DNA from: Promethearchaeota archaeon
Lineage (GTDB): Archaea > Asgardarchaeota > Lokiarchaeia > Sigyniarchaeales > SOKP01
Assembly (NCBI GenBank): GCA_019058365.1
Contig: JAHPZE010000001.1
Coordinates: forward strand, 256,001-320,000
Direction: 5' to 3'
Length of the DNA stretch: 64,000 bases
In this document: one piece after another, positions 1 to 64,000 of the stretch
Position numbering within the stretch: position 1 is the first letter of the stretch
Layout: every line of letters begins with the position of its first letter
The notes under the pieces: generated by a model
What the model was told of the DNA's origin: nothing
Database searches by the model: none
The model's input: the letters and a program-made list of their open reading frames with translations, nothing else
Made by a program: the position numbers and the translations under genes

Positions 1-1832
1 CAAAACCCGGAGTTCAAATGCTTAAAGATTCTATTGAAGAATTAGATGTCAATAGAACTGTAGTGGCTTCATGTTCAAAAAATCAGCATGGTAGGACTTT
101 TGCTAAAGCAATTGAAGAAATGGGATTAAACAGACATAAACATCAACAAGTAAATATTAGAGAGTATAATAGTTGGGTGCATCAGAAAGAAAAAGATAAA
201 GCAACTGAAAAAGCAAAGAAGTTAGTAAAAGCTGGAGTAAATAGAGCGCGAAAATTAGAAGATGTCGAGACACGGAGAGTCCCTACAACGAAAGCTGCGT
301 TAGTAATTGGTGCTGGTATCGCAGGGCTTCGTGCATCATATGATTTAGCGGAGTTGGGAATTCCAGTTTATTTAGTTGAAAAATTATCTACAATTGGAGG
401 TCATATGACACAATTGAATAAGACATTCCCAACATTAGAATGTCCCCAATGTAGTATATCTCCATTGACAAATGGAGTAGCTAATCATCCATTAATTGAA
501 CTTTATACTAATGCTCAAATTAAGAGTGTTGAGGGTTCAATGGGTAATTTTGAAGTTGAGGTTGAAATTAAACCAAGATATGTTAAAGATAATTGTACAT
601 CTTGCGGTGAGTGTGCCCTACATTGTCCTGTGGAGGTACCTAGTGAATGGGATAGTGAGATGTCAATGAGAAATGCAATATATAAAGCTTATCCACAAGC
701 AATTCCCGCTACATATGTGAGAGATAAAAAAAGCTGTATTGAGTGTAATACTTGTATTAACGTTTGCCCTGTACAAGCGGTAGATTTTTCAATGCAAACC
801 GAAATAAAAACCTTTAAAGTCGGTTCTATTGTTGTCGCAGCTGGTTACGATGAATATGATCCTTCTGAGATTGAACCATACCATTATGGTCAAGAAGGAT
901 ATGAAAATGTTATTACACAACTCAAATTAGAAAGGATGTTAGCTCCGGGTTCTCTTACTAACAGTCAAGTATTAAGACCTTCTGATGCTAAAATTCCTAA
1001 AAGTATTGTAATGATACAATGTGTAGGAAGTAGAAATGATCAAGTAGGGAATCAATATTGTACAGGAGTTTGTTGTAAGTTCGCAATTAAAAACGCTCGA
1101 ATAGTGAAAGAAATGTATCCCGATGCAGATGTTACTATTTGCTATATTGATGTGAGAACTCCTGGCTTAAACTTTGAAGAATTATATAAGTCTGCACAAG
1201 AAGTAGGAGTAAGATTTATTAGAGGACGTCCATCCGAGATACTCAGAGGCCCAATTTCTGGAGAATTGAGAGTTATAGTTGAAGATACTCTTAGTCAAAC
1301 ACCGTTAAAATTAAAAGCGGACATGGTCGTACTTTCAGCAGCGATGGTTCCACCTGAAGGCATCGGACCTTTAGGGTCTAAATTACATGTACTTCGCTCA
1401 AAAGAAGGTTTCTTAAAGGAGTTCCATATTAAAATGAACCCTACATTAAGTAGCAAAGGAGGTATCTTTTTAGCGGGGGCTATTCAAGGTCCTAAAGACA
1501 TTTCCGAATCAGTTGCTCAAGCAGGGAGTGCTGCAGCAATCGCAGCTGCTCCATTAGTAAAGGGTTATATCGAGAAGGAAATGTTAGTTCCTTCAGTGGA
1601 TTACGATTTATGTGTTAGATGTGGACTATGTAAAACTGTGTGTGCTCCAGCAGCGATAGAAATAAACGATGATGGAATACCTATGATAAATGAAGTTGCG
1701 TGTAAATCATGTGGAATGTGTATGCCTGCGTGTCCTACGGGAGCAATTCAATTATTAAACTTTAGTGATGATCAATTATTAGATGAAATTATAGCAATAT
1801 CCAGTGGAGGCGTTATATGCGAAAATGAGTGA
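1..1832 (+). CDS. hdrA: Heterodisulfide reductase subunit A-like flavoprotein (5' end outside window)
   Basis: GAGIAG FAD motif, LNKTFPTLEC, IQCVGSRN...CTGVCC, two ferredoxin domains, GPKDI. The frame is open back to position 3 (KPGVQM...), so the ATG at 18 is probably internal. Confidence 0.93.
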   Translation, partial: KPGVQMLKDSIEELDVNRTVVASCSKNQHGRTFAKAIEEMGLNRHKHQQVNIREYNSWVHQKEKDKATEKAKKLVKAGVNRARKLEDVETRRVPTTKAALVIGAGIAGLRASYDLAELGIPVYLVEKLSTIGGHMTQLNKTFPTLECPQCSISPLTNGVANHPLIELYTNAQIKSVEGSMGNFEVEVEIKPRYVKDNCTSCGECALHCPVEVPSEWDSEMSMRNAIYKAYPQAIPATYVRDKKSCIECNTCINVCPVQAVDFSMQTEIKTFKVGSIVVAAGYDEYDPSEIEPYHYGQEGYENVITQLKLERMLAPGSLTNSQVLRPSDAKIPKSIVMIQCVGSRNDQVGNQYCTGVCCKFAIKNARIVKEMYPDADVTICYIDVRTPGLNFEELYKSAQEVGVRFIRGRPSEILRGPISGELRVIVEDTLSQTPLKLKADMVVLSAAMVPPEGIGPLGSKLHVLRSKEGFLKEFHIKMNPTLSSKGGIFLAGAIQGPKDISESVAQAGSAAAIAAAPLVKGYIEKEMLVPSVDYDLCVRCGLCKTVCAPAAIEINDDGIPMINEVACKSCGMCMPACPTGAIQLLNFSDDQLLDEIIAISSGGVICENE

Positions 1833-2277
1833 ATGTGAATATATTGAACCAGAAGTACTGGAAAAGATGGAAAATATTGTAATTTTTATGTGTAATGAAT
1901 GTGGGCAAGGTTCAGCAAACACTGCTGGTGTTGCTCGAATGGCATATAATCCAGCAATTCGAATAGTTCGAGTACAATGTACTGGTCAAGTCGGTCCTAT
2001 TCAGATTATGGATGCTTTAAGTAACGGGGCTGACGCAGTTGCGTGTGTTGGTTGTTGTTTAGGGGCATGTCATTTCTTTAATGGAAATATTTTATCAATG
2101 CATAGAATAAAATTGATGAAGAAGTTATTCAAAGAATTGGGTTATAGTGATCAGTTTGTTAATCAATATACTTCTCGAGCTGCAGAAGGAGAAACAGCTG
2201 TTGGAGATTTTGAAGATATTGTCGAACGATTAGCAACTGCAATTAGAGAGGAGGGGACTTTCAAAGATGGATGTTAG
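1804..2277 (+). CDS. mvhD: MvhD/VhuD-type hydrogenase iron-sulfur subunit D
   Basis: FMCNEC, IRIVRVQCTG, DALSNGADAV, GCCLGACHF match the MvhD [2Fe-2S] motifs. Real start is probably the ATG at 1825 (GGAGG upstream), overlapping the hdrA stop. Confidence 0.88.
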   Translation: MEALYAKMSECEYIEPEVLEKMENIVIFMCNECGQGSANTAGVARMAYNPAIRIVRVQCTGQVGPIQIMDALSNGADAVACVGCCLGACHFFNGNILSMHRIKLMKKLFKELGYSDQFVNQYTSRAAEGETAVGDFEDIVERLATAIREEGTFKDGC

Positions 2278-3508
2278 AATATTTCAGTTTAACGGATGTA
2301 ATAAATGCTTTAATGAGACGATTCTCTTAAAGGGAGAATCCAAATATAACATAGAATTTATACAAGATCCTCAAAATTGGAAAGAAGAAAAGACAGATGT
2401 ATCAATAATCACCGGATTTTTACTACCAGAAAATAAGGATGCTTTAAATAAAATTAAAACAAATTCAGAAAAAGTAATTGCTTATGGAAACTGTACTACA
2501 ACTGGAGGGATTTTTGCTCTTGCTAATCAAAAGGGTCATGAAATATCGCCTTTAAATAACATTATTGAAGATTCAATTAATATTAACGGTTGCCTAGGGG
2601 AAATTGAGGAACTAAAACTGGAGATTAAAGATAAAGATCTCCCAAAATTAAAAAATCTTTGTATTGTATGCGGAAGGCGAAAAACATGTGATTACTTAGA
2701 TGACATAAAACGGCAAATTGATTTAGAAGATACTGAGACATGTTTTAACGATCTCGGGTATCTTTGTAATGGTTTTGTCTCAAGAGAATGTAAAGAACGA
2801 TGTATTGACTATAATGCTCCATGTAGAGGTTGTAAACCAATTATAGAACGTTCTGGGATCAGAATGTTAGGAATGTTTGGAACTCTTATGGGAAATATTG
2901 AAGTTGCAACTGAACATTCTGAAAAGGGAGCAACTGATAAATTAGCAGATAAGGACGATGAGGTAACTGAAAGGCTACCTGATATAGTAGGGAATTTCTT
3001 TAGATTTACTTTACCAACATCTGGATTACCAAAAGGTAGAATACCGTCAAGTGGTACATTATTAGAGGATGTTTTTACGGGAAGGCTTATTGAAGAATTA
3101 CCACTAATTTCGGGATTATTAGGAGGAGATCATTCAATCTCATTAACACTTAAAATAATTGAAACCTACGAGGAAGCTAATAATATTGAAGTAAGTGAAA
3201 AGACTAAAAATTATCGAAAACAATTATTAAAATTAGAGGATCAACTTCAAACAGCAATTCAAAGTAAAGATCCAAGTCAATACAAGAAAATCACTAAAGA
3301 AATTCGTAAAATTGCGGGAAACATGAATTTATCAAATGTGTTTTTTGGAGGATTTAGGTCAAAAATCAATGAAAACGATAACTTTGAAGATTATAAAACC
3401 CACGTTTTTGATGTGGTCGAAGGAACATATAAGAATGGTTCAGTTGAATTCACAATTGATCCAATTGGTATTGTAAAAGAAATTAAAATTAGAGAGGGAT
3501 ACGCATGA
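2267..3508 (+). CDS. MvhG/FrhG-like small subunit fused to a degenerate NiFe large-subunit fragment
   Basis: GCNKC, IAYGNC..GGI, NGC, NLCIVC, CFNDLGYLCNG...C..RC....PCRGC and DIVGNFFRFTLP follow MvhG. The C-terminal ~150 aa resemble the MvhA N-terminus but lack the Ni-ligating cysteines. Confidence 0.75.
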   Translation: MDVRIFQFNGCNKCFNETILLKGESKYNIEFIQDPQNWKEEKTDVSIITGFLLPENKDALNKIKTNSEKVIAYGNCTTTGGIFALANQKGHEISPLNNIIEDSININGCLGEIEELKLEIKDKDLPKLKNLCIVCGRRKTCDYLDDIKRQIDLEDTETCFNDLGYLCNGFVSRECKERCIDYNAPCRGCKPIIERSGIRMLGMFGTLMGNIEVATEHSEKGATDKLADKDDEVTERLPDIVGNFFRFTLPTSGLPKGRIPSSGTLLEDVFTGRLIEELPLISGLLGGDHSISLTLKIIETYEEANNIEVSEKTKNYRKQLLKLEDQLQTAIQSKDPSQYKKITKEIRKIAGNMNLSNVFFGGFRSKINENDNFEDYKTHVFDVVEGTYKNGSVEFTIDPIGIVKEIKIREGYA

Positions 3509-5973
3509 GTTTTGAATTATTAAGAGAAGAAATTGTAGATGCTGGTCTGTGTCAAGGATGTGGATTATGTGCTGGTTCATGTAAACATATTGAAATGGAC
3601 GTAAGACGTCCAACATTAAAAGATTATTGTATAATGGAAAGAGAGGGGCAAGATTGTGGAAAATGTTATCAAAATTGTCCTCAAGTAATCCAAAAGAAAT
3701 TTAAAGAGAAGCAACCCCTTGTGATTTATTCATTAAGAAGTAAAGATCCTATAGTATTAGCTAAAGCTTCAAGTGGAGGATTTGTAACTACTTTTGCTAA
3801 AGAATTGTTAGAAAACAAGGCACTTAAAGAAATTGTCATGGTCCAAGAAGAAGATGAGAAGCCTACAGCTGAAATAGTTTCAGATCCTAATGAAGTAGTT
3901 CAAAAAGCTGGTGTTATTTATGGTAGATCTGGCGTTCTACAGAGATTAGTAGAACTCACTGGTGAAACATTTGATCCAATTGGTATTATCGGAGTGCCAT
4001 GTGAAATGCGTGGAGCTGCTGAACTCGAAGAAGATATGAATCGAGAAATCTTAAAAATCGGATTGTTCTGTAGTTCTCAAATGAGAACTAAACAAACAGA
4101 TAAGGGATTAGTATGTTCTCCATGTTGTAATGGGTGTCCTTCTGGTGTGAATGCTCAAGGATATATTTCATTAATACGTCAAGGGAAATATCAAGATGCT
4201 GTAGACTTAATTAGAGAAAACAATCCACTCCCCTCTATTTGTGGAAGAATTTGTACAAATGAATGTGAACATGGTTGTACTTTAATTGGAGATGACCATC
4301 CTGTTGCGATTCGTGAATTAAAGAAATTTGTTACAGAATGGGAGATTGAAAGAGCTAAAAAAACATCGAAAACAAAATCTAAATTAAATAAAAATACCAA
4401 AAAAGTAGCAATTATTGGATCCGGACCAGCGGGATTAACAGCAGCATATTTCTTAAGGAGAATGGGTTATGCCCCCACCATTTTTGAGAAGACAGATCAA
4501 ACTGGAGGAATGCTAAGATTCGGCGTACCACAATTTAGATTACCAAATTATGTATTAGATTATGATGTAGGTAAGATCGTAGATTCTGGTGTCGAAATCA
4601 TACTCAATAAACCTTTAGGGCCTGAAATGTCAATAGATGATTTAAAAAATGATGGATTTGAAGCCATATTTATCGCAACAGGACAGTATAAACCTCGTAC
4701 TTTACACTTAGAAGGAGAAGACTTACCGAACGTTCATGTAGCGATTAGTTTCTTAATAGATAGAAAGTATCGATATTGGGAAAATAAAGAAGAATTTAAG
4801 GGAAAAACTCTAGGCATAATTGGAGGAGGCCCGGTTGCTGTTGATGTTGCACAAACAGCGCTTAGGTTAGGTGCTGAAAAGGTTCACCTCGTTGATATCA
4901 TGTCAGAAAAACAACTCGAGTTAGTTTTAAGAGATATCCCTGAAAATGAAATGGAGCTAATGAAATATCATTTTACGACATCAACTTCTAAAATCACTCA
5001 GAATAAAGATAAAAAATTAGTACTTAATTGTTATAATATTGAATGGGGCAATCCTGATAAAAACGGGAGAAGACCATTAAATAAAATTGAAGGATCAGAT
5101 TATGAGATACCCATTGATTCTATTGTAATTGCAGTTGGTCAAGCTGTAGATTTCGAACAAATCGATGCTGCTACGAATAATAAATTAGAAAAAGAACGAA
5201 ATAAAATCAAAGTAAACGAGGTTACATTTGAAACAAATATTCCTGGTGTTTTTGCTGGCGGAGATATTATCAGTAATTCTAAGGCAGTAGCGATTGCAGC
5301 AATAGCTCATGGAAAAGAAGCAGCATTTTCAATTGACAGATATTTAAAAGGAGAAAGCTTAATGGAAGGAAGATATAAGATAGAAAAATCATTTTTCACT
5401 GGACCTAAGAAACCTCCTAAAGATTATTCTTTAAAACCAGAAACTCTGGATGAAGCAACTGAAGAAATAAGTTGGAATTTTGAAGAAATTGATAAAATAT
5501 TCAATGAAGATATGGCTTTACAAGAAGCGCGAAGATGTTTGAGCTGTAATCATTTCTGTTCTCATTGCCAAGATTTTCCAGCAATATATTCAGATCTTAC
5601 TGCGGGTGAAGTAGGTTCAAAAGATGGCTATACTACAGTGGTAGTATGGACAGAGCGAGGCAAGAATCTTGTCGAAGAAGCGATTGAAAAAGGATTATTC
5701 GAACAAGGAAAAGTTAACGAGGAAGAATTGAAAAATGCAATTAATCTAAAATCAAAACGCGAATTAATGAATTTTGAAAAAACACCAAGACAACAGGTAT
5801 TAAACTATATTTCACTTCAGGGCCCTAGCACCATTACAGATATCGCAAAACAAACAGGTCTTGAACCTAAAAAAGCACGATATGAGGCACTTCGATTAGT
5901 TCAGTTGATGGCATTAGAAATGAAAGCTGATCCTAATATGAAGGAGCCAATATTTTCTATAATATGTGATTAA
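3505..5973 (+). CDS. FrhB/FdhB-family protein with an inserted GltD/NfnB-like FAD-NAD(P)H oxidoreductase module and a C-terminal HTH
   Basis: FrhB motifs (LCQGCGLCAGSC, SSGGFVT, GVPCE, IGLFC; C-terminal CSHCQDF...DLTAGEVGSKDGYTTVVV.TERG) flank a GltD-like block (CNGCP, NPLPSICGRICTNECE, GSGPAGL, GGGPVAVD, GVFAGGD, EARRCLSC). Confidence 0.85.
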   Translation: MSFELLREEIVDAGLCQGCGLCAGSCKHIEMDVRRPTLKDYCIMEREGQDCGKCYQNCPQVIQKKFKEKQPLVIYSLRSKDPIVLAKASSGGFVTTFAKELLENKALKEIVMVQEEDEKPTAEIVSDPNEVVQKAGVIYGRSGVLQRLVELTGETFDPIGIIGVPCEMRGAAELEEDMNREILKIGLFCSSQMRTKQTDKGLVCSPCCNGCPSGVNAQGYISLIRQGKYQDAVDLIRENNPLPSICGRICTNECEHGCTLIGDDHPVAIRELKKFVTEWEIERAKKTSKTKSKLNKNTKKVAIIGSGPAGLTAAYFLRRMGYAPTIFEKTDQTGGMLRFGVPQFRLPNYVLDYDVGKIVDSGVEIILNKPLGPEMSIDDLKNDGFEAIFIATGQYKPRTLHLEGEDLPNVHVAISFLIDRKYRYWENKEEFKGKTLGIIGGGPVAVDVAQTALRLGAEKVHLVDIMSEKQLELVLRDIPENEMELMKYHFTTSTSKITQNKDKKLVLNCYNIEWGNPDKNGRRPLNKIEGSDYEIPIDSIVIAVGQAVDFEQIDAATNNKLEKERNKIKVNEVTFETNIPGVFAGGDIISNSKAVAIAAIAHGKEAAFSIDRYLKGESLMEGRYKIEKSFFTGPKKPPKDYSLKPETLDEATEEISWNFEEIDKIFNEDMALQEARRCLSCNHFCSHCQDFPAIYSDLTAGEVGSKDGYTTVVVWTERGKNLVEEAIEKGLFEQGKVNEEELKNAINLKSKRELMNFEKTPRQQVLNYISLQGPSTITDIAKQTGLEPKKARYEALRLVQLMALEMKADPNMKEPIFSIICD

Positions 5974-6012
5974 AATTAAATAAAAACTAACAAATTTTAA
6001 GAGGTAAAAAAT

Positions 6013-6249
6013 ATGAAATATGATATGGAATTAAATGTCTGTGGATTAGTATGTCCTGTTCCTGCTTTAAAAACGAAAAAACAACTTATGAAAATGAGAC
6101 CTGGTACAGTTTTAAAAGTAATTACGGACTATAAACCCGCAAGTGAATCTGTTCCACGTGATTTAGCCAAAACAAAACATAAACATTTAGGAACAGACTT
6201 CATAGAAGACGATGAGCAATGGTATATCTATTTTGAAGCAGTAAAGTAA
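6013..6249 (+). CDS. tusA: TusA/SirA-family sulfur carrier
   Basis: LNVCGLVCPVPALKTKKQL...PGTVLKVITD (CPxP motif); GAGGT RBS upstream. Confidence 0.88.
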   Translation: MKYDMELNVCGLVCPVPALKTKKQLMKMRPGTVLKVITDYKPASESVPRDLAKTKHKHLGTDFIEDDEQWYIYFEAVK

Positions 6250-6271
6250 GTGTTCATTCCTTAAAATTAAA

Positions 6272-6294
6272 TTTTTTTTATATCTTCTTTTTTT
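6272..6294 (+). terminator. Oligo-T tracts, probable archaeal terminator of the hdrA operon
   Basis: Two long T runs directly after the tusA stop. Confidence 0.4.
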
Positions 6295-6491
6295 ATTAAA
6301 ATAATATTCTATAGATTCTACTTTTTTACAAGATTTTGAATCTTTGCCTTCTCTAGACTCTGATCATTAAATACAATATAAATTTCTAGTAACAATCCAA
6401 GACTCCAATGAGAGTTTTAGATTGTGAACTATAAATAAACTGTATCATCATTATAAAATAACAAGATACTAAAAAAAAGTTGTAAAAAATC

Positions 6492-7232
6492 ATGCAAGAA
6501 GTAGAAAATGTATATCAGGATGCTTATTACAGAACAAAGAGCCTTAAAGGGTTATTCATTCACGATATTTCAAATTTATTCCAGATAATAAGTAATTCCA
6601 TCGAGCTCTGTGAATCACTACTAAAAGATCAAGTAAAAACAGGAGATATTATTGAGTATTTCCAAATGATTGCTCAACAATTAAACCTAGGTAAGATGTT
6701 GATTAGAAATGTTAGAAATCTTTCAGAATTGGAAGAATATAAAATGCCTTTAGCACCTGTGGAAGTGTTTTTTACATTAAGCAGTGCGATTAATTTTACT
6801 CATATTAATTTTCCTAAAAAGAATATTGATATTAAGGTTAACTCTGATTACAGAAACCTTTACATTATGGCAAATGAGTTATTGAGTGAAGTGTTTGAAA
6901 ACATAATTACAAACTCTATTAATTATAATAAAAATAAAGTTGTTCAAATTGAAATAAAAATCTCTGTTTTTGATATTCAGTATAAGAATTATGTAAAGAT
7001 CGAATTCAAAGACAATGGTATAGGTATTGATGATGCTAGAAAAGAGATAATCTTCCAAGAAACTCATTTGAAAAACATCCATTCTAAAGGCATGGGGATC
7101 GGACTATCATTAGTTTCTAAATTAATAGAATTATATAGTGGAAACATTTGGGTTGAAGATCGTATAAAAGGAAATTCAACGAAAGGTAGCAATTTCATAA
7201 TCTTAATTCCGTTAGAAAAAAAAAGAAGGTGA
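6492..7232 (+). CDS. Soluble histidine kinase (HisKA + HATPase), no sensor domain
   Basis: H-box FIHDISN, N-box ENIITNSINY, G1 DNGIGI, G2 GMGIGLS. Confidence 0.88.
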   Translation: MQEVENVYQDAYYRTKSLKGLFIHDISNLFQIISNSIELCESLLKDQVKTGDIIEYFQMIAQQLNLGKMLIRNVRNLSELEEYKMPLAPVEVFFTLSSAINFTHINFPKKNIDIKVNSDYRNLYIMANELLSEVFENIITNSINYNKNKVVQIEIKISVFDIQYKNYVKIEFKDNGIGIDDARKEIIFQETHLKNIHSKGMGIGLSLVSKLIELYSGNIWVEDRIKGNSTKGSNFIILIPLEKKRR

Positions 7233-7235
7233 AGT

Positions 7236-8084
7236 TTGATGACAAATAGTTATGAAAATTTAAAATCAGGTAAATCGAAGAAGGATATAAAATGGTATAC
7301 TTATGTAGATTCTTATCTTGACTCCAAATTAAAAGATTTCATGGAAAATTATAAGATAAACAATCAAGCGAAAATTATAAGAAACTGCGTTAATTATTGC
7401 ATTGATTATTTAACTGCTGCATTTCAGAAGAAATCACATAACGACCCTCAAAGTTATGATGAAATCGAACTTGATAATTTAATTAGAAAGGCTATTAAAG
7501 AATACGAAATTGGTAATGGTTTTCACGAAGAATTAAAGCAAAAACTTTCGCCACTTAAAATATCGCTCTTAATGTTGAATGATTATATTGAGGAAAAAGA
7601 AAAATTCCAATGGGGCATTCAGAATGCAATAAGCGCTCTAGAAGAGTTAGAGAAATCTGTGAAGCGTCATTTTGAAGAGCCAAATATAGTAAGATTTGTA
7701 AAAAAGATTGATGTTTTATATATTGAAGATAATGAATTAGAGCGCAAAACCATTGATCACCTTTTTAAAGCAAAATGTGTAGATATTAAATCACTGGAGA
7801 CTTCTGACGAAGCTTTGTACCTTCTTAAGACTATAACTCCTAGGGTAATAATACTTGATATTAATTTAAAGACTAGCAATATAAATGGAGACCGTTTTTG
7901 CCAAATGTTAAAATCGAGCGCTCAGTATAATTCAATTCCAATAATTTTAATATCCGCTGTTTTCTCCGAAACAGAAAAAAAGGAAATTTTAACAACGACA
8001 GGAGCAGATGATATTATATTTAAACCTATTGACAGATTAAAAGACTTAGATATTCTATTCACATATATAAAGCAGCAATATTGA
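7236..8084 (+). CDS. Response regulator with C-terminal receiver domain
   Basis: VLYIEDN, IILDINL (phospho-acceptor Asp), IPIILISA, GADDIIFKP. Confidence 0.85.
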   Translation: MMTNSYENLKSGKSKKDIKWYTYVDSYLDSKLKDFMENYKINNQAKIIRNCVNYCIDYLTAAFQKKSHNDPQSYDEIELDNLIRKAIKEYEIGNGFHEELKQKLSPLKISLLMLNDYIEEKEKFQWGIQNAISALEELEKSVKRHFEEPNIVRFVKKIDVLYIEDNELERKTIDHLFKAKCVDIKSLETSDEALYLLKTITPRVIILDINLKTSNINGDRFCQMLKSSAQYNSIPIILISAVFSETEKKEILTTTGADDIIFKPIDRLKDLDILFTYIKQQY

Positions 8085-8283
8085 AAACTTAAGAAATATA
8101 CGTTGATAAAAAACATAACCCAAGATATATTTGAATAAAAGAAAAAGAAACCAGATGTTTTTAGTTTTTTTAATCAATAAATTTTAGAACAAAATCTAAA
8201 TCACAGAACTATTTGAAAATTATTATTAGTTTTAGTATATTATCAATATCTAACATTAATTAATAAAGAGAAGGGATATATAA

Positions 8284-9678
8284 GTGAAGATAATCGTTTT
8301 AAACGGAAGTCCTAAGGGGATTGAAAGCGCTACAATGCAATATATTCTATACATTCAGAAAAAGTTTCCTCAACATGAGTTTAAAATCTTAAATATTGCT
8401 CAGCAAATTAAAAAACTCGAAAAAAGTGATGAAAAATTCCAAGAAATTATAGAGGAAGTGAAGAATTCGGATGGTATTATTTGGGGCTTCCCTTTATATG
8501 TGATGCTCGTTCCATCTCAATATAAAAGATTTATTGAACTAGTTGCGGAAAGAAATAATGAAGATGCTTTTAAAGATAAATATACTGCTGTTTTAACCAC
8601 ATCAATTCATTTCTATGATCATACTGCTATAAATTATATGAATGCTATTTGTGATGATTTGGAAATGAAATATGTTGGATCTTTTTCTGCAGACATGTTT
8701 GATCTTATGATTCCAAAAAAGAGAGAGCAATTAATTTTATTTGTTGAAAATCTATTTAACGCGATTGAAAATAAGATTCCCACAACCCGAAAGAATTTAC
8801 CCCTAATTAAACACCCCTTTGAATATGTACCGGAAAAACTTGAAAAAGAAGAAGAAAAAATAGATACAAATGGAAAAAAAATACTTATTATAACAGATTC
8901 TGTAGATAGAAGCTCTAATTTAGGGAAAATGATCCAACGTTTTCAAAGTTGTTTTTCTACGATAGTTGAGGTAATAAATATCTATGATCTAAATATAAAA
9001 GGTGGCTGTTTAGGATGTATTCAATGTGGATATGATAATATTTGTGTTTATAAAGATAAGGATGAGTTTACAGAATTTTGGAGTGTGACATTAGAATCTG
9101 CGGATATTTTAGTTTTTGCGGGAAACATAGTAGACAGATATTTATCATCAAGATGGAAAATGGTTTTTGACAGAAGTTTTTTCAATGGTCATATTCCTAC
9201 ATTAAGGGAAAAACAATTCGGTTTTCTTATATCTGGACCATTAGGTCAAATTGCTAATTTAAGACAAATCATCGAATCAATTCCTGAACTTGAAGAAAGC
9301 AACTTTGTAGACATTATAACTGATGAGTACGCAGATTCAAAGATTATAGATTCATTAATTTATAATTTAGCTAAAAATTTAATCATGCTTTCCCAATCTG
9401 GTTATAAAAAACCACAAACATTCCTTTCAGTAGGAGGAAATAAAATATTCAGAGATGCTGTATATGGTAGAATGAGGTTTGTGTTCCAAGCTGATCATAG
9501 ATATTATAAAGAACATGGATTTTATGATTTTCCACATAATGATAAATATGCAAAAAAAATGAATGAAAAATTCATCCCTTTAACTCAAAATGAGAAATTT
9601 AGAAAGATTTTTTATTCTGTGTTAAAAACTGAAATGATCAAACCTTTAAAAAGTATTGTTGACAATCCAGATAAATAA
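8284..9678 (+). CDS. Double flavodoxin-fold NAD(P)H-dependent FMN reductase / iron-sulfur flavoprotein
   Basis: IIVLNGSPKG, DGIIWGFPLY; second domain has GCLGCIQCGYDNIC (ISF-type cysteine motif). Confidence 0.8.
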   Translation: MKIIVLNGSPKGIESATMQYILYIQKKFPQHEFKILNIAQQIKKLEKSDEKFQEIIEEVKNSDGIIWGFPLYVMLVPSQYKRFIELVAERNNEDAFKDKYTAVLTTSIHFYDHTAINYMNAICDDLEMKYVGSFSADMFDLMIPKKREQLILFVENLFNAIENKIPTTRKNLPLIKHPFEYVPEKLEKEEEKIDTNGKKILIITDSVDRSSNLGKMIQRFQSCFSTIVEVINIYDLNIKGGCLGCIQCGYDNICVYKDKDEFTEFWSVTLESADILVFAGNIVDRYLSSRWKMVFDRSFFNGHIPTLREKQFGFLISGPLGQIANLRQIIESIPELEESNFVDIITDEYADSKIIDSLIYNLAKNLIMLSQSGYKKPQTFLSVGGNKIFRDAVYGRMRFVFQADHRYYKEHGFYDFPHNDKYAKKMNEKFIPLTQNEKFRKIFYSVLKTEMIKPLKSIVDNPDK

Positions 9679-9696
9679 ATAGTTATCTTTAGATTT

Positions 9697-10431
9697 ATGG
9701 ACTTATTGAATAATAATTTTGAAGAAATCAAAAGAGCCAAAGACCCAGAATTAATAAATGATTTCTTAATAAAGTTAAGCGAAGATCCGAATATAGATTA
9801 TCTAAAGTTTTTAGAATACTTCATGAATAATTTAGATACGCAGATCTTTGATAAAGTTAAATTAAATTTGATTTTTTTATTAGGAGAAATTGGAAAATTA
9901 ACAACACTAGAAGAGAGATATTTAACTTTTTTAATAGAGATTTATTACTCATCAGATAGATGGATTAGAAATGAGATAATTCAAGCAATCGGTAAAATTT
10001 CTACAAATTCAGATATAACTGATGAAGCAATAAAATTAGTCAGTAATGCTGTAAATGATGACTATTCTCCTATTAAAGTTAATGTTCTTCAAGTGATGTT
10101 AAATTTAAGAGAACTCTCTCCTGGAGGGAGAAGAAATATATTTCAGGCATTAAATTTTAACGATTCTGAGTTAGAAGCTGTTTGTGTAAAAATTTTAGAA
10201 AAATTTCTTCCAGATTATAATCAATTGTTTAATTCTTTGAATTATTTAGATAATTACAAAATTTTAAAACAAAATGCCATTAGAACTTTACTATTGGTGT
10301 ATTTTAGATCTCCATTTAATTTAGAATCATTTCGGCAAAAGATTTCAAGCGCAAATTGGGAAATTGAGTATAAAGAGATCTTCCTTAAAGAAATAGATAT
10401 ATTTGAAAAAATTATCTTACGAAAATTATGA
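9697..10431 (+). CDS. HEAT/ARM-repeat protein
   Basis: Repeats such as VKLNLIFLLGEIG, DRWIRNEIIQAIGKI, DDYSPIKVNVLQ. Confidence 0.65.
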   Translation: MDLLNNNFEEIKRAKDPELINDFLIKLSEDPNIDYLKFLEYFMNNLDTQIFDKVKLNLIFLLGEIGKLTTLEERYLTFLIEIYYSSDRWIRNEIIQAIGKISTNSDITDEAIKLVSNAVNDDYSPIKVNVLQVMLNLRELSPGGRRNIFQALNFNDSELEAVCVKILEKFLPDYNQLFNSLNYLDNYKILKQNAIRTLLLVYFRSPFNLESFRQKISSANWEIEYKEIFLKEIDIFEKIILRKL

Positions 10432-10441
10432 ATCGGTATAT

Positions 10442-11662
10442 TTATTGATATTTTTTAAGTATATCTTCTAAATCCTCATAAGATAATACAATTTCATTAA
10501 ATATCTTTATTAATAACTTTATTATTCCTCTAGGATTACCATTCGTTTTATTGTATATATATTTTAATACATTTTCATTTAGAGGATAATAAGAATTTGA
10601 AAAATCTCTCAAATAATCAAAATAATTGATATGTCCAAAAAAGAATTCTAAATTTCTTTTATAAAATAATGTAAGATCTTCTTCAATAAAATTAGATAAA
10701 ATAATAGGGGCACTTACTACATTTAGCAGTGTACTATCTTTTTCTTTTAATTTATCTATTATTTCTCTGTAAAATTCAGGTGATTTTAAAGTAATTATGA
10801 TTCTTAGACCATTAATTTTATTTAATTTGATGATTTTCTTTAAGATTTTATCAGCAGTACGTGTTTCTGGTGATTGCATAGCCCCATAAAGCCAACTTCT
10901 ATCAAAAACTTCTTCTTTTTGTTCTTCTAACGGTATTGGTATCATCATAGAAAGAATTTTCTCAAAATCATCAATAAATAGTACACTACTTACCATTGCA
11001 TTTTCAACTAATACTTTAAGCATTGTGTATGCATTATTCCTCTCTCTTAAATCATGCTGTAAATTTAACCTTGAAAGATCCCTTATATCTATCACTTCCC
11101 CCAAAAACCATCTCTCCGCTTCTATTTTTTTATATGGATCTAATTGATGTGTAGTTATAGCAGTTATTATATCCGTTATAGCTTCTTTGTTTTCAAAATT
11201 CGGAGCCCACTTTTCGAAAGCTTCTTTTTTAACTTTTTCTACATCTGCTAAATGAAAAAAGCCAAATTTTCTCTCTAAAGCACCCCATTTATTACATAGT
11301 CTTCTTGCAATGTTTCTTAACACTTCAATGCCCATATTTTCTATAAATTCTGAATACGTATTGTTATAAAATTTCTTAATAACATTTTCTAAAGAAATAT
11401 AGACGATATTATAATAATATAACTCATGTTTCAAAGCCCAGTATAAGTGTGTTTTACCTGTTCCTATATCACCTATTATTGGTAAGATTACATTTTCATC
11501 TTTTTCAAGTATATTTATTATAGAATCTAATAAATCTTGTCTTGATTGGACTAATCCAATGTCTTCTTTAATTTCTCCAGTAGATACGAATTTTTTAAAG
11601 GGTGATCCCGTAAATTTTAAGAGATTCAATAATTTTTGTTCCTTATTTTCGAAAAGAAGCAT
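10442..11662 (-). CDS. P-loop ATPase (AAA+/BrxD-like)
   Basis: Walker A GDIGTGKT, Walker B VLFIDDFE, C-terminal YPL...TNGNPR helical module. Confidence 0.75.
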   Translation of the reverse strand: MLLFENKEQKLLNLLKFTGSPFKKFVSTGEIKEDIGLVQSRQDLLDSIINILEKDENVILPIIGDIGTGKTHLYWALKHELYYYNIVYISLENVIKKFYNNTYSEFIENMGIEVLRNIARRLCNKWGALERKFGFFHLADVEKVKKEAFEKWAPNFENKEAITDIITAITTHQLDPYKKIEAERWFLGEVIDIRDLSRLNLQHDLRERNNAYTMLKVLVENAMVSSVLFIDDFEKILSMMIPIPLEEQKEEVFDRSWLYGAMQSPETRTADKILKKIIKLNKINGLRIIITLKSPEFYREIIDKLKEKDSTLLNVVSAPIILSNFIEEDLTLFYKRNLEFFFGHINYFDYLRDFSNSYYPLNENVLKYIYNKTNGNPRGIIKLLIKIFNEIVLSYEDLEDILKKYQ

Positions 11663-11679
11663 TTCAAATCAGAATTATT

Positions 11680-12303
11680 TTAAATTTTTAATTCCTCTAT
11701 ACCTAAAATTATAATATACACAACGACTTTATCATCAACATTGACTATTGGTTCATAACTTATATTAAGTTCATCATCTTTATCCCTTCCAACAATTAGA
11801 CAATCATAAAAAACAGGGTTAACATTATCATCAATAACAACTCTATCAGCAACAATAATACCATTTCTAATCATTGAAACAGGATTTTTTAGAATTTCAC
11901 CTTTAAAAAAATTTAAATGATTAACACCAAAGTTAAGATCGTTTAATAATAGCCCAGCAGTATGAAGTAAATTTATTGTAAAGGGAAAATCATTTGAAAA
12001 TTGTCCTTGATCGTACTGTTCCATCGTATCTTCAGGAATTAAAACAGAATATTCTAATGGTATTTCATTTAAATTCCATTTGAAATCAGAATTTCTCGAA
12101 ATTGGATCGATGTTATTGCCCTTTTTTTCAAAACCAATAATTAAACCTTCAGTTATAATTATTCCTTCAGAATCTGAAATTTTTATATTATCTGAAAAGA
12201 TAATTTTATCTTGACATTTAGAAATAATAGAACCTGTAAATTCTCCATTACTTTTTATATCTTTAAATGAGTCATAAAGTATAAAATTGCGCGAATTTTT
12301 CAT
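11680..12303 (-). CDS. Hypothetical protein
   Basis: 207-aa ORF co-oriented with and 17 nt upstream of the ATPase gene; no motif recognised. Confidence 0.6.
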   Translation of the reverse strand: MKNSRNFILYDSFKDIKSNGEFTGSIISKCQDKIIFSDNIKISDSEGIIITEGLIIGFEKKGNNIDPISRNSDFKWNLNEIPLEYSVLIPEDTMEQYDQGQFSNDFPFTINLLHTAGLLLNDLNFGVNHLNFFKGEILKNPVSMIRNGIIVADRVVIDDNVNPVFYDCLIVGRDKDDELNISYEPIVNVDDKVVVYIIILGIEELKI

Positions 12304-12438
12304 GGGAACTATTTTTTAATCAATTATTTTTACTCTTTTTATTTGAGTATTTCAATTTCATATCATTAATATTATATATATCTCCCTTCCATATATTTTT
12401 AGATAGAATATATAATATATCCAAGAAGAAAGTATAAA

Positions 12439-13683
12439 ATGAGTACTTCCATGCTTTCTCAAAATCTTTTAGCATTATCGAAGGTTGAATTGTTAGATAG
12501 AGCAAGTCAATTCATCTTTTCGACTGGTTTAAATGACGGAACCTCAAAATTATGTAAGGCAAATATGAAATATGGTTTAGCTCAATTCCATTTGATCCAA
12601 GAGAAGTATGGATTTGAGCCAAAAGCAACATTTATTTCTTCTCCAGATGAAACAATTTCACGCAATGAATTTAGGTGGAATTCTGGAATAGGATACGGAG
12701 GAAGATTAAATTGGGGTATTGGAAAAGAAAAATTAATTTTCTTGAATTCCAAACCAAACTGTTGTGGCATCTTAGTAGGTGGTTTGGAAGAATTGCCTGA
12801 TCCCTATAATTTAATTACAAAAATTGATAGAATAAAATCAGAACCGTTATATTATGATGATATTTTAATAGATTGGGATTACGGGATATCTAATCATTTT
12901 ATTAACTGTTTTGAAACAAAGAAATTATCAGATATAGATCTTCCCCCTTATATATTTTTAATTCATGGTTCAGCTCCAGAATTTAGAGATGATTACCATG
13001 GAATTGGACTTTATATAGATAAATCAAAAACATTACAGGATATTGCTATTGAAGAAAAAACCAAATTTGGGACACAATATATTTTATTGGATTCTGATGC
13101 TACTGAATACTTTAAATTCAGTAAAAAAGCTTTAGAATTTTCTGGTATAAAAAGAGAAATAATAGCTAATAATCTTTTTGATTATGGTTATAAAATTATT
13201 TGTAACCAACCGCATCAATTTTTAAAAGATTATAATAATATGTACTTAGGAAGTAATTGTACAGATGTTAGTTGTGAATTAATAAATTCAGATAAATTTC
13301 CAACAACTCTTAGAGCAGATATCGCAGCTTATTTATTTAAAGGAAAAAAGAATTTTTCAGAAATAACACTTAAAAATCAAAATCTCTTTGAAAGAGCAAC
13401 CGATTTTGAACTTTTAGAATTATTAACAAATGCTAATATTCTCCCACATGGAGGGGGATATTCCTTTAATGATGTTGAAGACGTTTTGGATATATTAGAA
13501 TATAAAGACCAACGATATTTTGTCACATCTTTAAAAACAAATACTAGTAGATTAAAAATAATTAGAAATGTAAGCGAATTGCAATTTGAATATAGGGGTC
13601 GGGATGTTGTACTTAAAACTATTCAATTAGATCTTGGAGAAATTATTGCTCGTTTAAATCCTTTGTTTTCCTTAAAATTATAA
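12439..13683 (+). CDS. Highly divergent RtcB-family (3'-phosphate RNA ligase-like) protein
   Basis: Collinear RtcB-like motifs: SPDE, NCCG, GISNHF, LIHGS, QPHQ, PHGGG, YRGRDVV and terminal RLNPLFSLK. Confidence 0.7.
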   Translation: MSTSMLSQNLLALSKVELLDRASQFIFSTGLNDGTSKLCKANMKYGLAQFHLIQEKYGFEPKATFISSPDETISRNEFRWNSGIGYGGRLNWGIGKEKLIFLNSKPNCCGILVGGLEELPDPYNLITKIDRIKSEPLYYDDILIDWDYGISNHFINCFETKKLSDIDLPPYIFLIHGSAPEFRDDYHGIGLYIDKSKTLQDIAIEEKTKFGTQYILLDSDATEYFKFSKKALEFSGIKREIIANNLFDYGYKIICNQPHQFLKDYNNMYLGSNCTDVSCELINSDKFPTTLRADIAAYLFKGKKNFSEITLKNQNLFERATDFELLELLTNANILPHGGGYSFNDVEDVLDILEYKDQRYFVTSLKTNTSRLKIIRNVSELQFEYRGRDVVLKTIQLDLGEIIARLNPLFSLKL

Positions 13684-13684
13684 A

Positions 13685-15742
13685 TTATTCTATTCTTGCT
13701 CCAGGAGGAAGATCTCTATCTAGTATTAAGATTGATACTTTATCATTTTCAACAGCGGCAAGAAGCATTCCTTTACTTAAAATTCCTTTTAATTTCCTAG
13801 GTTCTAAATTAGTTAATACTACAATTTTTTTTCCTTGTAAGTCTTCGATTTTATAGTGTTCTGCTAACCCAGCAACTAAGGTTCTTTTTTCGGTTCCTAA
13901 ATCAATAGAAAGGTTATAGAGTTTATCTGCTTTCGGAACTTTTTCAACTTTTTCAACCAAAGCAACTCGAATATCTAATTTTTTAAACTCATCATAAGAA
14001 ATTATTTCTTTTTCACCTTCATTTGGTTTACCTTCTTTTAATTGTTCATATTTTTGTTTAATTTCCTCAATATCCAATTTTTGAAATAGAGGTTCTGGTT
14101 TCTTAATAAAATGTCCTGCTTTTAGAGAATTTTCACTTATACTATCCCATATTAGTTCTGATAATTTTGAGGTATTTAAATAAGATAAAATCTTTTCAGA
14201 TGTTCCTGGGATAAATGGGCTTAACAAAACAGCTAAAGCATATGATGCTTGAGCACATAAATTAAAAACATATCCTGCGGCTTTTTTATTTTTCTTAATT
14301 AAATGCCAAGGAGCTTTTTCATTTAAATACACATTACCGTCTCTTCCAAAGTTAACAATTTCTCTCAATGCTTTTCTTAATTCAAATTTTTCTAATAAAT
14401 CTCCTACTTTTTTTGATATCGAGGTTATTTTTAAAATAAAAGCTTTATCTACTTCATCAGGCTCAATTTTTTCTGGTATCTTATTATTAAATTGCTTATT
14501 AATAAAGGTCATAGAGCGATGAATAAAATTACCAATAACATCATTTAATATTTTATTATTATTATCAAACTCAGACCATAAGAATGATGCATCACTTTTT
14601 TCCATTCTGTTATAAACTAAACTAAAACGCCAATAATCTAAAGGAGCTAGTTCTAATGCTTCATCGATCCAAATACCAATTCCTCTTGATTTTGAAAATT
14701 TTTGATTTTCATACATTAACCATTCTGTTGATGATACATTGTAGGGTAATACAAGTTTTTCACTTTCTTTCTTGTTATCATTATAAGCCAATAACAATGC
14801 AGGGAATACAATTAAATGAAAAATGATATTATCTTTCCCGATGAAAAACACTGTTTTAGTGGTCGGATCGTTCCAAAAGTAATTAAATTTATCTGGATCA
14901 TTAATTAACTTTTCAGCCCATTCCTTTACAGCAGTAATATAACCCAATACAGCTTCAAACCACACATAAATGGTTTTATCTTCAGCATTCTCGAATGGTG
15001 CTGGAATCCCCCATTCTAAATCTCGTGTAATTGCACGTTCAGGTAATCCTTCAGCTATACTATTTAAACACATTTGTCGCGCGTTAGCAGGTATAATTTC
15101 ATTTTCTTCAATTAGGTTTTTTAATCTATCTTGTAATTTCGGTAGATCTAAATACCAATGTTTTGTCTTTTTAATTGTTGGAGTATGTCCACATACTGCA
15201 CATTTAGGTTTAATAAGGTCTAAAGGAGTTAATAATCTCTGACAATTATCACACTGATCTCCTCGTGCATCTTCAAAATTGCAATGGGGACATATTCCTT
15301 CCACGAACCTATCGGGTAGAAATAAGTCGTCCTGTTTACAATAAAGTGATTCAATCTCTTTTTCTAAGATATACCCATTTTTCTGTATATCTAAATACAT
15401 TTTCTTTACAAATTCAATATGAATAGGATTATGGGTTATTGTATAATTATCAAAAGAAATTTGCCATTTTTCATGTAAATCTTTAATAATATTATGATAT
15501 TTAAAGGCTAGTTCTTCAGCTGGGACGTTTAATTTTTTTGCTTCTATCGAAATAGGCGTTCCATGAGAATCTGATCCTGAAACAAACACTACTTCATCTC
15601 CTTTCATTCTCAAAAATCTAGCAAATACATCTGCTGATAATGTACTACCGATTAAATTCCCTAAATGTGGTATAGCATTCACATAAGGCCAAGCGGACGT
15701 AACAACCCATTTATTTTTATTTTTGGTTACTAATTTAATCAA
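13685..15742 (-). CDS. metG: Methionine--tRNA ligase with C-terminal tRNA-binding domain
   Basis: TSAWPYVNAIPHLGN (HIGH), zinc knuckles, YVWFEA, FIGKDNIIFH, KFSKS, C-terminal EMAP/Trbp111-like domain. Confidence 0.97.
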   Translation of the reverse strand: MIKLVTKNKNKWVVTSAWPYVNAIPHLGNLIGSTLSADVFARFLRMKGDEVVFVSGSDSHGTPISIEAKKLNVPAEELAFKYHNIIKDLHEKWQISFDNYTITHNPIHIEFVKKMYLDIQKNGYILEKEIESLYCKQDDLFLPDRFVEGICPHCNFEDARGDQCDNCQRLLTPLDLIKPKCAVCGHTPTIKKTKHWYLDLPKLQDRLKNLIEENEIIPANARQMCLNSIAEGLPERAITRDLEWGIPAPFENAEDKTIYVWFEAVLGYITAVKEWAEKLINDPDKFNYFWNDPTTKTVFFIGKDNIIFHLIVFPALLLAYNDNKKESEKLVLPYNVSSTEWLMYENQKFSKSRGIGIWIDEALELAPLDYWRFSLVYNRMEKSDASFLWSEFDNNNKILNDVIGNFIHRSMTFINKQFNNKIPEKIEPDEVDKAFILKITSISKKVGDLLEKFELRKALREIVNFGRDGNVYLNEKAPWHLIKKNKKAAGYVFNLCAQASYALAVLLSPFIPGTSEKILSYLNTSKLSELIWDSISENSLKAGHFIKKPEPLFQKLDIEEIKQKYEQLKEGKPNEGEKEIISYDEFKKLDIRVALVEKVEKVPKADKLYNLSIDLGTEKRTLVAGLAEHYKIEDLQGKKIVVLTNLEPRKLKGILSKGMLLAAVENDKVSILILDRDLPPGARIE

Positions 15743-15820
15743 CCTCTTAATTCAAATTTATTAATAAAAAGAATGCTATGCTTAAATAATTTAAACAAAG
15801 TAAGAATAAATAATTAGCTA

Positions 15821-16999
15821 TTAAAAGATAATTTTAGCTCCACAATATCGACATGCTTTGATTTCTTTATTCATTTTTTGAAGACAAGGTTCATGGTAAT
15901 ACGCATTACAATTTTCACATTGGTATACTTTAAAATCTCCTAAAAAAATGCTATGACAATAGGAACATGATGCATTGATCTGATCAATTTTCTCATCAGG
16001 TATTAACATCATTTTTGTATCTAATTTTTCACCTTCTTCTATAATCTTTATTTCTTGCGTTAGATCTTCTTTATCTTTAATGAGTTTCAACGCTGCTGGC
16101 GATAGCTCCAAAAGGAGGAAACAGAAAGGACATCTGAAAACATTTTCACTATATTCTGTTTTTTTAGCCCACATAGCAGCACAAGATAGATGCATTGCTC
16201 GATCACAATTGGGGCAAAAGCGACCCTCACTGAAGAAATCAGCACCTGTAACTGCCGCTTTAACAGAATGACAGATTTGACACTTTTTTTGTCCACGATC
16301 TTTCCCCTCTATCATTAACCTAATATCTAATAAAGTTGGTCTTCTTAATGGTAGGGCAATCTCACTGACAAGAGGAGCAATAGTATCTTTTTTATCGGGG
16401 GAAAAATAATCTATGCCCTCTTTCACATCTTTTTTTGAAGCGAACGCTTTACCTGCAGAAATTAATTCTTTAGAATTGTTAAAATATTCATAATCTCCTC
16501 CAGTTTTTTGGGTTATTCTCTTTAAAGAATTTTCTCCATATTCTTGTTTACCTCCTAATTGACAAACGTCTATAAACACACCTAAACCCTTAGCAATTTC
16601 GATTATTTTTACTAATTTGTTAGTATCAGTATTTAATTTGTTATCAGTAATTATAAATATACGAGGTATTTTTCCACCAATTTTTCGCATTTCCTCAACA
16701 AGAATTTGTAAAGCGAATGCAACCCCTTCATGTAAATAACCCTGTCCCGAAATTTGAACTTTTTTTAATGATTCAATTAACTTTTCTTCTTCAAATGCAA
16801 AATTAATTAATTTTTTAGTGATATTCCCGAAAGTGATTATTGAAATTCGATCTTTTATATCAATTGATAATTTTGATTGAATGAAATTCTTGGCGGTTTG
16901 TAATTCAACTACTAATCTACTTGGTTTAAAATCTTTTCTCAACATAGACCTAGAAGTGTCTAAAAGAATAACTGTATCTTCTATTTTTAAATTAGGCAA
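15821..16999 (-). CDS. vWA domain + two RING/PHD-type zinc fingers (Ssl1/TFIIH p44-like architecture)
   Basis: ILLDTSRSMLRKDFKPSRL (MIDAS DxSxS) and two C-terminal C4HC3 fingers. Confidence 0.75.
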   Translation of the reverse strand: MPNLKIEDTVILLDTSRSMLRKDFKPSRLVVELQTAKNFIQSKLSIDIKDRISIITFGNITKKLINFAFEEEKLIESLKKVQISGQGYLHEGVAFALQILVEEMRKIGGKIPRIFIITDNKLNTDTNKLVKIIEIAKGLGVFIDVCQLGGKQEYGENSLKRITQKTGGDYEYFNNSKELISAGKAFASKKDVKEGIDYFSPDKKDTIAPLVSEIALPLRRPTLLDIRLMIEGKDRGQKKCQICHSVKAAVTGADFFSEGRFCPNCDRAMHLSCAAMWAKKTEYSENVFRCPFCFLLLELSPAALKLIKDKEDLTQEIKIIEEGEKLDTKMMLIPDEKIDQINASCSYCHSIFLGDFKVYQCENCNAYYHEPCLQKMNKEIKACRYCGAKIIF

Positions 17000-17086
17000 A
17001 TTTTTGGCATAATTTCTTGTTAATTGAAATTTAATAAAATAATAAGGGTTAAATCTTATAAATTTCTATTTAAGTTTTGAAAAATC

Positions 17087-18439
17087 TCAATTTGTTAAAA
17101 AGTTATATGCAAATAAAGTATACACTTTAATGGCATTAATAAAGTCTTTTATTTCAATATTTTCATTAATTGCATGGGCAAGTTGTCCATTCCCCGGTCC
17201 GAATAAAATTGTAGGTTGACAATAATTTGTGTTTCTGTAGAATTTTGCATCAGCACTCGCCGGCATTATAAAATAGAAAGGCTTTCTTTGATAAATTTTC
17301 TCTACAATCGAATAAAAATCCTTCAAAAAAGGTGAATTTCTCCAATCACTATAGAATGATGCTTCACCAGCTTCCTCTACCTCCAAATATACAAAAATTT
17401 CCTTAGGAAGTCCTGTGGGTTCATCTTTTACTTGATAACCTAATTTATTTATCAATTTTTTCAAACCATTTAACACTGTTTCGGTATTTTGTCCTGGTAA
17501 TAATCTAAAGTCAATCACTGCTTCGCATCGATCTGGAACAACGTTTGATTTGATACCTCCTTTAATCATAGTCAGGTTTTTAGTAAATTGACAATTTGCT
17601 TTTATAAGATTCTGAAGAATTGGTTGTTCACTTAGGATTTTCTCGAAAATCTCTTTATTTGGAAAAGCCATACTTATCAATTCTTTTAATTCTTCTTGGG
17701 TTAGTGGCGGCTTGATTTTTGGGATTATTTCATCTAATTCATCCAAATTTTGAATAATTTCATTCATCATATAAATCGCATTTTTTCCTATTGCGGGAAG
17801 AGATGCATGACCTGAAATTCCATTTGTTATTATTTTTATAGCTATACGTCCTTTTTCTCCAAGGATTAATCCCTTTGGTAATGGATCTAACCCCGTAGGT
17901 TCACCTATTATAATAAAATGTACCTTTTTCGATTTTAATATGTGGTCTAGACACCATTGAGTACCAACTCTACCACCAATTTCTTCATCAGCAACAGCAT
18001 TTAGAATTAAATTACCCGCATTACTGATATTTAACTTTTTTAAAATTTTCAAAGAGATAACCATAGCTGCTAATCCTCCTTTCATATCTGTTGCGCCCCT
18101 TCCATAAAGATATCTCTTTCTTTTGATCGTAGCAGATAATGGTGGATATTTCCATTCTTCTTCATTTCCTGGAGGTACTACATCCATATGTCCATTATAT
18201 AATAGATTTTTCCCATTAAAGTTATCATTTAAATAAGCTATTAAGTTAGCACGATTATCACCAAAAGGAAAAACTTCAGATGTTATATTAATATCTTTTA
18301 AATATTTATCAATAATTAAAGCTACATTTTTCTCATTTCCGGGGGGATTATAAGATTCGGCTTGAATTAATTCTTGGAAAAAAGAGATATACTCATCCTG
18401 GTTTTGTTCAATTTCATGTAAAATCCGATCTTCGCTCAT
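17087..18439 (-). CDS. M20 family metallopeptidase/deacylase (ArgE/DapE)
   Basis: NGHMDVVP, GRGATDMKGG, DEEIGG, GEPT, AHAINE. Confidence 0.92.
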   Translation of the reverse strand: MSEDRILHEIEQNQDEYISFFQELIQAESYNPPGNEKNVALIIDKYLKDINITSEVFPFGDNRANLIAYLNDNFNGKNLLYNGHMDVVPPGNEEEWKYPPLSATIKRKRYLYGRGATDMKGGLAAMVISLKILKKLNISNAGNLILNAVADEEIGGRVGTQWCLDHILKSKKVHFIIIGEPTGLDPLPKGLILGEKGRIAIKIITNGISGHASLPAIGKNAIYMMNEIIQNLDELDEIIPKIKPPLTQEELKELISMAFPNKEIFEKILSEQPILQNLIKANCQFTKNLTMIKGGIKSNVVPDRCEAVIDFRLLPGQNTETVLNGLKKLINKLGYQVKDEPTGLPKEIFVYLEVEEAGEASFYSDWRNSPFLKDFYSIVEKIYQRKPFYFIMPASADAKFYRNTNYCQPTILFGPGNGQLAHAINENIEIKDFINAIKVYTLFAYNFLTN

Positions 18440-18510
18440 ATCAAATTTCCTTTATATTATTATTTTTTATTGATATGAAGAAAGATAGGATTTTATAAAA
18501 TTTTGTTATA

Positions 18511-21500
18511 TTGGCAATTTCCCTAATATCCATAAAAAAATTAGCAAATTTTAATACTTTTAAATTATTTTATTATCAAAAATTAGAGATTACGGTTATT
18601 CTATTGATTCGACGAAAAAAAGAGATAAAACGACTGTTCTTTACTACACTTATCATTACTACAATTTGTTTGTCTAATGTGCAGATCTTAAATAATTTTA
18701 TCGTAGTTAACAATGAAAATGCAAATAATAAAAATATCGAAAATGTATTAGATGAACTTCTTCTTAGTTCTAACCGTAATGTAGATGATAATATTACTGG
18801 TTCTGGTGTTAATCAAGACATCAGAATTTATGTAAGTAATCAATCGGAAAATTTACAAAACAACGAGGGATATTTTGAAATCCCTTCAGATCCTACAGAA
18901 GATATGTTTCTTACATATGGGGATTTTAATTTTACATTTCAAAATAACTTTACCACAGATTACGTTATAGAAAATAATGATGCTCTTTACGCAGATGATT
19001 TTATCGCTTTTGATTATAACACTGGTTACTCTGGTATTACTTTCACAAATGGTTCAGTATTAGATGGAGGATATGGACGCTTAATAGATAATAATAATGG
19101 GACATATATTATTGTTGATGCTCCTAATGGAGTATTAAATTTTACGATAACAGCTAATTATACTGATACAACATATACATCTGGAGTAATCAATGGTAAT
19201 GTGGAGTTTGATCGGACTCATATTTTAGGTTTAATTTCATCTTTAGTTTTAACAATTGAGAATGATGAAGATGTAAACTTAACAGTAAGGATTAAAAATA
19301 TTTCAGACTCTACTTGGAAAGAATTGATAACTAATTTATTTATTAATGGTAGTTTGGGCATACAGAAATTAAAACAAAGATTTATTAATGAAAATTTAGA
19401 TTTCATTAATCTTGGTAATGAATGTGAAATTCAGTTTATTTTAGAAAGAGGCGATTCTTTTATTACTCATTTGCATGAATATGACTTACAATCTACCTAT
19501 GCTTTCGATCTTCCAGTGACTAATCAATCTTACGTTGCTTTAGAGTTTGATTTGAAAGGAGTAAAATCAGCAGTTCATGGTTTTTATGCATGGATAAGAA
19601 CTCTCGATCTTAATGAAGTTGCTACTACTCAATTGAATATTACCTTATATAGAGCTAATAGAACTGTTGTAAGAACCGATACTAATTTAAGAACTATTAA
19701 ACTAGGTCCAAATTATGATGACATGATAGATTCGGTAATAGTAAATGCCTATTCTAGAGATAATCTTTCCTATTTTAAATTTAATAGTACCAACACGAGT
19801 AAATTGAATCTTTCTAATTATTTTATAGTAATAAAATCTAATAGTTCCAAAGAAGTCTATAGTTTGGTTACACTCCCTTGGTTTAGTTATGGAGATAAGA
19901 AAACTGAACATCAATTAAAAACGACTATAGATGATGGAAACACTTGGATAAATGCTAAAAAAGTTGTTGAAACTGACTATCGACCATATACATCGGGACA
20001 GCTAGATGCTAGTTCTTTTATGTTGAATGTCACACGAGGATATATGCCCTCAGATTTCATTATGAATGATAATTATACTTTGAGAATTCAGGATTTACCA
20101 CTTGCAAATTTAGAGATTGATACATTCCCTTTTAATGATAGTTCCTTCTTAACTTGGGGTTTAGGTCAGTGGAAATACAATTTCTCAACTCCTATTGAAG
20201 ATGATCTATCAAATAATTTTAAAGTGGACCTTACTTGGAATAAAACATTAATTAAAGGTTTTAAGTTCAATATCACTTATTCTGCAAATGCTTACTGGAT
20301 TGAAAATGCTACAACTACCTATACTGCAAAATATAACGATGATCCAGAATGGTTATATACTTACGATTTTGATATTGATAACCCATTGTTCAATAATTGG
20401 AATTTTTTTGAATTTTGGTTTACTTTTCCTGATTTTCTTATTTTTCATAATGTTACAAATCCAAATGATGAGAAAATCCTCCCTTATAATGCTACACAAA
20501 CTACTTTAAGCGATAACCCAAGTAAGGATAAAATCGTAATCCCTAGTAATTTAGCAACACAAAGTGGATTGTATATACTTAATTTAACTTCATATAATTT
20601 TATCTCCGCGATATATAGTTATATTAATTTCAAAGGGTTATTATGGGAATCAAATGGTTTTATGGATGGAGACAATATTTCTATTAGTGCTAATATACAA
20701 GACCCTAATTCTAACCCACCATTAAGTGGTGATATGAATGCTATTCTTTTTTATCCTAATGGCACACAATTTCGTGAATTAAATTCTTCTATTGGTTTAA
20801 TTCAACAATCCAGATTATTATATGATTTTGATAATCAGACAATTTTAGATTTAACAAATGATCTCACTATTTTTGGAGAATATCATTTAGGATTCTTTTG
20901 GTTTAATGGTTCTGCTATTGGATGTAAAAAATTAACAGTCTTTATTGATACTTATGATATTGAGTTGTATGACTGTAAATATTATTCTCAGATAGGCACA
21001 AATGTTCTTGATGGAGAAATAAAAAACAAGGTATTCCAAAATTATACTGCATTGATTGCTTCTATAAACGAAACAACGGGTATTTCAATGCCAAATTTTT
21101 ATCCAATTAATAATTCTGATGTAGATTCACAATTTTCTTATGAAATAGGAGGTCAAGAACTGCCAATATTGTTGTCTTCATTTAGACAGAGTGAAAATAT
21201 CTTAAATCCAAACGAAACTGTTAATATACACGTAACGCTCCAAAATTTACATCCATTTATCCCTGTGGATGTGAAAATTGATGTGAAACTGGTATCATAC
21301 ATAAATGAAGATTGGGTTATAGCTGAAAATACATCAGATTCGGCGCTTTTATATTTTTCAGGCCATCCTCAAGAAAGTTATGAATTTAGTGTCGATCTTA
21401 AAATTCCAGATTTGGATGCAGCTACTAATTTCTGGGCAGGAACAAATGCTCCAATCAGATTAGGGGGGGCAAAAACAATAGTAACCATTTATATCGATAA

Positions 21501-22710
21501 TTTTACTATTGGAGAGTTCAAGAGTACAGATTACTCATTATTGAGTAATGAAACTTCTAATAATTTTGAAGGATATATTCTTGGACTGAGAGTAGCTGAA
21601 GAAGCAACAAGTAGGTCTATCATATATGATTTTGAACGAGATGAATGCCTTTACTTTCCTAAAAATTCAACATTTTTAGTTAATATAATCGATCAAAATT
21701 ACGTAAGTAGCTATGAACAATTTATAGGTGAATTTTCTTTAAAACTTAATAGTCAATTCACAAATATATCTATAAACCCTAATAATCCCATTAAAGGCCT
21801 AAGTTTTAATTTAAGCTCCATTTTAACCACAGAGTTTGGAGAAGAATTATCAGAGAAGAATATAACTTGTCAATATTTTGATAATAACGATAATTGGATT
21901 AATATTGGTTCTGATATTACGAACCCAGATGGATTTACAGCATTTCTTATAAACACTCAAACACTTGATTTTGAAGGTGATTTATTACTTAGATTAATAT
22001 GGGATGGAGATTCTATTAATGGAGTCTCAAAAAATATTACAGTTAATGTTATCCATGAATCAAATAATCTCTCTATATCAATTATCTCATTGGATGTTCT
22101 TATCTATCGAGGTAAAGATGCGGAGCTCAGGGTTTTTCTTACTAATATAGGAAATTCGACTTTAAGAATAATTAATATCTCTATTGAATTTAATCATGAA
22201 TTATATAATTCTATTGTTGAAATTGATTATTTAGTGTTAGAACGGTTTTCACCTGGAGAAAGCACCAATTTCATTGTTGAAATGCTAGTAGGAGATATTG
22301 GTAACTTTGAAATTTCGATTTCAATAACAGCACAAAATATCATAACTAATGAATCTATAATTTCTTTAAAAGAAGCATCATTTCAAACATATAGTCCTCT
22401 AATCTATGATTATTTCATTGAATTCTTTTTTGTTATTATAATAGGTATTTTAGCCTTAGTTTGGATAGTGGCATTTTTCTATGCTCGAAGAATAAAAAGA
22501 CTTATTGAAACTCCGATTGAAGAACCTATGAGAAGGAAGCCAAGAAAGCAAAGATATGTTCCAGTCTCCGAATTGAAAAAACCTACTCCTATCAAAATAC
22601 CCCTAAAGACAAAAGAAGCTGCAAAAGAGGTAGAAGAAGAGAAAGTAGATTTAGATTCTCTGTTAGAAGAACGAGGTTTGGTAGATAAAAAGAAAAAACC
22701 AAAAGAGTGA
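18511..22710 (+). CDS. Large secreted, C-terminally membrane-anchored surface protein
   Basis: N-terminal basic + hydrophobic signal (start probably the TTG at 18604), beta-rich Asn/Thr/Ser body with many NxS/T sequons, one TM helix near the C-terminus, charged tail. Confidence 0.75.
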   Translation: MAISLISIKKLANFNTFKLFYYQKLEITVILLIRRKKEIKRLFFTTLIITTICLSNVQILNNFIVVNNENANNKNIENVLDELLLSSNRNVDDNITGSGVNQDIRIYVSNQSENLQNNEGYFEIPSDPTEDMFLTYGDFNFTFQNNFTTDYVIENNDALYADDFIAFDYNTGYSGITFTNGSVLDGGYGRLIDNNNGTYIIVDAPNGVLNFTITANYTDTTYTSGVINGNVEFDRTHILGLISSLVLTIENDEDVNLTVRIKNISDSTWKELITNLFINGSLGIQKLKQRFINENLDFINLGNECEIQFILERGDSFITHLHEYDLQSTYAFDLPVTNQSYVALEFDLKGVKSAVHGFYAWIRTLDLNEVATTQLNITLYRANRTVVRTDTNLRTIKLGPNYDDMIDSVIVNAYSRDNLSYFKFNSTNTSKLNLSNYFIVIKSNSSKEVYSLVTLPWFSYGDKKTEHQLKTTIDDGNTWINAKKVVETDYRPYTSGQLDASSFMLNVTRGYMPSDFIMNDNYTLRIQDLPLANLEIDTFPFNDSSFLTWGLGQWKYNFSTPIEDDLSNNFKVDLTWNKTLIKGFKFNITYSANAYWIENATTTYTAKYNDDPEWLYTYDFDIDNPLFNNWNFFEFWFTFPDFLIFHNVTNPNDEKILPYNATQTTLSDNPSKDKIVIPSNLATQSGLYILNLTSYNFISAIYSYINFKGLLWESNGFMDGDNISISANIQDPNSNPPLSGDMNAILFYPNGTQFRELNSSIGLIQQSRLLYDFDNQTILDLTNDLTIFGEYHLGFFWFNGSAIGCKKLTVFIDTYDIELYDCKYYSQIGTNVLDGEIKNKVFQNYTALIASINETTGISMPNFYPINNSDVDSQFSYEIGGQELPILLSSFRQSENILNPNETVNIHVTLQNLHPFIPVDVKIDVKLVSYINEDWVIAENTSDSALLYFSGHPQESYEFSVDLKIPDLDAATNFWAGTNAPIRLGGAKTIVTIYIDNFTIGEFKSTDYSLLSNETSNNFEGYILGLRVAEEATSRSIIYDFERDECLYFPKNSTFLVNIIDQNYVSSYEQFIGEFSLKLNSQFTNISINPNNPIKGLSFNLSSILTTEFGEELSEKNITCQYFDNNDNWINIGSDITNPDGFTAFLINTQTLDFEGDLLLRLIWDGDSINGVSKNITVNVIHESNNLSISIISLDVLIYRGKDAELRVFLTNIGNSTLRIINISIEFNHELYNSIVEIDYLVLERFSPGESTNFIVEMLVGDIGNFEISISITAQNIITNESIISLKEASFQTYSPLIYDYFIEFFFVIIIGILALVWIVAFFYARRIKRLIETPIEEPMRRKPRKQRYVPVSELKKPTPIKIPLKTKEAAKEVEEEKVDLDSLLEERGLVDKKKKPKE

Positions 22711-22765
22711 AGTTCCTTCACTCAACTTTTTACTCAATCTTTTTTAAAAAAAAGAGATTAGAAAA

Positions 22766-23119
22766 TTATAAATTGGATATTGAAATTAAATTTCTCTTTA
22801 AAAGCCCTAAGGAACTCCTACCATCAACTCCCGCTAAGGCAATTAATACACTTTTTTCTGAACCAACTAAAACAGCATAACCTAGTTCAAGTTCAATGGT
22901 AGTAGTCTTTAAAGAACCTTTTCCAATATCTTTGCCTAAATTGTTAGAATCCTTAATAATTGTAGCACAAGCTTTTGCAATCTTTGCATGATCCATATCT
23001 GTAATCGTTTGACCTACTAATACTTTTCCATTCGCATCAGCAGCTATCAAACCTTCCGTTTCTGGCACAATATCCATAAGTTCTGCTAATTTCTGTTCAA
23101 GAACTTTTTTATCAACCAT
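22766..23119 (-). CDS. Roadblock/LC7 (MglB-like) domain protein
   Basis: 117 aa with helix-beta-beta-helix-beta3-helix pattern: EGLIAADANGKVL ... SLGLLKRNL. Confidence 0.8.
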   Translation of the reverse strand: MVDKKVLEQKLAELMDIVPETEGLIAADANGKVLVGQTITDMDHAKIAKACATIIKDSNNLGKDIGKGSLKTTTIELELGYAVLVGSEKSVLIALAGVDGRSSLGLLKRNLISISNL

Positions 23120-23271
23120 AGTATTTTTCTCATATCATGTAATTTTCAATAGATTTGAATTCTGAAATTGGTAAAGAAATTATCTTAAATAAATATATAG
23201 TTAAATATATCGTTTAAGCAATTTAAATTTATATTTTGGAATAAAAAAGGAAAAGGTGAAAAAATAACTAA

Positions 23272-23580
23272 TTATTTAAGAATAATTAAAATTAGATTCT
23301 CTTCTAGTGCTATCATTGTTTCTCTTGATTCTCCACCTGCAGATGTTTCTAAGCGTATAAAATTAAGTGAACCTTCGTTTAATGCTTCAACGACTTGACG
23401 TCCTTTACCGATAAGTGAAGTTACATAAGCAGCAATTTCTTCTGAGAGATTAATGTCCATATTTGAATCTATTGGCAAACCTGATGAATCACAGATGATT
23501 ACTCCACGAATTCCTTCTCTTTCTTCGAAGCGTCGAATTATAGCTTTCACTTCCGCTCTATTAATCAAACTTTGCAACAC
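23272..23580 (-). CDS. Roadblock/LC7 domain protein
   Basis: EGIRGVIICDSSGLPIDSN...IAAYVTSL...LNFIRLET resembles dynein light chain roadblock. Confidence 0.85.
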   Translation of the reverse strand: MLQSLINRAEVKAIIRRFEEREGIRGVIICDSSGLPIDSNMDINLSEEIAAYVTSLIGKGRQVVEALNEGSLNFIRLETSAGGESRETMIALEENLILIILK

Positions 23581-23687
23581 CTTGAGAAATATATTCTAAA
23601 TTTTTAATATTATAATAGAGTTTAAGGTTTTTAAAAATTTATATTAAAATTTTAAAAAATAAATATTTTTATGAGTATATGTCTAAG

Positions 23688-24335
23688 CTAAGTATCATTA
23701 TCTTCTAAAAAATAGTTCTTAAACATATTTAACCTTCTTTCTTCACCAACAGAAGTAATACCCATATGACCTGGAAATATTAAGAAATTGTCATTTACTT
23801 CCGGATTATACATAATTTTCTTTTTAATACTTTCAAATAAAAGACGTGAATCTCCTCCTCTGAGGTCTGATCTACCAATACTTCGACGGAAGATTAAATC
23901 GCCAGTAAAAATTACACCTTCAATTTTCTGACCTTCATATTCCTTAGGATCTTTTGAGTAATAAGACAACGCACCCGGAGAGTGTCCTGGAGTTTCAAGC
24001 ACATGTATAGTCAATTCTCCAACATGGATAGAATCTCCTTCAGTAAGCCATTTATCTGCCTTTTTTTGAGTAAAGACTCCAGAATCAAACTCTTTTTTAC
24101 TGTACATAAGAGGAATTTCAAAATATCGTAATATTTTTCCAAGCTTTAAAGTATGATCATAATGACCATGAGTTAAAAGTAATTTGATTGGTTTTACGTT
24201 AAGCTTTTCTATAACATTAATAATTGTCTCAGGTTCTCCACCCACATCAATAATCACTACTTTATTAGTTTCACTTGAGCCAAAAATATAGGTGTTTGTA
24301 CCGAGAGGTCCTACAATAAGTCTTTTTAATATCAA
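23688..24335 (-). CDS. MBL-fold metallohydrolase (glyoxalase II/YcbL-like)
   Basis: THGHYDH, TPGHSPG, FTGD, PGH. Confidence 0.92.
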   Translation of the reverse strand: MILKRLIVGPLGTNTYIFGSSETNKVVIIDVGGEPETIINVIEKLNVKPIKLLLTHGHYDHTLKLGKILRYFEIPLMYSKKEFDSGVFTQKKADKWLTEGDSIHVGELTIHVLETPGHSPGALSYYSKDPKEYEGQKIEGVIFTGDLIFRRSIGRSDLRGGDSRLLFESIKKKIMYNPEVNDNFLIFPGHMGITSVGEERRLNMFKNYFLEDNDT

Positions 24336-24383
24336 AAGAATTACACTTCTTTGAGAATTAAAGGTCGAAAAAAAATAAAGAAT

Positions 24384-24734
24384 TTATTTTTTAACCATAT
24401 TATTAATTTCATTTAATTTCTCGTAGACATCTAAGCCCTTCTTTGTTAGTTTAATAGTTTTTACCTTATTTGTATTGGTAATCTCTATAAGCCCTTTTTT
24501 AATTAATTCATCTTTTACCCGAAAGAATGAGTTGTAGTACGAAAATTTATTCAATTCGTTATAAAACAAATGCTTATCAGTTTGGTAATCTTTTTGATTA
24601 ATCAACACGGCGAGGGTGTCTTTAAACCCCTTTTTCTTTAATAACGAAATTAATTCTTCAAATATCAAGTTCCCATACCTAATTAAAATGTTTAAAATAG
24701 TTAGACTATTTTGTAATTGAAAATTAAAAGCCAT
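24384..24734 (-). CDS. Winged-helix DNA-binding protein
   Basis: FFRVKDELIKKGLIEI...IKLTKKGLDV wing motif; true start probably the TTG near 24668 (IFEELISLL). Confidence 0.7.
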   Translation of the reverse strand: MAFNFQLQNSLTILNILIRYGNLIFEELISLLKKKGFKDTLAVLINQKDYQTDKHLFYNELNKFSYYNSFFRVKDELIKKGLIEITNTNKVKTIKLTKKGLDVYEKLNEINNMVKK

Positions 24735-24917
24735 TAAAAAACCTTATGATCAGAATTTTTAAGTTCATCTATAAATTACTCTATAGAAATTTAATTTGGA
24801 TCTTTTTTTTAAATAAAGTCTGAAAAATCTTAGTATGTTTTCGATCAAAGAATCTTAATATTAAACAATGTTTACATATTTTTATATTCCCTAGCGTTAA
24901 GATTTCTTTTATGTATT

Positions 24918-24955
24918 TGGGAAATGGTGGGAAAAAGATGGGAAAAGCTTAAATA
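24918..24955 (+). promoter_or_regulatory. Three phased TGGGAAA direct repeats abutting a BRE/TATA (AAAAG-CTTAAATA)
   Basis: TGGGAAA at 24918, 24928 and 24939 (10-11 nt period), directly followed by a TATA-like box ~25 nt before the ATG at 24979. Confidence 0.55.
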
Positions 24956-24978
24956 GAATTAACTTCTATAAATCTATA

Positions 24979-25158
24979 ATGAATAGAGAAAAGTTAAATG
25001 AACAAATAATTAGAGGTGATAATAAAAACTTAAGTATTAGTTCAATTATAGTTCAAAGTATTGAGGAAAGTGATAGGAAAGTCAATGAAATTCCCAAATT
25101 AAAATTCTATAAGATCAAAGAGAGAATTTTGGAGAGTTTTATCAATACTATAAAGTAA
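24979..25158 (+). CDS. Small hypothetical protein (59 aa), not in ORF track
   Basis: MNREKLNEQIIRGDNKNLSISSIIVQSIEESDRKVNEIPKLKFYKIKERILESFINTIK; TATA at leaderless spacing upstream. Confidence 0.5.
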   Translation: MNREKLNEQIIRGDNKNLSISSIIVQSIEESDRKVNEIPKLKFYKIKERILESFINTIK

Positions 25159-25272
25159 TGAATAAATGGGAAAATTACAAACCCATCATAATTTCAACTT
25201 TTTCTTATATCTTGATTTTGTATATTTTTAACAATAATTTCTTAATTATTTATTTGTTTTATTACTATATCT

Positions 25273-26163
25273 ATGAAAAAAGACTACCAAGATATAATAA
25301 TTTTAGGCCACATTGCACGTGATATCATAGAAATAGATGGTATCAATTATACTTCATTAGGTGGTGCAGTTTATTATGGGGGAATTGCTGGTAGTCATAT
25401 GGGTCTTAAAATAACCATTATCACAAGATTGAAAATAGATGATTTCTCATTATTAAGTATTTTTACAAAAAATGGAGTTAAATATTATGCTTATCCTTCT
25501 GAGGAAACTTCCGGCTTAAAAAATATTTATTCTTCAAACAATATTGAGTTTAGAACCTATGAGCCACTCGGATTTGCAGGATTATTTAAAAAAGAAGAGA
25601 TTCCAAATGTAAATGCTAAATTTTTTGTTATTGGTCCTATTATAGCAGGTGAAATCGATTTAAGATTATTAGATTACTTGTATAAGAAATATCCAGAAAA
25701 ACTCTGTTTGGATATTCAAGGATTTATTAGGTTGAGGGAACAAGGGAAAGTCTTTTACCGAGATCTCTCAGAAAATGATAAGAAGGAAATTTTATCTAAA
25801 GTAGTTGTATTAAAACTTGATCAAAAGGAGACAGAAATTATTACTTGTCAAAATGATATTAATATAGCTGCAAAACAATTAGCTGAGTTTGGACCAAAAG
25901 AAATTTTAATTACTCATGAGAAGGGAATTTCTGTATATACATCTAACAATTCATATTTTTTTCCATGGAAAAACAAAAAATCAGACGGTCGGACGGGGAG
26001 GGGAGATACAGCATTCATTAGTTATTTGGGTTCGAGATTAACTAGGAATCCCGAAGAATCTTTAAAGTATGCCGCAGCTCTTACATCTCTTAAATTAGAG
26101 CATCCAGGACCTTTCATGTTACCGTTGTATCAGGTAGAAGAATTAATTAAAAAGGAGTATTGA
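25273..26163 (+). CDS. PfkB-family carbohydrate kinase
   Basis: LGHIARD...SLGGAVYY and C-terminal GRTGRGDTAF. Confidence 0.85.
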   Translation: MKKDYQDIIILGHIARDIIEIDGINYTSLGGAVYYGGIAGSHMGLKITIITRLKIDDFSLLSIFTKNGVKYYAYPSEETSGLKNIYSSNNIEFRTYEPLGFAGLFKKEEIPNVNAKFFVIGPIIAGEIDLRLLDYLYKKYPEKLCLDIQGFIRLREQGKVFYRDLSENDKKEILSKVVVLKLDQKETEIITCQNDINIAAKQLAEFGPKEILITHEKGISVYTSNNSYFFPWKNKKSDGRTGRGDTAFISYLGSRLTRNPEESLKYAAALTSLKLEHPGPFMLPLYQVEELIKKEY

Positions 26164-26170
26164 TTCTAAT

Positions 26171-26926
26171 ATGAGGGTTGGGGGAATAATTGATATCTCA
26201 ACAAAAGATATTCCTCAAAAATCGGCAATGGTAATTTTTACAGTTGGTTGTAATTTAAGTTGTGGATTTTGTCATAACAAACATTTGCTAAATAAGGATG
26301 TAGGACGCGATATTGGAATAAATGCATTAATTGATAATGTTAAATGCAATTTATTAGTGAGTGGAGTAAGTATCAGTGGAGGAGAACCCACACTTCAAAA
26401 TGATTTACTAAATTTATGTAAAGAAATTAAAAAGCTTGGAAAATATATAAATATTGATACCAATGGCACAAATCCACAAGTTATAAAGCAACTCTTTCCA
26501 TATATTAATAGGATTGCTTTAGATTTAAAAGGACCTTTAAAACCTCAAAGACTTAAACAGATCACTGGGAGTGTAGTTGATCCTAAATTAGTAATTCAAA
26601 CTATCAATCTTGTGAATAAACAAAAAGAGATCGATTTTGAAATCAGAACAACATATGTTGGAAATTTAATGAAACCTCAGGATATATATAAGATTATTGC
26701 TTTTCTTAAAAAAGCTCATTTTCGAGGAAATTTTGTTTTACAGCAATATCAATATTCAGAAAATGTTGGAAAAAAATATAAAGAGATTTATTATATACCT
26801 GAACATATTACTTTATTAAACATTCTTAACCGCTATAAAACATCAAAATTTCCTTTTGGGATATTTATTCGGGATAATGTGGTTGGTTATAGTAATATCA
26901 ATGATATAAATGTTAATGGTTTTTAA
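26171..26926 (+). CDS. Radical SAM glycyl-radical activating enzyme (NrdG/PflA-like)
   Basis: VIFTVGCNLSCGFCHN, SISGGEPTLQ, IDTNG, ALDLK, FEIRTT. Confidence 0.9.
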   Translation: MRVGGIIDISTKDIPQKSAMVIFTVGCNLSCGFCHNKHLLNKDVGRDIGINALIDNVKCNLLVSGVSISGGEPTLQNDLLNLCKEIKKLGKYINIDTNGTNPQVIKQLFPYINRIALDLKGPLKPQRLKQITGSVVDPKLVIQTINLVNKQKEIDFEIRTTYVGNLMKPQDIYKIIAFLKKAHFRGNFVLQQYQYSENVGKKYKEIYYIPEHITLLNILNRYKTSKFPFGIFIRDNVVGYSNINDINVNGF

Positions 26927-27028
26927 TTGATTTAGTCTCGATTTTTGATTTCATACCATAGAATACACCGATTCGGCAGAGTAATATTATTATTTGGATT
27001 ACAATAATTAATTTTTAGAACTATTTAA

Positions 27029-27874
27029 TTATTTTAATCCATATTTAGGCTTTCTTTTTCCAAAGAAGGCACTAGAAGCCTCATTTAGATCTTTTGAGGA
27101 GAAACTTAAAACAATTGAACTATTTTCAAATTGCAAAATATTATTTAAACTTGGAGAATCTAATGACAAATTAAGGGCTTCTTTTGTCATACGTAAACCT
27201 AAAGGACTTTTAGTTAGTAATTCTTCCGCTAATTTAAATACTTCATCCAATAATCTTTCTTTCTTTACAACTTTTAGGACAAATCCAATCTTCTCAGCTT
27301 CTTTTCCAGAAACGCCTCTCCCACTATAGATGATTTCAGTAGCTCTTGAAAGATTAATAAGACGAGGAAGGAAATAACTACTTCCCATATCCGCGCCTGT
27401 TAAACCAATATTAATGGAAGCATTTATAAAATTGACATCTTCACTCGCAATTCTAATGTCAGAAGCCATTGCGAATCCAAATCCACCTCCCGCTACTGAA
27501 CCATGAACAGCAGCTATGATTGGTTGGGAAATTTTTCTCATTTTCATAATAATTTGAGTTATACGCCATTGATGATACATTTTTCTTTTTATTGGTTCTG
27601 ACATATTCAAGAAATAAAATTTTTCATATCCTTCTGGATTCTTTTTCGAATTCAAGATTAGACCTTCTTGTAAATCTGTTCCTGCTGAAAAGGCTCTTCC
27701 CTCCCCCCGTAGAATCAATACCCGACAATCTAAATTCACCATTAATTCATCTAATATTTGATGAAGTTCTTCTTCCATTTGAAATGAGATCGCATTTAAT
27801 TTTTTAGGTCTATTTAAACTTAAAATACCTATGCCATTTTCTCGTATTTCAAATTTGAGAGTCTCATATTCCAT
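27029..27874 (-). CDS. Crotonase/enoyl-CoA hydratase family protein
   Basis: LNRPKKLNA, FSAGTDL, PIIAAVHG...GGG...SDIRIA. Confidence 0.92.
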   Translation of the reverse strand: MEYETLKFEIRENGIGILSLNRPKKLNAISFQMEEELHQILDELMVNLDCRVLILRGEGRAFSAGTDLQEGLILNSKKNPEGYEKFYFLNMSEPIKRKMYHQWRITQIIMKMRKISQPIIAAVHGSVAGGGFGFAMASDIRIASEDVNFINASINIGLTGADMGSSYFLPRLINLSRATEIIYSGRGVSGKEAEKIGFVLKVVKKERLLDEVFKLAEELLTKSPLGLRMTKEALNLSLDSPSLNNILQFENSSIVLSFSSKDLNEASSAFFGKRKPKYGLK

Positions 27875-27899
27875 ATTTTTTCACGCTTTTTTCAGTTAT

Positions 27900-28760
27900 T
27901 CATGACTTTGGATAATGTGGTTTCCTCTTTTCAAAAAACGCATTAATCCCTTCCAAAAGATCAGTAGATGTTGAACATAGCATCTGCGAACGATTTTCTA
28001 TTTGCATTACTGTGTCAAGACTAGGTGAATCAAGTGATATATTAATAGCTTCTTTTGTCATTCTAAGCCCGAGTGGACTTTTCGTAAGTAAATTTTCTGC
28101 AATTTCAATTGCGGCTTCTAATAATTTAATCTCATCACCTTCTACTACTTTTAGAATGAGTCCAATTTCCTCTGCTTCTTTAGCATCTACAAAACGCCCT
28201 GTATATAATATTTCAGCGGCTCGAGACATACCAATTAATCGAGGCAAATAATAACTACTTGCTAAATCGGAACCAGAGAATCCAATATTTATAAATGAAT
28301 TTGCTAATTTTGCATTTTCTCCTGCAATTCTTATATCTGCTGCTAAACATAAAGTAAATCCTGCTCCTGTTGCAGGGCCTTGGATAACTGCAATAATAGG
28401 TTGACTAATTTTCCTCATTTTAATAATTAGATGACTAGCTCTAGATTGTGCGTAAATCTTGGCTTTAATAGTATCTTTATCTGGAGCCCTCATGAAGAAA
28501 AACTTTTTTTTGAGCTCTTCTGGTTTTTTTTTAGATTGAAGGACTGTAGATTCTCTTAGATCTAATCCCGCACAAAAAGCTTTACCCTCTGCTCTTAAAA
28601 TAAGAACACGACAATCTAAATTAATTATTAACCCATCAAAAATGGAATGCAAATCTTCAATCATTTGAAAATTCAATGCATTTAATTTATCTGGACGGTT
28701 TAGAGTTAATATACCAATTCCATCTTCTCTCAATTCAAATTTTAAAGTTTCAAAATTCAA
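27900..28760 (-). CDS. Crotonase/enoyl-CoA hydratase family protein (tandem paralogue)
   Basis: LNRPDKLNAL, FCAGLDL, PIIAVIQG; closely similar to the neighbouring gene. Confidence 0.92.
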   Translation of the reverse strand: MNFETLKFELREDGIGILTLNRPDKLNALNFQMIEDLHSIFDGLIINLDCRVLILRAEGKAFCAGLDLRESTVLQSKKKPEELKKKFFFMRAPDKDTIKAKIYAQSRASHLIIKMRKISQPIIAVIQGPATGAGFTLCLAADIRIAGENAKLANSFINIGFSGSDLASSYYLPRLIGMSRAAEILYTGRFVDAKEAEEIGLILKVVEGDEIKLLEAAIEIAENLLTKSPLGLRMTKEAINISLDSPSLDTVMQIENRSQMLCSTSTDLLEGINAFFEKRKPHYPKS

Positions 28761-28904
28761 TTTTCAAACCTCGAAATTATTATAATTATCTTATCTAGAT
28801 ATCTTACATAAGATTAATTAACTTAAAAATCCATAAAAAGTAATTTAATATTTAATGATTAAATAAACATATTTAACCTAATATTCTTAATTCAAAATTA
28901 AATA

Positions 28905-31310
28905 ATGATTTCAATAACTAATAGCTCATTAGGAAGAATACAGAAGTTAAAAAATAACCTCCTTGCAAGCAAGTATGAATTATGTATCGAACGTATGAGG
29001 TATTTTACTGAGATTTATAAAAAATATCCTAATGATCCAGAAATTATAAAAAGAGCAAAAGCTATAGCTCATACTCTAAAGAACATGACAATTTTCATTA
29101 GGAATAATGAATTACTAGTAGGGAATGAAACCAGCAAAAATTTAGGAGAAAAAATTAACTTAGATTTACTTAGATATGATAATAGTTTAGACAAACCTAG
29201 TATGTACAAAAAATTAGCGAGAAGAAAACTACAACCTTTTTTTATTGAAGATGATGAACGTGATGAGCTATTAGAGTTGATTCCTTTCTGGAAAGGAAAA
29301 TCTCTGGTTGCTGATAAAATTAATAAAAGACTCTTAAAAGAGGGATTAATTACGGGAACAGGAAAGATTGAATCACTAGCACCTAATATTGCCATACATC
29401 AAGGAACAACTGAAGGCCACATATGCGCGGGATACGAAAAGCTTTTGAAGTCAGGATATAAAGGTATTATAAAAGAAGCAGAATTCTATCAAAAACACCT
29501 CAATAAAAAGGACGATAATTTTCAAGACAAATACAATTTTTATGAAGCCATTAAAATTTACTATAATGCCACAATAGAATTATCTAAAAGATATTCGAAT
29601 CTAGCGTTAAATCTAGCTAAAAATGAAACAGACGATGCTAGAAAAGTTGAACTAGAAGTTATTAGTAAGATAATGCAAAAATTCACTGAAAATCCTCCAA
29701 ATACTTTCTATGAAGCTATACAACATATATGGTTTTCACAAAATGTAACAAATATTATATATCAACGTAGTGTTCTTGCTTTAGGTCGATTAGATCAACT
29801 TTTGTGGCCATATTATCAAAAAGACATCTCATCAAATAATTTATCGCGCAAATTTGCATTAGAATTAATAGAAGAGTTAAATTTAAAATTAACTTGGAAT
29901 TTAACCCTATTACCAACGGATTTTACAATGGTTGCTAACGCTCTCGGTCAAAATACTCAAACAATTACAATATCTGGCATGGATATTAATGGCCGAGATG
30001 CTACAAACGAACTCTCTTATCTCTTCCTCGAAGCTTATAAATCCATAAAAGTATTTACCACAGATTTATCAGTTAGAATTCATAAAAATACCCCAAAAGA
30101 ATTTTTTAAAGAGGCTATAAGAGTTTTCAGAACAACCTCGGGCATCGCATTTTATAATGATAATGTGCATATTCCTGCCTTAGTTAAAGCAGGATATTCA
30201 TTAGAAGATGCTCGTAATTATGTTATTATTGGATGTGTAGAACCCACAGGTCAAGGTAACAGCTTTTCTGCTACAGGTAGAATGTTTATGAACTTACCAG
30301 GAGTTTTAGAATTAGTTTTAAATAATGGTTATAGTAATTTATCAAAAATGGTAGATGGGTTACAAACTGGTGATCCAGCAACATTTTTGACGTTTGATAA
30401 ATTGTATGATGCTTTTAAACAACAACTACAATTTAATCTTGAAAAGTCAGTAAAAATAGCACAAATAGGAGATGAGGAAGCAATGAAATTTATGCAGCAT
30501 CCTTTTATTTCAGCCAGTTTGGAAGGATGTATGGAAAACGGAATAGATTATGTATGCGGAGGTGCTAAATATAATTTTTCTTCTATTACTGCATATGGTT
30601 TTGCGACATTAGTTGATTCATTATATAACATCAAAAAGGTTGTTTATGAAGAAAATTTAATGACTCTACCAGAGCTTATTGAGATACTAAACTCCAATTT
30701 TGAAGGGCAAGAAACACTGCTCCAAAGATTAAAAAATAAGTATGAAAAATGGGGAAATGATAATGAAGAAATCGATTCTTTTGCTAATGATCTATGGGAC
30801 TTATTTAGTACTGAAGTTGCAAAATATCAACCAATTAGAAGGGGACGATATAGTGCTGGAGCTTATTCAATGGGAATCCACGTAATGGAAGGTTTTTTTA
30901 CCCAACCAACAGCAGACGGTAGAAAAGCTATGGAACCAATCTCAAATAGTTTATCTCCGGTAAATAACGTGGAAAAAAAGGGACTTACAGCAATTCTTAA
31001 TTCAGTAGCAAAATTAGATTATAATTATGCTACTAATGGCATTGCTTTAAATATTCGAATCCATCCTCAAAATCTTTTGAGTGAGGAAACTTTGGATAAG
31101 TTTTATTATCTTTTAAAAGGATATTTTGAGAAGGGAGGGATGCAAGTACAACCAACAGCAGTTTCAACTGAAACTTTAAGGGAGGCTCAAAAGAATCCTG
31201 AAAAATTTCCTGATTTAATTGTAAAAGTTGGTGGATATAATGCAACTTTTATCGATCTCGGAACTCCGATTCAAAATGATATCATTGATAGATTAGAACA
31301 TAATCTATAA
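28905..31310 (+). CDS. Glycyl radical enzyme (PFL2/glycerol dehydratase superfamily), substrate unknown
   Basis: IKRAKA...ELLVG, GRLDQLLWPYY, Cys loop IGCVEP, KWGND, TADGRK, Gly loop LIVKVGGYN. Confidence 0.92.
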   Translation: MISITNSSLGRIQKLKNNLLASKYELCIERMRYFTEIYKKYPNDPEIIKRAKAIAHTLKNMTIFIRNNELLVGNETSKNLGEKINLDLLRYDNSLDKPSMYKKLARRKLQPFFIEDDERDELLELIPFWKGKSLVADKINKRLLKEGLITGTGKIESLAPNIAIHQGTTEGHICAGYEKLLKSGYKGIIKEAEFYQKHLNKKDDNFQDKYNFYEAIKIYYNATIELSKRYSNLALNLAKNETDDARKVELEVISKIMQKFTENPPNTFYEAIQHIWFSQNVTNIIYQRSVLALGRLDQLLWPYYQKDISSNNLSRKFALELIEELNLKLTWNLTLLPTDFTMVANALGQNTQTITISGMDINGRDATNELSYLFLEAYKSIKVFTTDLSVRIHKNTPKEFFKEAIRVFRTTSGIAFYNDNVHIPALVKAGYSLEDARNYVIIGCVEPTGQGNSFSATGRMFMNLPGVLELVLNNGYSNLSKMVDGLQTGDPATFLTFDKLYDAFKQQLQFNLEKSVKIAQIGDEEAMKFMQHPFISASLEGCMENGIDYVCGGAKYNFSSITAYGFATLVDSLYNIKKVVYEENLMTLPELIEILNSNFEGQETLLQRLKNKYEKWGNDNEEIDSFANDLWDLFSTEVAKYQPIRRGRYSAGAYSMGIHVMEGFFTQPTADGRKAMEPISNSLSPVNNVEKKGLTAILNSVAKLDYNYATNGIALNIRIHPQNLLSEETLDKFYYLLKGYFEKGGMQVQPTAVSTETLREAQKNPEKFPDLIVKVGGYNATFIDLGTPIQNDIIDRLEHNL

Positions 31311-31394
31311 CTTCTTAGACTAATAGGGTTAAAAAATTTGATGGATTTATTAATTTAAATTATTATTTTAATTAGAAAAGTAAAAAATACTTTA

Positions 31395-32546
31395 TTGGGA
31401 TATTTTATGACTGAAATTCATGGTTTTTGTAATGAAAAATTCAAACTCGTTAGGGAGGCTTTCTTAAAAAATTTTGAGGAAGGTTTAGAAGTTGGTGCCT
31501 CATTTTGTGTAACTTTAAATGGTAAATTTGTTATTGATATCTGGGCGGGGTATGCTAATGCTTCCAAAACGCAATCTTGGGAAAAAAATACGATAGTAAA
31601 TGTATTTTCAACAACCAAAATTATGACAGTAATTTGCACCCTTATGCTTGTGGATCAAGATCTTTTAGAACTCGATGCACCTGTTTCTAAATACTGGCCA
31701 GAATTTGCTCAAGGAGGAAAAGAATTATTACCTGTTCGATACCTTCTTAGTCATACCGCAGGACTTTCTGGATTCGATAAAACACCCCGAACTAAAGTCC
31801 TTTATAACTGGGAGAAAATTACAAACATGCTAGCAGCACAGAGGCCATGGTGGGAGCCTGGAACAAAAAGTGGTTATCATCTTGTAACTTTTGGTTACCT
31901 TTTGGGCGAATTAATACTTCGAATTACAGGGAAAACGGTTGGTACATTTTTTAAAGAAAATGTAGCTGGGCCTCTAAAAGCCGATTTTCATATCGGACTT
32001 CCTGAAGAATATGATCTAAGAATAGCAGAATTGATACCACCCCCACAAATTGATTTAAATCAACTTGGGAATATCGATCCTAAATCTATTGCTATGAGAT
32101 CATTAACTAGCGCAGCAAGTGTTACTGTTGAAGCAACAAAAACTAGAGCATGGCGTGCTGCTGAAATTCCTGCCGCAAATGGTCATGGGAATGCAAGATC
32201 TGTTGCAAGAATATCAGCTGCAATTGCATGTGGTGGAATACTTGATGATGTAGATTTACTTTCGTTAGAAACAATTGAAAAAGTGTTGGAAGAACAAGTT
32301 TATGGAACAGATTTAGTCTTGAATGTTCCAATACGTTTTGGTTTAGGTCTTGGACTTCAAAATAGGGAGCATCCTATTGGTCCAAATCAACGTATACTTT
32401 ACTGGGGTGGATGGGGTGGTTCAGTATGTGTAATGGATCTTGATGCTAAATTGAGCATCGCCTATGTAATGAATAAAATGAATCCCTCACTCACAGAAGA
32501 TATACGAAGTGCAAGGATTATTGATGCTTTATATAAATCATTGTAA
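31395..32546 (+). CDS. Serine hydrolase, beta-lactamase class C/EstA family
   Basis: FSTTK (SxxK), LLSHTAGL, PWWEPGTKSGYH, WGGWGG. Start probably the ATG at 31407. Confidence 0.92.
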   Translation: MGYFMTEIHGFCNEKFKLVREAFLKNFEEGLEVGASFCVTLNGKFVIDIWAGYANASKTQSWEKNTIVNVFSTTKIMTVICTLMLVDQDLLELDAPVSKYWPEFAQGGKELLPVRYLLSHTAGLSGFDKTPRTKVLYNWEKITNMLAAQRPWWEPGTKSGYHLVTFGYLLGELILRITGKTVGTFFKENVAGPLKADFHIGLPEEYDLRIAELIPPPQIDLNQLGNIDPKSIAMRSLTSAASVTVEATKTRAWRAAEIPAANGHGNARSVARISAAIACGGILDDVDLLSLETIEKVLEEQVYGTDLVLNVPIRFGLGLGLQNREHPIGPNQRILYWGGWGGSVCVMDLDAKLSIAYVMNKMNPSLTEDIRSARIIDALYKSL

Positions 32547-32550
32547 AGAG

Positions 32551-33198
32551 TTATTTTTTTTCAATTATATTTTGGTTTGAAAAATAGTAAATAGCATATG
32601 CAGTAAACCCACCAAAAAAAGCATTAATTACCATCCAAGGTAAACAGAAGTAAGCTACTCCTAGAAAGGTTCCAGGATCTGTAAATGATCCCGCTCCCCA
32701 CCCTACTTTATAAAAGAAACCAATGGCAATTATCGTTGTTATGAAATATGTAAGACTCATGACAACACCCGTAAGCCCTGCAACAAATTTTTCATTAATA
32801 GAGGTATTTTCTCTAAGTAATTTATATGAAATATCCCCAGAAAGCCCTGTCAATAAGCCAAAAATGCAGTATCCGATAACACACCAAAGACTAATTAATA
32901 CTTCTAATTCAAAATATGCTTCTACAAAAAAACCTATTACCGCATAAGGAATCCATATAAGAAATCCCATACCAAACTTTCTACTTTTTAAAATTGCGTA
33001 TACAACAATTAAACTACTAAAGTAAGAGATTATATATACATAGAACATGCCCATGCCATAATAAGGATCCAAAACACCAAATCCTTGAGTATCAGTTCCA
33101 GAGTAAAAATCCCAGAAAAAAACAGAGAAATTTAGTAATATCATCAATAAAAGACTATAAATTAGCCAAATCTTTATTAGTTCTTTATTATCCTTCAT
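32551..33198 (-). CDS. Multi-pass membrane protein (ECF S-component-like)
   Basis: About six hydrophobic helices in 215 aa; the family is only a guess. Confidence 0.6.
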   Translation of the reverse strand: MKDNKELIKIWLIYSLLLMILLNFSVFFWDFYSGTDTQGFGVLDPYYGMGMFYVYIISYFSSLIVVYAILKSRKFGMGFLIWIPYAVIGFFVEAYFELEVLISLWCVIGYCIFGLLTGLSGDISYKLLRENTSINEKFVAGLTGVVMSLTYFITTIIAIGFFYKVGWGAGSFTDPGTFLGVAYFCLPWMVINAFFGGFTAYAIYYFSNQNIIEKK

Positions 33199-33294
33199 AA
33201 TTAACTGTACAATTTTTATTGATTACTAATATTTAGCTTTATTATATTTATATGATTAAGATAGACCATTTGTTATTAATTTAAATGATATAAT

Positions 33295-33798
33295 TTGCCA
33301 AATTGTTTTTATTGTAATATTGGTATTGGAGATCTGCCATATAGATGTAAATTTTGTGGTATGGTTTTTTGTAATAAGCATAGGCTCCCAGAAAATCATG
33401 AATGTCCTTTTGACTTAAGAAAAAAGGATTTTTCTATAAATACTTTAGATCAACCTCTATACCAAGATGCTCTGGAATATATGAATAAAGAATTGACAGT
33501 AGCTAAAATATATGATTATGTTACTACTAACTCAATTACAAAAGCCGAAGCTGTTGAATTATTAAAATATTTTATAGAGAATAGTGAAAATAGTGAAATT
33601 AGAAAGATTAGTATCCTCGCATTTAAGGTTTTAGAACTTAAAAGCAATAGAGCATATAATGCTCTCGAAAGTTGTTTTCTTTCAGATGAAGATCCCGAGG
33701 TCAAGAAAATTGCTGAAATAGTAATCTCTTACAATTTTCCAGAGAAAAGCAAAGACTTATTGGATTGGATTAGAAGACTTAATAAAAATTTGAAATAG
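33295..33798 (+). CDS. AN1-type zinc finger + HEAT-repeat protein
   Basis: CFYC...LPYRCKFCGMVFCNKHRLPENHEC is the AN1 consensus; C-terminal HEAT-like DEDPEVKKIA. Confidence 0.85.
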   Translation: MPNCFYCNIGIGDLPYRCKFCGMVFCNKHRLPENHECPFDLRKKDFSINTLDQPLYQDALEYMNKELTVAKIYDYVTTNSITKAEAVELLKYFIENSENSEIRKISILAFKVLELKSNRAYNALESCFLSDEDPEVKKIAEIVISYNFPEKSKDLLDWIRRLNKNLK

Positions 33799-33887
33799 TA
33801 ATTTAATAAGTGAAAGGACAATTTAACAAGAAAGAAGAGAAAAAAAAGAAATATTAAATTATCTTTTCTTTATATTTTTTTTTAAGC

Positions 33888-35171
33888 TTATATAGCAGAA
33901 CTAAATACAGTTTCTTCAAATGTTTTTTTTTTATTATTGTTATTTACTCGAGTGTGAGCAATCCACCATAGTATTAGAGTAATTATCATTCCTATAATTG
34001 AAAAGGAAAGAAACAAGTTTGATACTCCTATTATCTCAGATAAAGGTCCTGCTATTATAGTTGCAATGGGAGTTATTGCTGATGAGATCGCCCAATCAAG
34101 GGAAGAAAGCCGTCCCATTTTATCTGCTGGAACTTTTAATTGCATTATTGTTAAATAAATTGTATTAAGGATTGGAATAGTTATACCTGTAATACCAACT
34201 ACAATACCCATCATTAAAAATAATCGAAATGGAGTTATGGCAACAATTCCACTATTCATCATTAAGATAAATTCAAGTCCAAAGTAGATGAAAAGAGCAT
34301 GTTTCCACTCTTTTTTTATGGTAGTTAATAATGCACCTAAAAGCATACCTCCATTCATAAAAGCTAAAAGAAATGCTAAATTTGAAGGATCACCTGAATG
34401 GTTATATCTAATGAAATATGGCATTAATATATTAAATGGAGTTAATAGAAAATTAATAAACATTGATATTAAAAGCATCATAAAAACTAAAGGAATTGAT
34501 TTCAATGTACGAAATCCAATTTTGAAATCTTCTAGAAATGAATTCTTTTCAATATTTGCGTCTTCCCTCTTAATTTTAGGAATTTTAATTACTAACAACG
34601 GAATAAGAGCAATGATAAAAGTTAGTGGATCAATCCAAAGTATGGTTTTAAGTGGCATAAATGAGAACATCAAAGCACCTATTACTGGCCCCATGATTTG
34701 AATGAAACTTCTAAAAAAAAAATTTACCCCATTCATTCTACTTAATTTTTCCTTCGGTACCATTGTTGGAACAATCGCACTTACCGTTGGGATATGAAAA
34801 CCTTGAAAGATTCCTAGCAGACTCATTATCGCAACAATTAATATCAGATTTTGCCCTCCAATGTTAAAGATTATTATTACCAGAAGCATTACATATGCTT
34901 GGAGCGAATCTACTACCACAATAAGGGTTTTTCGATTCCATTTATCAATTACTACACCAGATAAAGCAACAACAATTGTCATTGGTAAGACATATAAGAA
35001 ACTTGCTAATGAAAGAAGAATTGTGCTCCCTGTTGTATCAGTTATCCACCAAATAATAGCAAATTGTGAAATTGATGATCCTAATACTGAAAAAAGTTGT
35101 CCGATCCAAAAAACGATATAATTCTTAAAGGTATGGTTATTTGCTAATTCTTCTGTTATTTTCTTCACCAT
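33888..35171 (-). CDS. MFS transporter (DHA3/MefA-like)
   Basis: WIGQLFSVLGS, GVVIDKWNRK, PTMVPKEKLSRMNG, about 12 TM. Confidence 0.9.
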   Translation of the reverse strand: MVKKITEELANNHTFKNYIVFWIGQLFSVLGSSISQFAIIWWITDTTGSTILLSLASFLYVLPMTIVVALSGVVIDKWNRKTLIVVVDSLQAYVMLLVIIIFNIGGQNLILIVAIMSLLGIFQGFHIPTVSAIVPTMVPKEKLSRMNGVNFFFRSFIQIMGPVIGALMFSFMPLKTILWIDPLTFIIALIPLLVIKIPKIKREDANIEKNSFLEDFKIGFRTLKSIPLVFMMLLISMFINFLLTPFNILMPYFIRYNHSGDPSNLAFLLAFMNGGMLLGALLTTIKKEWKHALFIYFGLEFILMMNSGIVAITPFRLFLMMGIVVGITGITIPILNTIYLTIMQLKVPADKMGRLSSLDWAISSAITPIATIIAGPLSEIIGVSNLFLSFSIIGMIITLILWWIAHTRVNNNNKKKTFEETVFSSAI

Positions 35172-35204
35172 CTTTTATTAGGGTTTAAAAAAAAAAGATA
35201 GAAA

Positions 35205-36491
35205 TTAGATTGAAATTTTCTCTATATTATCATTAATCTCTTCGAGTGCTCTTCTACTATCAATATCAATTTTCCTAATACCCGTAAAGCTCCAAAAACC
35301 TACGGTAACTATGACTCCGAGGAATCCACAGTAAAAAAACAAAGATGGAATACCTAATATTACTGCTAATGGCCCCGCTGCTAATGATCCAATAGGCGAT
35401 ATCACTGAAGATAAAGCTTGGTCAATTGAGCTTACTCTACCCAATTTATCAGAAGGTACTGTAGTTTGTAAAAAAGTCTGATAAAGGGAATTAATTATCG
35501 GTAAATTGAATCCCAGAATAACACCACCCAAAATTATAATGTAATAGTTTCCTACAGGTGCCAATGCGAAAATCATGTATCCCACCAAGGCTATTACAAG
35601 ACTAATAAAAATGACTTTAAGTTTATTACCCCAATTCTTCTTAATTGTGGTCACTAGAGCTCCAATAATCATACCTCCTGTAAAAGCCATTTCAGTGAGT
35701 GCTAAATGCCCTACTTCCCCTCCATGAACATCTAAGATGAATAAAGGCATTAGTGCATTGACAGGTTGGATTAAGAAATTAAGTAGCATAGATAAAATTA
35801 CCATTATGACTAAACCCGGAATTAATTTTAATGTTTTAAAACCTAATCTAAACTCTCTAATAAAGGAACTTTTTTCAACATTTCTTTCAGTATGATTAAT
35901 TTGATTAACTGAAGGAATAGTTATCAATAGTAATGGTACTAAAGCAATGAAGAATGTTATAATGTCTATCCAGAAAATCATATACACTGATAAAAATACT
36001 AATAACATTGCCCCTATAAATGGTGCTAAAAGTTGAACTACACCTGTAAATAAAAAGTTAACTCCATTAATTCGTGATAATTTATCTTTAGGAACCATTG
36101 TTGGAATTATAGCATTGACAGTAGGTACATGGAACGCCTGAAAAGCACTGCGTAAACTGATAAAGATATAAACAATCCAAAGATTTATTATCCCGAATTG
36201 AAAGAAAAGTATCAATGCAAAGGTAACAAATGCCTGTAAAGAATCTGCAATTAAAATCAACATTTTTCGATTAATCCTATCCGCAAAAACTCCTGCTAAA
36301 GGCATACAAACAGTCATCGTTAGCACATATAAAAATGAAGCAAAAGCACTTATCATAGGATTCTTGTAAACATCTGCAATCCAAAACGTTATTACAAAAA
36401 ATACCACTGTCGAACCTAATAAAGAGAATAATTGACCTATCCAAAAGAACAAATAATTTCTAAATGTTTCCCTATTCGCATATTCTTGCAT
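35205..36491 (-). CDS. MFS transporter (DHA3/MefA-like)
   Basis: WIGQLFSLLGS, GVFADRINRK, PTMVPKDKLSRING. Confidence 0.9.
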   Translation of the reverse strand: MQEYANRETFRNYLFFWIGQLFSLLGSTVVFFVITFWIADVYKNPMISAFASFLYVLTMTVCMPLAGVFADRINRKMLILIADSLQAFVTFALILFFQFGIINLWIVYIFISLRSAFQAFHVPTVNAIIPTMVPKDKLSRINGVNFLFTGVVQLLAPFIGAMLLVFLSVYMIFWIDIITFFIALVPLLLITIPSVNQINHTERNVEKSSFIREFRLGFKTLKLIPGLVIMVILSMLLNFLIQPVNALMPLFILDVHGGEVGHLALTEMAFTGGMIIGALVTTIKKNWGNKLKVIFISLVIALVGYMIFALAPVGNYYIIILGGVILGFNLPIINSLYQTFLQTTVPSDKLGRVSSIDQALSSVISPIGSLAAGPLAVILGIPSLFFYCGFLGVIVTVGFWSFTGIRKIDIDSRRALEEINDNIEKISI

Positions 36492-36528
36492 TCTATTTCC
36501 CCTAATTTTCTAATTTTTTACATTTTTT

Positions 36529-37797
36529 TTAAATTTCTTCATTTACGTTATTGCTATTGCCATTAATGTCTTTATCATAATCCACGTGTCGAAGCCCTGT
36601 GAACATATAAGCGAAGATTGATGTAAGTATCCCTAATATTGCACAATAAAAATATAACCATGATACACCAAAAATCTCACTTAAAGGCCCAGAGATAATC
36701 GCTCCTATAGGTGAAGCAACCATGACAAGTGTATTCAGAATAGAAAAAACTCTACCCATTTTATCTTTAGGGATTGTTTTTTGCACAACCGTTAGTACTA
36801 TTGTATTTACAACTGGTAAAAATAAACCAAGTATAAATGCTCCTGAACCCATCACTGGAAAAGCTCCAATAGGAGCAATAGCATACATTAAATATCCTAT
36901 ATTTATAGTAATTATTCCAATAAACATAGTTCTAATTGAATTATTCCACTTCTTTTTAAATGAAGGGATTAGGGCACCCACAATCATACCACCCTGCAAA
37001 ATCATTTCCAATAAAGCTAGTATAAAATTATTTCCACTGTGGACTACTTTTATAAAATAAGGCATAAGTACCGTAAAGGGTTGAATTAACATATTTAATA
37101 ACATTGCAATAAATATAATTGTCATTAACCCTGGGAAATTTCGAATTACTGCAAAACCTTCCCTCATATCCTTTATAAATGAATTCTTTTTACTTTGTTC
37201 TAGATTAATACAAACACTAGGAATTTTAATTAGCAACAATGGAATCAAAGCAATGAAGTAGGTAATTACATCAGCCCATAATACAATTTGTATCGGAAAA
37301 AATAATAATAAAGTTGCCCCGATTGCTGGTCCTATCAATTGAATAAGCCCCGTAAAAAAATAGTTAATACCATTTATTCTTCCCAATTTATCCTTAGGAA
37401 CCATTGAAGGCATTATTGCCCCTACCGTTGGAGAATGAAATGACTGAAATACACTCCTAATACCTATAAATATAAACACAATCCATACTTCAGCAGCTTT
37501 GAATATAAAAATTAAAGTCAAAATGAATGTAAAAAATGCCTGTAAAGAATCTGCAATTATAATTATTGTTTTTCGATTATGCCGATCTGATATTACGCCT
37601 GCAAAAGGGGTTATAATTAACATTGGAATCAAGAAAATAAAATTCCCTAAAGCCAACATTGATGCGCTTCCAGTTACGTCTGTAATCCATATGAATATTA
37701 CAAAAAAGACCACTAATGACCCTAACAATGAAAATAACTGCCCTGACCAAAAAAAGATATAACTCCTAAATGTATACTCATTTGCTAATTCTGCCAT
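36529..37797 (-). CDS. MFS transporter (DHA3/MefA-like)
   Basis: WSGQLFSLLGS, GVISDRHNRK, PSMVPKDKLGRING. Confidence 0.9.
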   Translation of the reverse strand: MAELANEYTFRSYIFFWSGQLFSLLGSLVVFFVIFIWITDVTGSASMLALGNFIFLIPMLIITPFAGVISDRHNRKTIIIIADSLQAFFTFILTLIFIFKAAEVWIVFIFIGIRSVFQSFHSPTVGAIMPSMVPKDKLGRINGINYFFTGLIQLIGPAIGATLLLFFPIQIVLWADVITYFIALIPLLLIKIPSVCINLEQSKKNSFIKDMREGFAVIRNFPGLMTIIFIAMLLNMLIQPFTVLMPYFIKVVHSGNNFILALLEMILQGGMIVGALIPSFKKKWNNSIRTMFIGIITINIGYLMYAIAPIGAFPVMGSGAFILGLFLPVVNTIVLTVVQKTIPKDKMGRVFSILNTLVMVASPIGAIISGPLSEIFGVSWLYFYCAILGILTSIFAYMFTGLRHVDYDKDINGNSNNVNEEI

Positions 37798-37872
37798 AAA
37801 TATTCCCTAATTCCCTAATTATTTTAGAAAAAATTCCACTTTTTTAATTTTCAGATTTTAAATTTTCAGATT

Positions 37873-38982
37873 TTAAATTTTCCATTTTCCGTCTTCATAA
37901 ATTATTTTATCATCAGCTAAAATTTTAGAGCCTGGGACAGTCATATCCTTTAGTATATCCCAATGTATCCCGCTTTTATTTTTTGAGCCAGCCTCTTCAA
38001 TTCCAGAACCAAGTGCGCAATGAATCGTACCCCCCATTTTTTCATCGAAAAGCATATTTTTTGTAAATCGAGTAATACCATAATTCGTCCCTATTGCAAA
38101 TTCACCTATTATATTAGCATTTTCTATTTTTAATATTTCTTTTAAAAATTCTCCTCCCTTTTCTGCTGAGGATTTTATTACCTTACCCTCTTTAAATTCC
38201 AAATATATATTTTGGATTTCTTTTCCTTGAAATATACCCGGATATGTAAATCTAATGTGACCATTAACAGAATCTTCTACTGGTGCGGTTAATACTTCAC
38301 CATCGGGCAGATTTAGATGGCCACATTCATTTATCCATAATCTTCCTTTAACTGACATTCTTAGATCAGTGTCCTCTCCAATTACTTGGATTTTTTCGGT
38401 ATCTTTTAAGTGTTTACAGATCTTATCCTGTCTTTTATCCATCTCTAACCATTCTTTAACCGGATCTTCCTTATCTAAAAATAAGGCCTTCTCTATGAAA
38501 TCAAAATAAGAAGAGAGATCCACATTTGCTTCTTGAGCAAATGCATTGCATGGAAATGGCAATGCTAAATATTTTAGGTCTTTAGTACCTATTCTCTTCA
38601 TTAAAATACCCCAAAGTTCCCTATTTGCTGGTGATCCTTGAACTTTTCCTAGTAATTTTGGATCAACCATACTCATTTTTCGAGTATTATAATCTCCAGA
38701 TATTTCTATATGAGAATCAAATTCTTGAACTATTGATTTAAATATAGGATCTACATAAACTAATTGTTCTTCAGAAGCATATTTTAATTTTAGTTCTTGA
38801 ATTCCTTCAATTCTCACATCAAGAAAAGGATAGCCTCCAGCTTTAATGATTTCGATATATAAAGCCTGGAAAAGCTCTTTTGCTAATGTATATCCATTAA
38901 TAGAGACTCTTTCTCCCTTCTTTATGTTAACAGAATAATTTACTGCTAATTTGGCTAACTTTTCATAAAATGGATTAATCAT
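37873..38982 (-). CDS. M29 aminopeptidase (AmpS/AmpT)
   Basis: NLPDGEV, GEFAIGTN, LFDEKMGGTIHCALG, NKSGIHWD. Confidence 0.93.
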   Translation of the reverse strand: MINPFYEKLAKLAVNYSVNIKKGERVSINGYTLAKELFQALYIEIIKAGGYPFLDVRIEGIQELKLKYASEEQLVYVDPIFKSIVQEFDSHIEISGDYNTRKMSMVDPKLLGKVQGSPANRELWGILMKRIGTKDLKYLALPFPCNAFAQEANVDLSSYFDFIEKALFLDKEDPVKEWLEMDKRQDKICKHLKDTEKIQVIGEDTDLRMSVKGRLWINECGHLNLPDGEVLTAPVEDSVNGHIRFTYPGIFQGKEIQNIYLEFKEGKVIKSSAEKGGEFLKEILKIENANIIGEFAIGTNYGITRFTKNMLFDEKMGGTIHCALGSGIEEAGSKNKSGIHWDILKDMTVPGSKILADDKIIYEDGKWKI

Positions 38983-39076
38983 TTTGTGTTTTAACCTCTT
39001 ATTATAATATTTTTTTTAATTAATTTATTCAATTTTGACATGAACTATTTTTTATCTGTTCTTTTTATTATTTAAC

Positions 39077-40186
39077 TTATATTTTCCATTTTCCTTCTTC
39101 ATATATTATATTATCATCTGCTACTATTTTTGATCCTGGCAATTTCATGTCTTTCAGTATATCCCAATGAACTGAAGAGATATTTTTAGAGCCAGCTTCC
39201 TCAAAACCAAGCCCTAATGCACAATGTAATGTGCCACCGAGCTTTTCATCAAACAACATATTTTTTGTGAATTTAGTAATCCCATAATTTGTCCCAATCG
39301 CGAATTCTCCAATTCTGTTGGCGTTCTCCACTTTCAATAGATCTTGAAGAATATCTTCACCCTTTGCTGCAGTTGCTTTAATTACTTCTCCATCTTTAAA
39401 CTCTAAATAGATATTTTCGACTTCTTTCCCCATATATATCCCTGGATATGTAAATCGAATATAACCATTAACAGAATCTTCAATAGGACTAGTATAAACT
39501 TCACCATCAGGTAAATTTGTTTGACCACAACAATTTATCCATTTTCGACCTTCAACTGATAGCAATAAATCTGTATCTTCTCCAATAACCTGAATTTGCT
39601 TAATTTTATTTAAGTTTTCTATAATTAAGTCTTGTTTTTTCTTCATTTTCCGCCATTCTTCAATTGGATTTTCACGATCTAAGAATAAACTCTTAACTAC
39701 AAAAGCGGAATATGACAATAAATCCATATTTGCTTCTTGAGCATGAGCATTGCAAGGATAAGGAATTACAATCCATTTTAATTCACCCGTTGAAGTTCTC
39801 TGCTTCATTATCTTCCTTAACTCAGCCCTTTTAGGAACACCCATATAGGTTGATAATTTCTTAGAATCAACGTTACTATATTTACGAGTATTATAATCAG
39901 CGTGTATTTCAATTAAACGATCAAATTCAGTAAATATTAACTCTTCAGTTTTATCAACATATACTAACTGTTCTTCTGAAGCATATTGAAAAAAAGTCTC
40001 TCTTATCCCTTCCAAACTTGGAACAATAAGAGGGTAAGCACCAGCTTTAATTATTTCCATATTTAAAGCTTGAAATAATTCTTTCGCAATTGTAGGCCCC
40101 GTTATATAAACCGTATGCCCTTTCTCTATCTCAAGCGAATATTCAACTACAATTTTTGCTAACTTTTCGTAAATAGGATTAATCAT
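39077..40186 (-). CDS. M29 aminopeptidase (tandem paralogue)
   Basis: NLPDGEV, GEFAIGTN, LFDEKLGGTLHCALG, SSVHWD. Confidence 0.93.
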   Translation of the reverse strand: MINPIYEKLAKIVVEYSLEIEKGHTVYITGPTIAKELFQALNMEIIKAGAYPLIVPSLEGIRETFFQYASEEQLVYVDKTEELIFTEFDRLIEIHADYNTRKYSNVDSKKLSTYMGVPKRAELRKIMKQRTSTGELKWIVIPYPCNAHAQEANMDLLSYSAFVVKSLFLDRENPIEEWRKMKKKQDLIIENLNKIKQIQVIGEDTDLLLSVEGRKWINCCGQTNLPDGEVYTSPIEDSVNGYIRFTYPGIYMGKEVENIYLEFKDGEVIKATAAKGEDILQDLLKVENANRIGEFAIGTNYGITKFTKNMLFDEKLGGTLHCALGLGFEEAGSKNISSVHWDILKDMKLPGSKIVADDNIIYEEGKWKI

Positions 40187-40206
40187 TTTGATTTCTCCCT
40201 CCTTAT

Positions 40207-41130
40207 TTATATTTTATCAATTAATTCATTTAGTTTTGAAATAACTTCTTCTGATGTACTCGTGAATTTGAACACACCTTCCTCTAAAGTACCCTCAATA
40301 CCATCGGCAGCTATCTCATATACCATATTTTCAGCATCCTCATTTGACTTACCTAATGCTTGAGCTAATTTATCAATAGGTATACTATTATATAGTTTGA
40401 TTAGTCCACTTACCCTCTTTTTAATCCGTTCTTTTTTAGTTTCCGTATCAATTGTCAATTTAATTTCATGTTTCCCTTTCTTCTTTTTGCCAAATTTCTG
40501 TTCAAATTTTTCACCTATTTCCTCTATACCTGAATCTTTTACCACTTGTTCGATATCTTCTCCCATTAATTCCAAATTACGACCTAGTCGTTCTAATTTT
40601 GCTATGTCCCCTATATTATTCTTTACAAATTTCATGGACTTTCGAACCAACTCTGATACTGAAGCACCTAATCCTTCAGCCCAATCTCTCCATTCCTCAC
40701 TCATATCAGGATCAACAGAAATATTTATTCTGGCTGCTTTCTTTTTTGCTTTTTCTACTTTTTTTTGAACTTTTTCAGTAAATTTCGCTTCATGTTTTTT
40801 AATTTTCTCTTTTAATAACTTAAGCTTCTCTTTTGCATGATTAATTTGCTCCCTTGCATCATCTCCATAATATTCTAATTCTCCCTTTATATCACCAACT
40901 TCATCAAGTAAGGATTCTCGTTCTTCCATAAGATCTTCCAGTTCATCTCTCAAATCATCCTTTATATCATCTGCCTGATCTCTTAAATCGTCAATTACGT
41001 CCTTTAATTCATCATGTAAATCGTCTAACTCGAACATAAGCTCATCGCGAATATCATTTAACTCCCATCTGACCCTACTTCTCTCTTCTTCTCTTTCTTC
41101 GTTTGCATTCCATTTTTCATTATTCGGCAT
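40207..41130 (-). CDS. Coiled-coil + ribbon-helix-helix + C-terminal winged-helix (PCI-like) protein
   Basis: Acidic heptad N-terminus; ARINISVDPDMSEEWRDWAEGLGASVSELVRKSM (CopG/RHH); YNSIPIDKLAQALGKSNEDAENMVYEIAADG. Confidence 0.7.
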   Translation of the reverse strand: MPNNEKWNANEEREEERSRVRWELNDIRDELMFELDDLHDELKDVIDDLRDQADDIKDDLRDELEDLMEERESLLDEVGDIKGELEYYGDDAREQINHAKEKLKLLKEKIKKHEAKFTEKVQKKVEKAKKKAARINISVDPDMSEEWRDWAEGLGASVSELVRKSMKFVKNNIGDIAKLERLGRNLELMGEDIEQVVKDSGIEEIGEKFEQKFGKKKKGKHEIKLTIDTETKKERIKKRVSGLIKLYNSIPIDKLAQALGKSNEDAENMVYEIAADGIEGTLEEGVFKFTSTSEEVISKLNELIDKI

Positions 41131-41171
41131 TTTGATTCCTCCTTTTTTTATGGTATAAGTTTTATTTACAT

Positions 41172-41852
41172 CTAAAAGTGCAAATCCTCTTCTTTAATTT
41201 GAATCGGCTTATTCGCTAAAATAGTTTTATCTTGAACATCAATACGATTAACATAGTATACTGTCCCCAAAACCTCTGTATTTCTACCTATTATCACATC
41301 TCGACCTTTAACGTCCCCATCAACAAGAAGTTTCATAAGTTCAATATTATTTCTTGCTAATATGGTGCCAACCACTTTATTAGGATGTTTATATATATTG
41401 ATACCAAACCCTCGACGACCAATAATCACATCAGTTCCACTAACATTTCCATAAATTGTACTTGATCCTGAAATAATTACACTTTCTAATGTTAAAAGCT
41501 CACCCTGAACTCTTGCTGAGCCTGAACTTTTAAACCCATCAATAGCTTCAACCTTCATACCTGCTCTAAATGAACCTGAACTATGAAGTTTTCCCTTAAT
41601 TAACACTTCCCCGTCAACTGACATTGAACCAGATGATCTGAGATTACCATCTCCATAAAGGTTTCCTATAAGTCTAAATGACCCAGAATTTACGATATCA
41701 CCATAAACTGTCAAATTCCCTGTGCCTCTTGTAGAACCAGATGAATGAAACCCATTACATTCAAAATTTCCCTTTATTTTAGCGGAACCTGAAATCTGTA
41801 TCTCATCATTTATTTTTCCCTCGGAAAGTGTTCCTGATCCAGAAATTTTCAT
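41172..41852 (-). CDS. Bactofilin-like polymer-forming beta-helical protein (YhbE/YhbF type)
   Basis: Starts MKISGSG; ~17-aa SGS/GxV/GxI repeats; ends VDGDVKGRDVIIGRNTEV..VYY. Confidence 0.8.
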   Translation of the reverse strand: MKISGSGTLSEGKINDEIQISGSAKIKGNFECNGFHSSGSTRGTGNLTVYGDIVNSGSFRLIGNLYGDGNLRSSGSMSVDGEVLIKGKLHSSGSFRAGMKVEAIDGFKSSGSARVQGELLTLESVIISGSSTIYGNVSGTDVIIGRRGFGINIYKHPNKVVGTILARNNIELMKLLVDGDVKGRDVIIGRNTEVLGTVYYVNRIDVQDKTILANKPIQIKEEDLHF

Positions 41853-41874
41853 ATTATTTTTACCTCCTTTTTAT

Positions 41875-41973
41875 TTAAAATAATATTCTAAAAGACCATG
41901 ATTTAGTTTTTATTTTAGTTTTTATTGCTTTAATATTTACATATCCTTTTTCTTTACTTTCTGTTTTATTCAT
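41875..41973 (-). CDS. 32-aa Lys-rich small ORF, not in ORF track
   Basis: MNKTESKEKGYVNIKAIKTKIKTKSWSFRILF with a GGAGGT RBS 7 nt upstream, the same RBS type as the downstream genes. Confidence 0.5.
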   Translation of the reverse strand: MNKTESKEKGYVNIKAIKTKIKTKSWSFRILF

Positions 41974-42194
41974 TTTTCTAACCTCCAATTCTTTTTTCTT
42001 TTCCAAATCTTAAGTTTATAAAAATCTAATTTTTTTGATTATTATGATAAAAAAATAAAAAAAATTGTATTTAGAAATACATTTTGCCAATATCCGCTCT
42101 TTTCGCGTCAAAATGGACCTTAACGTTCTTATAAGATTCATAACTATTTTCCATTTTTTTTTCCACCATTTTTTTTTTTTTTTAATTTTTTTTG

Positions 42195-42370
42195 AGTGTG
42201 TATAATTTTTTATTCTCTGATCTTAAAGTGTGTATTATTATATTTAAATGTTGTGGATCACAAGTGTGTTTTGCAGATCGTGAAACCGCAAATATTGTGA
42301 GGAAAAGTGCTCTAACTATTTTTTGCTGGACTTCTTGAGATTGTGTATGCAAAAAATCAATACACACTTT
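42195..42370. promoter_or_regulatory. Cluster of (A)GTGTGTAT motifs, direct and inverted, around a minus-strand TATA box
   Basis: Copies at 42195, 42225, 42262 (variant) and 42342, and an inverted copy at 42359-42370; TTTAAATA on the minus strand at 42241-42248. Confidence 0.5.
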
Positions 42371-42585
42371 TAAAAAAAATTGAAAATTTTTATTTCTTTT
42401 GTATAGCAAATTTAATTGAGTTATCGAAGAACCAGAGGAAAATATAAAATGTAATTATCCATTTAAGCTTTAAGCTTCAAAAGACCCTTTCATTATTTAA
42501 ATCAGTAAAAAAGTAATAGATTTAATGAATGAATTTATATAATATAATCAAATTCATTATAATTTAGAGGAATTTTATTGTTCTC

Positions 42586-43956
42586 ATGAAAAAAATATCT
42601 AAAGAAGATCTTTTAAGAAAATCCAGAATTCCTGGGATTAATGCAATCAAAATGCATAAGTTCTATAAAGGTAAAATACAGATACTTCCTCGTTGTCAAA
42701 TTCGAGACTATAGTGACTTTGCAATTTGGTATTCTCCAGGTGTATCTGCACCATCTAATGAAATTTTTAATGATGTGCAGAAAGTATATGATTATACTAA
42801 TAAATGGAACTCTATAGCGATTGTAAGTGATGGAACAAGAGTCTTAGGCCTTGGAGATATTGGTCCTGAAGCAGCTTTACCCGTAATGGAGGGTAAATCT
42901 ATGTTGTTCAAATATTTAGGTGGAGTTGATGCCATTCCTTTATGCATTAGTAAAGATCAATGTTGTGAGGCTAAACAAATTATCGAATTTGTTAAAATGA
43001 TTCAACCCACATTTGGAGGTATCAATTTAGAAGATATTGAGAAACCTAAATGTTTCTCTGTTTTAGATGGATTACGTACGGATCCAGAAGTGAAAATACC
43101 TGTATGGCATGATGATCAGCAAGGAACAGCTTGTGTAGTACTAGCAGGATTGATAAATTCATTACGAATTGTAGGAAAGAAAAAAGATGATGTGAAAATT
43201 GTCTTCAATGGAGTTGGTGCAGCAAATTTTGGAATATATCGATTATTAAAAGCAGATGGGTTTAATCTAAAAAAATTCTTGTTTGTTGATTCAAGAGGAA
43301 TTTTATATCAAGGAAGGTCCGATTTAGAAGATTCTAAAGATTATAAGTATGAATTAGTTGGTTTCAGTAATCCAGAACAATTGCAAGGAGATTGTGGTTC
43401 AGCAATGGAAGGAGCGGATATTCTTATATCTTCTAGTATTCCAGGTCCTAATGTTATTAAGAAGGAATGGATTTCGAAAATGGCTGATGACGCTATAATC
43501 TTCGTATTGGCTAACCCAATTCCTGAAATATTTCCGTGGGATGCATTAGAGGCTGGTGCTCGAATTGTAGGAACAGGACGATCAGATTTTCCAAATCAAG
43601 TAAATAATTCTCTGTGTTTTCCTGGAGTTTTTAGAGGAACCTTAGATGTATGTGCAAAAACTATTACTGATGAGATGTGTATTGCGGCTTCTTATGCTCT
43701 AGCAAATTTAGTAAATGAGATTAAAGGATGCTTAATAGAGACATGTATTCTTCCAACCATGGAATATGAAGAATTATTCATTAGAGAAGCCGTTGTTACA
43801 GGTTTGAAAGCAATTGAACAAGGAATAGCTCGTTTTAGGCTTTCAGAAGACGAATTATATTCAACAGCAAAGAAAATAATTGAAAATTCTCATTCGGAAT
43901 TAAAAATATTAATGAAAAAAGGATTGATACCAGAGTTCAATGATTATACCAAATAG
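42586..43956 (+). CDS. mae: NAD(P)-dependent malic enzyme
   Basis: [62 protein letters not shown]. Confidence 0.95.
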
Positions 43957-44040
43957 AATTGGATCTTTAGGAAGAAGAAAATTAAAATAGTATGTAAAGA
44001 TTATATTCAATAAAAAGTTTAAAAGGAAATTATACTAAAT

Positions 44041-44259
44041 ATGGTAAACATAAAGAAATGGGAAGATAACGAACATTGGGTTGAAATTGATTTAGATTTA
44101 TGTGTAGGAGCTGAAGAATGTATAAATGTATGCCCTGTAGAAGTATATACACTTGTAGATGGTAAAGTTATAGCTGATAATATTGGTGAATGTACAGATT
44201 GCATGGCGTGTCAAGATGTATGTCCTACAAATGCAATTTTAGATCATTCTGCTTGGTAA
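44041..44259 (+). CDS. Ferredoxin (dicluster, possibly 7Fe)
   Basis: CVGAEECINVCP and CTDCMACQDVCP. Confidence 0.9.
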   Translation: MVNIKKWEDNEHWVEIDLDLCVGAEECINVCPVEVYTLVDGKVIADNIGECTDCMACQDVCPTNAILDHSAW

Positions 44260-44475
44260 ATAATAAAAATTAAATTCATTATTTAAAAAGTAGTTAAGAA
44301 TCTGGAAAAGTCCTTTTGCTGTAGCGTTTTTTTAACGTGATAATCTCGAATTAAAATTTCAATATGATTAAAATCTGCTGTAAATTTTAGCTATAATGGT
44401 CTATTATATATTTGATGTAGAGAATAATATTTAATTAAAATAAGGTTTAAATAATTAACAAGCAGTAATTTACCT

Positions 44476-44772
44476 ATGGTAAAATTTAAAATAGTAATTA
44501 AAAGACATTGTTATTTCTGTGACTTATTAATTAAATGGCTATCTGATAAAAAGGTTGATTATCATATTTTAGATTATCAGGATCCCAAAGATTTTAATGA
44601 TCCATTGATGAAAAATCCAACTTTTAACAGTTTATATTGCGACATGAGTGCTTGTGTTGAAAGTCTTCCACTAATTGTAAAGAATAATAAGAAATTTTAT
44701 TATTCAGAAATATGGGATTTAATTAATAACTCTATAATAGAAGAAAAAGCACGAGAGATTTTTGAACTATAA
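44476..44772 (+). CDS. Glutaredoxin-like protein
   Basis: HCYFC near the N-terminus, cis-Pro motif SLPLIV, additional CDMSAC. Confidence 0.7.
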   Translation: MVKFKIVIKRHCYFCDLLIKWLSDKKVDYHILDYQDPKDFNDPLMKNPTFNSLYCDMSACVESLPLIVKNNKKFYYSEIWDLINNSIIEEKAREIFEL

Positions 44773-45116
44773 TTTTTTTGTTTATCTTTAATTCCTTAGC
44801 AAAATATTCGAGAAATAAGAGATTAATTATCTGAAATTTTGTCCAAATATCTCCAAAATTTTATTAATATTAAAATAGGCTAGTAATTTTTCATTTTTCT
44901 TCATTCCGTTAAGTCTATTTTTAAATTATAGCGCTTATAAATAAAAACATTATATGGAGAATTATTGATAACTTAGGATTTACATATAATATTAAAAAGA
45001 TAGTTGTAAAAAAATACTTACACTTGATTATTCAAGATCCTCAGATAATCTATCAAGACAAAGAGAAGGATATTTTTTCTAGTATAATTAATATAACATA
45101 AAAAAAAAGTTGTAGT

Positions 45117-45449
45117 TTATCCCGCAGTACTTGCGGGAATTAAAAGAATATCATCTCCATTATTAACATCATAGTCTCTTAATGAACTGTTCTCATCCAT
45201 TGTAACTCCACCAGAGGATAAATGAAAATCATTCGGATCAAGTCCATATAAATTTCCTAATGTATGCTTAATATCATTTACATGATTACTGTCATTTACA
45301 GTTAATTTTTCTTTCTTTTCACCAGGACCAATAGTTGACATAAAATATAGGGTCAATTTTTTTCCTGCAGAAGGGGTTTTACTTGCAGGAGTTTTAGATT
45401 TTACGGGTTCATTTCCACCTAAATCTTCATCAAATTCATCAAAACTCAT
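45117..45449 (-). CDS. Ubiquitin-like (beta-grasp) protein with N-terminal flexible extension
   Basis: VNDIKHTL...GLDPNDFHL..GGVTMDENSSLRDYDVNNGDDILLI parallels the ubiquitin core; ends STAG. Confidence 0.8.
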   Translation of the reverse strand: MSFDEFDEDLGGNEPVKSKTPASKTPSAGKKLTLYFMSTIGPGEKKEKLTVNDSNHVNDIKHTLGNLYGLDPNDFHLSSGGVTMDENSSLRDYDVNNGDDILLIPASTAG

Positions 45450-45541
45450 TCATATCACATCTATTTTTTTAATGTTTATATTTGTATTTTTATTTAGACT
45501 TAATATAATGGCATTAAAATGATATTATAAAACCCATTGGA

Positions 45542-46063
45542 ATGATTTTGAAGGTTTAAATATCTCAAGCTCTTGAAACTATAAAAGAAAAACCTGATGA
45601 TGTTTATACTTTTTTTAAGGTTTTTGCTGACATCCTTATAAAACAAACTATGTGGTCGCAAAGTACTAAAATGGAAATCATAGAGATTGAGCCTCATGAG
45701 AAATTATGGTCGAGTTTTCAGTTATTACCTATGTTTGGAGCTCAATTTAGTTTTACTGTAGCTTTTGAACTTTCTTATGATATTATTGAAGTGATGTATA
45801 ATTATAAATTAGCATTTTTGAAGAAAGTACCAATGAAGAAGTGGATGATGAAAATGGCTAAGAAAACTCTCAATCCATAAATGGTTGCTTTAATCATCAA
45901 GAGTTTGAACGAAGCTAAGAAGAAAATAAAAGAAGAACCAATTTCTGAAGAAGGTTAACCTTTTTCCACGGATTATCCTCTTAAATTGCTGAAAATGAAA
46001 ATGATTAATGGTGAAATTTCTGAGGAAGAATACCTTCCTAAAAAGAAGTAATTAGAAGATTAA
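45542..46063 (+). pseudogene. Decayed gene ending in a SHOCT domain (possibly SRPBCC-like N-terminus)
   Basis: One reading frame from ATG 45542 to TAA 46061-46063 with internal TAA at 45557, 45878, 45956 and 46049; end reads DYPLKLLKMKMINGEISEEEYLPKKK*LED. Confidence 0.65.
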
Positions 46064-46286
46064 AGCATAAAAGCTTTCCAAATACTAAATAGATAAAAAC
46101 TTTCTTCAAGTAAAGCTGATTTTTAATTTATGTTTAAATTAAATCTTTCCCATTGAATCATATTGTTTAAGAAATGTTGATGAAGTAATTATTCTTTTGT
46201 TGATTTAGATATCTTGTCTAAACTGTGTATTACGAATAATTATTTCAATTATTGGTGTTTTTAGACAACAGAACAGGATATCTTTA

Positions 46287-48917
46287 TTAAATTCTAATAA
46301 TAATGTAAAAAAAGTAGTAATATCCAAAATAATACAATGGAAGTGCGCCAAATAGAGTACCTATGAAATGAGTAAAAACAGCGGGATATATATTATTTTT
46401 CATAGAGAATAAATAAGTTAAGAAAAAATTTACTACACAAATATAGAAAAAGGTTGTAATTAAAATACTACTGACAGTATTAAGAACTGTAGATAAAGTT
46501 ATAAAATAGATAAAGTAATATAGAAAGAAAATACCACTATTTAAGAATAGAGACAATAATCTATTATATTTTGTAAGGAGGACTGAAAAGATGATTCCAC
46601 GAAATAAAAGTTCATTCCATAAAGCAAAAACAAAGCTTACAAATATTTTATAAACATCAGGAGGGATATTCTCATTAAAAGAGGTGATTGTTGGAAAGAC
46701 AAAAGTATAGAAATAGTGAAATAACAAAATGAACAAAATTCCAAAGATCCCTAACTTACAGATTTTTAATTTATTATTTCGTATATCTGATGTATCATAA
46801 GTAAGTCCTTTGAGATTAGGAACAAAATTTATTTTTATGAAATATAAAAATAACGTAGGAAATATGATATACCATAAGATAATTCGAAATTGATTGAATT
46901 CTCCCAGATTATATACATTGGATATACAATAACTTAGAATATTTAAGTAAAGATTTCCTAAAGAAACTAAAAAAAAATTCAGTATTAATAGTAAAGTAAT
47001 TGAACTCCATGGATACATAATAAAAAATTTGTATTTAGTACTTAATTGGTATATCTCTTTATCCAAAGATAAGTTATGTACCTTTTTCTCTTTAGATTTT
47101 CGAGTAGGAGAAAAGATGATTCTCTGAGTGTTGTCTGGAATTATTTGGTATACCTCTCTATCAAAAGATAATTTTAGAATCTTTTTATTTTTAGGTTTTC
47201 GAGTAAGTGAAAAGATAGTTTTAAAAAAAATTAATAGAATGAAATAGCAACCCAACATAACTAAAGTATAAATTGAAATGAAATGTAGCATTCCCCAATA
47301 GTTCAAGATCGTCCCCATTGATATAATTAAAATGGTTAGAATGTATTCTAAAATGTAAATACGAGCCCATTTACTCATTTTATATTCAAAGTTAACTGGT
47401 TCAAGAACGAATCGATATTTTGCTCTTCCAAAAAAGCATATTCGCATTTCAAACATTGAAATAAGAATAAACCATGCAAATGGCAATGAAACTAAAACAG
47501 TCAGAAGTAAAGCTATAAAATTTGGTTCAAACATATAAACAAGGTAAGGAGATATGACAGAAATTGTTTGAATTATTATGAAATACAAAAGTTTTGATTT
47601 AGCTTGATTTTTAGGTATTATTGGTAGTGATGAAAAGATAGGATCTCCACTTTCTTCTAAATTCATTAAGTTATATAATAACATACCACAAATAATAGGT
47701 TGAAAAGCCAAAATTACTGACCAAGTATAAATAAACTCTGTATTTAAGAGAGATTGCCCTTGTAACACTGTGAAATTAAATGTAAAAGTAAACACGAATG
47801 AAATGATAACCGGTGTTATAGCTGATAAGAAAATTTTGAGATTCCTAAAGGTTATTGAAAGATCCTTAATAAAGTGCGCGTAGGTGGGCTTTCTTATTTT
47901 AATGTTAATTTGAAGATGTTCTTGTATTAAATGCGAATTTTTATTTTTCTTTTGAATTTCATCACCTGAAAGGGTTATTTTCTTTAACCCTGATATTGCT
48001 TTAGTAAAAATCCAATAAGTAAATATTATAAATAGCCCCAAACCACATAAAACCCCTATCCAAAAATGGAAATTAAATTGAATGGGGATAGTGAGAAAAA
48101 CGATTAAATAACTTGATGATTGAAATGGAATAGTTGCAAGAATCAGATTTAAAATAGCAGAACTCTTTTGAACCAATGGAGATGTAAAAAAAGAATTCAT
48201 GGACGTTATTGCCCACTGCACAAAAATTAGGCTTCCAAAAAAAATTATAACAAAACCGAATATATTTATCAATCGTAGTATTGTTGTTTTTCTTGAATTT
48301 GCGTCGTTTATATCTATGATTCTATTTATTCGTTCTCCAAAAATTGTTAAAATAATAAAGGTAGTTGTACTTTGGAGCATTGAAATCCCTAAACAGATCA
48401 AAAAAATTATAAAATTCAAGGTTCCAATGAACATTGCTATTGGGAAACCAAGGGTTATCACTATTAATGGGAGATCAAAAGTTCGAAAAACACTAATAAT
48501 TTTTAATTTTTGTAATTCATTAGTAGAAATTGGTAAGGTTTTTAGCCAAGAGAATAGGCTATTTGACATAATTAAACCTGCTTCTATCATACCCATCAAA
48601 AAAACATTAAAAAATTGTAAAATAAAAAAAAATAAAAATAATAAACTACCACCAAGTACTGCTATTTCAATAGAATATCCATGAGTGATAACTCCATTTA
48701 TCATCTCAAAATATGTCATAAGTGGGATTGCAGGGAGAATTCCAAAAAAAACAGAATAGAATATTTTAGTAATTAGGATCTTTGCTTTTAGCAGGTTCTT
48801 CTTTTTATTATACTTTTTTAAAAGGTTTTCTGTGTTAGCACGTAATAATTCTTCTACAAAAATCTCTTGGTTCACAGATTTTGCTATTTTTATTAGATTT
48901 AACCTATCTTTTGACAT
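46287..48917 (-). CDS. Polytopic membrane protein (ABC-permease-like) fused to a degenerate CPBP/CAAX-protease domain
   Basis: WLKTLPIS and SSLPI permease-type motifs, about 20 TM; C-terminal NELLFRG and AVFTHF. Confidence 0.65.
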   Translation of the reverse strand: MSKDRLNLIKIAKSVNQEIFVEELLRANTENLLKKYNKKKNLLKAKILITKIFYSVFFGILPAIPLMTYFEMINGVITHGYSIEIAVLGGSLLFLFFFILQFFNVFLMGMIEAGLIMSNSLFSWLKTLPISTNELQKLKIISVFRTFDLPLIVITLGFPIAMFIGTLNFIIFLICLGISMLQSTTTFIILTIFGERINRIIDINDANSRKTTILRLINIFGFVIIFFGSLIFVQWAITSMNSFFTSPLVQKSSAILNLILATIPFQSSSYLIVFLTIPIQFNFHFWIGVLCGLGLFIIFTYWIFTKAISGLKKITLSGDEIQKKNKNSHLIQEHLQINIKIRKPTYAHFIKDLSITFRNLKIFLSAITPVIISFVFTFTFNFTVLQGQSLLNTEFIYTWSVILAFQPIICGMLLYNLMNLEESGDPIFSSLPIIPKNQAKSKLLYFIIIQTISVISPYLVYMFEPNFIALLLTVLVSLPFAWFILISMFEMRICFFGRAKYRFVLEPVNFEYKMSKWARIYILEYILTILIISMGTILNYWGMLHFISIYTLVMLGCYFILLIFFKTIFSLTRKPKNKKILKLSFDREVYQIIPDNTQRIIFSPTRKSKEKKVHNLSLDKEIYQLSTKYKFFIMYPWSSITLLLILNFFLVSLGNLYLNILSYCISNVYNLGEFNQFRIILWYIIFPTLFLYFIKINFVPNLKGLTYDTSDIRNNKLKICKLGIFGILFILLFHYFYTFVFPTITSFNENIPPDVYKIFVSFVFALWNELLFRGIIFSVLLTKYNRLLSLFLNSGIFFLYYFIYFITLSTVLNTVSSILITTFFYICVVNFFLTYLFSMKNNIYPAVFTHFIGTLFGALPLYYFGYYYFFYIIIRI
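47045..47218 (-). repeat. 99-nt-period internal tandem duplication
   Basis: IFSLTRKPKNKKILKLSFDREVYQI / IFSPTRKSKEKKVHNLSLDKEIYQL; DNA offset 99 nt. Confidence 0.8.
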
Positions 48918-49160
48918 AATTATGTCTATTTTAGGATCCTAACCTTAATTCAGTGGATTTATTTAAATAATAGTTGCATTATTTCTTGATTCTAAGCAAG
49001 GGAAGAAAAATATTTATATTATTAAATTATGCCTAAAAATTTAAACATTATTTATAAGACCTTTATCATATCAAATATTTGTAAAATGCTATAAAAAAAA
49101 AGATACGAGATAGGTATAATAAAAAGCTTATTTTAAGTACTTTAAAGGTTTAAAAGAATT

Positions 49161-50165
49161 ATGAAAAAGTACATTTACTTTTTTAAGGGAATATTGCTTT
49201 TTTGTTTAATCATCTCAAGTATAATAGTTCTTTATTACTTCTATTATTATAATCAACGATATGAATGGTACTCTCTCGAGTTAAAAATTAATTGGATGTT
49301 CACTATAAGTTATTTTATCTTATTTTTTTACTTATTATTATTTTTAATAAATTTTCAAAATTACAATAAAATTTTTCTCGTAATAATATTAATTGGAGCT
49401 CCTTTATGGATCATACTTTATTTTTTAGAACTGTTTAAAATCGAATTTGGTTCTTTGGATTGGAATATTATTAGAGAAGCTGTTCCTATTATATGTTTTT
49501 CTATAATGTCCCCTGGACTAACCATAAATTTTATTAGATATATTAGATATAATTCGAATCAGGACATTAAAGGGAAAGTTTTTCGACATTACCATATTCA
49601 TGAAGGTTTTGTAGGTATTTTGTTTCTCGTTTTTGCTTTTTTTTTATGGATAATTCGAAATGTAATGGTCCAATATGAAATATTGAGGACCGAATTAAGA
49701 ATCTATCTAGCCATTGAGATGATTTTACTATTTTTATTCTTATTTAGTGGAAGTTTTTTAATTTTTAGGGATTGGAGAGATATAATTAAGTTTAAATTTA
49801 TTGAGAATCGAAAAAGAACCTATAATAGCAATATATCATCTATATTCCATCTAAATTCTCCAGAATCTGCACAGTTTTTTAAGTCACCAAGAGTATTATT
49901 GTATCCTTTTGGGATCTTTCTTAATAGCTTTTCCGTCAGCTTGTTTATACATGGAACAGATTTCTTTCCGGTACTGATTTTTCACCTCAATCATGAAACT
50001 CTTGTTTTAATAGGGGTTATTCTTTGTTTTATTGCAGGAGGAATGCTTGGAATAGATTGGTATCGTGTATTCGCTAAATTTTACCCAGACTTATACCAAG
50101 AATTTGAGCAAATTTTAAATGATTTAAGAAAACATGATGATTCAAATGGAAGTTCGTATAAATGA
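49161..50165 (+). CDS. Multi-pass membrane protein, unknown function
   Basis: About 8 TM; HYHIHEG motif and two related (R/I)DW segments. Confidence 0.7.
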   Translation: MKKYIYFFKGILLFCLIISSIIVLYYFYYYNQRYEWYSLELKINWMFTISYFILFFYLLLFLINFQNYNKIFLVIILIGAPLWIILYFLELFKIEFGSLDWNIIREAVPIICFSIMSPGLTINFIRYIRYNSNQDIKGKVFRHYHIHEGFVGILFLVFAFFLWIIRNVMVQYEILRTELRIYLAIEMILLFLFLFSGSFLIFRDWRDIIKFKFIENRKRTYNSNISSIFHLNSPESAQFFKSPRVLLYPFGIFLNSFSVSLFIHGTDFFPVLIFHLNHETLVLIGVILCFIAGGMLGIDWYRVFAKFYPDLYQEFEQILNDLRKHDDSNGSSYK

Positions 50166-50235
50166 ACGCTTAAATAGTTTTTTTCATATATTTATTACAA
50201 ATTTAAAAATAAAGTAGATTTGGAATCTTTCTTAA

Positions 50236-50466
50236 GTGATAAAATTGAAGAAAAAAGTTGAGTTAGATTTAATCTTAGGCGTTTTTTTATTTTCATTTGG
50301 ATTAATTTCTATTGTTTACAGTGTTTTTGCATTGATTATTAATTTATTTTTTATACGTTTAGCAAGTATCATTCTCATTAAAGATATATTTTTTGAGATT
50401 GTGTTTGTACTTCTTGGTTTTCTTCTAATTAGAAAGAAAAAGATGAAAAATTTTCTTGTTCATTAA
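50236..50466 (+). CDS. Small two-TM membrane protein
   Basis: Two hydrophobic helices with basic ends. Confidence 0.5.
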   Translation: MIKLKKKVELDLILGVFLFSFGLISIVYSVFALIINLFFIRLASIILIKDIFFEIVFVLLGFLLIRKKKMKNFLVH

Positions 50467-50543
50467 ATTAAAAGCAATCTTCACTAGTTTAATTATCTAA
50501 AAGAAGATATACAAAATTTTATTAATTCTTTTGGTTTTTAATT

Positions 50544-51323
50544 TCAATAAGAATTTGGGTCAAATCCAAACAATTTATCTTCGATTTTATTCTTAATTTC
50601 TTTTGATACATTATTTACAATATCTTCATCAATATTTTCTAAATATTCATTAAGGGTTTTTTCAATGATTGGTTCGATTTGGCTTGAAAATACATTCAAT
50701 ATTTCATGTTTCTTTAGGTATGAATCACTATACGTTTGTAAATGGCTTTTATTTAACTTTTTTAACCATGCTTTTCCCTTGTTTTCTAACATACTAAGAA
50801 TTTTCCTAGATCTTGCGGCATTAAAATGAGTAAACTCAAATTCAAATTTTATGATCTTATCTTCAAAGTATTCTATAATTTGTTTTTTTTCTTTTAAACT
50901 TAAGTCTGTTTTAGAATTGAGAAAAAAAATAATCATATATTTATTAAATAAAAAAAAAATTTGAACCTTAATATTTGAACCATGTATTTCTAAATTCGAT
51001 AAATTTTGGATGTTTGTTTGACCTGCAAAAGTACTAAATGAACTAAAATACATTGATATTAAGTCAATTTCTAAAAGGCTTTTCTGATGTTCAGATAAAT
51101 ATGATTTTATAGGTCCATAATTATCCTCATTTTTATAATCATATTCAAATACCATTAGAGTATTTCCATGTTGATCTGCTATTAAACATCCAAATATTGG
51201 GGGAATTTTGTTAAAATTACAAGAAATATATGCACTTTCAATTAACATATTTTCTAGATTATTTTTAGAATTCTCATTATTGTTGTCTACTCTCAAGCAA
51301 AAATTATTTTGACTAGATACCAT
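50544..51323 (-). CDS. Longin/roadblock-like (profilin-fold) domain protein
   Basis: IFGCLIADQHGNTLMVFEY...LISMYFSSFSTFAGQTN..NLSNLEIHG..IKVQIF...YMIIFFLN matches the beta-beta-helix-beta3-helix pattern. Confidence 0.55.
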   Translation of the reverse strand: MVSSQNNFCLRVDNNNENSKNNLENMLIESAYISCNFNKIPPIFGCLIADQHGNTLMVFEYDYKNEDNYGPIKSYLSEHQKSLLEIDLISMYFSSFSTFAGQTNIQNLSNLEIHGSNIKVQIFFLFNKYMIIFFLNSKTDLSLKEKKQIIEYFEDKIIKFEFEFTHFNAARSRKILSMLENKGKAWLKKLNKSHLQTYSDSYLKKHEILNVFSSQIEPIIEKTLNEYLENIDEDIVNNVSKEIKNKIEDKLFGFDPNSY

Positions 51324-51495
51324 TAATTTAGCCTTAATTATTAATATGAATAAAAATCAAGCATAAACAATTAAAAACACAAATCTCTTTAAAAATGTAA
51401 AAGAGATTACTTATTTTTAAAAAAAGTAAAATTCATCATTTATTAGAAAATTAAAATAATCTATGTACTAACACATTACAGAGAGGAGGATAGGT

Positions 51496-52455
51496 ATGTA
51501 TGGGGAAATAATGGCGATTCTTACAGGAATCTCTTTTGCACTTTCATTTGTATTAGCTAGAAAGATAGAAAACGAAGCAACACCGATTTTTCAGAATACA
51601 ATACGATCAATAGTAGGATTTATAACATTTCTAATAATATGTTTATCTTTTGGTATTTTTCTTGAGATATTTTCATTATCTATTATGCTCATATTAATTT
51701 TAGTGATAAGTATTTCATTTACGGTTATTTTAGGAGATACTGCTTATCTTCAATCACAAAAGATTTTAGGACCCGCTAAAGCTCTTGCTCTGACTACTAC
51801 AACTCCATTCTTTACAATTTTATTTGCTTTTTTCTTTTTAAAACGCTTAATATCAATTCAAATGATTTTTTCGGGGATATTAATTGGAATAGGAGTAATA
51901 ATAATAACAAGAGGGGAAAGTAATAATCTCAATAATAGAGATCCTTTTTTTTTTCAATCTCAACAGTATAATAATCAAAGGGATTTAAATAAAACTCATC
52001 TTCCCAAGACGATCAAAGGAACGCTTTTAGCTCTAATTACAGCAATCTCTTGGGCTATTGGAATTGCTTTAACAGATTATTCAATTAATCAAGTCGATTA
52101 CATATTGAATTTAGGAATATTAAGTACAATGATAGCTATGATGGTAAGGTTTCTATTTGCTTCTATTTCATTGAGTATAATTGCAGTAATAGAGGGAACA
52201 AGAACACCGATACCTAAGAATCGAAATACTTGGATCATTCTACTCATTTCTGCTATACTGAGTTATTCAATAGGGAGTATATTTTTCGGAGAAGCTGTTC
52301 ATATAGCTGGGGCAACTTTTATGTCTCTTATCTCCACAGCAATGCCATTATTTACAATCCCCTTCTCTTATGCAATAAATAAAGAAAAAATTTCAATGAA
52401 AGGATTTTCAGGAGTAATAATAACATTAATTGGTGTTCTATTACTTTTTATATAA
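51496..52455 (+). CDS. DMT/EamA-family transporter
   Basis: Two 5-TM EamA repeats (LGDTAYL...TPFFT; IGSIFF...MPLFT). Confidence 0.9.
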   Translation: MYGEIMAILTGISFALSFVLARKIENEATPIFQNTIRSIVGFITFLIICLSFGIFLEIFSLSIMLILILVISISFTVILGDTAYLQSQKILGPAKALALTTTTPFFTILFAFFFLKRLISIQMIFSGILIGIGVIIITRGESNNLNNRDPFFFQSQQYNNQRDLNKTHLPKTIKGTLLALITAISWAIGIALTDYSINQVDYILNLGILSTMIAMMVRFLFASISLSIIAVIEGTRTPIPKNRNTWIILLISAILSYSIGSIFFGEAVHIAGATFMSLISTAMPLFTIPFSYAINKEKISMKGFSGVIITLIGVLLLFI

Positions 52456-52485
52456 AAAAATTAAAAATAAAAAAAAATAGTTAAT

Positions 52486-55400
52486 TTAAGTTACTAAAAT
52501 AAAATCTTCTTCTGATACATGTATAATAACATTATCAACAATTAAAGTCCATTTAAATCTTATTATGATATCACTGGTGGTGCTATTAATAAATCCATTT
52601 AAAATCAAACCTTCCCCAGAATAAAGAATATCATTAATTATTGTAAAATTAACACCAGAATAAACACCATAACTGAATGTTTTATTTTCTAACGGATAAT
52701 AAACAGGTGGGACTATAACTGAAAACACCCCGCCTCCTTCTCGATATAGTGACAAATTAACTTTGACATTATATCCTGGAGCTATGATACTTTCATTTAA
52801 ATTCTCGAGTTCTATTCTAAACCTTGCGAGATCATCTGGTAATGACATTGAGGTATCCATTTCAAAGTTAAATGCTATTGTATATATTTTAACATCTACT
52901 ATTATCGTATTTGTTGTTGTATTACCGAATTCATTAGATGCTTGGACAAAATATTCATAAATCCCCGTATTTAATTCTGAAATTGCATACGATGTTTGCG
53001 AATTAGGTAAATTACTTACAATTAAACTATTGTTTTTATAGATTGAATAGCTATCAGCAAATTGAGATTCTGTCCAATTTAATACAAATGATCCATCAAT
53101 ATCTGGATTATCAGCATCAGTTGACAAAGTAAAGGTCCCCGGCTTAAAGTTTTCTAGATTATTGTAGGCATCAAAAGCGTCAGCACCATATCCCACTTTT
53201 CTGGTAAATGCCTCTACAAATCCTGCTAATTTTAATTGTTGTAAACCACCAACTGTACTGTAAGTTGGTATGTAGAAGTAAACTGAACCCCCAAGAGGAT
53301 ATAATAAGATATTTCCCTCTCTAGCACCAGCAATTAGGGTAATCTGTTGAGTTGCTTCCGTTTCATATGTATCTTTCGCAGTTTTAGGGCCAATTAGATT
53401 TTCTGGCAAGTTTCTAGTATGGTAAAAAAGTGCTTCTCCGAAATGTTCTCCATGTCTTACGACATACATACCTGCTAATGTATTTGCCTTTGAACCTTTA
53501 TATTCTACTAAATCTAACCCAACATATTCAATTCCATCTCCAAGATTTGTTTCAATATAAAAAAGATCTCCATTTTCTGGCCTTTCATGGAAGTCATCTG
53601 CTCGCTTCCATGTTTTTAGTTCTTGAACATGATATATGTAATTTGCCGCTAATTGCATTTCGAATAAATCTTCGGGATATCTCAACTGGCTTTTCAACCA
53701 TGGTGGAACATCTTGCCAGTTATAGACTTCCATGTAATATTTCCAAGCAAAATAAGTTGGATCATCACTTGATTCAATTAAACTAGGATTTTTGTAAAAT
53801 TCCATTTCACCATTAGTTACATCAACCAAACAAACACCTAAAAATCTTAATATTGGAAATTGTGAATATGAGCCAATATTTATTGACGTATAAATTGAAA
53901 CTGCATAATACATCTTTTTATTATCTCGATCAAAAACTAAATAAGGATCATTGTCTACTCTTAATTGAGGCAAAAGAATGTCATTTACTCGGTTTTTAAC
54001 GTTTCTATTGATTAAAAATTGTTTTTCTCCTCCTTGGAAAACATACCCCCATAACCCTAAACTAGCTGTATACCAGAAAGCTTCCAAACCTTCAAGTACT
54101 CCATCTGGTTCACCATTATAAACGTATATATTATTTGGAATTCCACCTCTCCATTCAGTTCCCAGTAAAATACTTGAATCGTAAGCACCTAAGCTTGAAC
54201 TAGTTAAACCTTCTGTTTCAAGAAATTTTTGACTTTCAGATTCACCAAAAAAGATTGGATAATTTTCGTCAATATTAAAAATCAAACTTATATTAACTAA
54301 TTCTCCTTTGTTTGTATCCAATGCTAAGAATCCTTCAATATGATCATATAATTCAGTAGAGACTTTCACTGGATCTCCAGCAAATTGTGATAATCTGATT
54401 GTTTTTGGCGCGACCCAATATTCTGTTCCATTTAAAAAAACGATATCAGAATCTGCTAAACCTTCATATGTAGTACCAATCTTTGCAGCTAGACTCTGAA
54501 CAGCAAAAGATTGGTCAAATTGTCTTATCCTTTCTAACATTTGGGTATCGTTTGCAGGTGACGATGATAATGTGAAATTTTCAATTGGTCTTTCCTCAAA
54601 CATATCTAACCCGGCACATTCTCTTGTCCACATGATTTCTCTTTGGATTCTTCTATCCCATTCGTAGTTTGAATAAACAGAGGTATTACTTACTGTGATT
54701 AATGGACCAACACTTATTATCATGGGTACTATTATTATCCCTATTATCACACCAGTCATTATCCATATTTTCAAATCTTTAGGATTTAAAATCATTCTAG
54801 ATTTTGGATTTTTGGCTAATTCAAGGCGACCTATAATATAAACTATTACCCCAAATCCAATAAGGGCAAAAAAGGCTAATATCAATGACCACATCTGTAT
54901 TATTTCAATCCCATTTAAGGCAAAAGCGGGTAAGTAAAGAAATATTATCCCACAAATCAAACTACCTATTAATAGGGAATTTGCTAATATGTTATAATCG
55001 TTTCTCTTCAAGTAATAATTACTTCCAATGTTTAAAATCGAGCGAAAAATACATACTCCAAGAATATAAAAAATCAGCGGTAAATATACCCTCGTATAAA
55101 TGAATATAAAATCAAGGTTCATATTATTCTGGTTTAATAAGACATTGAAAGCATCAGTAAAAACAGTAATCGGAGAGATACCAATTTCCCCTTTTTCTAT
55201 CAAGTATATAGCCCAAGAAAATTGACCATCAATATCAAGTACAAAACCTATAAGGTAAAATAGAGCAAAACCAGCTGTCCACCAAAAAATTAAGGCTTTT
55301 AATATCGACGGTTTACCAAATCCTAACCGTGTGCCAATAATAGTTAATAGATTTCTATTAGGTGGTAGACTCATTATGATACATCCTATTATTGCCCCAA

Positions 55401-55791
55401 TCAAGGCTGTCTTATTAAAAAAGAAATTGGTTGACCAGAAATTAAGAAAATAAACCTCATAATAACTAATAAGTCCAGCCGCCTTATTCTCATATAGTTG
55501 AGCATTAAGATGAATTGGACCAAACCAAGCAGGCCACCACCACAAGATAGATAGAACAACGATAACTATAGCTATAATAGGTAAACCGATCTTTAGATAT
55601 TTTTTTATTTTCGGTTTAGATTGAAATATACCAAGTTTCAGCGGTTTTATTGTTGGAGGTTCTTCATCAAACGATTCCCCTCGTTCTAACCTTTCTATTT
55701 TCTTTTGAAATTCATGCTTTCTATTCGCTTCTTGGCAATCATTACAGTAATAATTGAATTTTTTGTGTTTCTTGCAACTTTTCTTAGCCAT
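52486..55791 (-). CDS. UPF0182-family membrane protein with C-terminal FN3/Ig-like domains
   Basis: Multi-TM N-terminus; PIFFGE, LINRNVKNRV...DNDPYLV, QLRYPEDLF..Q...YH, GNILLYPLGGSVYFYIP; FN3-like LNW...SYSIY...YEYFVQASNEFG. Confidence 0.8.
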   Translation of the reverse strand: MAKKSCKKHKKFNYYCNDCQEANRKHEFQKKIERLERGESFDEEPPTIKPLKLGIFQSKPKIKKYLKIGLPIIAIVIVVLSILWWWPAWFGPIHLNAQLYENKAAGLISYYEVYFLNFWSTNFFFNKTALIGAIIGCIIMSLPPNRNLLTIIGTRLGFGKPSILKALIFWWTAGFALFYLIGFVLDIDGQFSWAIYLIEKGEIGISPITVFTDAFNVLLNQNNMNLDFIFIYTRVYLPLIFYILGVCIFRSILNIGSNYYLKRNDYNILANSLLIGSLICGIIFLYLPAFALNGIEIIQMWSLILAFFALIGFGVIVYIIGRLELAKNPKSRMILNPKDLKIWIMTGVIIGIIIVPMIISVGPLITVSNTSVYSNYEWDRRIQREIMWTRECAGLDMFEERPIENFTLSSSPANDTQMLERIRQFDQSFAVQSLAAKIGTTYEGLADSDIVFLNGTEYWVAPKTIRLSQFAGDPVKVSTELYDHIEGFLALDTNKGELVNISLIFNIDENYPIFFGESESQKFLETEGLTSSSLGAYDSSILLGTEWRGGIPNNIYVYNGEPDGVLEGLEAFWYTASLGLWGYVFQGGEKQFLINRNVKNRVNDILLPQLRVDNDPYLVFDRDNKKMYYAVSIYTSINIGSYSQFPILRFLGVCLVDVTNGEMEFYKNPSLIESSDDPTYFAWKYYMEVYNWQDVPPWLKSQLRYPEDLFEMQLAANYIYHVQELKTWKRADDFHERPENGDLFYIETNLGDGIEYVGLDLVEYKGSKANTLAGMYVVRHGEHFGEALFYHTRNLPENLIGPKTAKDTYETEATQQITLIAGAREGNILLYPLGGSVYFYIPTYSTVGGLQQLKLAGFVEAFTRKVGYGADAFDAYNNLENFKPGTFTLSTDADNPDIDGSFVLNWTESQFADSYSIYKNNSLIVSNLPNSQTSYAISELNTGIYEYFVQASNEFGNTTTNTIIVDVKIYTIAFNFEMDTSMSLPDDLARFRIELENLNESIIAPGYNVKVNLSLYREGGGVFSVIVPPVYYPLENKTFSYGVYSGVNFTIINDILYSGEGLILNGFINSTTSDIIIRFKWTLIVDNVIIHVSEEDFILVT

Positions 55792-56165
55792 AAAAATTCA
55801 TCATTTTATATAAAATTAAAAATTGAAATTAATTTGTATATAAAAATTGAAAACATAAATCATTTATGTTTAACATTAAAAGGTAGATCTAATTTCTGCT
55901 TGGAATTATTATTTGAAATCAGTTGAAAACAAATGGATTGTATAAAGAACTGCCTAAAAAGTTCTTTTGTATCTTATACTCTTCTATAGATAAAAATTAT
56001 AATTATTTATTTATATATATTTGAAAATTTATCAAAGATAATTACGTATAAAAAGGAAATAAATGAATCTTAGTCATAACATTTAAATATATACTCTTAT
56101 CTACTAGATTGGGGATAATTGAATAATAATTATAAATTAAAGTATAAGGCGAAAAAACTAACATT

Positions 56166-56270
56166 ATGAGTATGAAAGAGTTTTATGAAATTCTTTTGGG
56201 GCTTATTGGACTTTCTAGTTTAGCAGCTCTAGGTATTGCCTTATTAATCATTATGGGTATATTTATTTAA
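56166..56270 (+). CDS. 34-aa single-TM small protein, not in ORF track
   Basis: MSMKEFYEILLGLIGLSSLAALGIALLIIMGIFI; fills the intergenic gap, convergent on the next gene. Confidence 0.5.
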   Translation: MSMKEFYEILLGLIGLSSLAALGIALLIIMGIFI

Positions 56271-56281
56271 TTATTTCGTCT

Positions 56282-56647
56282 TTATAGATTAAATTTCTTT
56301 CTATTTTCATCTGTATTTTCATAAATACACCATTCAGCGACAAGATCATTTTCAATCTTGGCTATCCATATGGCATAATCTTCTGCTAAAGAATCCTTAG
56401 ACCATTTGGCATACCCGATTAAAATTACCAAATTATCTCTTGATACTACTCTTTTAAAATAATTTTTGTAGGTGGGGAAGTTGCTAAAAAATTCTTTCCA
56501 CCCATTAATCATGTCTCCATAACGATTTCCTGAACGATCCATAAATATATGGTCTTCTGTCATGAGATTGGTAAGACCCTCAATATCTTGGTTATTAATA
56601 TATTCATTAAATTGTAAGGCAGTTAATTTTGGATCTTTTAAATTCAT
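56282..56647 (-). CDS. SnoaL/NTF2-like protein
   Basis: FNEYINNQDIEGLTNLMTEDHIF...IAKIENDLVAEW. Confidence 0.85.
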   Translation of the reverse strand: MNLKDPKLTALQFNEYINNQDIEGLTNLMTEDHIFMDRSGNRYGDMINGWKEFFSNFPTYKNYFKRVVSRDNLVILIGYAKWSKDSLAEDYAIWIAKIENDLVAEWCIYENTDENRKKFNL

Positions 56648-56761
56648 TATATTATCTCGTTGAAATTACATTGGGATTTACACAAAATTCTATGATTTTT
56701 TTCTAATTGCACATAATATAAATATTTCCTAAAATTTATGGTATTTAAATTAGACTAATTA

Positions 56762-57139
56762 ATGATTAAAATGATTTTCCAATCTTTTGAAGAAGTAATG
56801 TGGTTTTTGGTTTTTTATCTTATAGTTCTTGTAATAATGGCAATTTTTTTAAGCATAGCATTAAGCTTCTTTAGCAAAGCAAAAAACACTAATTTCGGAA
56901 GGGTTTTTTTAACAGCATTCTTAATAACTGTAACCTTTGCTTTAACTTTTCTGTATTTAGAAGGCTGGCTTGCATGGTTAGTGGCATTAATTCTAACCTG
57001 GATAATTATTAGTGTTAGCCATAATGTCGGGCTTTTGAGTGCAATAGTCATAACTGTTATAGCTTTCCTAATTTACGTTCTCGTTGTCATTTTAATTGCA
57101 GCGTTATTACATGTAACTATCGATATATTACCATTTTAA
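56762..57139 (+). CDS. Small four-TM membrane protein
   Basis: Four hydrophobic segments in 125 aa. Confidence 0.7.
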   Translation: MIKMIFQSFEEVMWFLVFYLIVLVIMAIFLSIALSFFSKAKNTNFGRVFLTAFLITVTFALTFLYLEGWLAWLVALILTWIIISVSHNVGLLSAIVITVIAFLIYVLVVILIAALLHVTIDILPF

Positions 57140-57211
57140 ATCTCCTTCTTTTTTCTTTTTTTATCTTAATATCTTAACCTTCCTGGCTTAATATTAAAGA
57201 TATCTTTGAAC

Positions 57212-57364
57212 TCAAAATATTATATTTTTACTTTTCCATAATTTAATGAGTCTTTTGAAGTCTTCAACTGAGATTCCTAAATCATCTTTCTTATACTTCT
57301 TTTTTTTTATTTGTTGTGGTTTAGTTCTTAATTCCAATTCCCAATCATAGTAAGATTTTGTCAT
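57212..57364 (-). CDS. 50-aa basic small protein, not in ORF track
   Basis: MTKSYYDWELELRTKPQQIKKKKYKKDDLGISVEDFKRLIKLWKSKNIIF. Confidence 0.45.
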   Translation of the reverse strand: MTKSYYDWELELRTKPQQIKKKKYKKDDLGISVEDFKRLIKLWKSKNIIF

Positions 57365-57463
57365 AAGAAAAAGATTAAATTATTTTCAAATAAATTGAGA
57401 GAGTCCGACAAATTTCAGAAAAAAGTATTTTAATTATTTTAAAAATCGAAAATTTTAAATTTT

Positions 57464-57953
57464 TTACTCTCCTCTCTCGATTCCACAACTAGGACATATT
57501 TTGGCGGATTCTTCTATTTGACTTCCACAAAATGAGCAATATTTAATTTTTTGTCCTTGAATAATGCTAGGTTCCGGGATTTTTTCCTGTCTAGCAGATA
57601 TTCCATAGGTTTTAAGCAAAGTAAACAAATGAGAGAAAAGACCATTATACCACGATTGCTTTAATTTTTCAACTCTAAATATAGTTCGGGAAAGAGGTAT
57701 TGCATCAACTCTTATTAATGTTTGGTTTCCTTCCAGAGTATAAAAATTTATCAGTATTCACTTTTTCCAGTTTGGATCGTGCCCAGTATGAGTTCTCATA
57801 GTTCCTTGCTTTGCTTCGATAAATGTATGTGGGGTTGATGTTTTAATTTTAGTTTTATATTGACTATTTAACCATTGCATTGTAAGCTCAAATGCTCTTT
57901 GAGCATTAATTAGTACTTTTTCTTCGAAAATTACATTTACGTTAAAAATACAT
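57464..57953 (-). pseudogene. Zinc-ribbon protein gene with in-frame TGA and probable 5' frameshift
   Basis: Continuous frame NVNVIFEEK...DPNWKK*ILINFY...YCSFCGSQIEESAKICPSCG; TGA at 57760-57758; the ATG at 57953 is one base out of frame in a T run. Confidence 0.65.
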
Positions 57954-58202
57954 CAACTTATAATCACTTATTTACTTATCATAAAAATACAAAACAACAT
58001 TAAAATTCTTTTACATATTTAATTGATATTTATTGGTTGTACTAATTAAGAAGAGAGAGGAAATATAAAAAAATTCACATCTTAGGGGTAATACAAATAA
58101 GGATATAACTTGGGAATACTTCAAAACCTAATATAGTATTAAAGATTAAATAAAATACTCTATTGTTGATCTATTTCATAAGTTTGTTGATATTTGTAGA
58201 AG

Positions 58203-58712
58203 TCATTGAGGTTTAAATCCATTATTCAAAATTATTTTTGTAGCCATCTTAGCAACTTTCCCTACAACAGTAGAACAATGTTCTATCATTCCTGATTTAA
58301 ATGCTTCTTTCTGCTCATCAGGATTCCAGAGATTATATGTCCTTCCCACCAGTTTCTCTTGAACGTCATAACATCTGCAGGATCCATATTTTTTTATATA
58401 CTTATCATGCAATTGCTTGACTAATTCATATGATTTCTCCGGTTTATACCTATCCTTAAAATCTTTACGTTCTCTTCCAAAAAAGTATCCAATTGCCATT
58501 GAAGCGCCCACTAAGGCACCACAAGAACCATCTCCGGTTAAACCTAAACCATCCGCTAAACCGCTTGCTGCTTTGAAAACATCTTCATTCCATATCCCCA
58601 ATGAATCAAAAATGGCCGCTATAGCAGTCTGAGAACATCCCGTACATTCTTTTTCGTATTGTTTTCCTAATTCAAATGCCTTTTTAACAATTTGTTCGTT
58701 CAATTCTATCAT
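58203..58712 (-). CDS. C-GCAxxG-C-C family putative redox protein
   Basis: CTGCSQT, GSCGALVG, YGSCRC, EHC. Confidence 0.88.
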   Translation of the reverse strand: MIELNEQIVKKAFELGKQYEKECTGCSQTAIAAIFDSLGIWNEDVFKAASGLADGLGLTGDGSCGALVGASMAIGYFFGRERKDFKDRYKPEKSYELVKQLHDKYIKKYGSCRCYDVQEKLVGRTYNLWNPDEQKEAFKSGMIEHCSTVVGKVAKMATKIILNNGFKPQ

Positions 58713-58825
58713 AATTCTTGAAGTATTTGATACTAAATAAAAAATTTCAGTTTAATCTTTAGAATAAAAATTAAATGGATTTAACTATTTTCTCGATTAA
58801 TTAAATTAATCGAGTTATCTAAGAT

Positions 58826-59623
58826 TTGAATACTTTCCCATATAGACCATTTGAATCTAGGATTGATAAAATTCTAAAAAGAATACCAGCACTTGGTAAA
58901 CTACTTTCTAGTTTGTTTGGTCTTGTTGAACGCATGATTCTTGATTTATTTCGAAAAATTGATATGAAATTTAATATATACACGATGGGAATTGTTAATA
59001 AGTTTATTTTAAGGGGCAGATGGGGTGGAAAAGTCATTCCTTTAAACAAGAATATTAGTTATGATGCAAAATTCATATCTTCCCAAGAAATATTAAAAAT
59101 ATTAGAGCGTTCATCGGTAAGGGGGATTAGTTGGTGCTATTGTAGAACTACTCAACGAAAATATGAAACGCCAAATTGCGATCACCCGATAAATACATGT
59201 ATACATTTTGGTTTTGGGAAGACTCTTTATGAAATACCCTTTAAATCGTACAATCTAAAAAAAGTGTCAAAAAAAGAAATTATTGATTTATTAGAAGAAT
59301 GCGATGAGAGAGGTCTCGTTCATCAATTAATTTATTTTCCAAATCCACAATTTTACTATATCATATGCAACTGTTGTCCATGTTGCTGTGTTATTCTTAA
59401 TAAATTTATTAAGTATGGTTCTCCGCAGATGGTTAAAAGTGATTTCATCGCAAACACTAATTTAACTAAATGTACTAATTGTGGGACGTGTGAAACATGG
59501 TGTTATTTTGGGGCAAGACATCTTATTGATAATAAATTACATTTCAATTCAATACATTGTTTTGGATGTGGTACTTGTGTCTCAAAATGCCCTAATAAGG
59601 CAATAACATTAATAAAGAAATAA
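58826..59623 (+). CDS. 4Fe-4S dicluster protein
   Basis: CYCR, CDHPINTC, GLVHQ, ICNCCPCCC, CTNCGTCETWC, CFGCGTCVSKCP. Confidence 0.88.
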   Translation: MNTFPYRPFESRIDKILKRIPALGKLLSSLFGLVERMILDLFRKIDMKFNIYTMGIVNKFILRGRWGGKVIPLNKNISYDAKFISSQEILKILERSSVRGISWCYCRTTQRKYETPNCDHPINTCIHFGFGKTLYEIPFKSYNLKKVSKKEIIDLLEECDERGLVHQLIYFPNPQFYYIICNCCPCCCVILNKFIKYGSPQMVKSDFIANTNLTKCTNCGTCETWCYFGARHLIDNKLHFNSIHCFGCGTCVSKCPNKAITLIKK

Positions 59624-59652
59624 AAAAAAAGAAAAAAACTGTGTATTTATTT

Positions 59653-60945
59653 CTATTTTGGGGGTTTTATTAAATAGGCTAATATTACCGCTACTACGGA
59701 CATTGCACCCATTACAATAAATAAGACCAAATAACTTCCGAATATAGTCACAAATAGATTAACTCCAACAGCACCGATAAATCCTGCGATCCCATAAGCA
59801 GTAAATACAATTCCATAATTAGGACCTAAATTCTTAGTGCCAAATAAATCAGCAGTAGCAGTCGGAAATAAGCTGAAATTCCCTCCAAAACAGAAATATA
59901 TTGCACAAGTCATTATTAGGAAGAATAACTCATTCACATTTGTTGTAAAGTAAATAAACATTAAAATCGCTTGAGTAGAAAACATTATTAGCATTGCTTT
60001 TTTATACGTCATGAAATCAGCTATTGTCCCCCATATAATCCTTCCTGCACCGTTAAATAATGCTGCTAAGCTACCTATAAATACAAAATCTGCTGTTCCT
60101 ATAATAAATATGAAATTATCTCCCGCATCGACAGTTTTAGCGAAAGAGGCATAAGATCCTATCACCATTAATCCACTTATAGCACTCAAGACAAATGTAG
60201 TCCAAAGTATCCAAAATTGGGGCAATCTTACTGTTTGAGCTCTTTCGAAATCAAGTCCTGATATTCCACTTTCTTCTGATGGGGGAGGAGGAACCCATCC
60301 TCGAGGCGTCCATCCTTCTGGAGGGTTACTCAAAGTCATTGCGCCTCCTACAATTAGAATTAAATAAATAATCCCTAAGATGATAAACATTAAGGGAATA
60401 TTTTGAGTAACTGTAGCAACAAAATTTGGATCAGTAGTTTCTAAACCAGAGGGATTAGCTAAAGCTTTTATTACATAATTAAATACAAACGACCCTGCTC
60501 CGAATCCTGCCACAGCAATTCCATTAATAAATCCCTTTTTATCTGGAAACCATTTACTTGCTGAAGCGATAGGGCAAACATACCCAAATCCAATTCCTGC
60601 TCCAAAAATAATACCATACGTAACTAATAGTCCTACAAAAGTAGTCATAAATGATGATAGAATAACACCACTCCCCAATAGAACTCCTCCAAGTATGGCA
60701 ATATTTCTAGGACCATATATTTGTTGTAGTTTCCCCGCGAAAATCATTGTTATTGCAAAAGACAATAAGCCTACGCCAAAAATGTAAACAGTTACTTCCT
60801 TGATTTCATTTAAATATGGGCTGACAAAGATAGTAAGTGTACCCCAAGAATATATTGTTCCTAATGCCAGTTGGATCATGATAGCTCCGATAACAACAAT
60901 CCAGCGATTTCTAATTTTTTGTTCCTCAGACATTTTTAATTTCAC
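59653..60945 (-). CDS. Oxalate/formate antiporter (OFA) family MFS transporter
   Basis: RW...LALGTIYSW, KWFPDKKG.INGIAVAGFGAG, FNGAGR, FGTKNLGPNYG. Confidence 0.92.
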   Translation of the reverse strand: MKLKMSEEQKIRNRWIVVIGAIMIQLALGTIYSWGTLTIFVSPYLNEIKEVTVYIFGVGLLSFAITMIFAGKLQQIYGPRNIAILGGVLLGSGVILSSFMTTFVGLLVTYGIIFGAGIGFGYVCPIASASKWFPDKKGFINGIAVAGFGAGSFVFNYVIKALANPSGLETTDPNFVATVTQNIPLMFIILGIIYLILIVGGAMTLSNPPEGWTPRGWVPPPPSEESGISGLDFERAQTVRLPQFWILWTTFVLSAISGLMVIGSYASFAKTVDAGDNFIFIIGTADFVFIGSLAALFNGAGRIIWGTIADFMTYKKAMLIMFSTQAILMFIYFTTNVNELFFLIMTCAIYFCFGGNFSLFPTATADLFGTKNLGPNYGIVFTAYGIAGFIGAVGVNLFVTIFGSYLVLFIVMGAMSVVAVILAYLIKPPK

Positions 60946-61132
60946 TTTAATAATTTTATATGTTTAAGAATTATATGAGGGATAAAAATATTTTTTTAAT
61001 ATTTAAAAATCGCTATACAAGATTTCTAATTATAAATATACAAAAAGGTGAATTTATTGGAGGTTATATAAACAAATTAATTAAGAGATTATATATTAAC
61101 AAGTTTTATAACACCCATACCTTCGTGAATAT

Positions 61133-62143
61133 ATGATGAGATTTGTTTCTGGCTTAAAGAATCTGGCAAAAAAGAGAATTTTATTAGGTATTATTGTTCT
61201 TTTTATCGTTTCTTGGTTTTTATTCACGTTTGGATTTAATGTGTTTTCAAATATCAAATTTAGTAAATATTTTTTAATATTTCTAGCGATTTTAGCTGGA
61301 TTTACATTTATTTTGTTCATTATATCATTTATTATACCTCTTGATAAAATGGGGGTAATAATAATTATTATATCAACAGTTTTGACTCTACCTGTTATGT
61401 GGATTTTTGGAAGGATTATTGAAATTTTTAGAATTTTTTGTTATGTTGCTAATATTGTTGTTACCGCATTTTTTGCCTTTAAATTTTGTATGGATACATC
61501 TACTAAAATTGATGATTACTTATACAAAAAAAAAGGGTCTAGAATATTTATACGGCCTATAGAATTTATTATTTTTTTCCTTCTTAGTTGGTGGTTTACA
61601 TCTTTAAGCATCAGATTTTTTGTTAGTTACCCTAATCCTGCCATACAAAGTTTAGCAAGGGTCTTTTTTGATTTATTCTTGGTAGGTTTAGCATTATTAG
61701 GTGTAGTATTTATTAGATTATTATTTACAAAGAAGTTTGCTGCATATATTTCCTTCTTTTATGTATTAACATTCTTTTATGTTTTCTATATTATTATTGA
61801 TCTTTGGGCAGTATTTATTTTTCTTGATACTGTGGGGTATGATCTTTTATCATTTTTCATTGATTTTCTTTTGTTTTTATATATAATTGGATCTATTTAT
61901 GAAAGAGTTGATTACATAAAAGAAAAACTTAAATTATTTAGAGCTGATACAATAGCTTTATTCGTAATTTTAATGAAACTTATAGTTCAAATTATAGATA
62001 TTTTAAGAGAACTTTTTCCTCCCGCTGATGTAGTACCAGGGTTAATACTTCAAGCCCAAATATTGTGGATTTTCTTTATGGTTTTTACACTGATAGTTGG
62101 AATATACACTATTTTTAGACATAAAGAAAGAAAAAGCTCCTAA
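61133..62143 (+). CDS. Multi-pass membrane protein, unknown function
   Basis: About 10 hydrophobic helices. Confidence 0.7.
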   Translation: MMRFVSGLKNLAKKRILLGIIVLFIVSWFLFTFGFNVFSNIKFSKYFLIFLAILAGFTFILFIISFIIPLDKMGVIIIIISTVLTLPVMWIFGRIIEIFRIFCYVANIVVTAFFAFKFCMDTSTKIDDYLYKKKGSRIFIRPIEFIIFFLLSWWFTSLSIRFFVSYPNPAIQSLARVFFDLFLVGLALLGVVFIRLLFTKKFAAYISFFYVLTFFYVFYIIIDLWAVFIFLDTVGYDLLSFFIDFLLFLYIIGSIYERVDYIKEKLKLFRADTIALFVILMKLIVQIIDILRELFPPADVVPGLILQAQILWIFFMVFTLIVGIYTIFRHKERKSS

Positions 62144-62227
62144 AAGAATTTGAGAAGAATTAATCACTAAGTTAAAATTTTTAAGTAGAAATCACTAATA
62201 AAAAATAAATAGATTTACTTATAATAT

Positions 62228-62494
62228 ATGAAAATGAGCGAAGCTAAGTTAAATCTAAAAAGGAACAGAATTTTTAAAAAATTGATGATATATCTTTTCA
62301 GTGTAATTAGCCTAGTAGCAATTATCATAATAGTTATCACACTATTTGTCAATGTGGTGAATAATGAAATGAATGATGGTGGTTGTGGTTGAGGGGGCTT
62401 CATATTCCCTCCTCAAATAATACATTCAGTGATAAATTATCTTGTCGATTATACTCTTAAGCAATCATATCTGCTCTCAATAATTTTAATATAA
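62228..62494 (+). CDS. Putative small membrane selenoprotein (88 aa, Sec at codon 55, C-G-U motif)
   Basis: MKMSEAKLNLKRNRIFKKLMIYLFSVISLVAIIIIVITLFVNVVNNEMNDGGCG[TGA 62390-62392]GGFIFPPQIIHSVINYLVDYTLKQSYLLSIILI*; SECIS-like hairpin starts 3 nt after the TAA. Confidence 0.65.
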
Positions 62495-62496
62495 AA

Positions 62497-62563
62497 TCCG
62501 AAAGGAATGAAACTTGCTAAAAAAGATTGGTAGTAAGCAGACCCACCTCGCAATGGTTTCGGA
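62497..62563 (+). promoter_or_regulatory. Eukaryote/Loki-type SECIS-like 3'UTR element
   Basis: AUGA 62507-62510; stem CUUGCUA (62513-62519) / UAGUAAG (62531-62537); A-rich loop; GA 62540-62541; closing helix UCCGAAA (62497-62503) / UUUCGGA (62557-62563). Confidence 0.62.
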
Positions 62564-62657
62564 ATTAAGAAGATGAATTTTAAGAAAAACTCAATGAGTT
62601 TAATTTTTATAAAAAATAATATAAAATTTTAATATTTTAATTAATATTGAGTTAATT

Positions 62658-62810
62658 ATGGTAAAAGCAATATTATCAGTAAATGAAAGAAAAATTCCGT
62701 TAAAGGATTTCATGCAAGAGATGCTTACAAATATAATTCAGGGCTATTTAAAAACAACTAAAGGAGTTCCTGAAAACATTGAACATATTAAAATTGAAAT
62801 AGACCTATAA
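62658..62810 (+). CDS. 50-aa protein resembling the stand-alone MobB C-terminal domain, not in ORF track
   Basis: MVKAILSVNERKIPLKDFMQEMLTNIIQGYLKTTKGVPENIEHIKIEIDL (L.VN.K.IPL..F....L.N.I.G....LKG pattern). Confidence 0.65.
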   Translation: MVKAILSVNERKIPLKDFMQEMLTNIIQGYLKTTKGVPENIEHIKIEIDL

Positions 62811-62870
62811 GGTTTGCATTTTAAGAGTTTCAAATCCTTCCAAAATAAGAAAAAAAAAGAATTTTTATAG

Positions 62871-64000
62871 TTATAGTTCTTGAATTGCCTTTTCTTTAGC
62901 AATTCTTTCTTCTTCAGTTAGTTCTGTTTCACCTCTTTTAACAAAAAACATAAAAACTAATGCGAATATGAAGAAGAATGAGGTTACTAAAAATAAGGTA
63001 GAATTACCGAGTCCATCTATTAATGCGCCTACCATAAATGGTCCTAATATTGCTGCCATAAAACTGAAGAAATAATATACCCCTGTATAAGTTCCAATCT
63101 TTTTGCTCGTAGGAGCCATTTCCCATACTATAACGATTGAATTGATATTAATAAAAGCCCAACCAATTCCTGCTATAAATAAGATTATTGTAATAACCGT
63201 TTCCGTTTGAATTAAAAAGCCTATAATTAGTGCACTAATAAAAAGGATTAAACCGATTTTGATTGTTAGTCTTCTCCCTATTTTTGAAGCCAGTATCCCA
63301 GCTGGAAGTGCTGAAAGAAGAAATGCAATAGCTACGTACAACAACATGAACCCTGCATCACCACGTGACAACCCCAATACATCCATACCATAAACTGTAA
63401 AAAGAGCTTCTAACGCTTGATATCCGACAAACCATGAAAAAATTGCTAAAAGTATAAATAGTGTAGATTTATCCTCTTCAGATAAGATGTCTTTAAAACT
63501 TTCGATTAGATTAGGTCTATCTTTTTTATCTTTAATTTTTTGCCCTTCTACTTCCTCCCTTTCTAAAATTAGTTTATAGCTATAAGATTCCTTCTCTTTT
63601 ATTGTCAGTAGTAAGATAATTAAAGAGGCAACCATAATAATAGCAACTGCGAAAAATGCGGCAAATAGACTAATCGGTACAAGGAATTTATTAAAGAGGT
63701 ATGCAATTAAAGCTCCAATTCCACCCATGAAATTGATAACGGCATTTCCTTTACTTCTATTTACAGGTTCTACAAAATCTGGCATAATTGCTACTGCTTG
63801 TGATCTGTAAGATGCCATACTTATATTAAAAAAGAACATCCATATAAGTAAAAGCCATAAAGGATCTTGGGTAGGATTAATAGTAGAAATCATAATAAAG
63901 AATATAGCAGCAAGAGGAATTCCAACGATTAAATAGGGCATCCGACGACCAAGTCTTGTTCGTGTATTATCTGAAACTGTACCCATAATAGGTTGGACAA
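62871..64000 (-). CDS. MFS/GPH sugar transporter (SLC45/MalT-like), 5' end outside window
   Basis: QPIMGTVSDNTRTRLGRRMPY, AIMPD, RSKGNAVINFMGG, GTYTGVYYFFS. Confidence 0.9.
   Translation of the reverse strand, partial: VQPIMGTVSDNTRTRLGRRMPYLIVGIPLAAIFFIMISTINPTQDPLWLLLIWMFFFNISMASYRSQAVAIMPDFVEPVNRSKGNAVINFMGGIGALIAYLFNKFLVPISLFAAFFAVAIIMVASLIILLLTIKEKESYSYKLILEREEVEGQKIKDKKDRPNLIESFKDILSEEDKSTLFILLAIFSWFVGYQALEALFTVYGMDVLGLSRGDAGFMLLYVAIAFLLSALPAGILASKIGRRLTIKIGLILFISALIIGFLIQTETVITIILFIAGIGWAFININSIVIVWEMAPTSKKIGTYTGVYYFFSFMAAILGPFMVGALIDGLGNSTLFLVTSFFFIFALVFMFFVKRGETELTEEERIAKEKAIQEL

Follow-up and report, generated by a model that had tools for sequence, protein, structure and literature searches.

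A short Lokiarchaeia gene with a conserved in-frame UGA almost certainly encodes a one-helix membrane selenoprotein of an apparently unpublished family

Near the end of a 64-kb stretch of Promethearchaeota DNA (64,000 nucleotides, hereafter the window), a short reading frame is interrupted by an in-frame TGA. Does this codon end a small membrane peptide, or is it read as selenocysteine (Sec), as a preliminary description proposed? The frame itself was confirmed as proposed, from its ATG through the single TGA at codon 55 and the 33 open codons beyond it to the terminal TAA, and Cys53 indeed stands two codons 5' of the TGA (Table 1). The basic N-terminus and membrane helix were also recovered, the top 19-residue hydropathy window starting at residue 19, as was a GC-rich patch around the TGA (58% GC at 62375–62400, compared with 29% for the whole ORF). 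The window is G000:C16:256001–320000 in a host assembly of 4.74 Mb with 29.5% GC. The ORF occupies an intergenic gap between genes for a 336-aa membrane protein and a 50-aa protein, both on the same strand. Its true start may be the second ATG, because most relatives begin M-S-E or M-N-E. The gene is less hidden than had been thought: public collections do call the 54-aa truncated product, under an entry that carries no name.

Table 1. Coordinates, in the window, of the candidate selenoprotein gene, its RNA elements and its neighbours.
Feature	Position	Strand	Remarks
Selenoprotein ORF (predicted)	62228–62494	+	ATG 62228 gives 88 aa, ATG 62234 gives 86 aa; stop TAA 62492–62494
In-frame TGA, predicted to be read as Sec	62390–62392	+	codon 55; same TGA in 85 homologous loci
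Basic N-terminal segment, residues 1–18	62228–62281	+	7 K/R, 1 E; predicted cytoplasmic (positive-inside rule)
Single transmembrane helix or signal anchor, residues 19–41	62282–62350	+	KD 3.1; helix in AlphaFold model
Gly-rich flexible motif D-G-G-C-G-U-G-G	62375–62398	+	Cys53 at 62384–62386, probable partner of Sec55
Tail after Sec, 33 residues	62393–62491	+	weakly constrained, mildly amphipathic helix; gives UGA-to-SECIS distance of 117 nt
Hairpin overlapping the UGA	62389–62417	+	z −3.2
lokiSECIS, type I eSECIS-like element	62497–62563	+	lower stem 62497–62503 with 62557–62563
AUGA of lokiSECIS	62507–62510	+	starts 12 nt past TAA, 117 nt from TGA
Upper stem region of lokiSECIS	62511–62519 with 62531–62539	+	9+11+9 spacing
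11-nt loop of lokiSECIS	62520–62530	+	opens with five A, closes with G
GA of lokiSECIS	62540–62541	+	29 nt after AUGA
Small side hairpin of lokiSECIS		+	within the 3' internal loop
Upstream neighbour, 336-aa multi-pass membrane protein without Pfam family	61133–62143	+	syntenic in 25/84 loci
Downstream neighbour, 50-aa protein	62658–62810	+	resembles C-terminal end of MobB/FeS-domain proteins; syntenic in 31/84 loci

Conservation of the TGA, the first of the proposed checks, was found throughout the family. A single-protein search returned 12 relatives, all 12 with one TGA at the equivalent place, and profile searches extended the set to 85 TGA-bearing homologous loci from ~75 genomes; 85 is the number of loci extracted and read, and further genomes also have profile matches. 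Most of these loci belong to the host genome's own Lokiarchaeia-type family, in several genera, and three to another family of the same class (f6). In 400 genomes of the phylum, TGA-bearing homologues were seen in no other class. The protein profile found no match in the single-contig genomes G044 (4.4 Mb) and G055 (6.0 Mb), where the family RNA model is also insensitive. The relatives counted here and below are non-independent samples. Public collections hold 44 matches that are cut at the TGA, mostly 45–54 aa long and unnamed or hypothetical, and their full-length entries are mistranslations of the TGA as Trp. Depositors labelled the homologous fragments Promethearchaeota or Lokiarchaeota, with Thorarchaeota and Hodarchaeota once each; taken with the hdrA–vhuD plus lokiSECIS arrangement of the host genome, these labels point to Lokiarchaeia. 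A search for related loci with the single protein gave only two archaeal MAGs, and a database search for homologues with Cys in place of Sec found none.

If the UGA were an ordinary stop, the product would be a 52–54-aa membrane peptide ending G-G-C-G, and the hairpin behind the gene would be a terminator or stability element. Databases do call the gene as ending at the TGA, the tail is poorly conserved, with early stops in some relatives, and helix-plus-polyglycine peptides with neither TGA nor SECIS exist (L054, L055). A plain stop would be expected to drift to TAA, yet TGA is kept in 85 loci; in the long frames of the host genome TAA makes up 72% of stop codons and TGA 14.8%, and the terminal stops of the family are TAA (64), TAG (10) and TGA (10).

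The codons that follow the TGA also speak against a plain stop. A Cys stands at U+2 in 47/84 members, written both as TGT and as TGC, compared with 1% Cys elsewhere in the tails; selection therefore acts on translation beyond the UGA. Where the spacer to the SECIS is at least 90 nt long, the coding frame is fully open in 32/54 members, compared with 2 and 15 in the other two frames. The coding-type conservation sought downstream of the TGA is thus present in the first two to four codons, with the Cys at +2, and fails in the remainder, which is weakly constrained and dispensable. The dN/dS is 0.40 before Sec and 0.64 in the tail (23 pairs). Tail length ranges from 1 to 93 aa across the family, and 10/84 members have tails of one or two residues followed by a non-coding spacer up to the SECIS.

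Behind the gene lies a hairpin that agrees with the published definition of the lokiSECIS, namely AUGA, a 9-bp stem, an 11-nt loop with adenines first and G last, and then GA or AA (PMC4989117). The element has the AUGA and GA, the stem, the A-run and final G of the loop, and the place near the end of the coding sequence. A conserved 3' hairpin had been predicted, and the same SECIS pattern occurs 37–125 nt past the TGA in 84/85 family loci; the remaining locus carries a SECIS variant with 27-nt spacing. The background rate of the pattern is 6/419 behind ordinary TGA stops (1.4%). Three A of the loop are invariant (alignment A4), the G is kept in at least 90%, and the central 6 bp of the stem are paired in 98.6% of cases across 47 sequences. 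Over the whole element, 89.5% of cells in these 47 sequences are paired and two-sided changes occur in 13/15 pairs. None of 500 shuffles reached this level of pairing, and slid controls, which preserve the relatedness among the 47 sequences, gave 33–48%. Single-sequence folding stability is unexceptional (z −0.86), a modest value that is expected because the element is a kink-turn with non-canonical pairs. In several members the UGA stops overlap the AUGA or sit within about 15 nt of it.

Covariance models built from the family elements alone found nine sites in the host genome at E<1e-3, all behind UGA-containing ORFs: three hdrA–vhuD pairs, a lone hdrA, vhuU, the gene described here, a paralogue and two ORFs with tandem UGA. 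In the 64-kb window, the element behind the gene is the sole significant match. By model, it is interchangeable with the hdrA, vhuD and vhuU elements of the same genome, and this gene has in-frame UGA, SECIS class and machinery in common with the known lokiSECIS genes (HdrA–VhuD, VhuU, PrxL and SelD; PMC4989117, PMC11227280). Rfam holds no family that matches the element. A loose SECIS pattern, run across the genome, was dropped after it matched 327 sites. A hairpin with the lokiSECIS features, whose model otherwise matches only UGA-containing ORFs, fits poorly with a terminator or stability element, and a search for a terminator-like site found none. Together with the Cys two codons past the TGA in 47/84 members, this leaves the plain-stop reading scarcely credible.

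A second hairpin overlaps the UGA itself. It is present in all six members with the C-G-U-G motif, with z of −2.3 to −2.9 in the five others. As a family-wide feature it was rejected, the family median z being −0.3; in the C-G-U-G subgroup it could be a recoding aid or a by-product of Gly and Pro codons.

The host genome holds the full Sec machinery that such decoding would need, with SelD, SepSecS, PSTK, EFSec and tRNA-Sec all present. Two selD genes lie in tandem (G000:C30:28235–31818, minus strand), each with an in-frame TGA; both have a type II-like SECIS directly past the stop. PSTK is represented by a PSTK-like KTI12 protein and EFSec by a factor scoring 240.9 bits on TIGR00475, ~5 kb from the SepSecS gene, both by family-model match. 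The tRNA-Sec(UCA) gene, located through a relative's tRNA, lies beside SepSecS at G000:C34:23029–23181 (plus strand) and has two introns, one of ~34 nt in the D loop and one of 30 nt in the T loop, which is why the Rfam model missed it. Once spliced, it is called tRNA-SeC(tca) by ARAGORN; relaxed ARAGORN runs that allow introns returned only noise. The tRNA-Sec genes of two close relatives (G002, G031) have no introns. A 23-nt near-copy of the 5' end of the host's tRNA-Sec lies at C34:22631–22653, ~400 nt upstream of the gene.

On this sequence evidence, the ORF almost certainly encodes a one-helix membrane selenoprotein of 86–88 residues. With high confidence, we predict that tRNA-Sec and EFSec insert Sec at the UGA of codon 55, directed by the lokiSECIS in the 3' UTR, 117 nt downstream. 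When selenium is scarce, translation would end at the UGA and leave a peptide of 52–54 aa.

Family members have a common layout of basic N-terminus, one helix, ~12 polar or acidic residues, a Gly run, Sec and then a small residue, with Gly at each of positions −4 to −1 of Sec in 48–67% of members. The linker from helix to Sec has a median length of 12 residues and on average 0.2 K/R and 1.5 D/E. On average there are 4.4 K/R residues ahead of the helix and 0.2 behind it, and the N-terminal side is the richer in 80/84 members. By the positive-inside rule, this asymmetry predicts that Sec is outside, a topology derived from charge bias alone. The basic N-terminus would then be cytoplasmic and the helix would cross the membrane once, probably holding Sec ~12 residues beyond the membrane on the outside, at the end of a flexible Gly-rich linker. 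An AlphaFold model places helices at residues 3–47 and 62–87 with a disordered segment at 51–58, where confidence is lowest; the model as a whole is of low confidence (pTM 0.37; pLDDT 73–84 over residues 11–40). A fold search with it against the PDB found no match, and an Atlas query with a natural homologue (P0056) gave no usable feature match, only generic helical structures. The idea that the tail holds another membrane span was rejected, KD exceeding 1.6 in only 4/48 long tails and being 0.87 here. The tail would be largely dispensable; it would keep the UGA at a distance from the SECIS and, as a weak amphipathic helix, may run along the membrane.

What might an external Sec do? A Cys lies within four residues of Sec in 75/84 members, downstream in 57 and upstream in 18, and in none on both sides. 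The spacings are UxC, CxU, CxxU and UxxxC. U-x-C is the norm; the CxU form noted for this gene is a minority one, its subgroup having Cys at −2 and no downstream Cys. One Cys on either side, never on both, suggests a Se–S pair, and nine members without a Cys near Sec show that an intramolecular pair is not universal. Sec and its neighbouring Cys, which is Cys53 here and the Cys of U-x-C in most relatives, may thus plausibly form a reversible selenenyl-sulfide. The protein would then be a foldless, membrane-tethered redox finger, trading electrons with proteins of the cell surface through their disulfides or oxidants. In one member (L042, genome G097), possibly a two-Sec form (U-x-C-U), another in-frame TGA comes after U-P-C; the frame stays open beyond it, and the SECIS lies 117 nt away.

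The main rival to a redox finger is that Sec and Cys act at the cell surface as ligands for, or sensors of, a soft metal or metalloid (Hg, Cu or As), or that the protein is a cheap selenium sink or sensor. Short unstructured Sec/Cys sites of variable spacing suit chelation as well as they suit redox chemistry, and bacterial metal-handling selenoproteins exist (PMC13188914). The family also bears a weak likeness (E 0.058) to the FeoB-associated Cys-rich membrane proteins (PF12669), which are likewise very small and have a helix followed by a Gly/Cys(Sec) motif. That match is far under the cut-off, however, at 14.1 bits compared with 27, no feoB was among the neighbours examined, and no metal transporter or resistance gene is among the recurring annotated neighbours. 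Moreover, there is a single Cys and never two, as a Se–S pair predicts, whereas a chelator would profit from extra ligands. We regard metal or metalloid binding as possible but rather unlikely.

The gene neighbourhood varies by genus and includes an uncharacterised membrane protein, an MFS transporter, an ARMT1-like phosphatase, TrmB and an FGGY kinase; the recurring annotated neighbours give no redox context. A DsbD/CcdA-type membrane gene adjoins the paralogue in four loci, and a search of the host genome for a DsbD_TM gene found none. In the window, a gene for a C-GCAxxG-C-C family redox protein (PF09719) in its Cys form lies at 58203–58712 (minus strand), 3.5 kb upstream of the selenoprotein gene and divergent from a 4Fe-4S protein gene at 58826–59623.

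The basic–hydrophobic–polar layout would also suit a cleaved leader, either a signal peptide or a double-glycine leader, with the product released as a selenobacteriocin- or RiPP-like selenopeptide. Gly-Gly directly precedes Sec in ~60% of members, the public protein calls end in GG, and a selenobacteriocin family that carries an SGUG motif is known from bacteria (PMC13188914). Against this, the part left after cleavage would be anything from 2 to more than 40 residues long and is under weak constraint, the hydrophobic stretch, at ~22 residues, is long, and the recurring annotated neighbours include no radical SAM enzyme, peptidase or ABC exporter. The bacterial small selenopeptides (selenobacteriocin TIGR04081) are, as here, very small and combine a helix or leader with a Gly/Cys(Sec) motif, but they use an in-frame bacterial SECIS, and no NCBIfam selenopeptide or other selenoprotein model matches the family. 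We therefore consider a released selenopeptide improbable. For the chain as a whole, from Sec decoding through an external Sec to a Sec/Cys redox finger, the balance tips slightly in favour.

The preliminary description had further likened the gene to eukaryotic SelK and SelS in design. This holds for the single helix, the Gly-rich run before Sec and the ~10/84 members that end U-G or U-x-G; it does not hold for the linker, which is polar and acidic, or for the predicted side of Sec, which is the opposite one, and there is no Pfam match. SelK, SelS and the family each have one hydrophobic helix and a Sec in a Gly-rich disordered stretch, without a thioredoxin fold. In SelK and SelS, however, Sec is cytosolic, second or third from the C-terminus, and follows an extended cytosolic stretch with many Gly, Pro and basic residues (PMC9344019), whereas here it is predicted outside and followed by 33 residues. 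Association with p97/Derlin complexes is a further mark of the SelK/SelS family. SelK also has no Cys next to Sec, while Sec in the family is usually internal with a Cys nearby.

Were the family a true archaeal homologue or forerunner of SelK/SelS, its Sec would be cytoplasmic and its role would lie in membrane-protein quality control. The helix and Gly-rich run are as expected of such a relative. The C-terminus reads P-P-P-N-G-G-G-(G)-U-G or U-C in members from genus g18, strikingly similar in layout and the closest, and G-T-G-U-G in others, Sec being the second- or third-last residue. Eukaryote-like SECIS elements are shared by Asgard archaea, and layout, not sequence, is also what unites SelK and SelS (PMC9344019). 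Yet PF10961 and PF06936 had no match at E≤10 at the locus, and neither appears in the list of 25 families given for 43 members. The linker has ~12 acidic or polar residues, compared with ~50 in SelK (residues 43–92), the charge bias points Sec outwards in 80/84 members by prediction, Sec is 34 residues from the end in this protein, and the TGA-bearing homologues seen among the 400 genomes are confined to one class. The C-terminal position of Sec looks repeatedly derived, because short-tailed forms are sister to long-tailed ones at several places in a weakly resolved tree (short, with motif columns included and all rows kept, and used qualitatively only). Such homology is accordingly very doubtful, and it would be a long shot, too, that a helix-plus-Gly-rich-Sec module with a eukaryote-type SECIS was ancestral to SelK/SelS and has diverged past profile detection. 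From these comparisons, the family is somewhat SelK/SelS-like in design, and homology is not supported.

Several other genes came to light beside the family. The paralogue (L079, G000:C35:~296880–297252, plus strand) encodes a predicted single-pass selenoprotein with an acidic linker and the motif D-D-D-C-F-U, and has its own SECIS 112 nt past the TGA. Its relatives are L132 and L133, and a related C-K-x-U group (L126, L129, L140, L150) is adjoined by a convergent DsbD/CcdA-type gene. The two tandem-TGA ORFs are neighbouring paralogues without a Pfam family (C34:292076–292584 and C34:290299–290784, plus strand; loci L084/L186), with the motifs G-C-U-U-E-K and A-D-U-U-A-D and a SECIS each. The tandem TGA is kept in 8/8 closest loci read, seven of which have a SECIS 116–136 nt behind it, and by sequence these ORFs are a second unlisted selenoprotein family.

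A HesB-like ORF, recognised by eye, in family f7 (L205, G060:C3:~786450–786945) has an I-G-U-G-G motif and a SECIS; HesB-like is absent from the seven listed Asgard families (PMC11227280). Matches in families f13 and f18, from other Asgard classes, were excluded as members, being Cys-repeat membrane peptides without Sec or SECIS. These peptides (L159:2481–2786, L161:2520–2837, L162, L163, L165–L168) have a basic end, a single helix, C-x-x-x-C repeats and a hydrophobic tail, and often lie in tandem behind a DUF2085-like membrane gene. The helix-plus-polyglycine peptides mentioned above (L054:1443–1650 and L055) end G7-T-I-F-G and have no Sec, Cys or SECIS; their genomes (G117, G119) carry the selenoprotein elsewhere.

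The Asgard selenoproteome has been described as seven families, found by homology to known selenoproteins: SelD, FrhA/VhuU, HdrA, FrhD/VhuD, Prx-like, AhpF-N and DsbA-like (PMC11227280). The same 2024 survey detected no eukaryote-specific selenoprotein family in Asgard archaea, a 2026 review puts the archaeal total at 11 families, with the same set for Asgard archaea (PMC13188914), and a SECIS-first search of the original Loki data reported no further candidate (PMC4989117). No Pfam or NCBIfam model matches our family above cut-off, and it has no homology to any of the seven. A literature search, with subscription papers outside its reach, found no description of it. The proposal of a previously unannotated Asgard selenoprotein family is thus strongly supported by the conserved TGA, the covarying SECIS, the full machinery and its absence from both lists; the family appears to be real and unpublished, and to use a known decoding system. 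Homology-based surveys probably missed it owing to its tiny size, its membrane anchor and its lack of a catalytic domain and of a Cys homologue.

The published Asgard families are named as soluble enzymes or their subunits. The protein described here is unrelated to them, tiny and membrane-anchored, without a folded catalytic domain, and no Cys homologue of it was found; its family would be a minimal membrane anchor that presents Sec, probably outside the cell. Its recovery indicates that SECIS-first searches reach Asgard selenoproteins that are invisible to homology searches. With functional-looking spacings of 37–125 nt, the family offers a natural series in which to ask how close to the UGA a lokiSECIS can lie, and it is a concrete candidate for asking whether the SelK/SelS-type design is ancestral or convergent.

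Follow-up and report, generated by a model that had tools for sequence, protein, structure and literature searches.

The 64-kb window analyzed here (the whole 64,000-nucleotide stretch presented above) carries on its forward strand an RNA element that is very probably the 3′-UTR SECIS of the small ORF immediately upstream, within which an in-frame UGA is predicted to specify selenocysteine (Sec). Judged by sequence and geometry, the element is a member of the lokiSECIS class, equivalently the Asgard type I eSECIS-like class, and not a chance fold. The class is known already; the gene family that is served and a well-supported third arm of the element are added here. The pattern in the genome is that of a conserved SECIS-family RNA located behind a conserved UGA-containing frame, with the Sec machinery encoded.

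Position and Architecture of the Element

The element reads UCCGAAA-GG-AAU-GA-AA-CUUGCUA-AAAAAGAUUGG-UAGUAAG-CA-GA-CC-CA-CCUCGCAAUGG-UUUCGGA, and its core can be read as AUGA / AACUUGCUA / AAAAAGAUUGG / UAGUAAGCA / GA (Table 1). The initial annotation had described a hairpin at the same coordinates, lying directly 3′ of a UGA-containing ORF, and both the sequence and the positions agree exactly with the window: the element starts 3 nt past the TAA codon of the ORF, and 12 nt separate this stop from the AUGA. The hairpin also had been characterized as relatively GC-rich within an AT-rich spacer, which matches a G+C content of 43% compared to 11–16% in the intergenic flanks.

In terms of predicted structure, the element is a kink-turn, with a 3-nt bulge and a U at position L3, mounted on a three-way junction. 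The AUGA/GA pair and the two 7-bp helices noted previously, an upper stem and a closing helix, correspond to the core and to helices P2 and P0, respectively. The mismatch that had been placed above the core likewise is present as consecutive A.A and A.C oppositions. If these two oppositions are counted, the stem spans nine positions of which seven are standard pairs. The apical loop of this element departs from the family consensus at positions 6 (G for U) and 10 (G for A). The extra bulge or mini-hairpin on the 3′ side, which had been listed as a caveat, turns out not to be a defect but a conserved third arm (P3) that also is found in the elements behind VhuD and HdrA genes.

Table 1. Coordinates of the SECIS element, its component parts and the upstream ORF within the window.
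Feature	Position	Strand	Remarks
Whole SECIS element, three-way junction	62497–62563	+	67 bases; match of covariance model R2 spans 62494–62565
Outer stem P0, 5′ strand UCCGAAA	62497–62503	+	Partner 62557–62563
Kink-turn C-stem P1, 5′ strand GG	62504–62505	+	Partner CC 62542–62543
3-nt bulge AAU, kink-turn L1–L3	62506–62508	+	A62507 and U62508 open the AUGA; sequence-based assignment
AUGA core tetranucleotide	62507–62510	+	Directly 5′ of the 9-position stem
Core 5′ GA	62509–62510	+	Proposed tandem sheared G.A/A.G with GA 62540–62541
Two irregular positions over core	62511–62512	+	A.A and A.C opposite 62538–62539
Upper stem P2, 5′ strand CUUGCUA, 7 bp	62513–62519	+	Partner UAGUAAG 62531–62537
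Apical loop AAAAAGAUUGG, 11 nt	62520–62530	+	AAAAA at start, G at end
Upper stem P2, 3′ strand UAGUAAG	62531–62537	+	Partner 62513–62519
Core 3′ GA	62540–62541	+	Directly 3′ of stem
Third arm P3, mini-hairpin CC(U)-CGCAA-(U)GG	62546–62556	+	Two C-G pairs plus a third pair
Outer stem P0, 3′ strand UUUCGGA	62557–62563	+	Partner 62497–62503
Small ORF upstream of element	62228–62494	+	88 codons with TGA read as U; TAA stop 62492–62494
In-frame UGA, proposed Sec codon, residue 55	62390–62392	+	117 nt 5′ of AUGA core

The Upstream ORF and Its Orthologues

The ORF preceding the element contains exactly one in-frame TGA, which is embedded in the motif GGCG-U-GG, and its product has an N-terminal hydrophobic segment that is predicted to reside in the membrane. 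Orthologues were sought by six-frame searches of 161 genomes of the class. The small ORF was matched in 30 genomes, and nearly all credible matches included exactly one in-frame TGA. At 23 loci, that of the host genome included, a single in-frame TGA was accompanied by a downstream element with the AUGA-9-11-9-GA arrangement. The apical loop was 11 nt in length at 22 of these loci and 12 nt at one, and the distance from the stop codon to the AUGA was exactly 12 nt at 15 of the 23. An overlap between the element and the end of the ORF occurs in one genus, in which the stop is a UGA codon a few nucleotides before the core.

Among orthologues the UGA is conserved within the motif G-x-G-U-[G/A/S/P]-[C/G]. 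Downstream of the UGA, four close orthologues showed 0–1 changes at the second codon position compared to 1–8 at the first and 1–6 at the third, an avoidance of position 2 as expected for translated sequence. Gene order also is preserved: an MFS transporter gene, a gene for a 336-aa polytopic membrane protein, the small ORF and a 50-aa ORF follow one another at 15 or more orthologous loci. As the upstream 336-aa gene is devoid of in-frame TGA codons, there is no reason to suppose that the SECIS is shared with it. A cysteine-containing homologue of the small ORF was not found among class-level matches: six of the seven loci whose matches lacked a TGA or contained TAA stops were inspected, and all six proved to be spurious.

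These data bear on the possibility that the element is a genuine SECIS that persists as a relic behind a decaying or untranslated remnant, with no recoding at present. The ORF is tiny, is not annotated in the catalogues consulted and yielded no Cys homologue, as might be expected of a remnant. However, the ORF, the position of the UGA, the frame beyond it and the SECIS all have been retained in 22 genomes from several genera, the substitutions past the UGA spare codon position 2, and synteny is maintained at no fewer than 15 orthologous loci. A relic is considered highly unlikely on this evidence, and the ORF instead is taken as a candidate for a functional selenoprotein gene. Read together with the element, what otherwise would pass for an ORF of 54 codons followed by a spacer becomes a credible selenoprotein gene of 88 residues.

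Reciprocal Covariance Searches

Covariance models were constructed in both directions between the element and the SECIS of established selenoprotein genes. Model R1 was trained only on SECIS elements of the small-ORF family. Within the host genome R1 detected eight sites, namely, the element itself and seven others of which three lie behind VhuD-like ORFs, one behind an HdrA-like ORF of 678 aa, two behind double-Sec ubiquitin-like ORFs and one behind a further UGA-containing membrane ORF. Also searched were 30 VhuD loci, sampled from 13 genera and each containing two in-frame TGA codons; one of these loci was from the host genome. R1 matched directly behind VhuD at 28 of the 29 foreign loci with scores of 34–78 bits; at the remaining foreign locus the match is clipped by a contig end and scored 20 bits. 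The sites gathered by R1 are situated exactly where the published SECIS lies, and a model-free pattern scan agreed.

Model R2 was built only from 32 VhuD/HdrA SECIS elements of 13 genera. Applied to the full window with filters off, R2 produced a single significant match, which coincides with the element and scored 71.3 bits with an E-value of 5.3e-15, as obtained, like all covariance-model E-values here, with a shortened calibration. The runner-up in the window scored 14.7 bits (E = 0.38). When the entire 4.7-Mb genome was searched, the element ranked third (E = 4e-13), above two of the members on which R2 had been trained, and all nine matches with E < 1e-3 sit behind UGA-containing ORFs. 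One of the nine follows a VhuU-like mini-gene that uses the UGA within the AUGA core as its stop codon, an arrangement that likewise has been published for VhuU.1. R2 further gave one match in each of the 22 orthologous TGA loci and none in the seven loci with spurious protein matches. R1 had served both to collect and to align the sequences behind R2, and the two models accordingly are not fully independent, although the sequences on which they rest are.

Covariation in Four Helices

The orthologous elements were examined for compensatory change in two alignments. In the alignment produced with MAFFT, 89% of the cells were paired under the four-helix structure and 12 of the 18 base pairs changed on both sides; none of 500 shuffles reached the observed covariation score, and slid controls were paired in 28–50% of cells. 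In the alignment made with R2, 91.9% of cells were paired, 13 of the 18 pairs changed on both sides, 0/500 shuffles reached the covariation score and slid controls showed 32–52% pairing. SECIS elements of different gene families were misaligned by MAFFT, and model-guided alignments were used for these.

Broken down by helix in the R2-made alignment, both-side changes affected all six pairs of the outer stem and both pairs of the C-stem. P0 is exemplified by the series CCGAA/UUCGG, CUGAA/UUCAG and CCCAA/UUGGG. The C-stem was paired in 97.7% of cases, and GG/CC alternates with AG/CU and GA/UC among the orthologues. In the upper stem, four of the seven pairs changed on both sides and the other three were invariant; 99.4% of cells were paired. 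The third arm showed both-side changes in one of its three pairs, the other two being near-invariant C-G pairs. The covarying pair is the third, which occurs as CG, UA, AU or UG beneath a loop of the form YGYRN, judged by eye, in which the G is constant.

The A, the U and the GA of the AUGA each were invariant in 22/22 orthologues, as was the 3′ GA. Of the 32 VhuD/HdrA elements, 31 have the A and all 32 have the U and the 5′ GA; the 3′ core is GA in 29 and AA in three. The positions occupied by the two irregular oppositions above the core formed standard pairs in just 13 and 11 of the 22 orthologues. Both the AAA at loop positions 3–5 and the final G of the loop were invariant in all 22 orthologues and in all 32 VhuD/HdrA elements, and the two groups share the loop consensus A-A/U-A-A-A-U-N-U-U-A-G. 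A third arm and an outer stem of the same kind also are present in the VhuD/HdrA elements, drawn from 13 genera. In these elements all seven P2 pairs changed on both sides, four P0 pairs were 100% paired, and the third pair of P3 was AU in nine cases, UA in seven, UG in five and CG in three.

Conservation across the alignments thus centers on the AUGA/GA core, on the adenines and the terminal G of the loop, and on base pairing in every predicted helix. The initial annotation had looked to two observations to decide its SECIS assignment: agreement with the SECIS of bona fide selenoprotein genes in the genome, and conservation or covariation in relatives. The first was seen as the 71.3-bit score with R2 (E = 5e-15), the only significant match in the window, and the second in all four helices among 22 orthologues. 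The assignment therefore withstood both the comparison with the VhuD/HdrA consensus and the examination of relatives.

Folding Energy, Curated Families and Chance Occurrence

The minimum free energy determined with RNAfold for an 86-nt stretch was −13.6 kcal/mol, which corresponds to z = −0.86 relative to shuffled sequences. Outer stem, GG/CC pairs, 7-bp upper stem and side hairpin all appear in the predicted structure. For the complete element the folding energy is −12.8 kcal/mol. That of the core hairpin alone, from AUGA to GA, is −4.8 kcal/mol, slightly short of the −5 cut-off used in the literature, and the comparison with this cut-off depends on the boundaries chosen. No Rfam family matched at its gathering score anywhere in the 64-kb window, and a search of positions 62100–62900 at E-values up to 10 returned no SECIS family and only weak, chance matches to miRNA and small-RNA families. 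As folding energy and the curated Rfam families are uninformative either way, the case for the element rests on comparison.

A strict motif comprising ATGA, seven inner pairs, an 11-nt loop of the form AAAAA...G and then GA or AA was counted in the 4.7-Mb genome. Five sites were found on the two strands combined, compared to none in three genomes simulated with a first-order Markov model. The five sites all are directly 3′ of ORFs with in-frame TGA codons: three VhuD-like ORFs, one double-Sec ubiquitin-like ORF and the ORF at 62228–62494. Scans for terminators and promoters revealed nothing above chance.

The unexceptional z-score and the location of the element at the end of a gene would be compatible with a hairpin that arose by chance, or with a transcription terminator, in the AT-rich spacer. 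In contrast, neither origin would account for the E-value of 5e-15 with SECIS model R2, for five occurrences of the strict motif in the real genome and none in simulated genomes, or for covariation in four helices, and the terminator scan was empty at this site. The probability of such an origin is regarded as negligible.

Selenocysteine Machinery of the Genome

The host assembly comprises 4.74 Mb with a G+C content of 29.5%. SepSecS was identified with a score of 381 bits, a match to the KTI12/PSTK family is present, and two selD genes each include one in-frame TGA. Four VhuD/MvhD-like genes possess two in-frame TGA codons apiece at Cys positions. Further genes encode an HdrA-like protein, a peroxiredoxin-like protein with a U-x-x-C motif and a VhuU-like mini-protein.

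The tRNA-Sec gene was located ~130 nt upstream of SepSecS by scanning for a G+C-rich UCA anticodon arm. It was missed by ARAGORN with and without introns, by a genome-wide Rfam tRNA-Sec search and by a strict cloverleaf script. The intron-split gene carries two insertions, one of 34 nt in the D arm and one of about 29–31 nt in the T loop, which explain why the Rfam tRNA-Sec score is just 19.3 bits. A Loki tRNA-Sec with a 31-nt intron in the T loop has been reported previously (Mariotti 2016, PMC4989117). Once the insertions are taken out, the sequence folds with acceptor, D and T stems of 9, 7 and 4 bp, respectively, a 4-nt D loop, a CUUCAAA anticodon loop with the anticodon UCA, a long variable arm and a G discriminator. 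The one model tried for EFsec, Pfam eEFSec_4th, gave no match in this genome nor in any control genome.

Proposed Function of the Element

The following scheme is proposed. The mRNA would carry the fold just past its stop codon, where the Sec-specific elongation factor, with Sec-tRNA(Sec) bound, would be attracted by the kink-turn together with the A-rich loop, probably with assistance from the third arm. This recruitment might be direct or might proceed via a kink-turn-binding adaptor; both routes are considered because SBP2 has not been found in Asgard archaea, where no SECIS-binding protein is known (PMC4989117, PMC11227280). The UGA located 117 nt upstream would then be decoded as Sec instead of as a stop, and the TAA just before the element would end translation. 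The resulting protein is predicted to have 88 residues, a membrane anchor and a C-G-U motif of the redox type.

The GG/CC stem, the AAU bulge and the tandem GA make up a textbook kink-turn sequence, which invites the alternative that the RNA binds an L7Ae-type protein for purposes unrelated to Sec, such as stabilization of the mRNA, translational control or service as a box C/D-like small RNA. That Asgard archaea have no known SECIS-binding protein (PMC4989117, PMC11227280) would fit this idea. Nevertheless, throughout the genome the RNA family occurs only behind ORFs with in-frame UGA codons, including those for VhuD, HdrA and VhuU in which the UGA replaces a catalytic Cys, and the element and the UGA co-occur in 22/22 orthologues. 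C/D box termini, guide regions and an Rfam small-RNA match all are lacking. A Sec-independent kink-turn is very improbable in light of these observations, and the element is interpreted preferentially as a SECIS.

Tentatively, the third arm, in which the loop G is constant, is suggested to be an obligatory part of the signal that acts as a docking site either for an archaeal SECIS-recognition factor that would be a functional precursor of SBP2 or for EFsec itself; the suggestion is somewhat doubtful. If it is correct, the two-helix models published for the SECIS at the transition from archaea to eukaryotes would be incomplete, and the full signal would have been recruited to a membrane selenoprotein family that is absent from current lists. 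Eleven archaeal selenoprotein families are listed in a 2026 review and that of the small ORF is not among them (PMC13188914), hence Asgard selenoproteomes probably are under-counted. Selection within the Asgard SECIS, as revealed by the 22 orthologues and the 32 VhuD/HdrA elements together, acts on the AUGA/GA core with its canonical 3-nt-bulge kink-turn, on the loop AAA and the terminal G, and also on the third arm and the outer stem, which are omitted by the models in the main texts of the published accounts.

Comparison With Known Systems

The lokiSECIS has been described as an AUGA placed directly before a 9-bp stem, with GA following the stem (AA in VhuU), an 11-nt loop in which the first five nucleotides are A-rich and the last is an ultraconserved G, and a location close to the stop codon (Mariotti 2016, PMC4989117). 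The element reproduces this arrangement as AUGA + 9 + 11 + 9 + GA with AAAAA at the start of the loop and G at its end, and is positioned a few nucleotides past the stop of a UGA-containing gene. The core-to-loop distance of ~9 nt, which had been listed as a caveat because 11–12 is usual in eukaryotic elements, is the norm of nine positions for lokiSECIS (PMC4989117); the numbers agree exactly, and the short distance therefore is a hallmark of the class. Differences also are evident: just seven of the nine stem positions pair in the element, and the family that it serves is outside the 11 listed archaeal families (PMC13188914).

The type I pattern of Huang 2024, with an upper stem of 7–15 bp, at most two mismatches and a loop of 8–20 nt (PMC11227280), also is satisfied by the element. 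The 'lower stem' in that description, [U/C]GG_C[C/U][A/G], which is UGG_CCA for frhA (PMC11227280), is the counterpart of the GG/CC of the C-stem. In their main texts, the published descriptions go no further than core, stem and loop plus a lower stem or internal loop of generic form, whereas the element and the VhuD/HdrA elements continue into a side hairpin and an outer stem.

Likeness to the eukaryotic SECIS extends to the non-Watson-Crick AUGA...GA core, the unpaired adenines on the 5′ side of the loop, the 3′-UTR site and the distant upstream UGA. However, the upper helix of the eukaryotic form (Rfam SECIS_1, type I) has about 12–14 positions compared to nine in the element, and its loop adenines are about 11–12 or more positions from the core, also compared to nine. 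Moreover, the eukaryotic quartet is located above a large internal loop, in contrast to the element, where a plain kink-turn with a 3-nt bulge rests on a C-stem of 2 bp, and the extra side arm of the element is absent from the eukaryotic form. The nine-position stem and the absence of a match to the Rfam SECIS families exclude a eukaryotic SECIS proper. The 'eukaryote-type SECIS' of the initial annotation consequently stands as an AUGA/GA-core SECIS that serves the upstream ORF, but the class is lokiSECIS and not the eukaryotic family.

The SECIS of euryarchaea (Methanococcus type) similarly resides in the 3′-UTR near the stop codon, and the two systems have the archaeal Sec machinery in common, namely, PSTK, SepSecS and a tRNA-Sec whose acceptor and T stems measure 9 and 4 bp, respectively. 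The euryarchaeal RNA is distinguished by a GAA_A asymmetric bulge and by a short upper stem with three G-C pairs in a row, both of which are missing from the element; no such arrangement of bulge and G-C pairs exists within 62497–62563, and this class was rejected.

At the sequence level the element resembles standard kink-turns (Kt-7, box C/D) in its C-stem, its bulge ending in U and its tandem G.A/A.G, as well as in the irregular 3b.3n and 4b.4n positions. A box C/D small RNA was rejected: the ends of the core are GAAUGA on the 5′ side and AGAC on the 3′ side, and there are no RUGAUGA/CUGA termini, guide regions or Rfam snoRNA match. A further likeness is to the k-junction (cited in PMC11227280), in which a helical junction is near to the kink; in the element the junction is two base pairs below the kink and not at it.

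Genomic context of the candidate small selenoprotein gene

The candidate small selenoprotein ORF and its SECIS occupy a neighborhood that keeps the same arrangement of genes in at least 15 of the orthologous loci (among L008–L027): an MFS transporter (−), a 336-aa polytopic membrane protein (+), the selenoprotein ORF with its SECIS (+), a 50-aa ORF (+), and a second MFS transporter (−). At the closest relative's locus, L008, the gene for the 336-aa protein is reduced to 24 codons and the selenoprotein ORF and SECIS are retained. At 26 nt 3′ of the SECIS lies a small hairpin (ACUCA-A-UGAGU) with a U-rich run (UUAAUUUUUAU) on its 3′ side, a feature partially conserved among close orthologues. 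It may mark the transcript end, but the terminator scan made no call here.

In the genus g12 the small ORF is shortened 3′ of the Sec codon in four of five orthologous loci (L028, L030, L033, and L035), where it stops at a UGA a few nucleotides 5′ of the AUGA core, and the SECIS thus overlaps the end of the gene. The stop in the fifth locus (L036) is TAA, 3 nt 5′ of the core. The outer stem of the SECIS also differs in sequence in this genus. At so short a distance from the SECIS, a UGA apparently serves as a termination codon, a function that was proposed for UGA codons in this position in Mariotti 2016 (PMC4989117).

Features of the window and of the genome that contains it
Feature	Location	Strand	Remarks
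Conserved gene order	window 59653–63986		
Hairpin and U-rich run	window 62589–62610	+	
50-aa ORF	window 62658–62810	+	
Candidate membrane selenoprotein	C35:296789–297240 (L044, L047)	+	second outside known lists
selD	C30:28235–29104	−	one in-frame TGA
selD	C30:31024–31818	−	one in-frame TGA
VhuU-like mini-gene	C16:94062–94279	+	FDC-U-LSCAAH
tRNA-Sec gene	C34, L004:1122–1277	+	~130 nt upstream of SepSecS
SepSecS	C34, L004:1501–2658		

Further candidate selenoprotein genes

Besides a hydrophobic N-terminal anchor, the candidate membrane selenoprotein has a linker rich in Gly and Asp, and it carries the motif DDDC-F-U-HK. Downstream of its gene is a complete SECIS whose core is GUGA instead of AUGA and which scored 59.7 bits with R1, the covariance model of the small-ORF family, and 66.4 bits with R2, the model built from 32 VhuD/HdrA elements. 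The SECIS of the VhuU-like mini-gene scored 37.7 bits with R2, and the UGA within its AUGA core is the stop codon of the gene, the same layout as in the published Loki VhuU.1. The SECIS of either selD gene, the two being ~2 kb apart, was unmatched by R1 and R2, both type I models, in keeping with the type II form that has been published for selD.

The tRNA-Sec gene

The tRNA-Sec gene was undetected by ARAGORN and by the genome-wide Rfam search, and its Rfam score is only 19.3 bits. Two insertions interrupt it: the D arm contains 34 additional nucleotides and the T loop ~29–31. Splicing by hand yields a 9-bp acceptor stem, a 7-bp D stem with a 4-nt loop, the anticodon UCA, a 4-bp T stem, and discriminator G. 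Where Mariotti 2016 (PMC4989117) describes the Loki tRNA-Sec, a T-loop intron is the only insertion given, whereas the present gene possesses a D-arm insertion besides that in the T loop.
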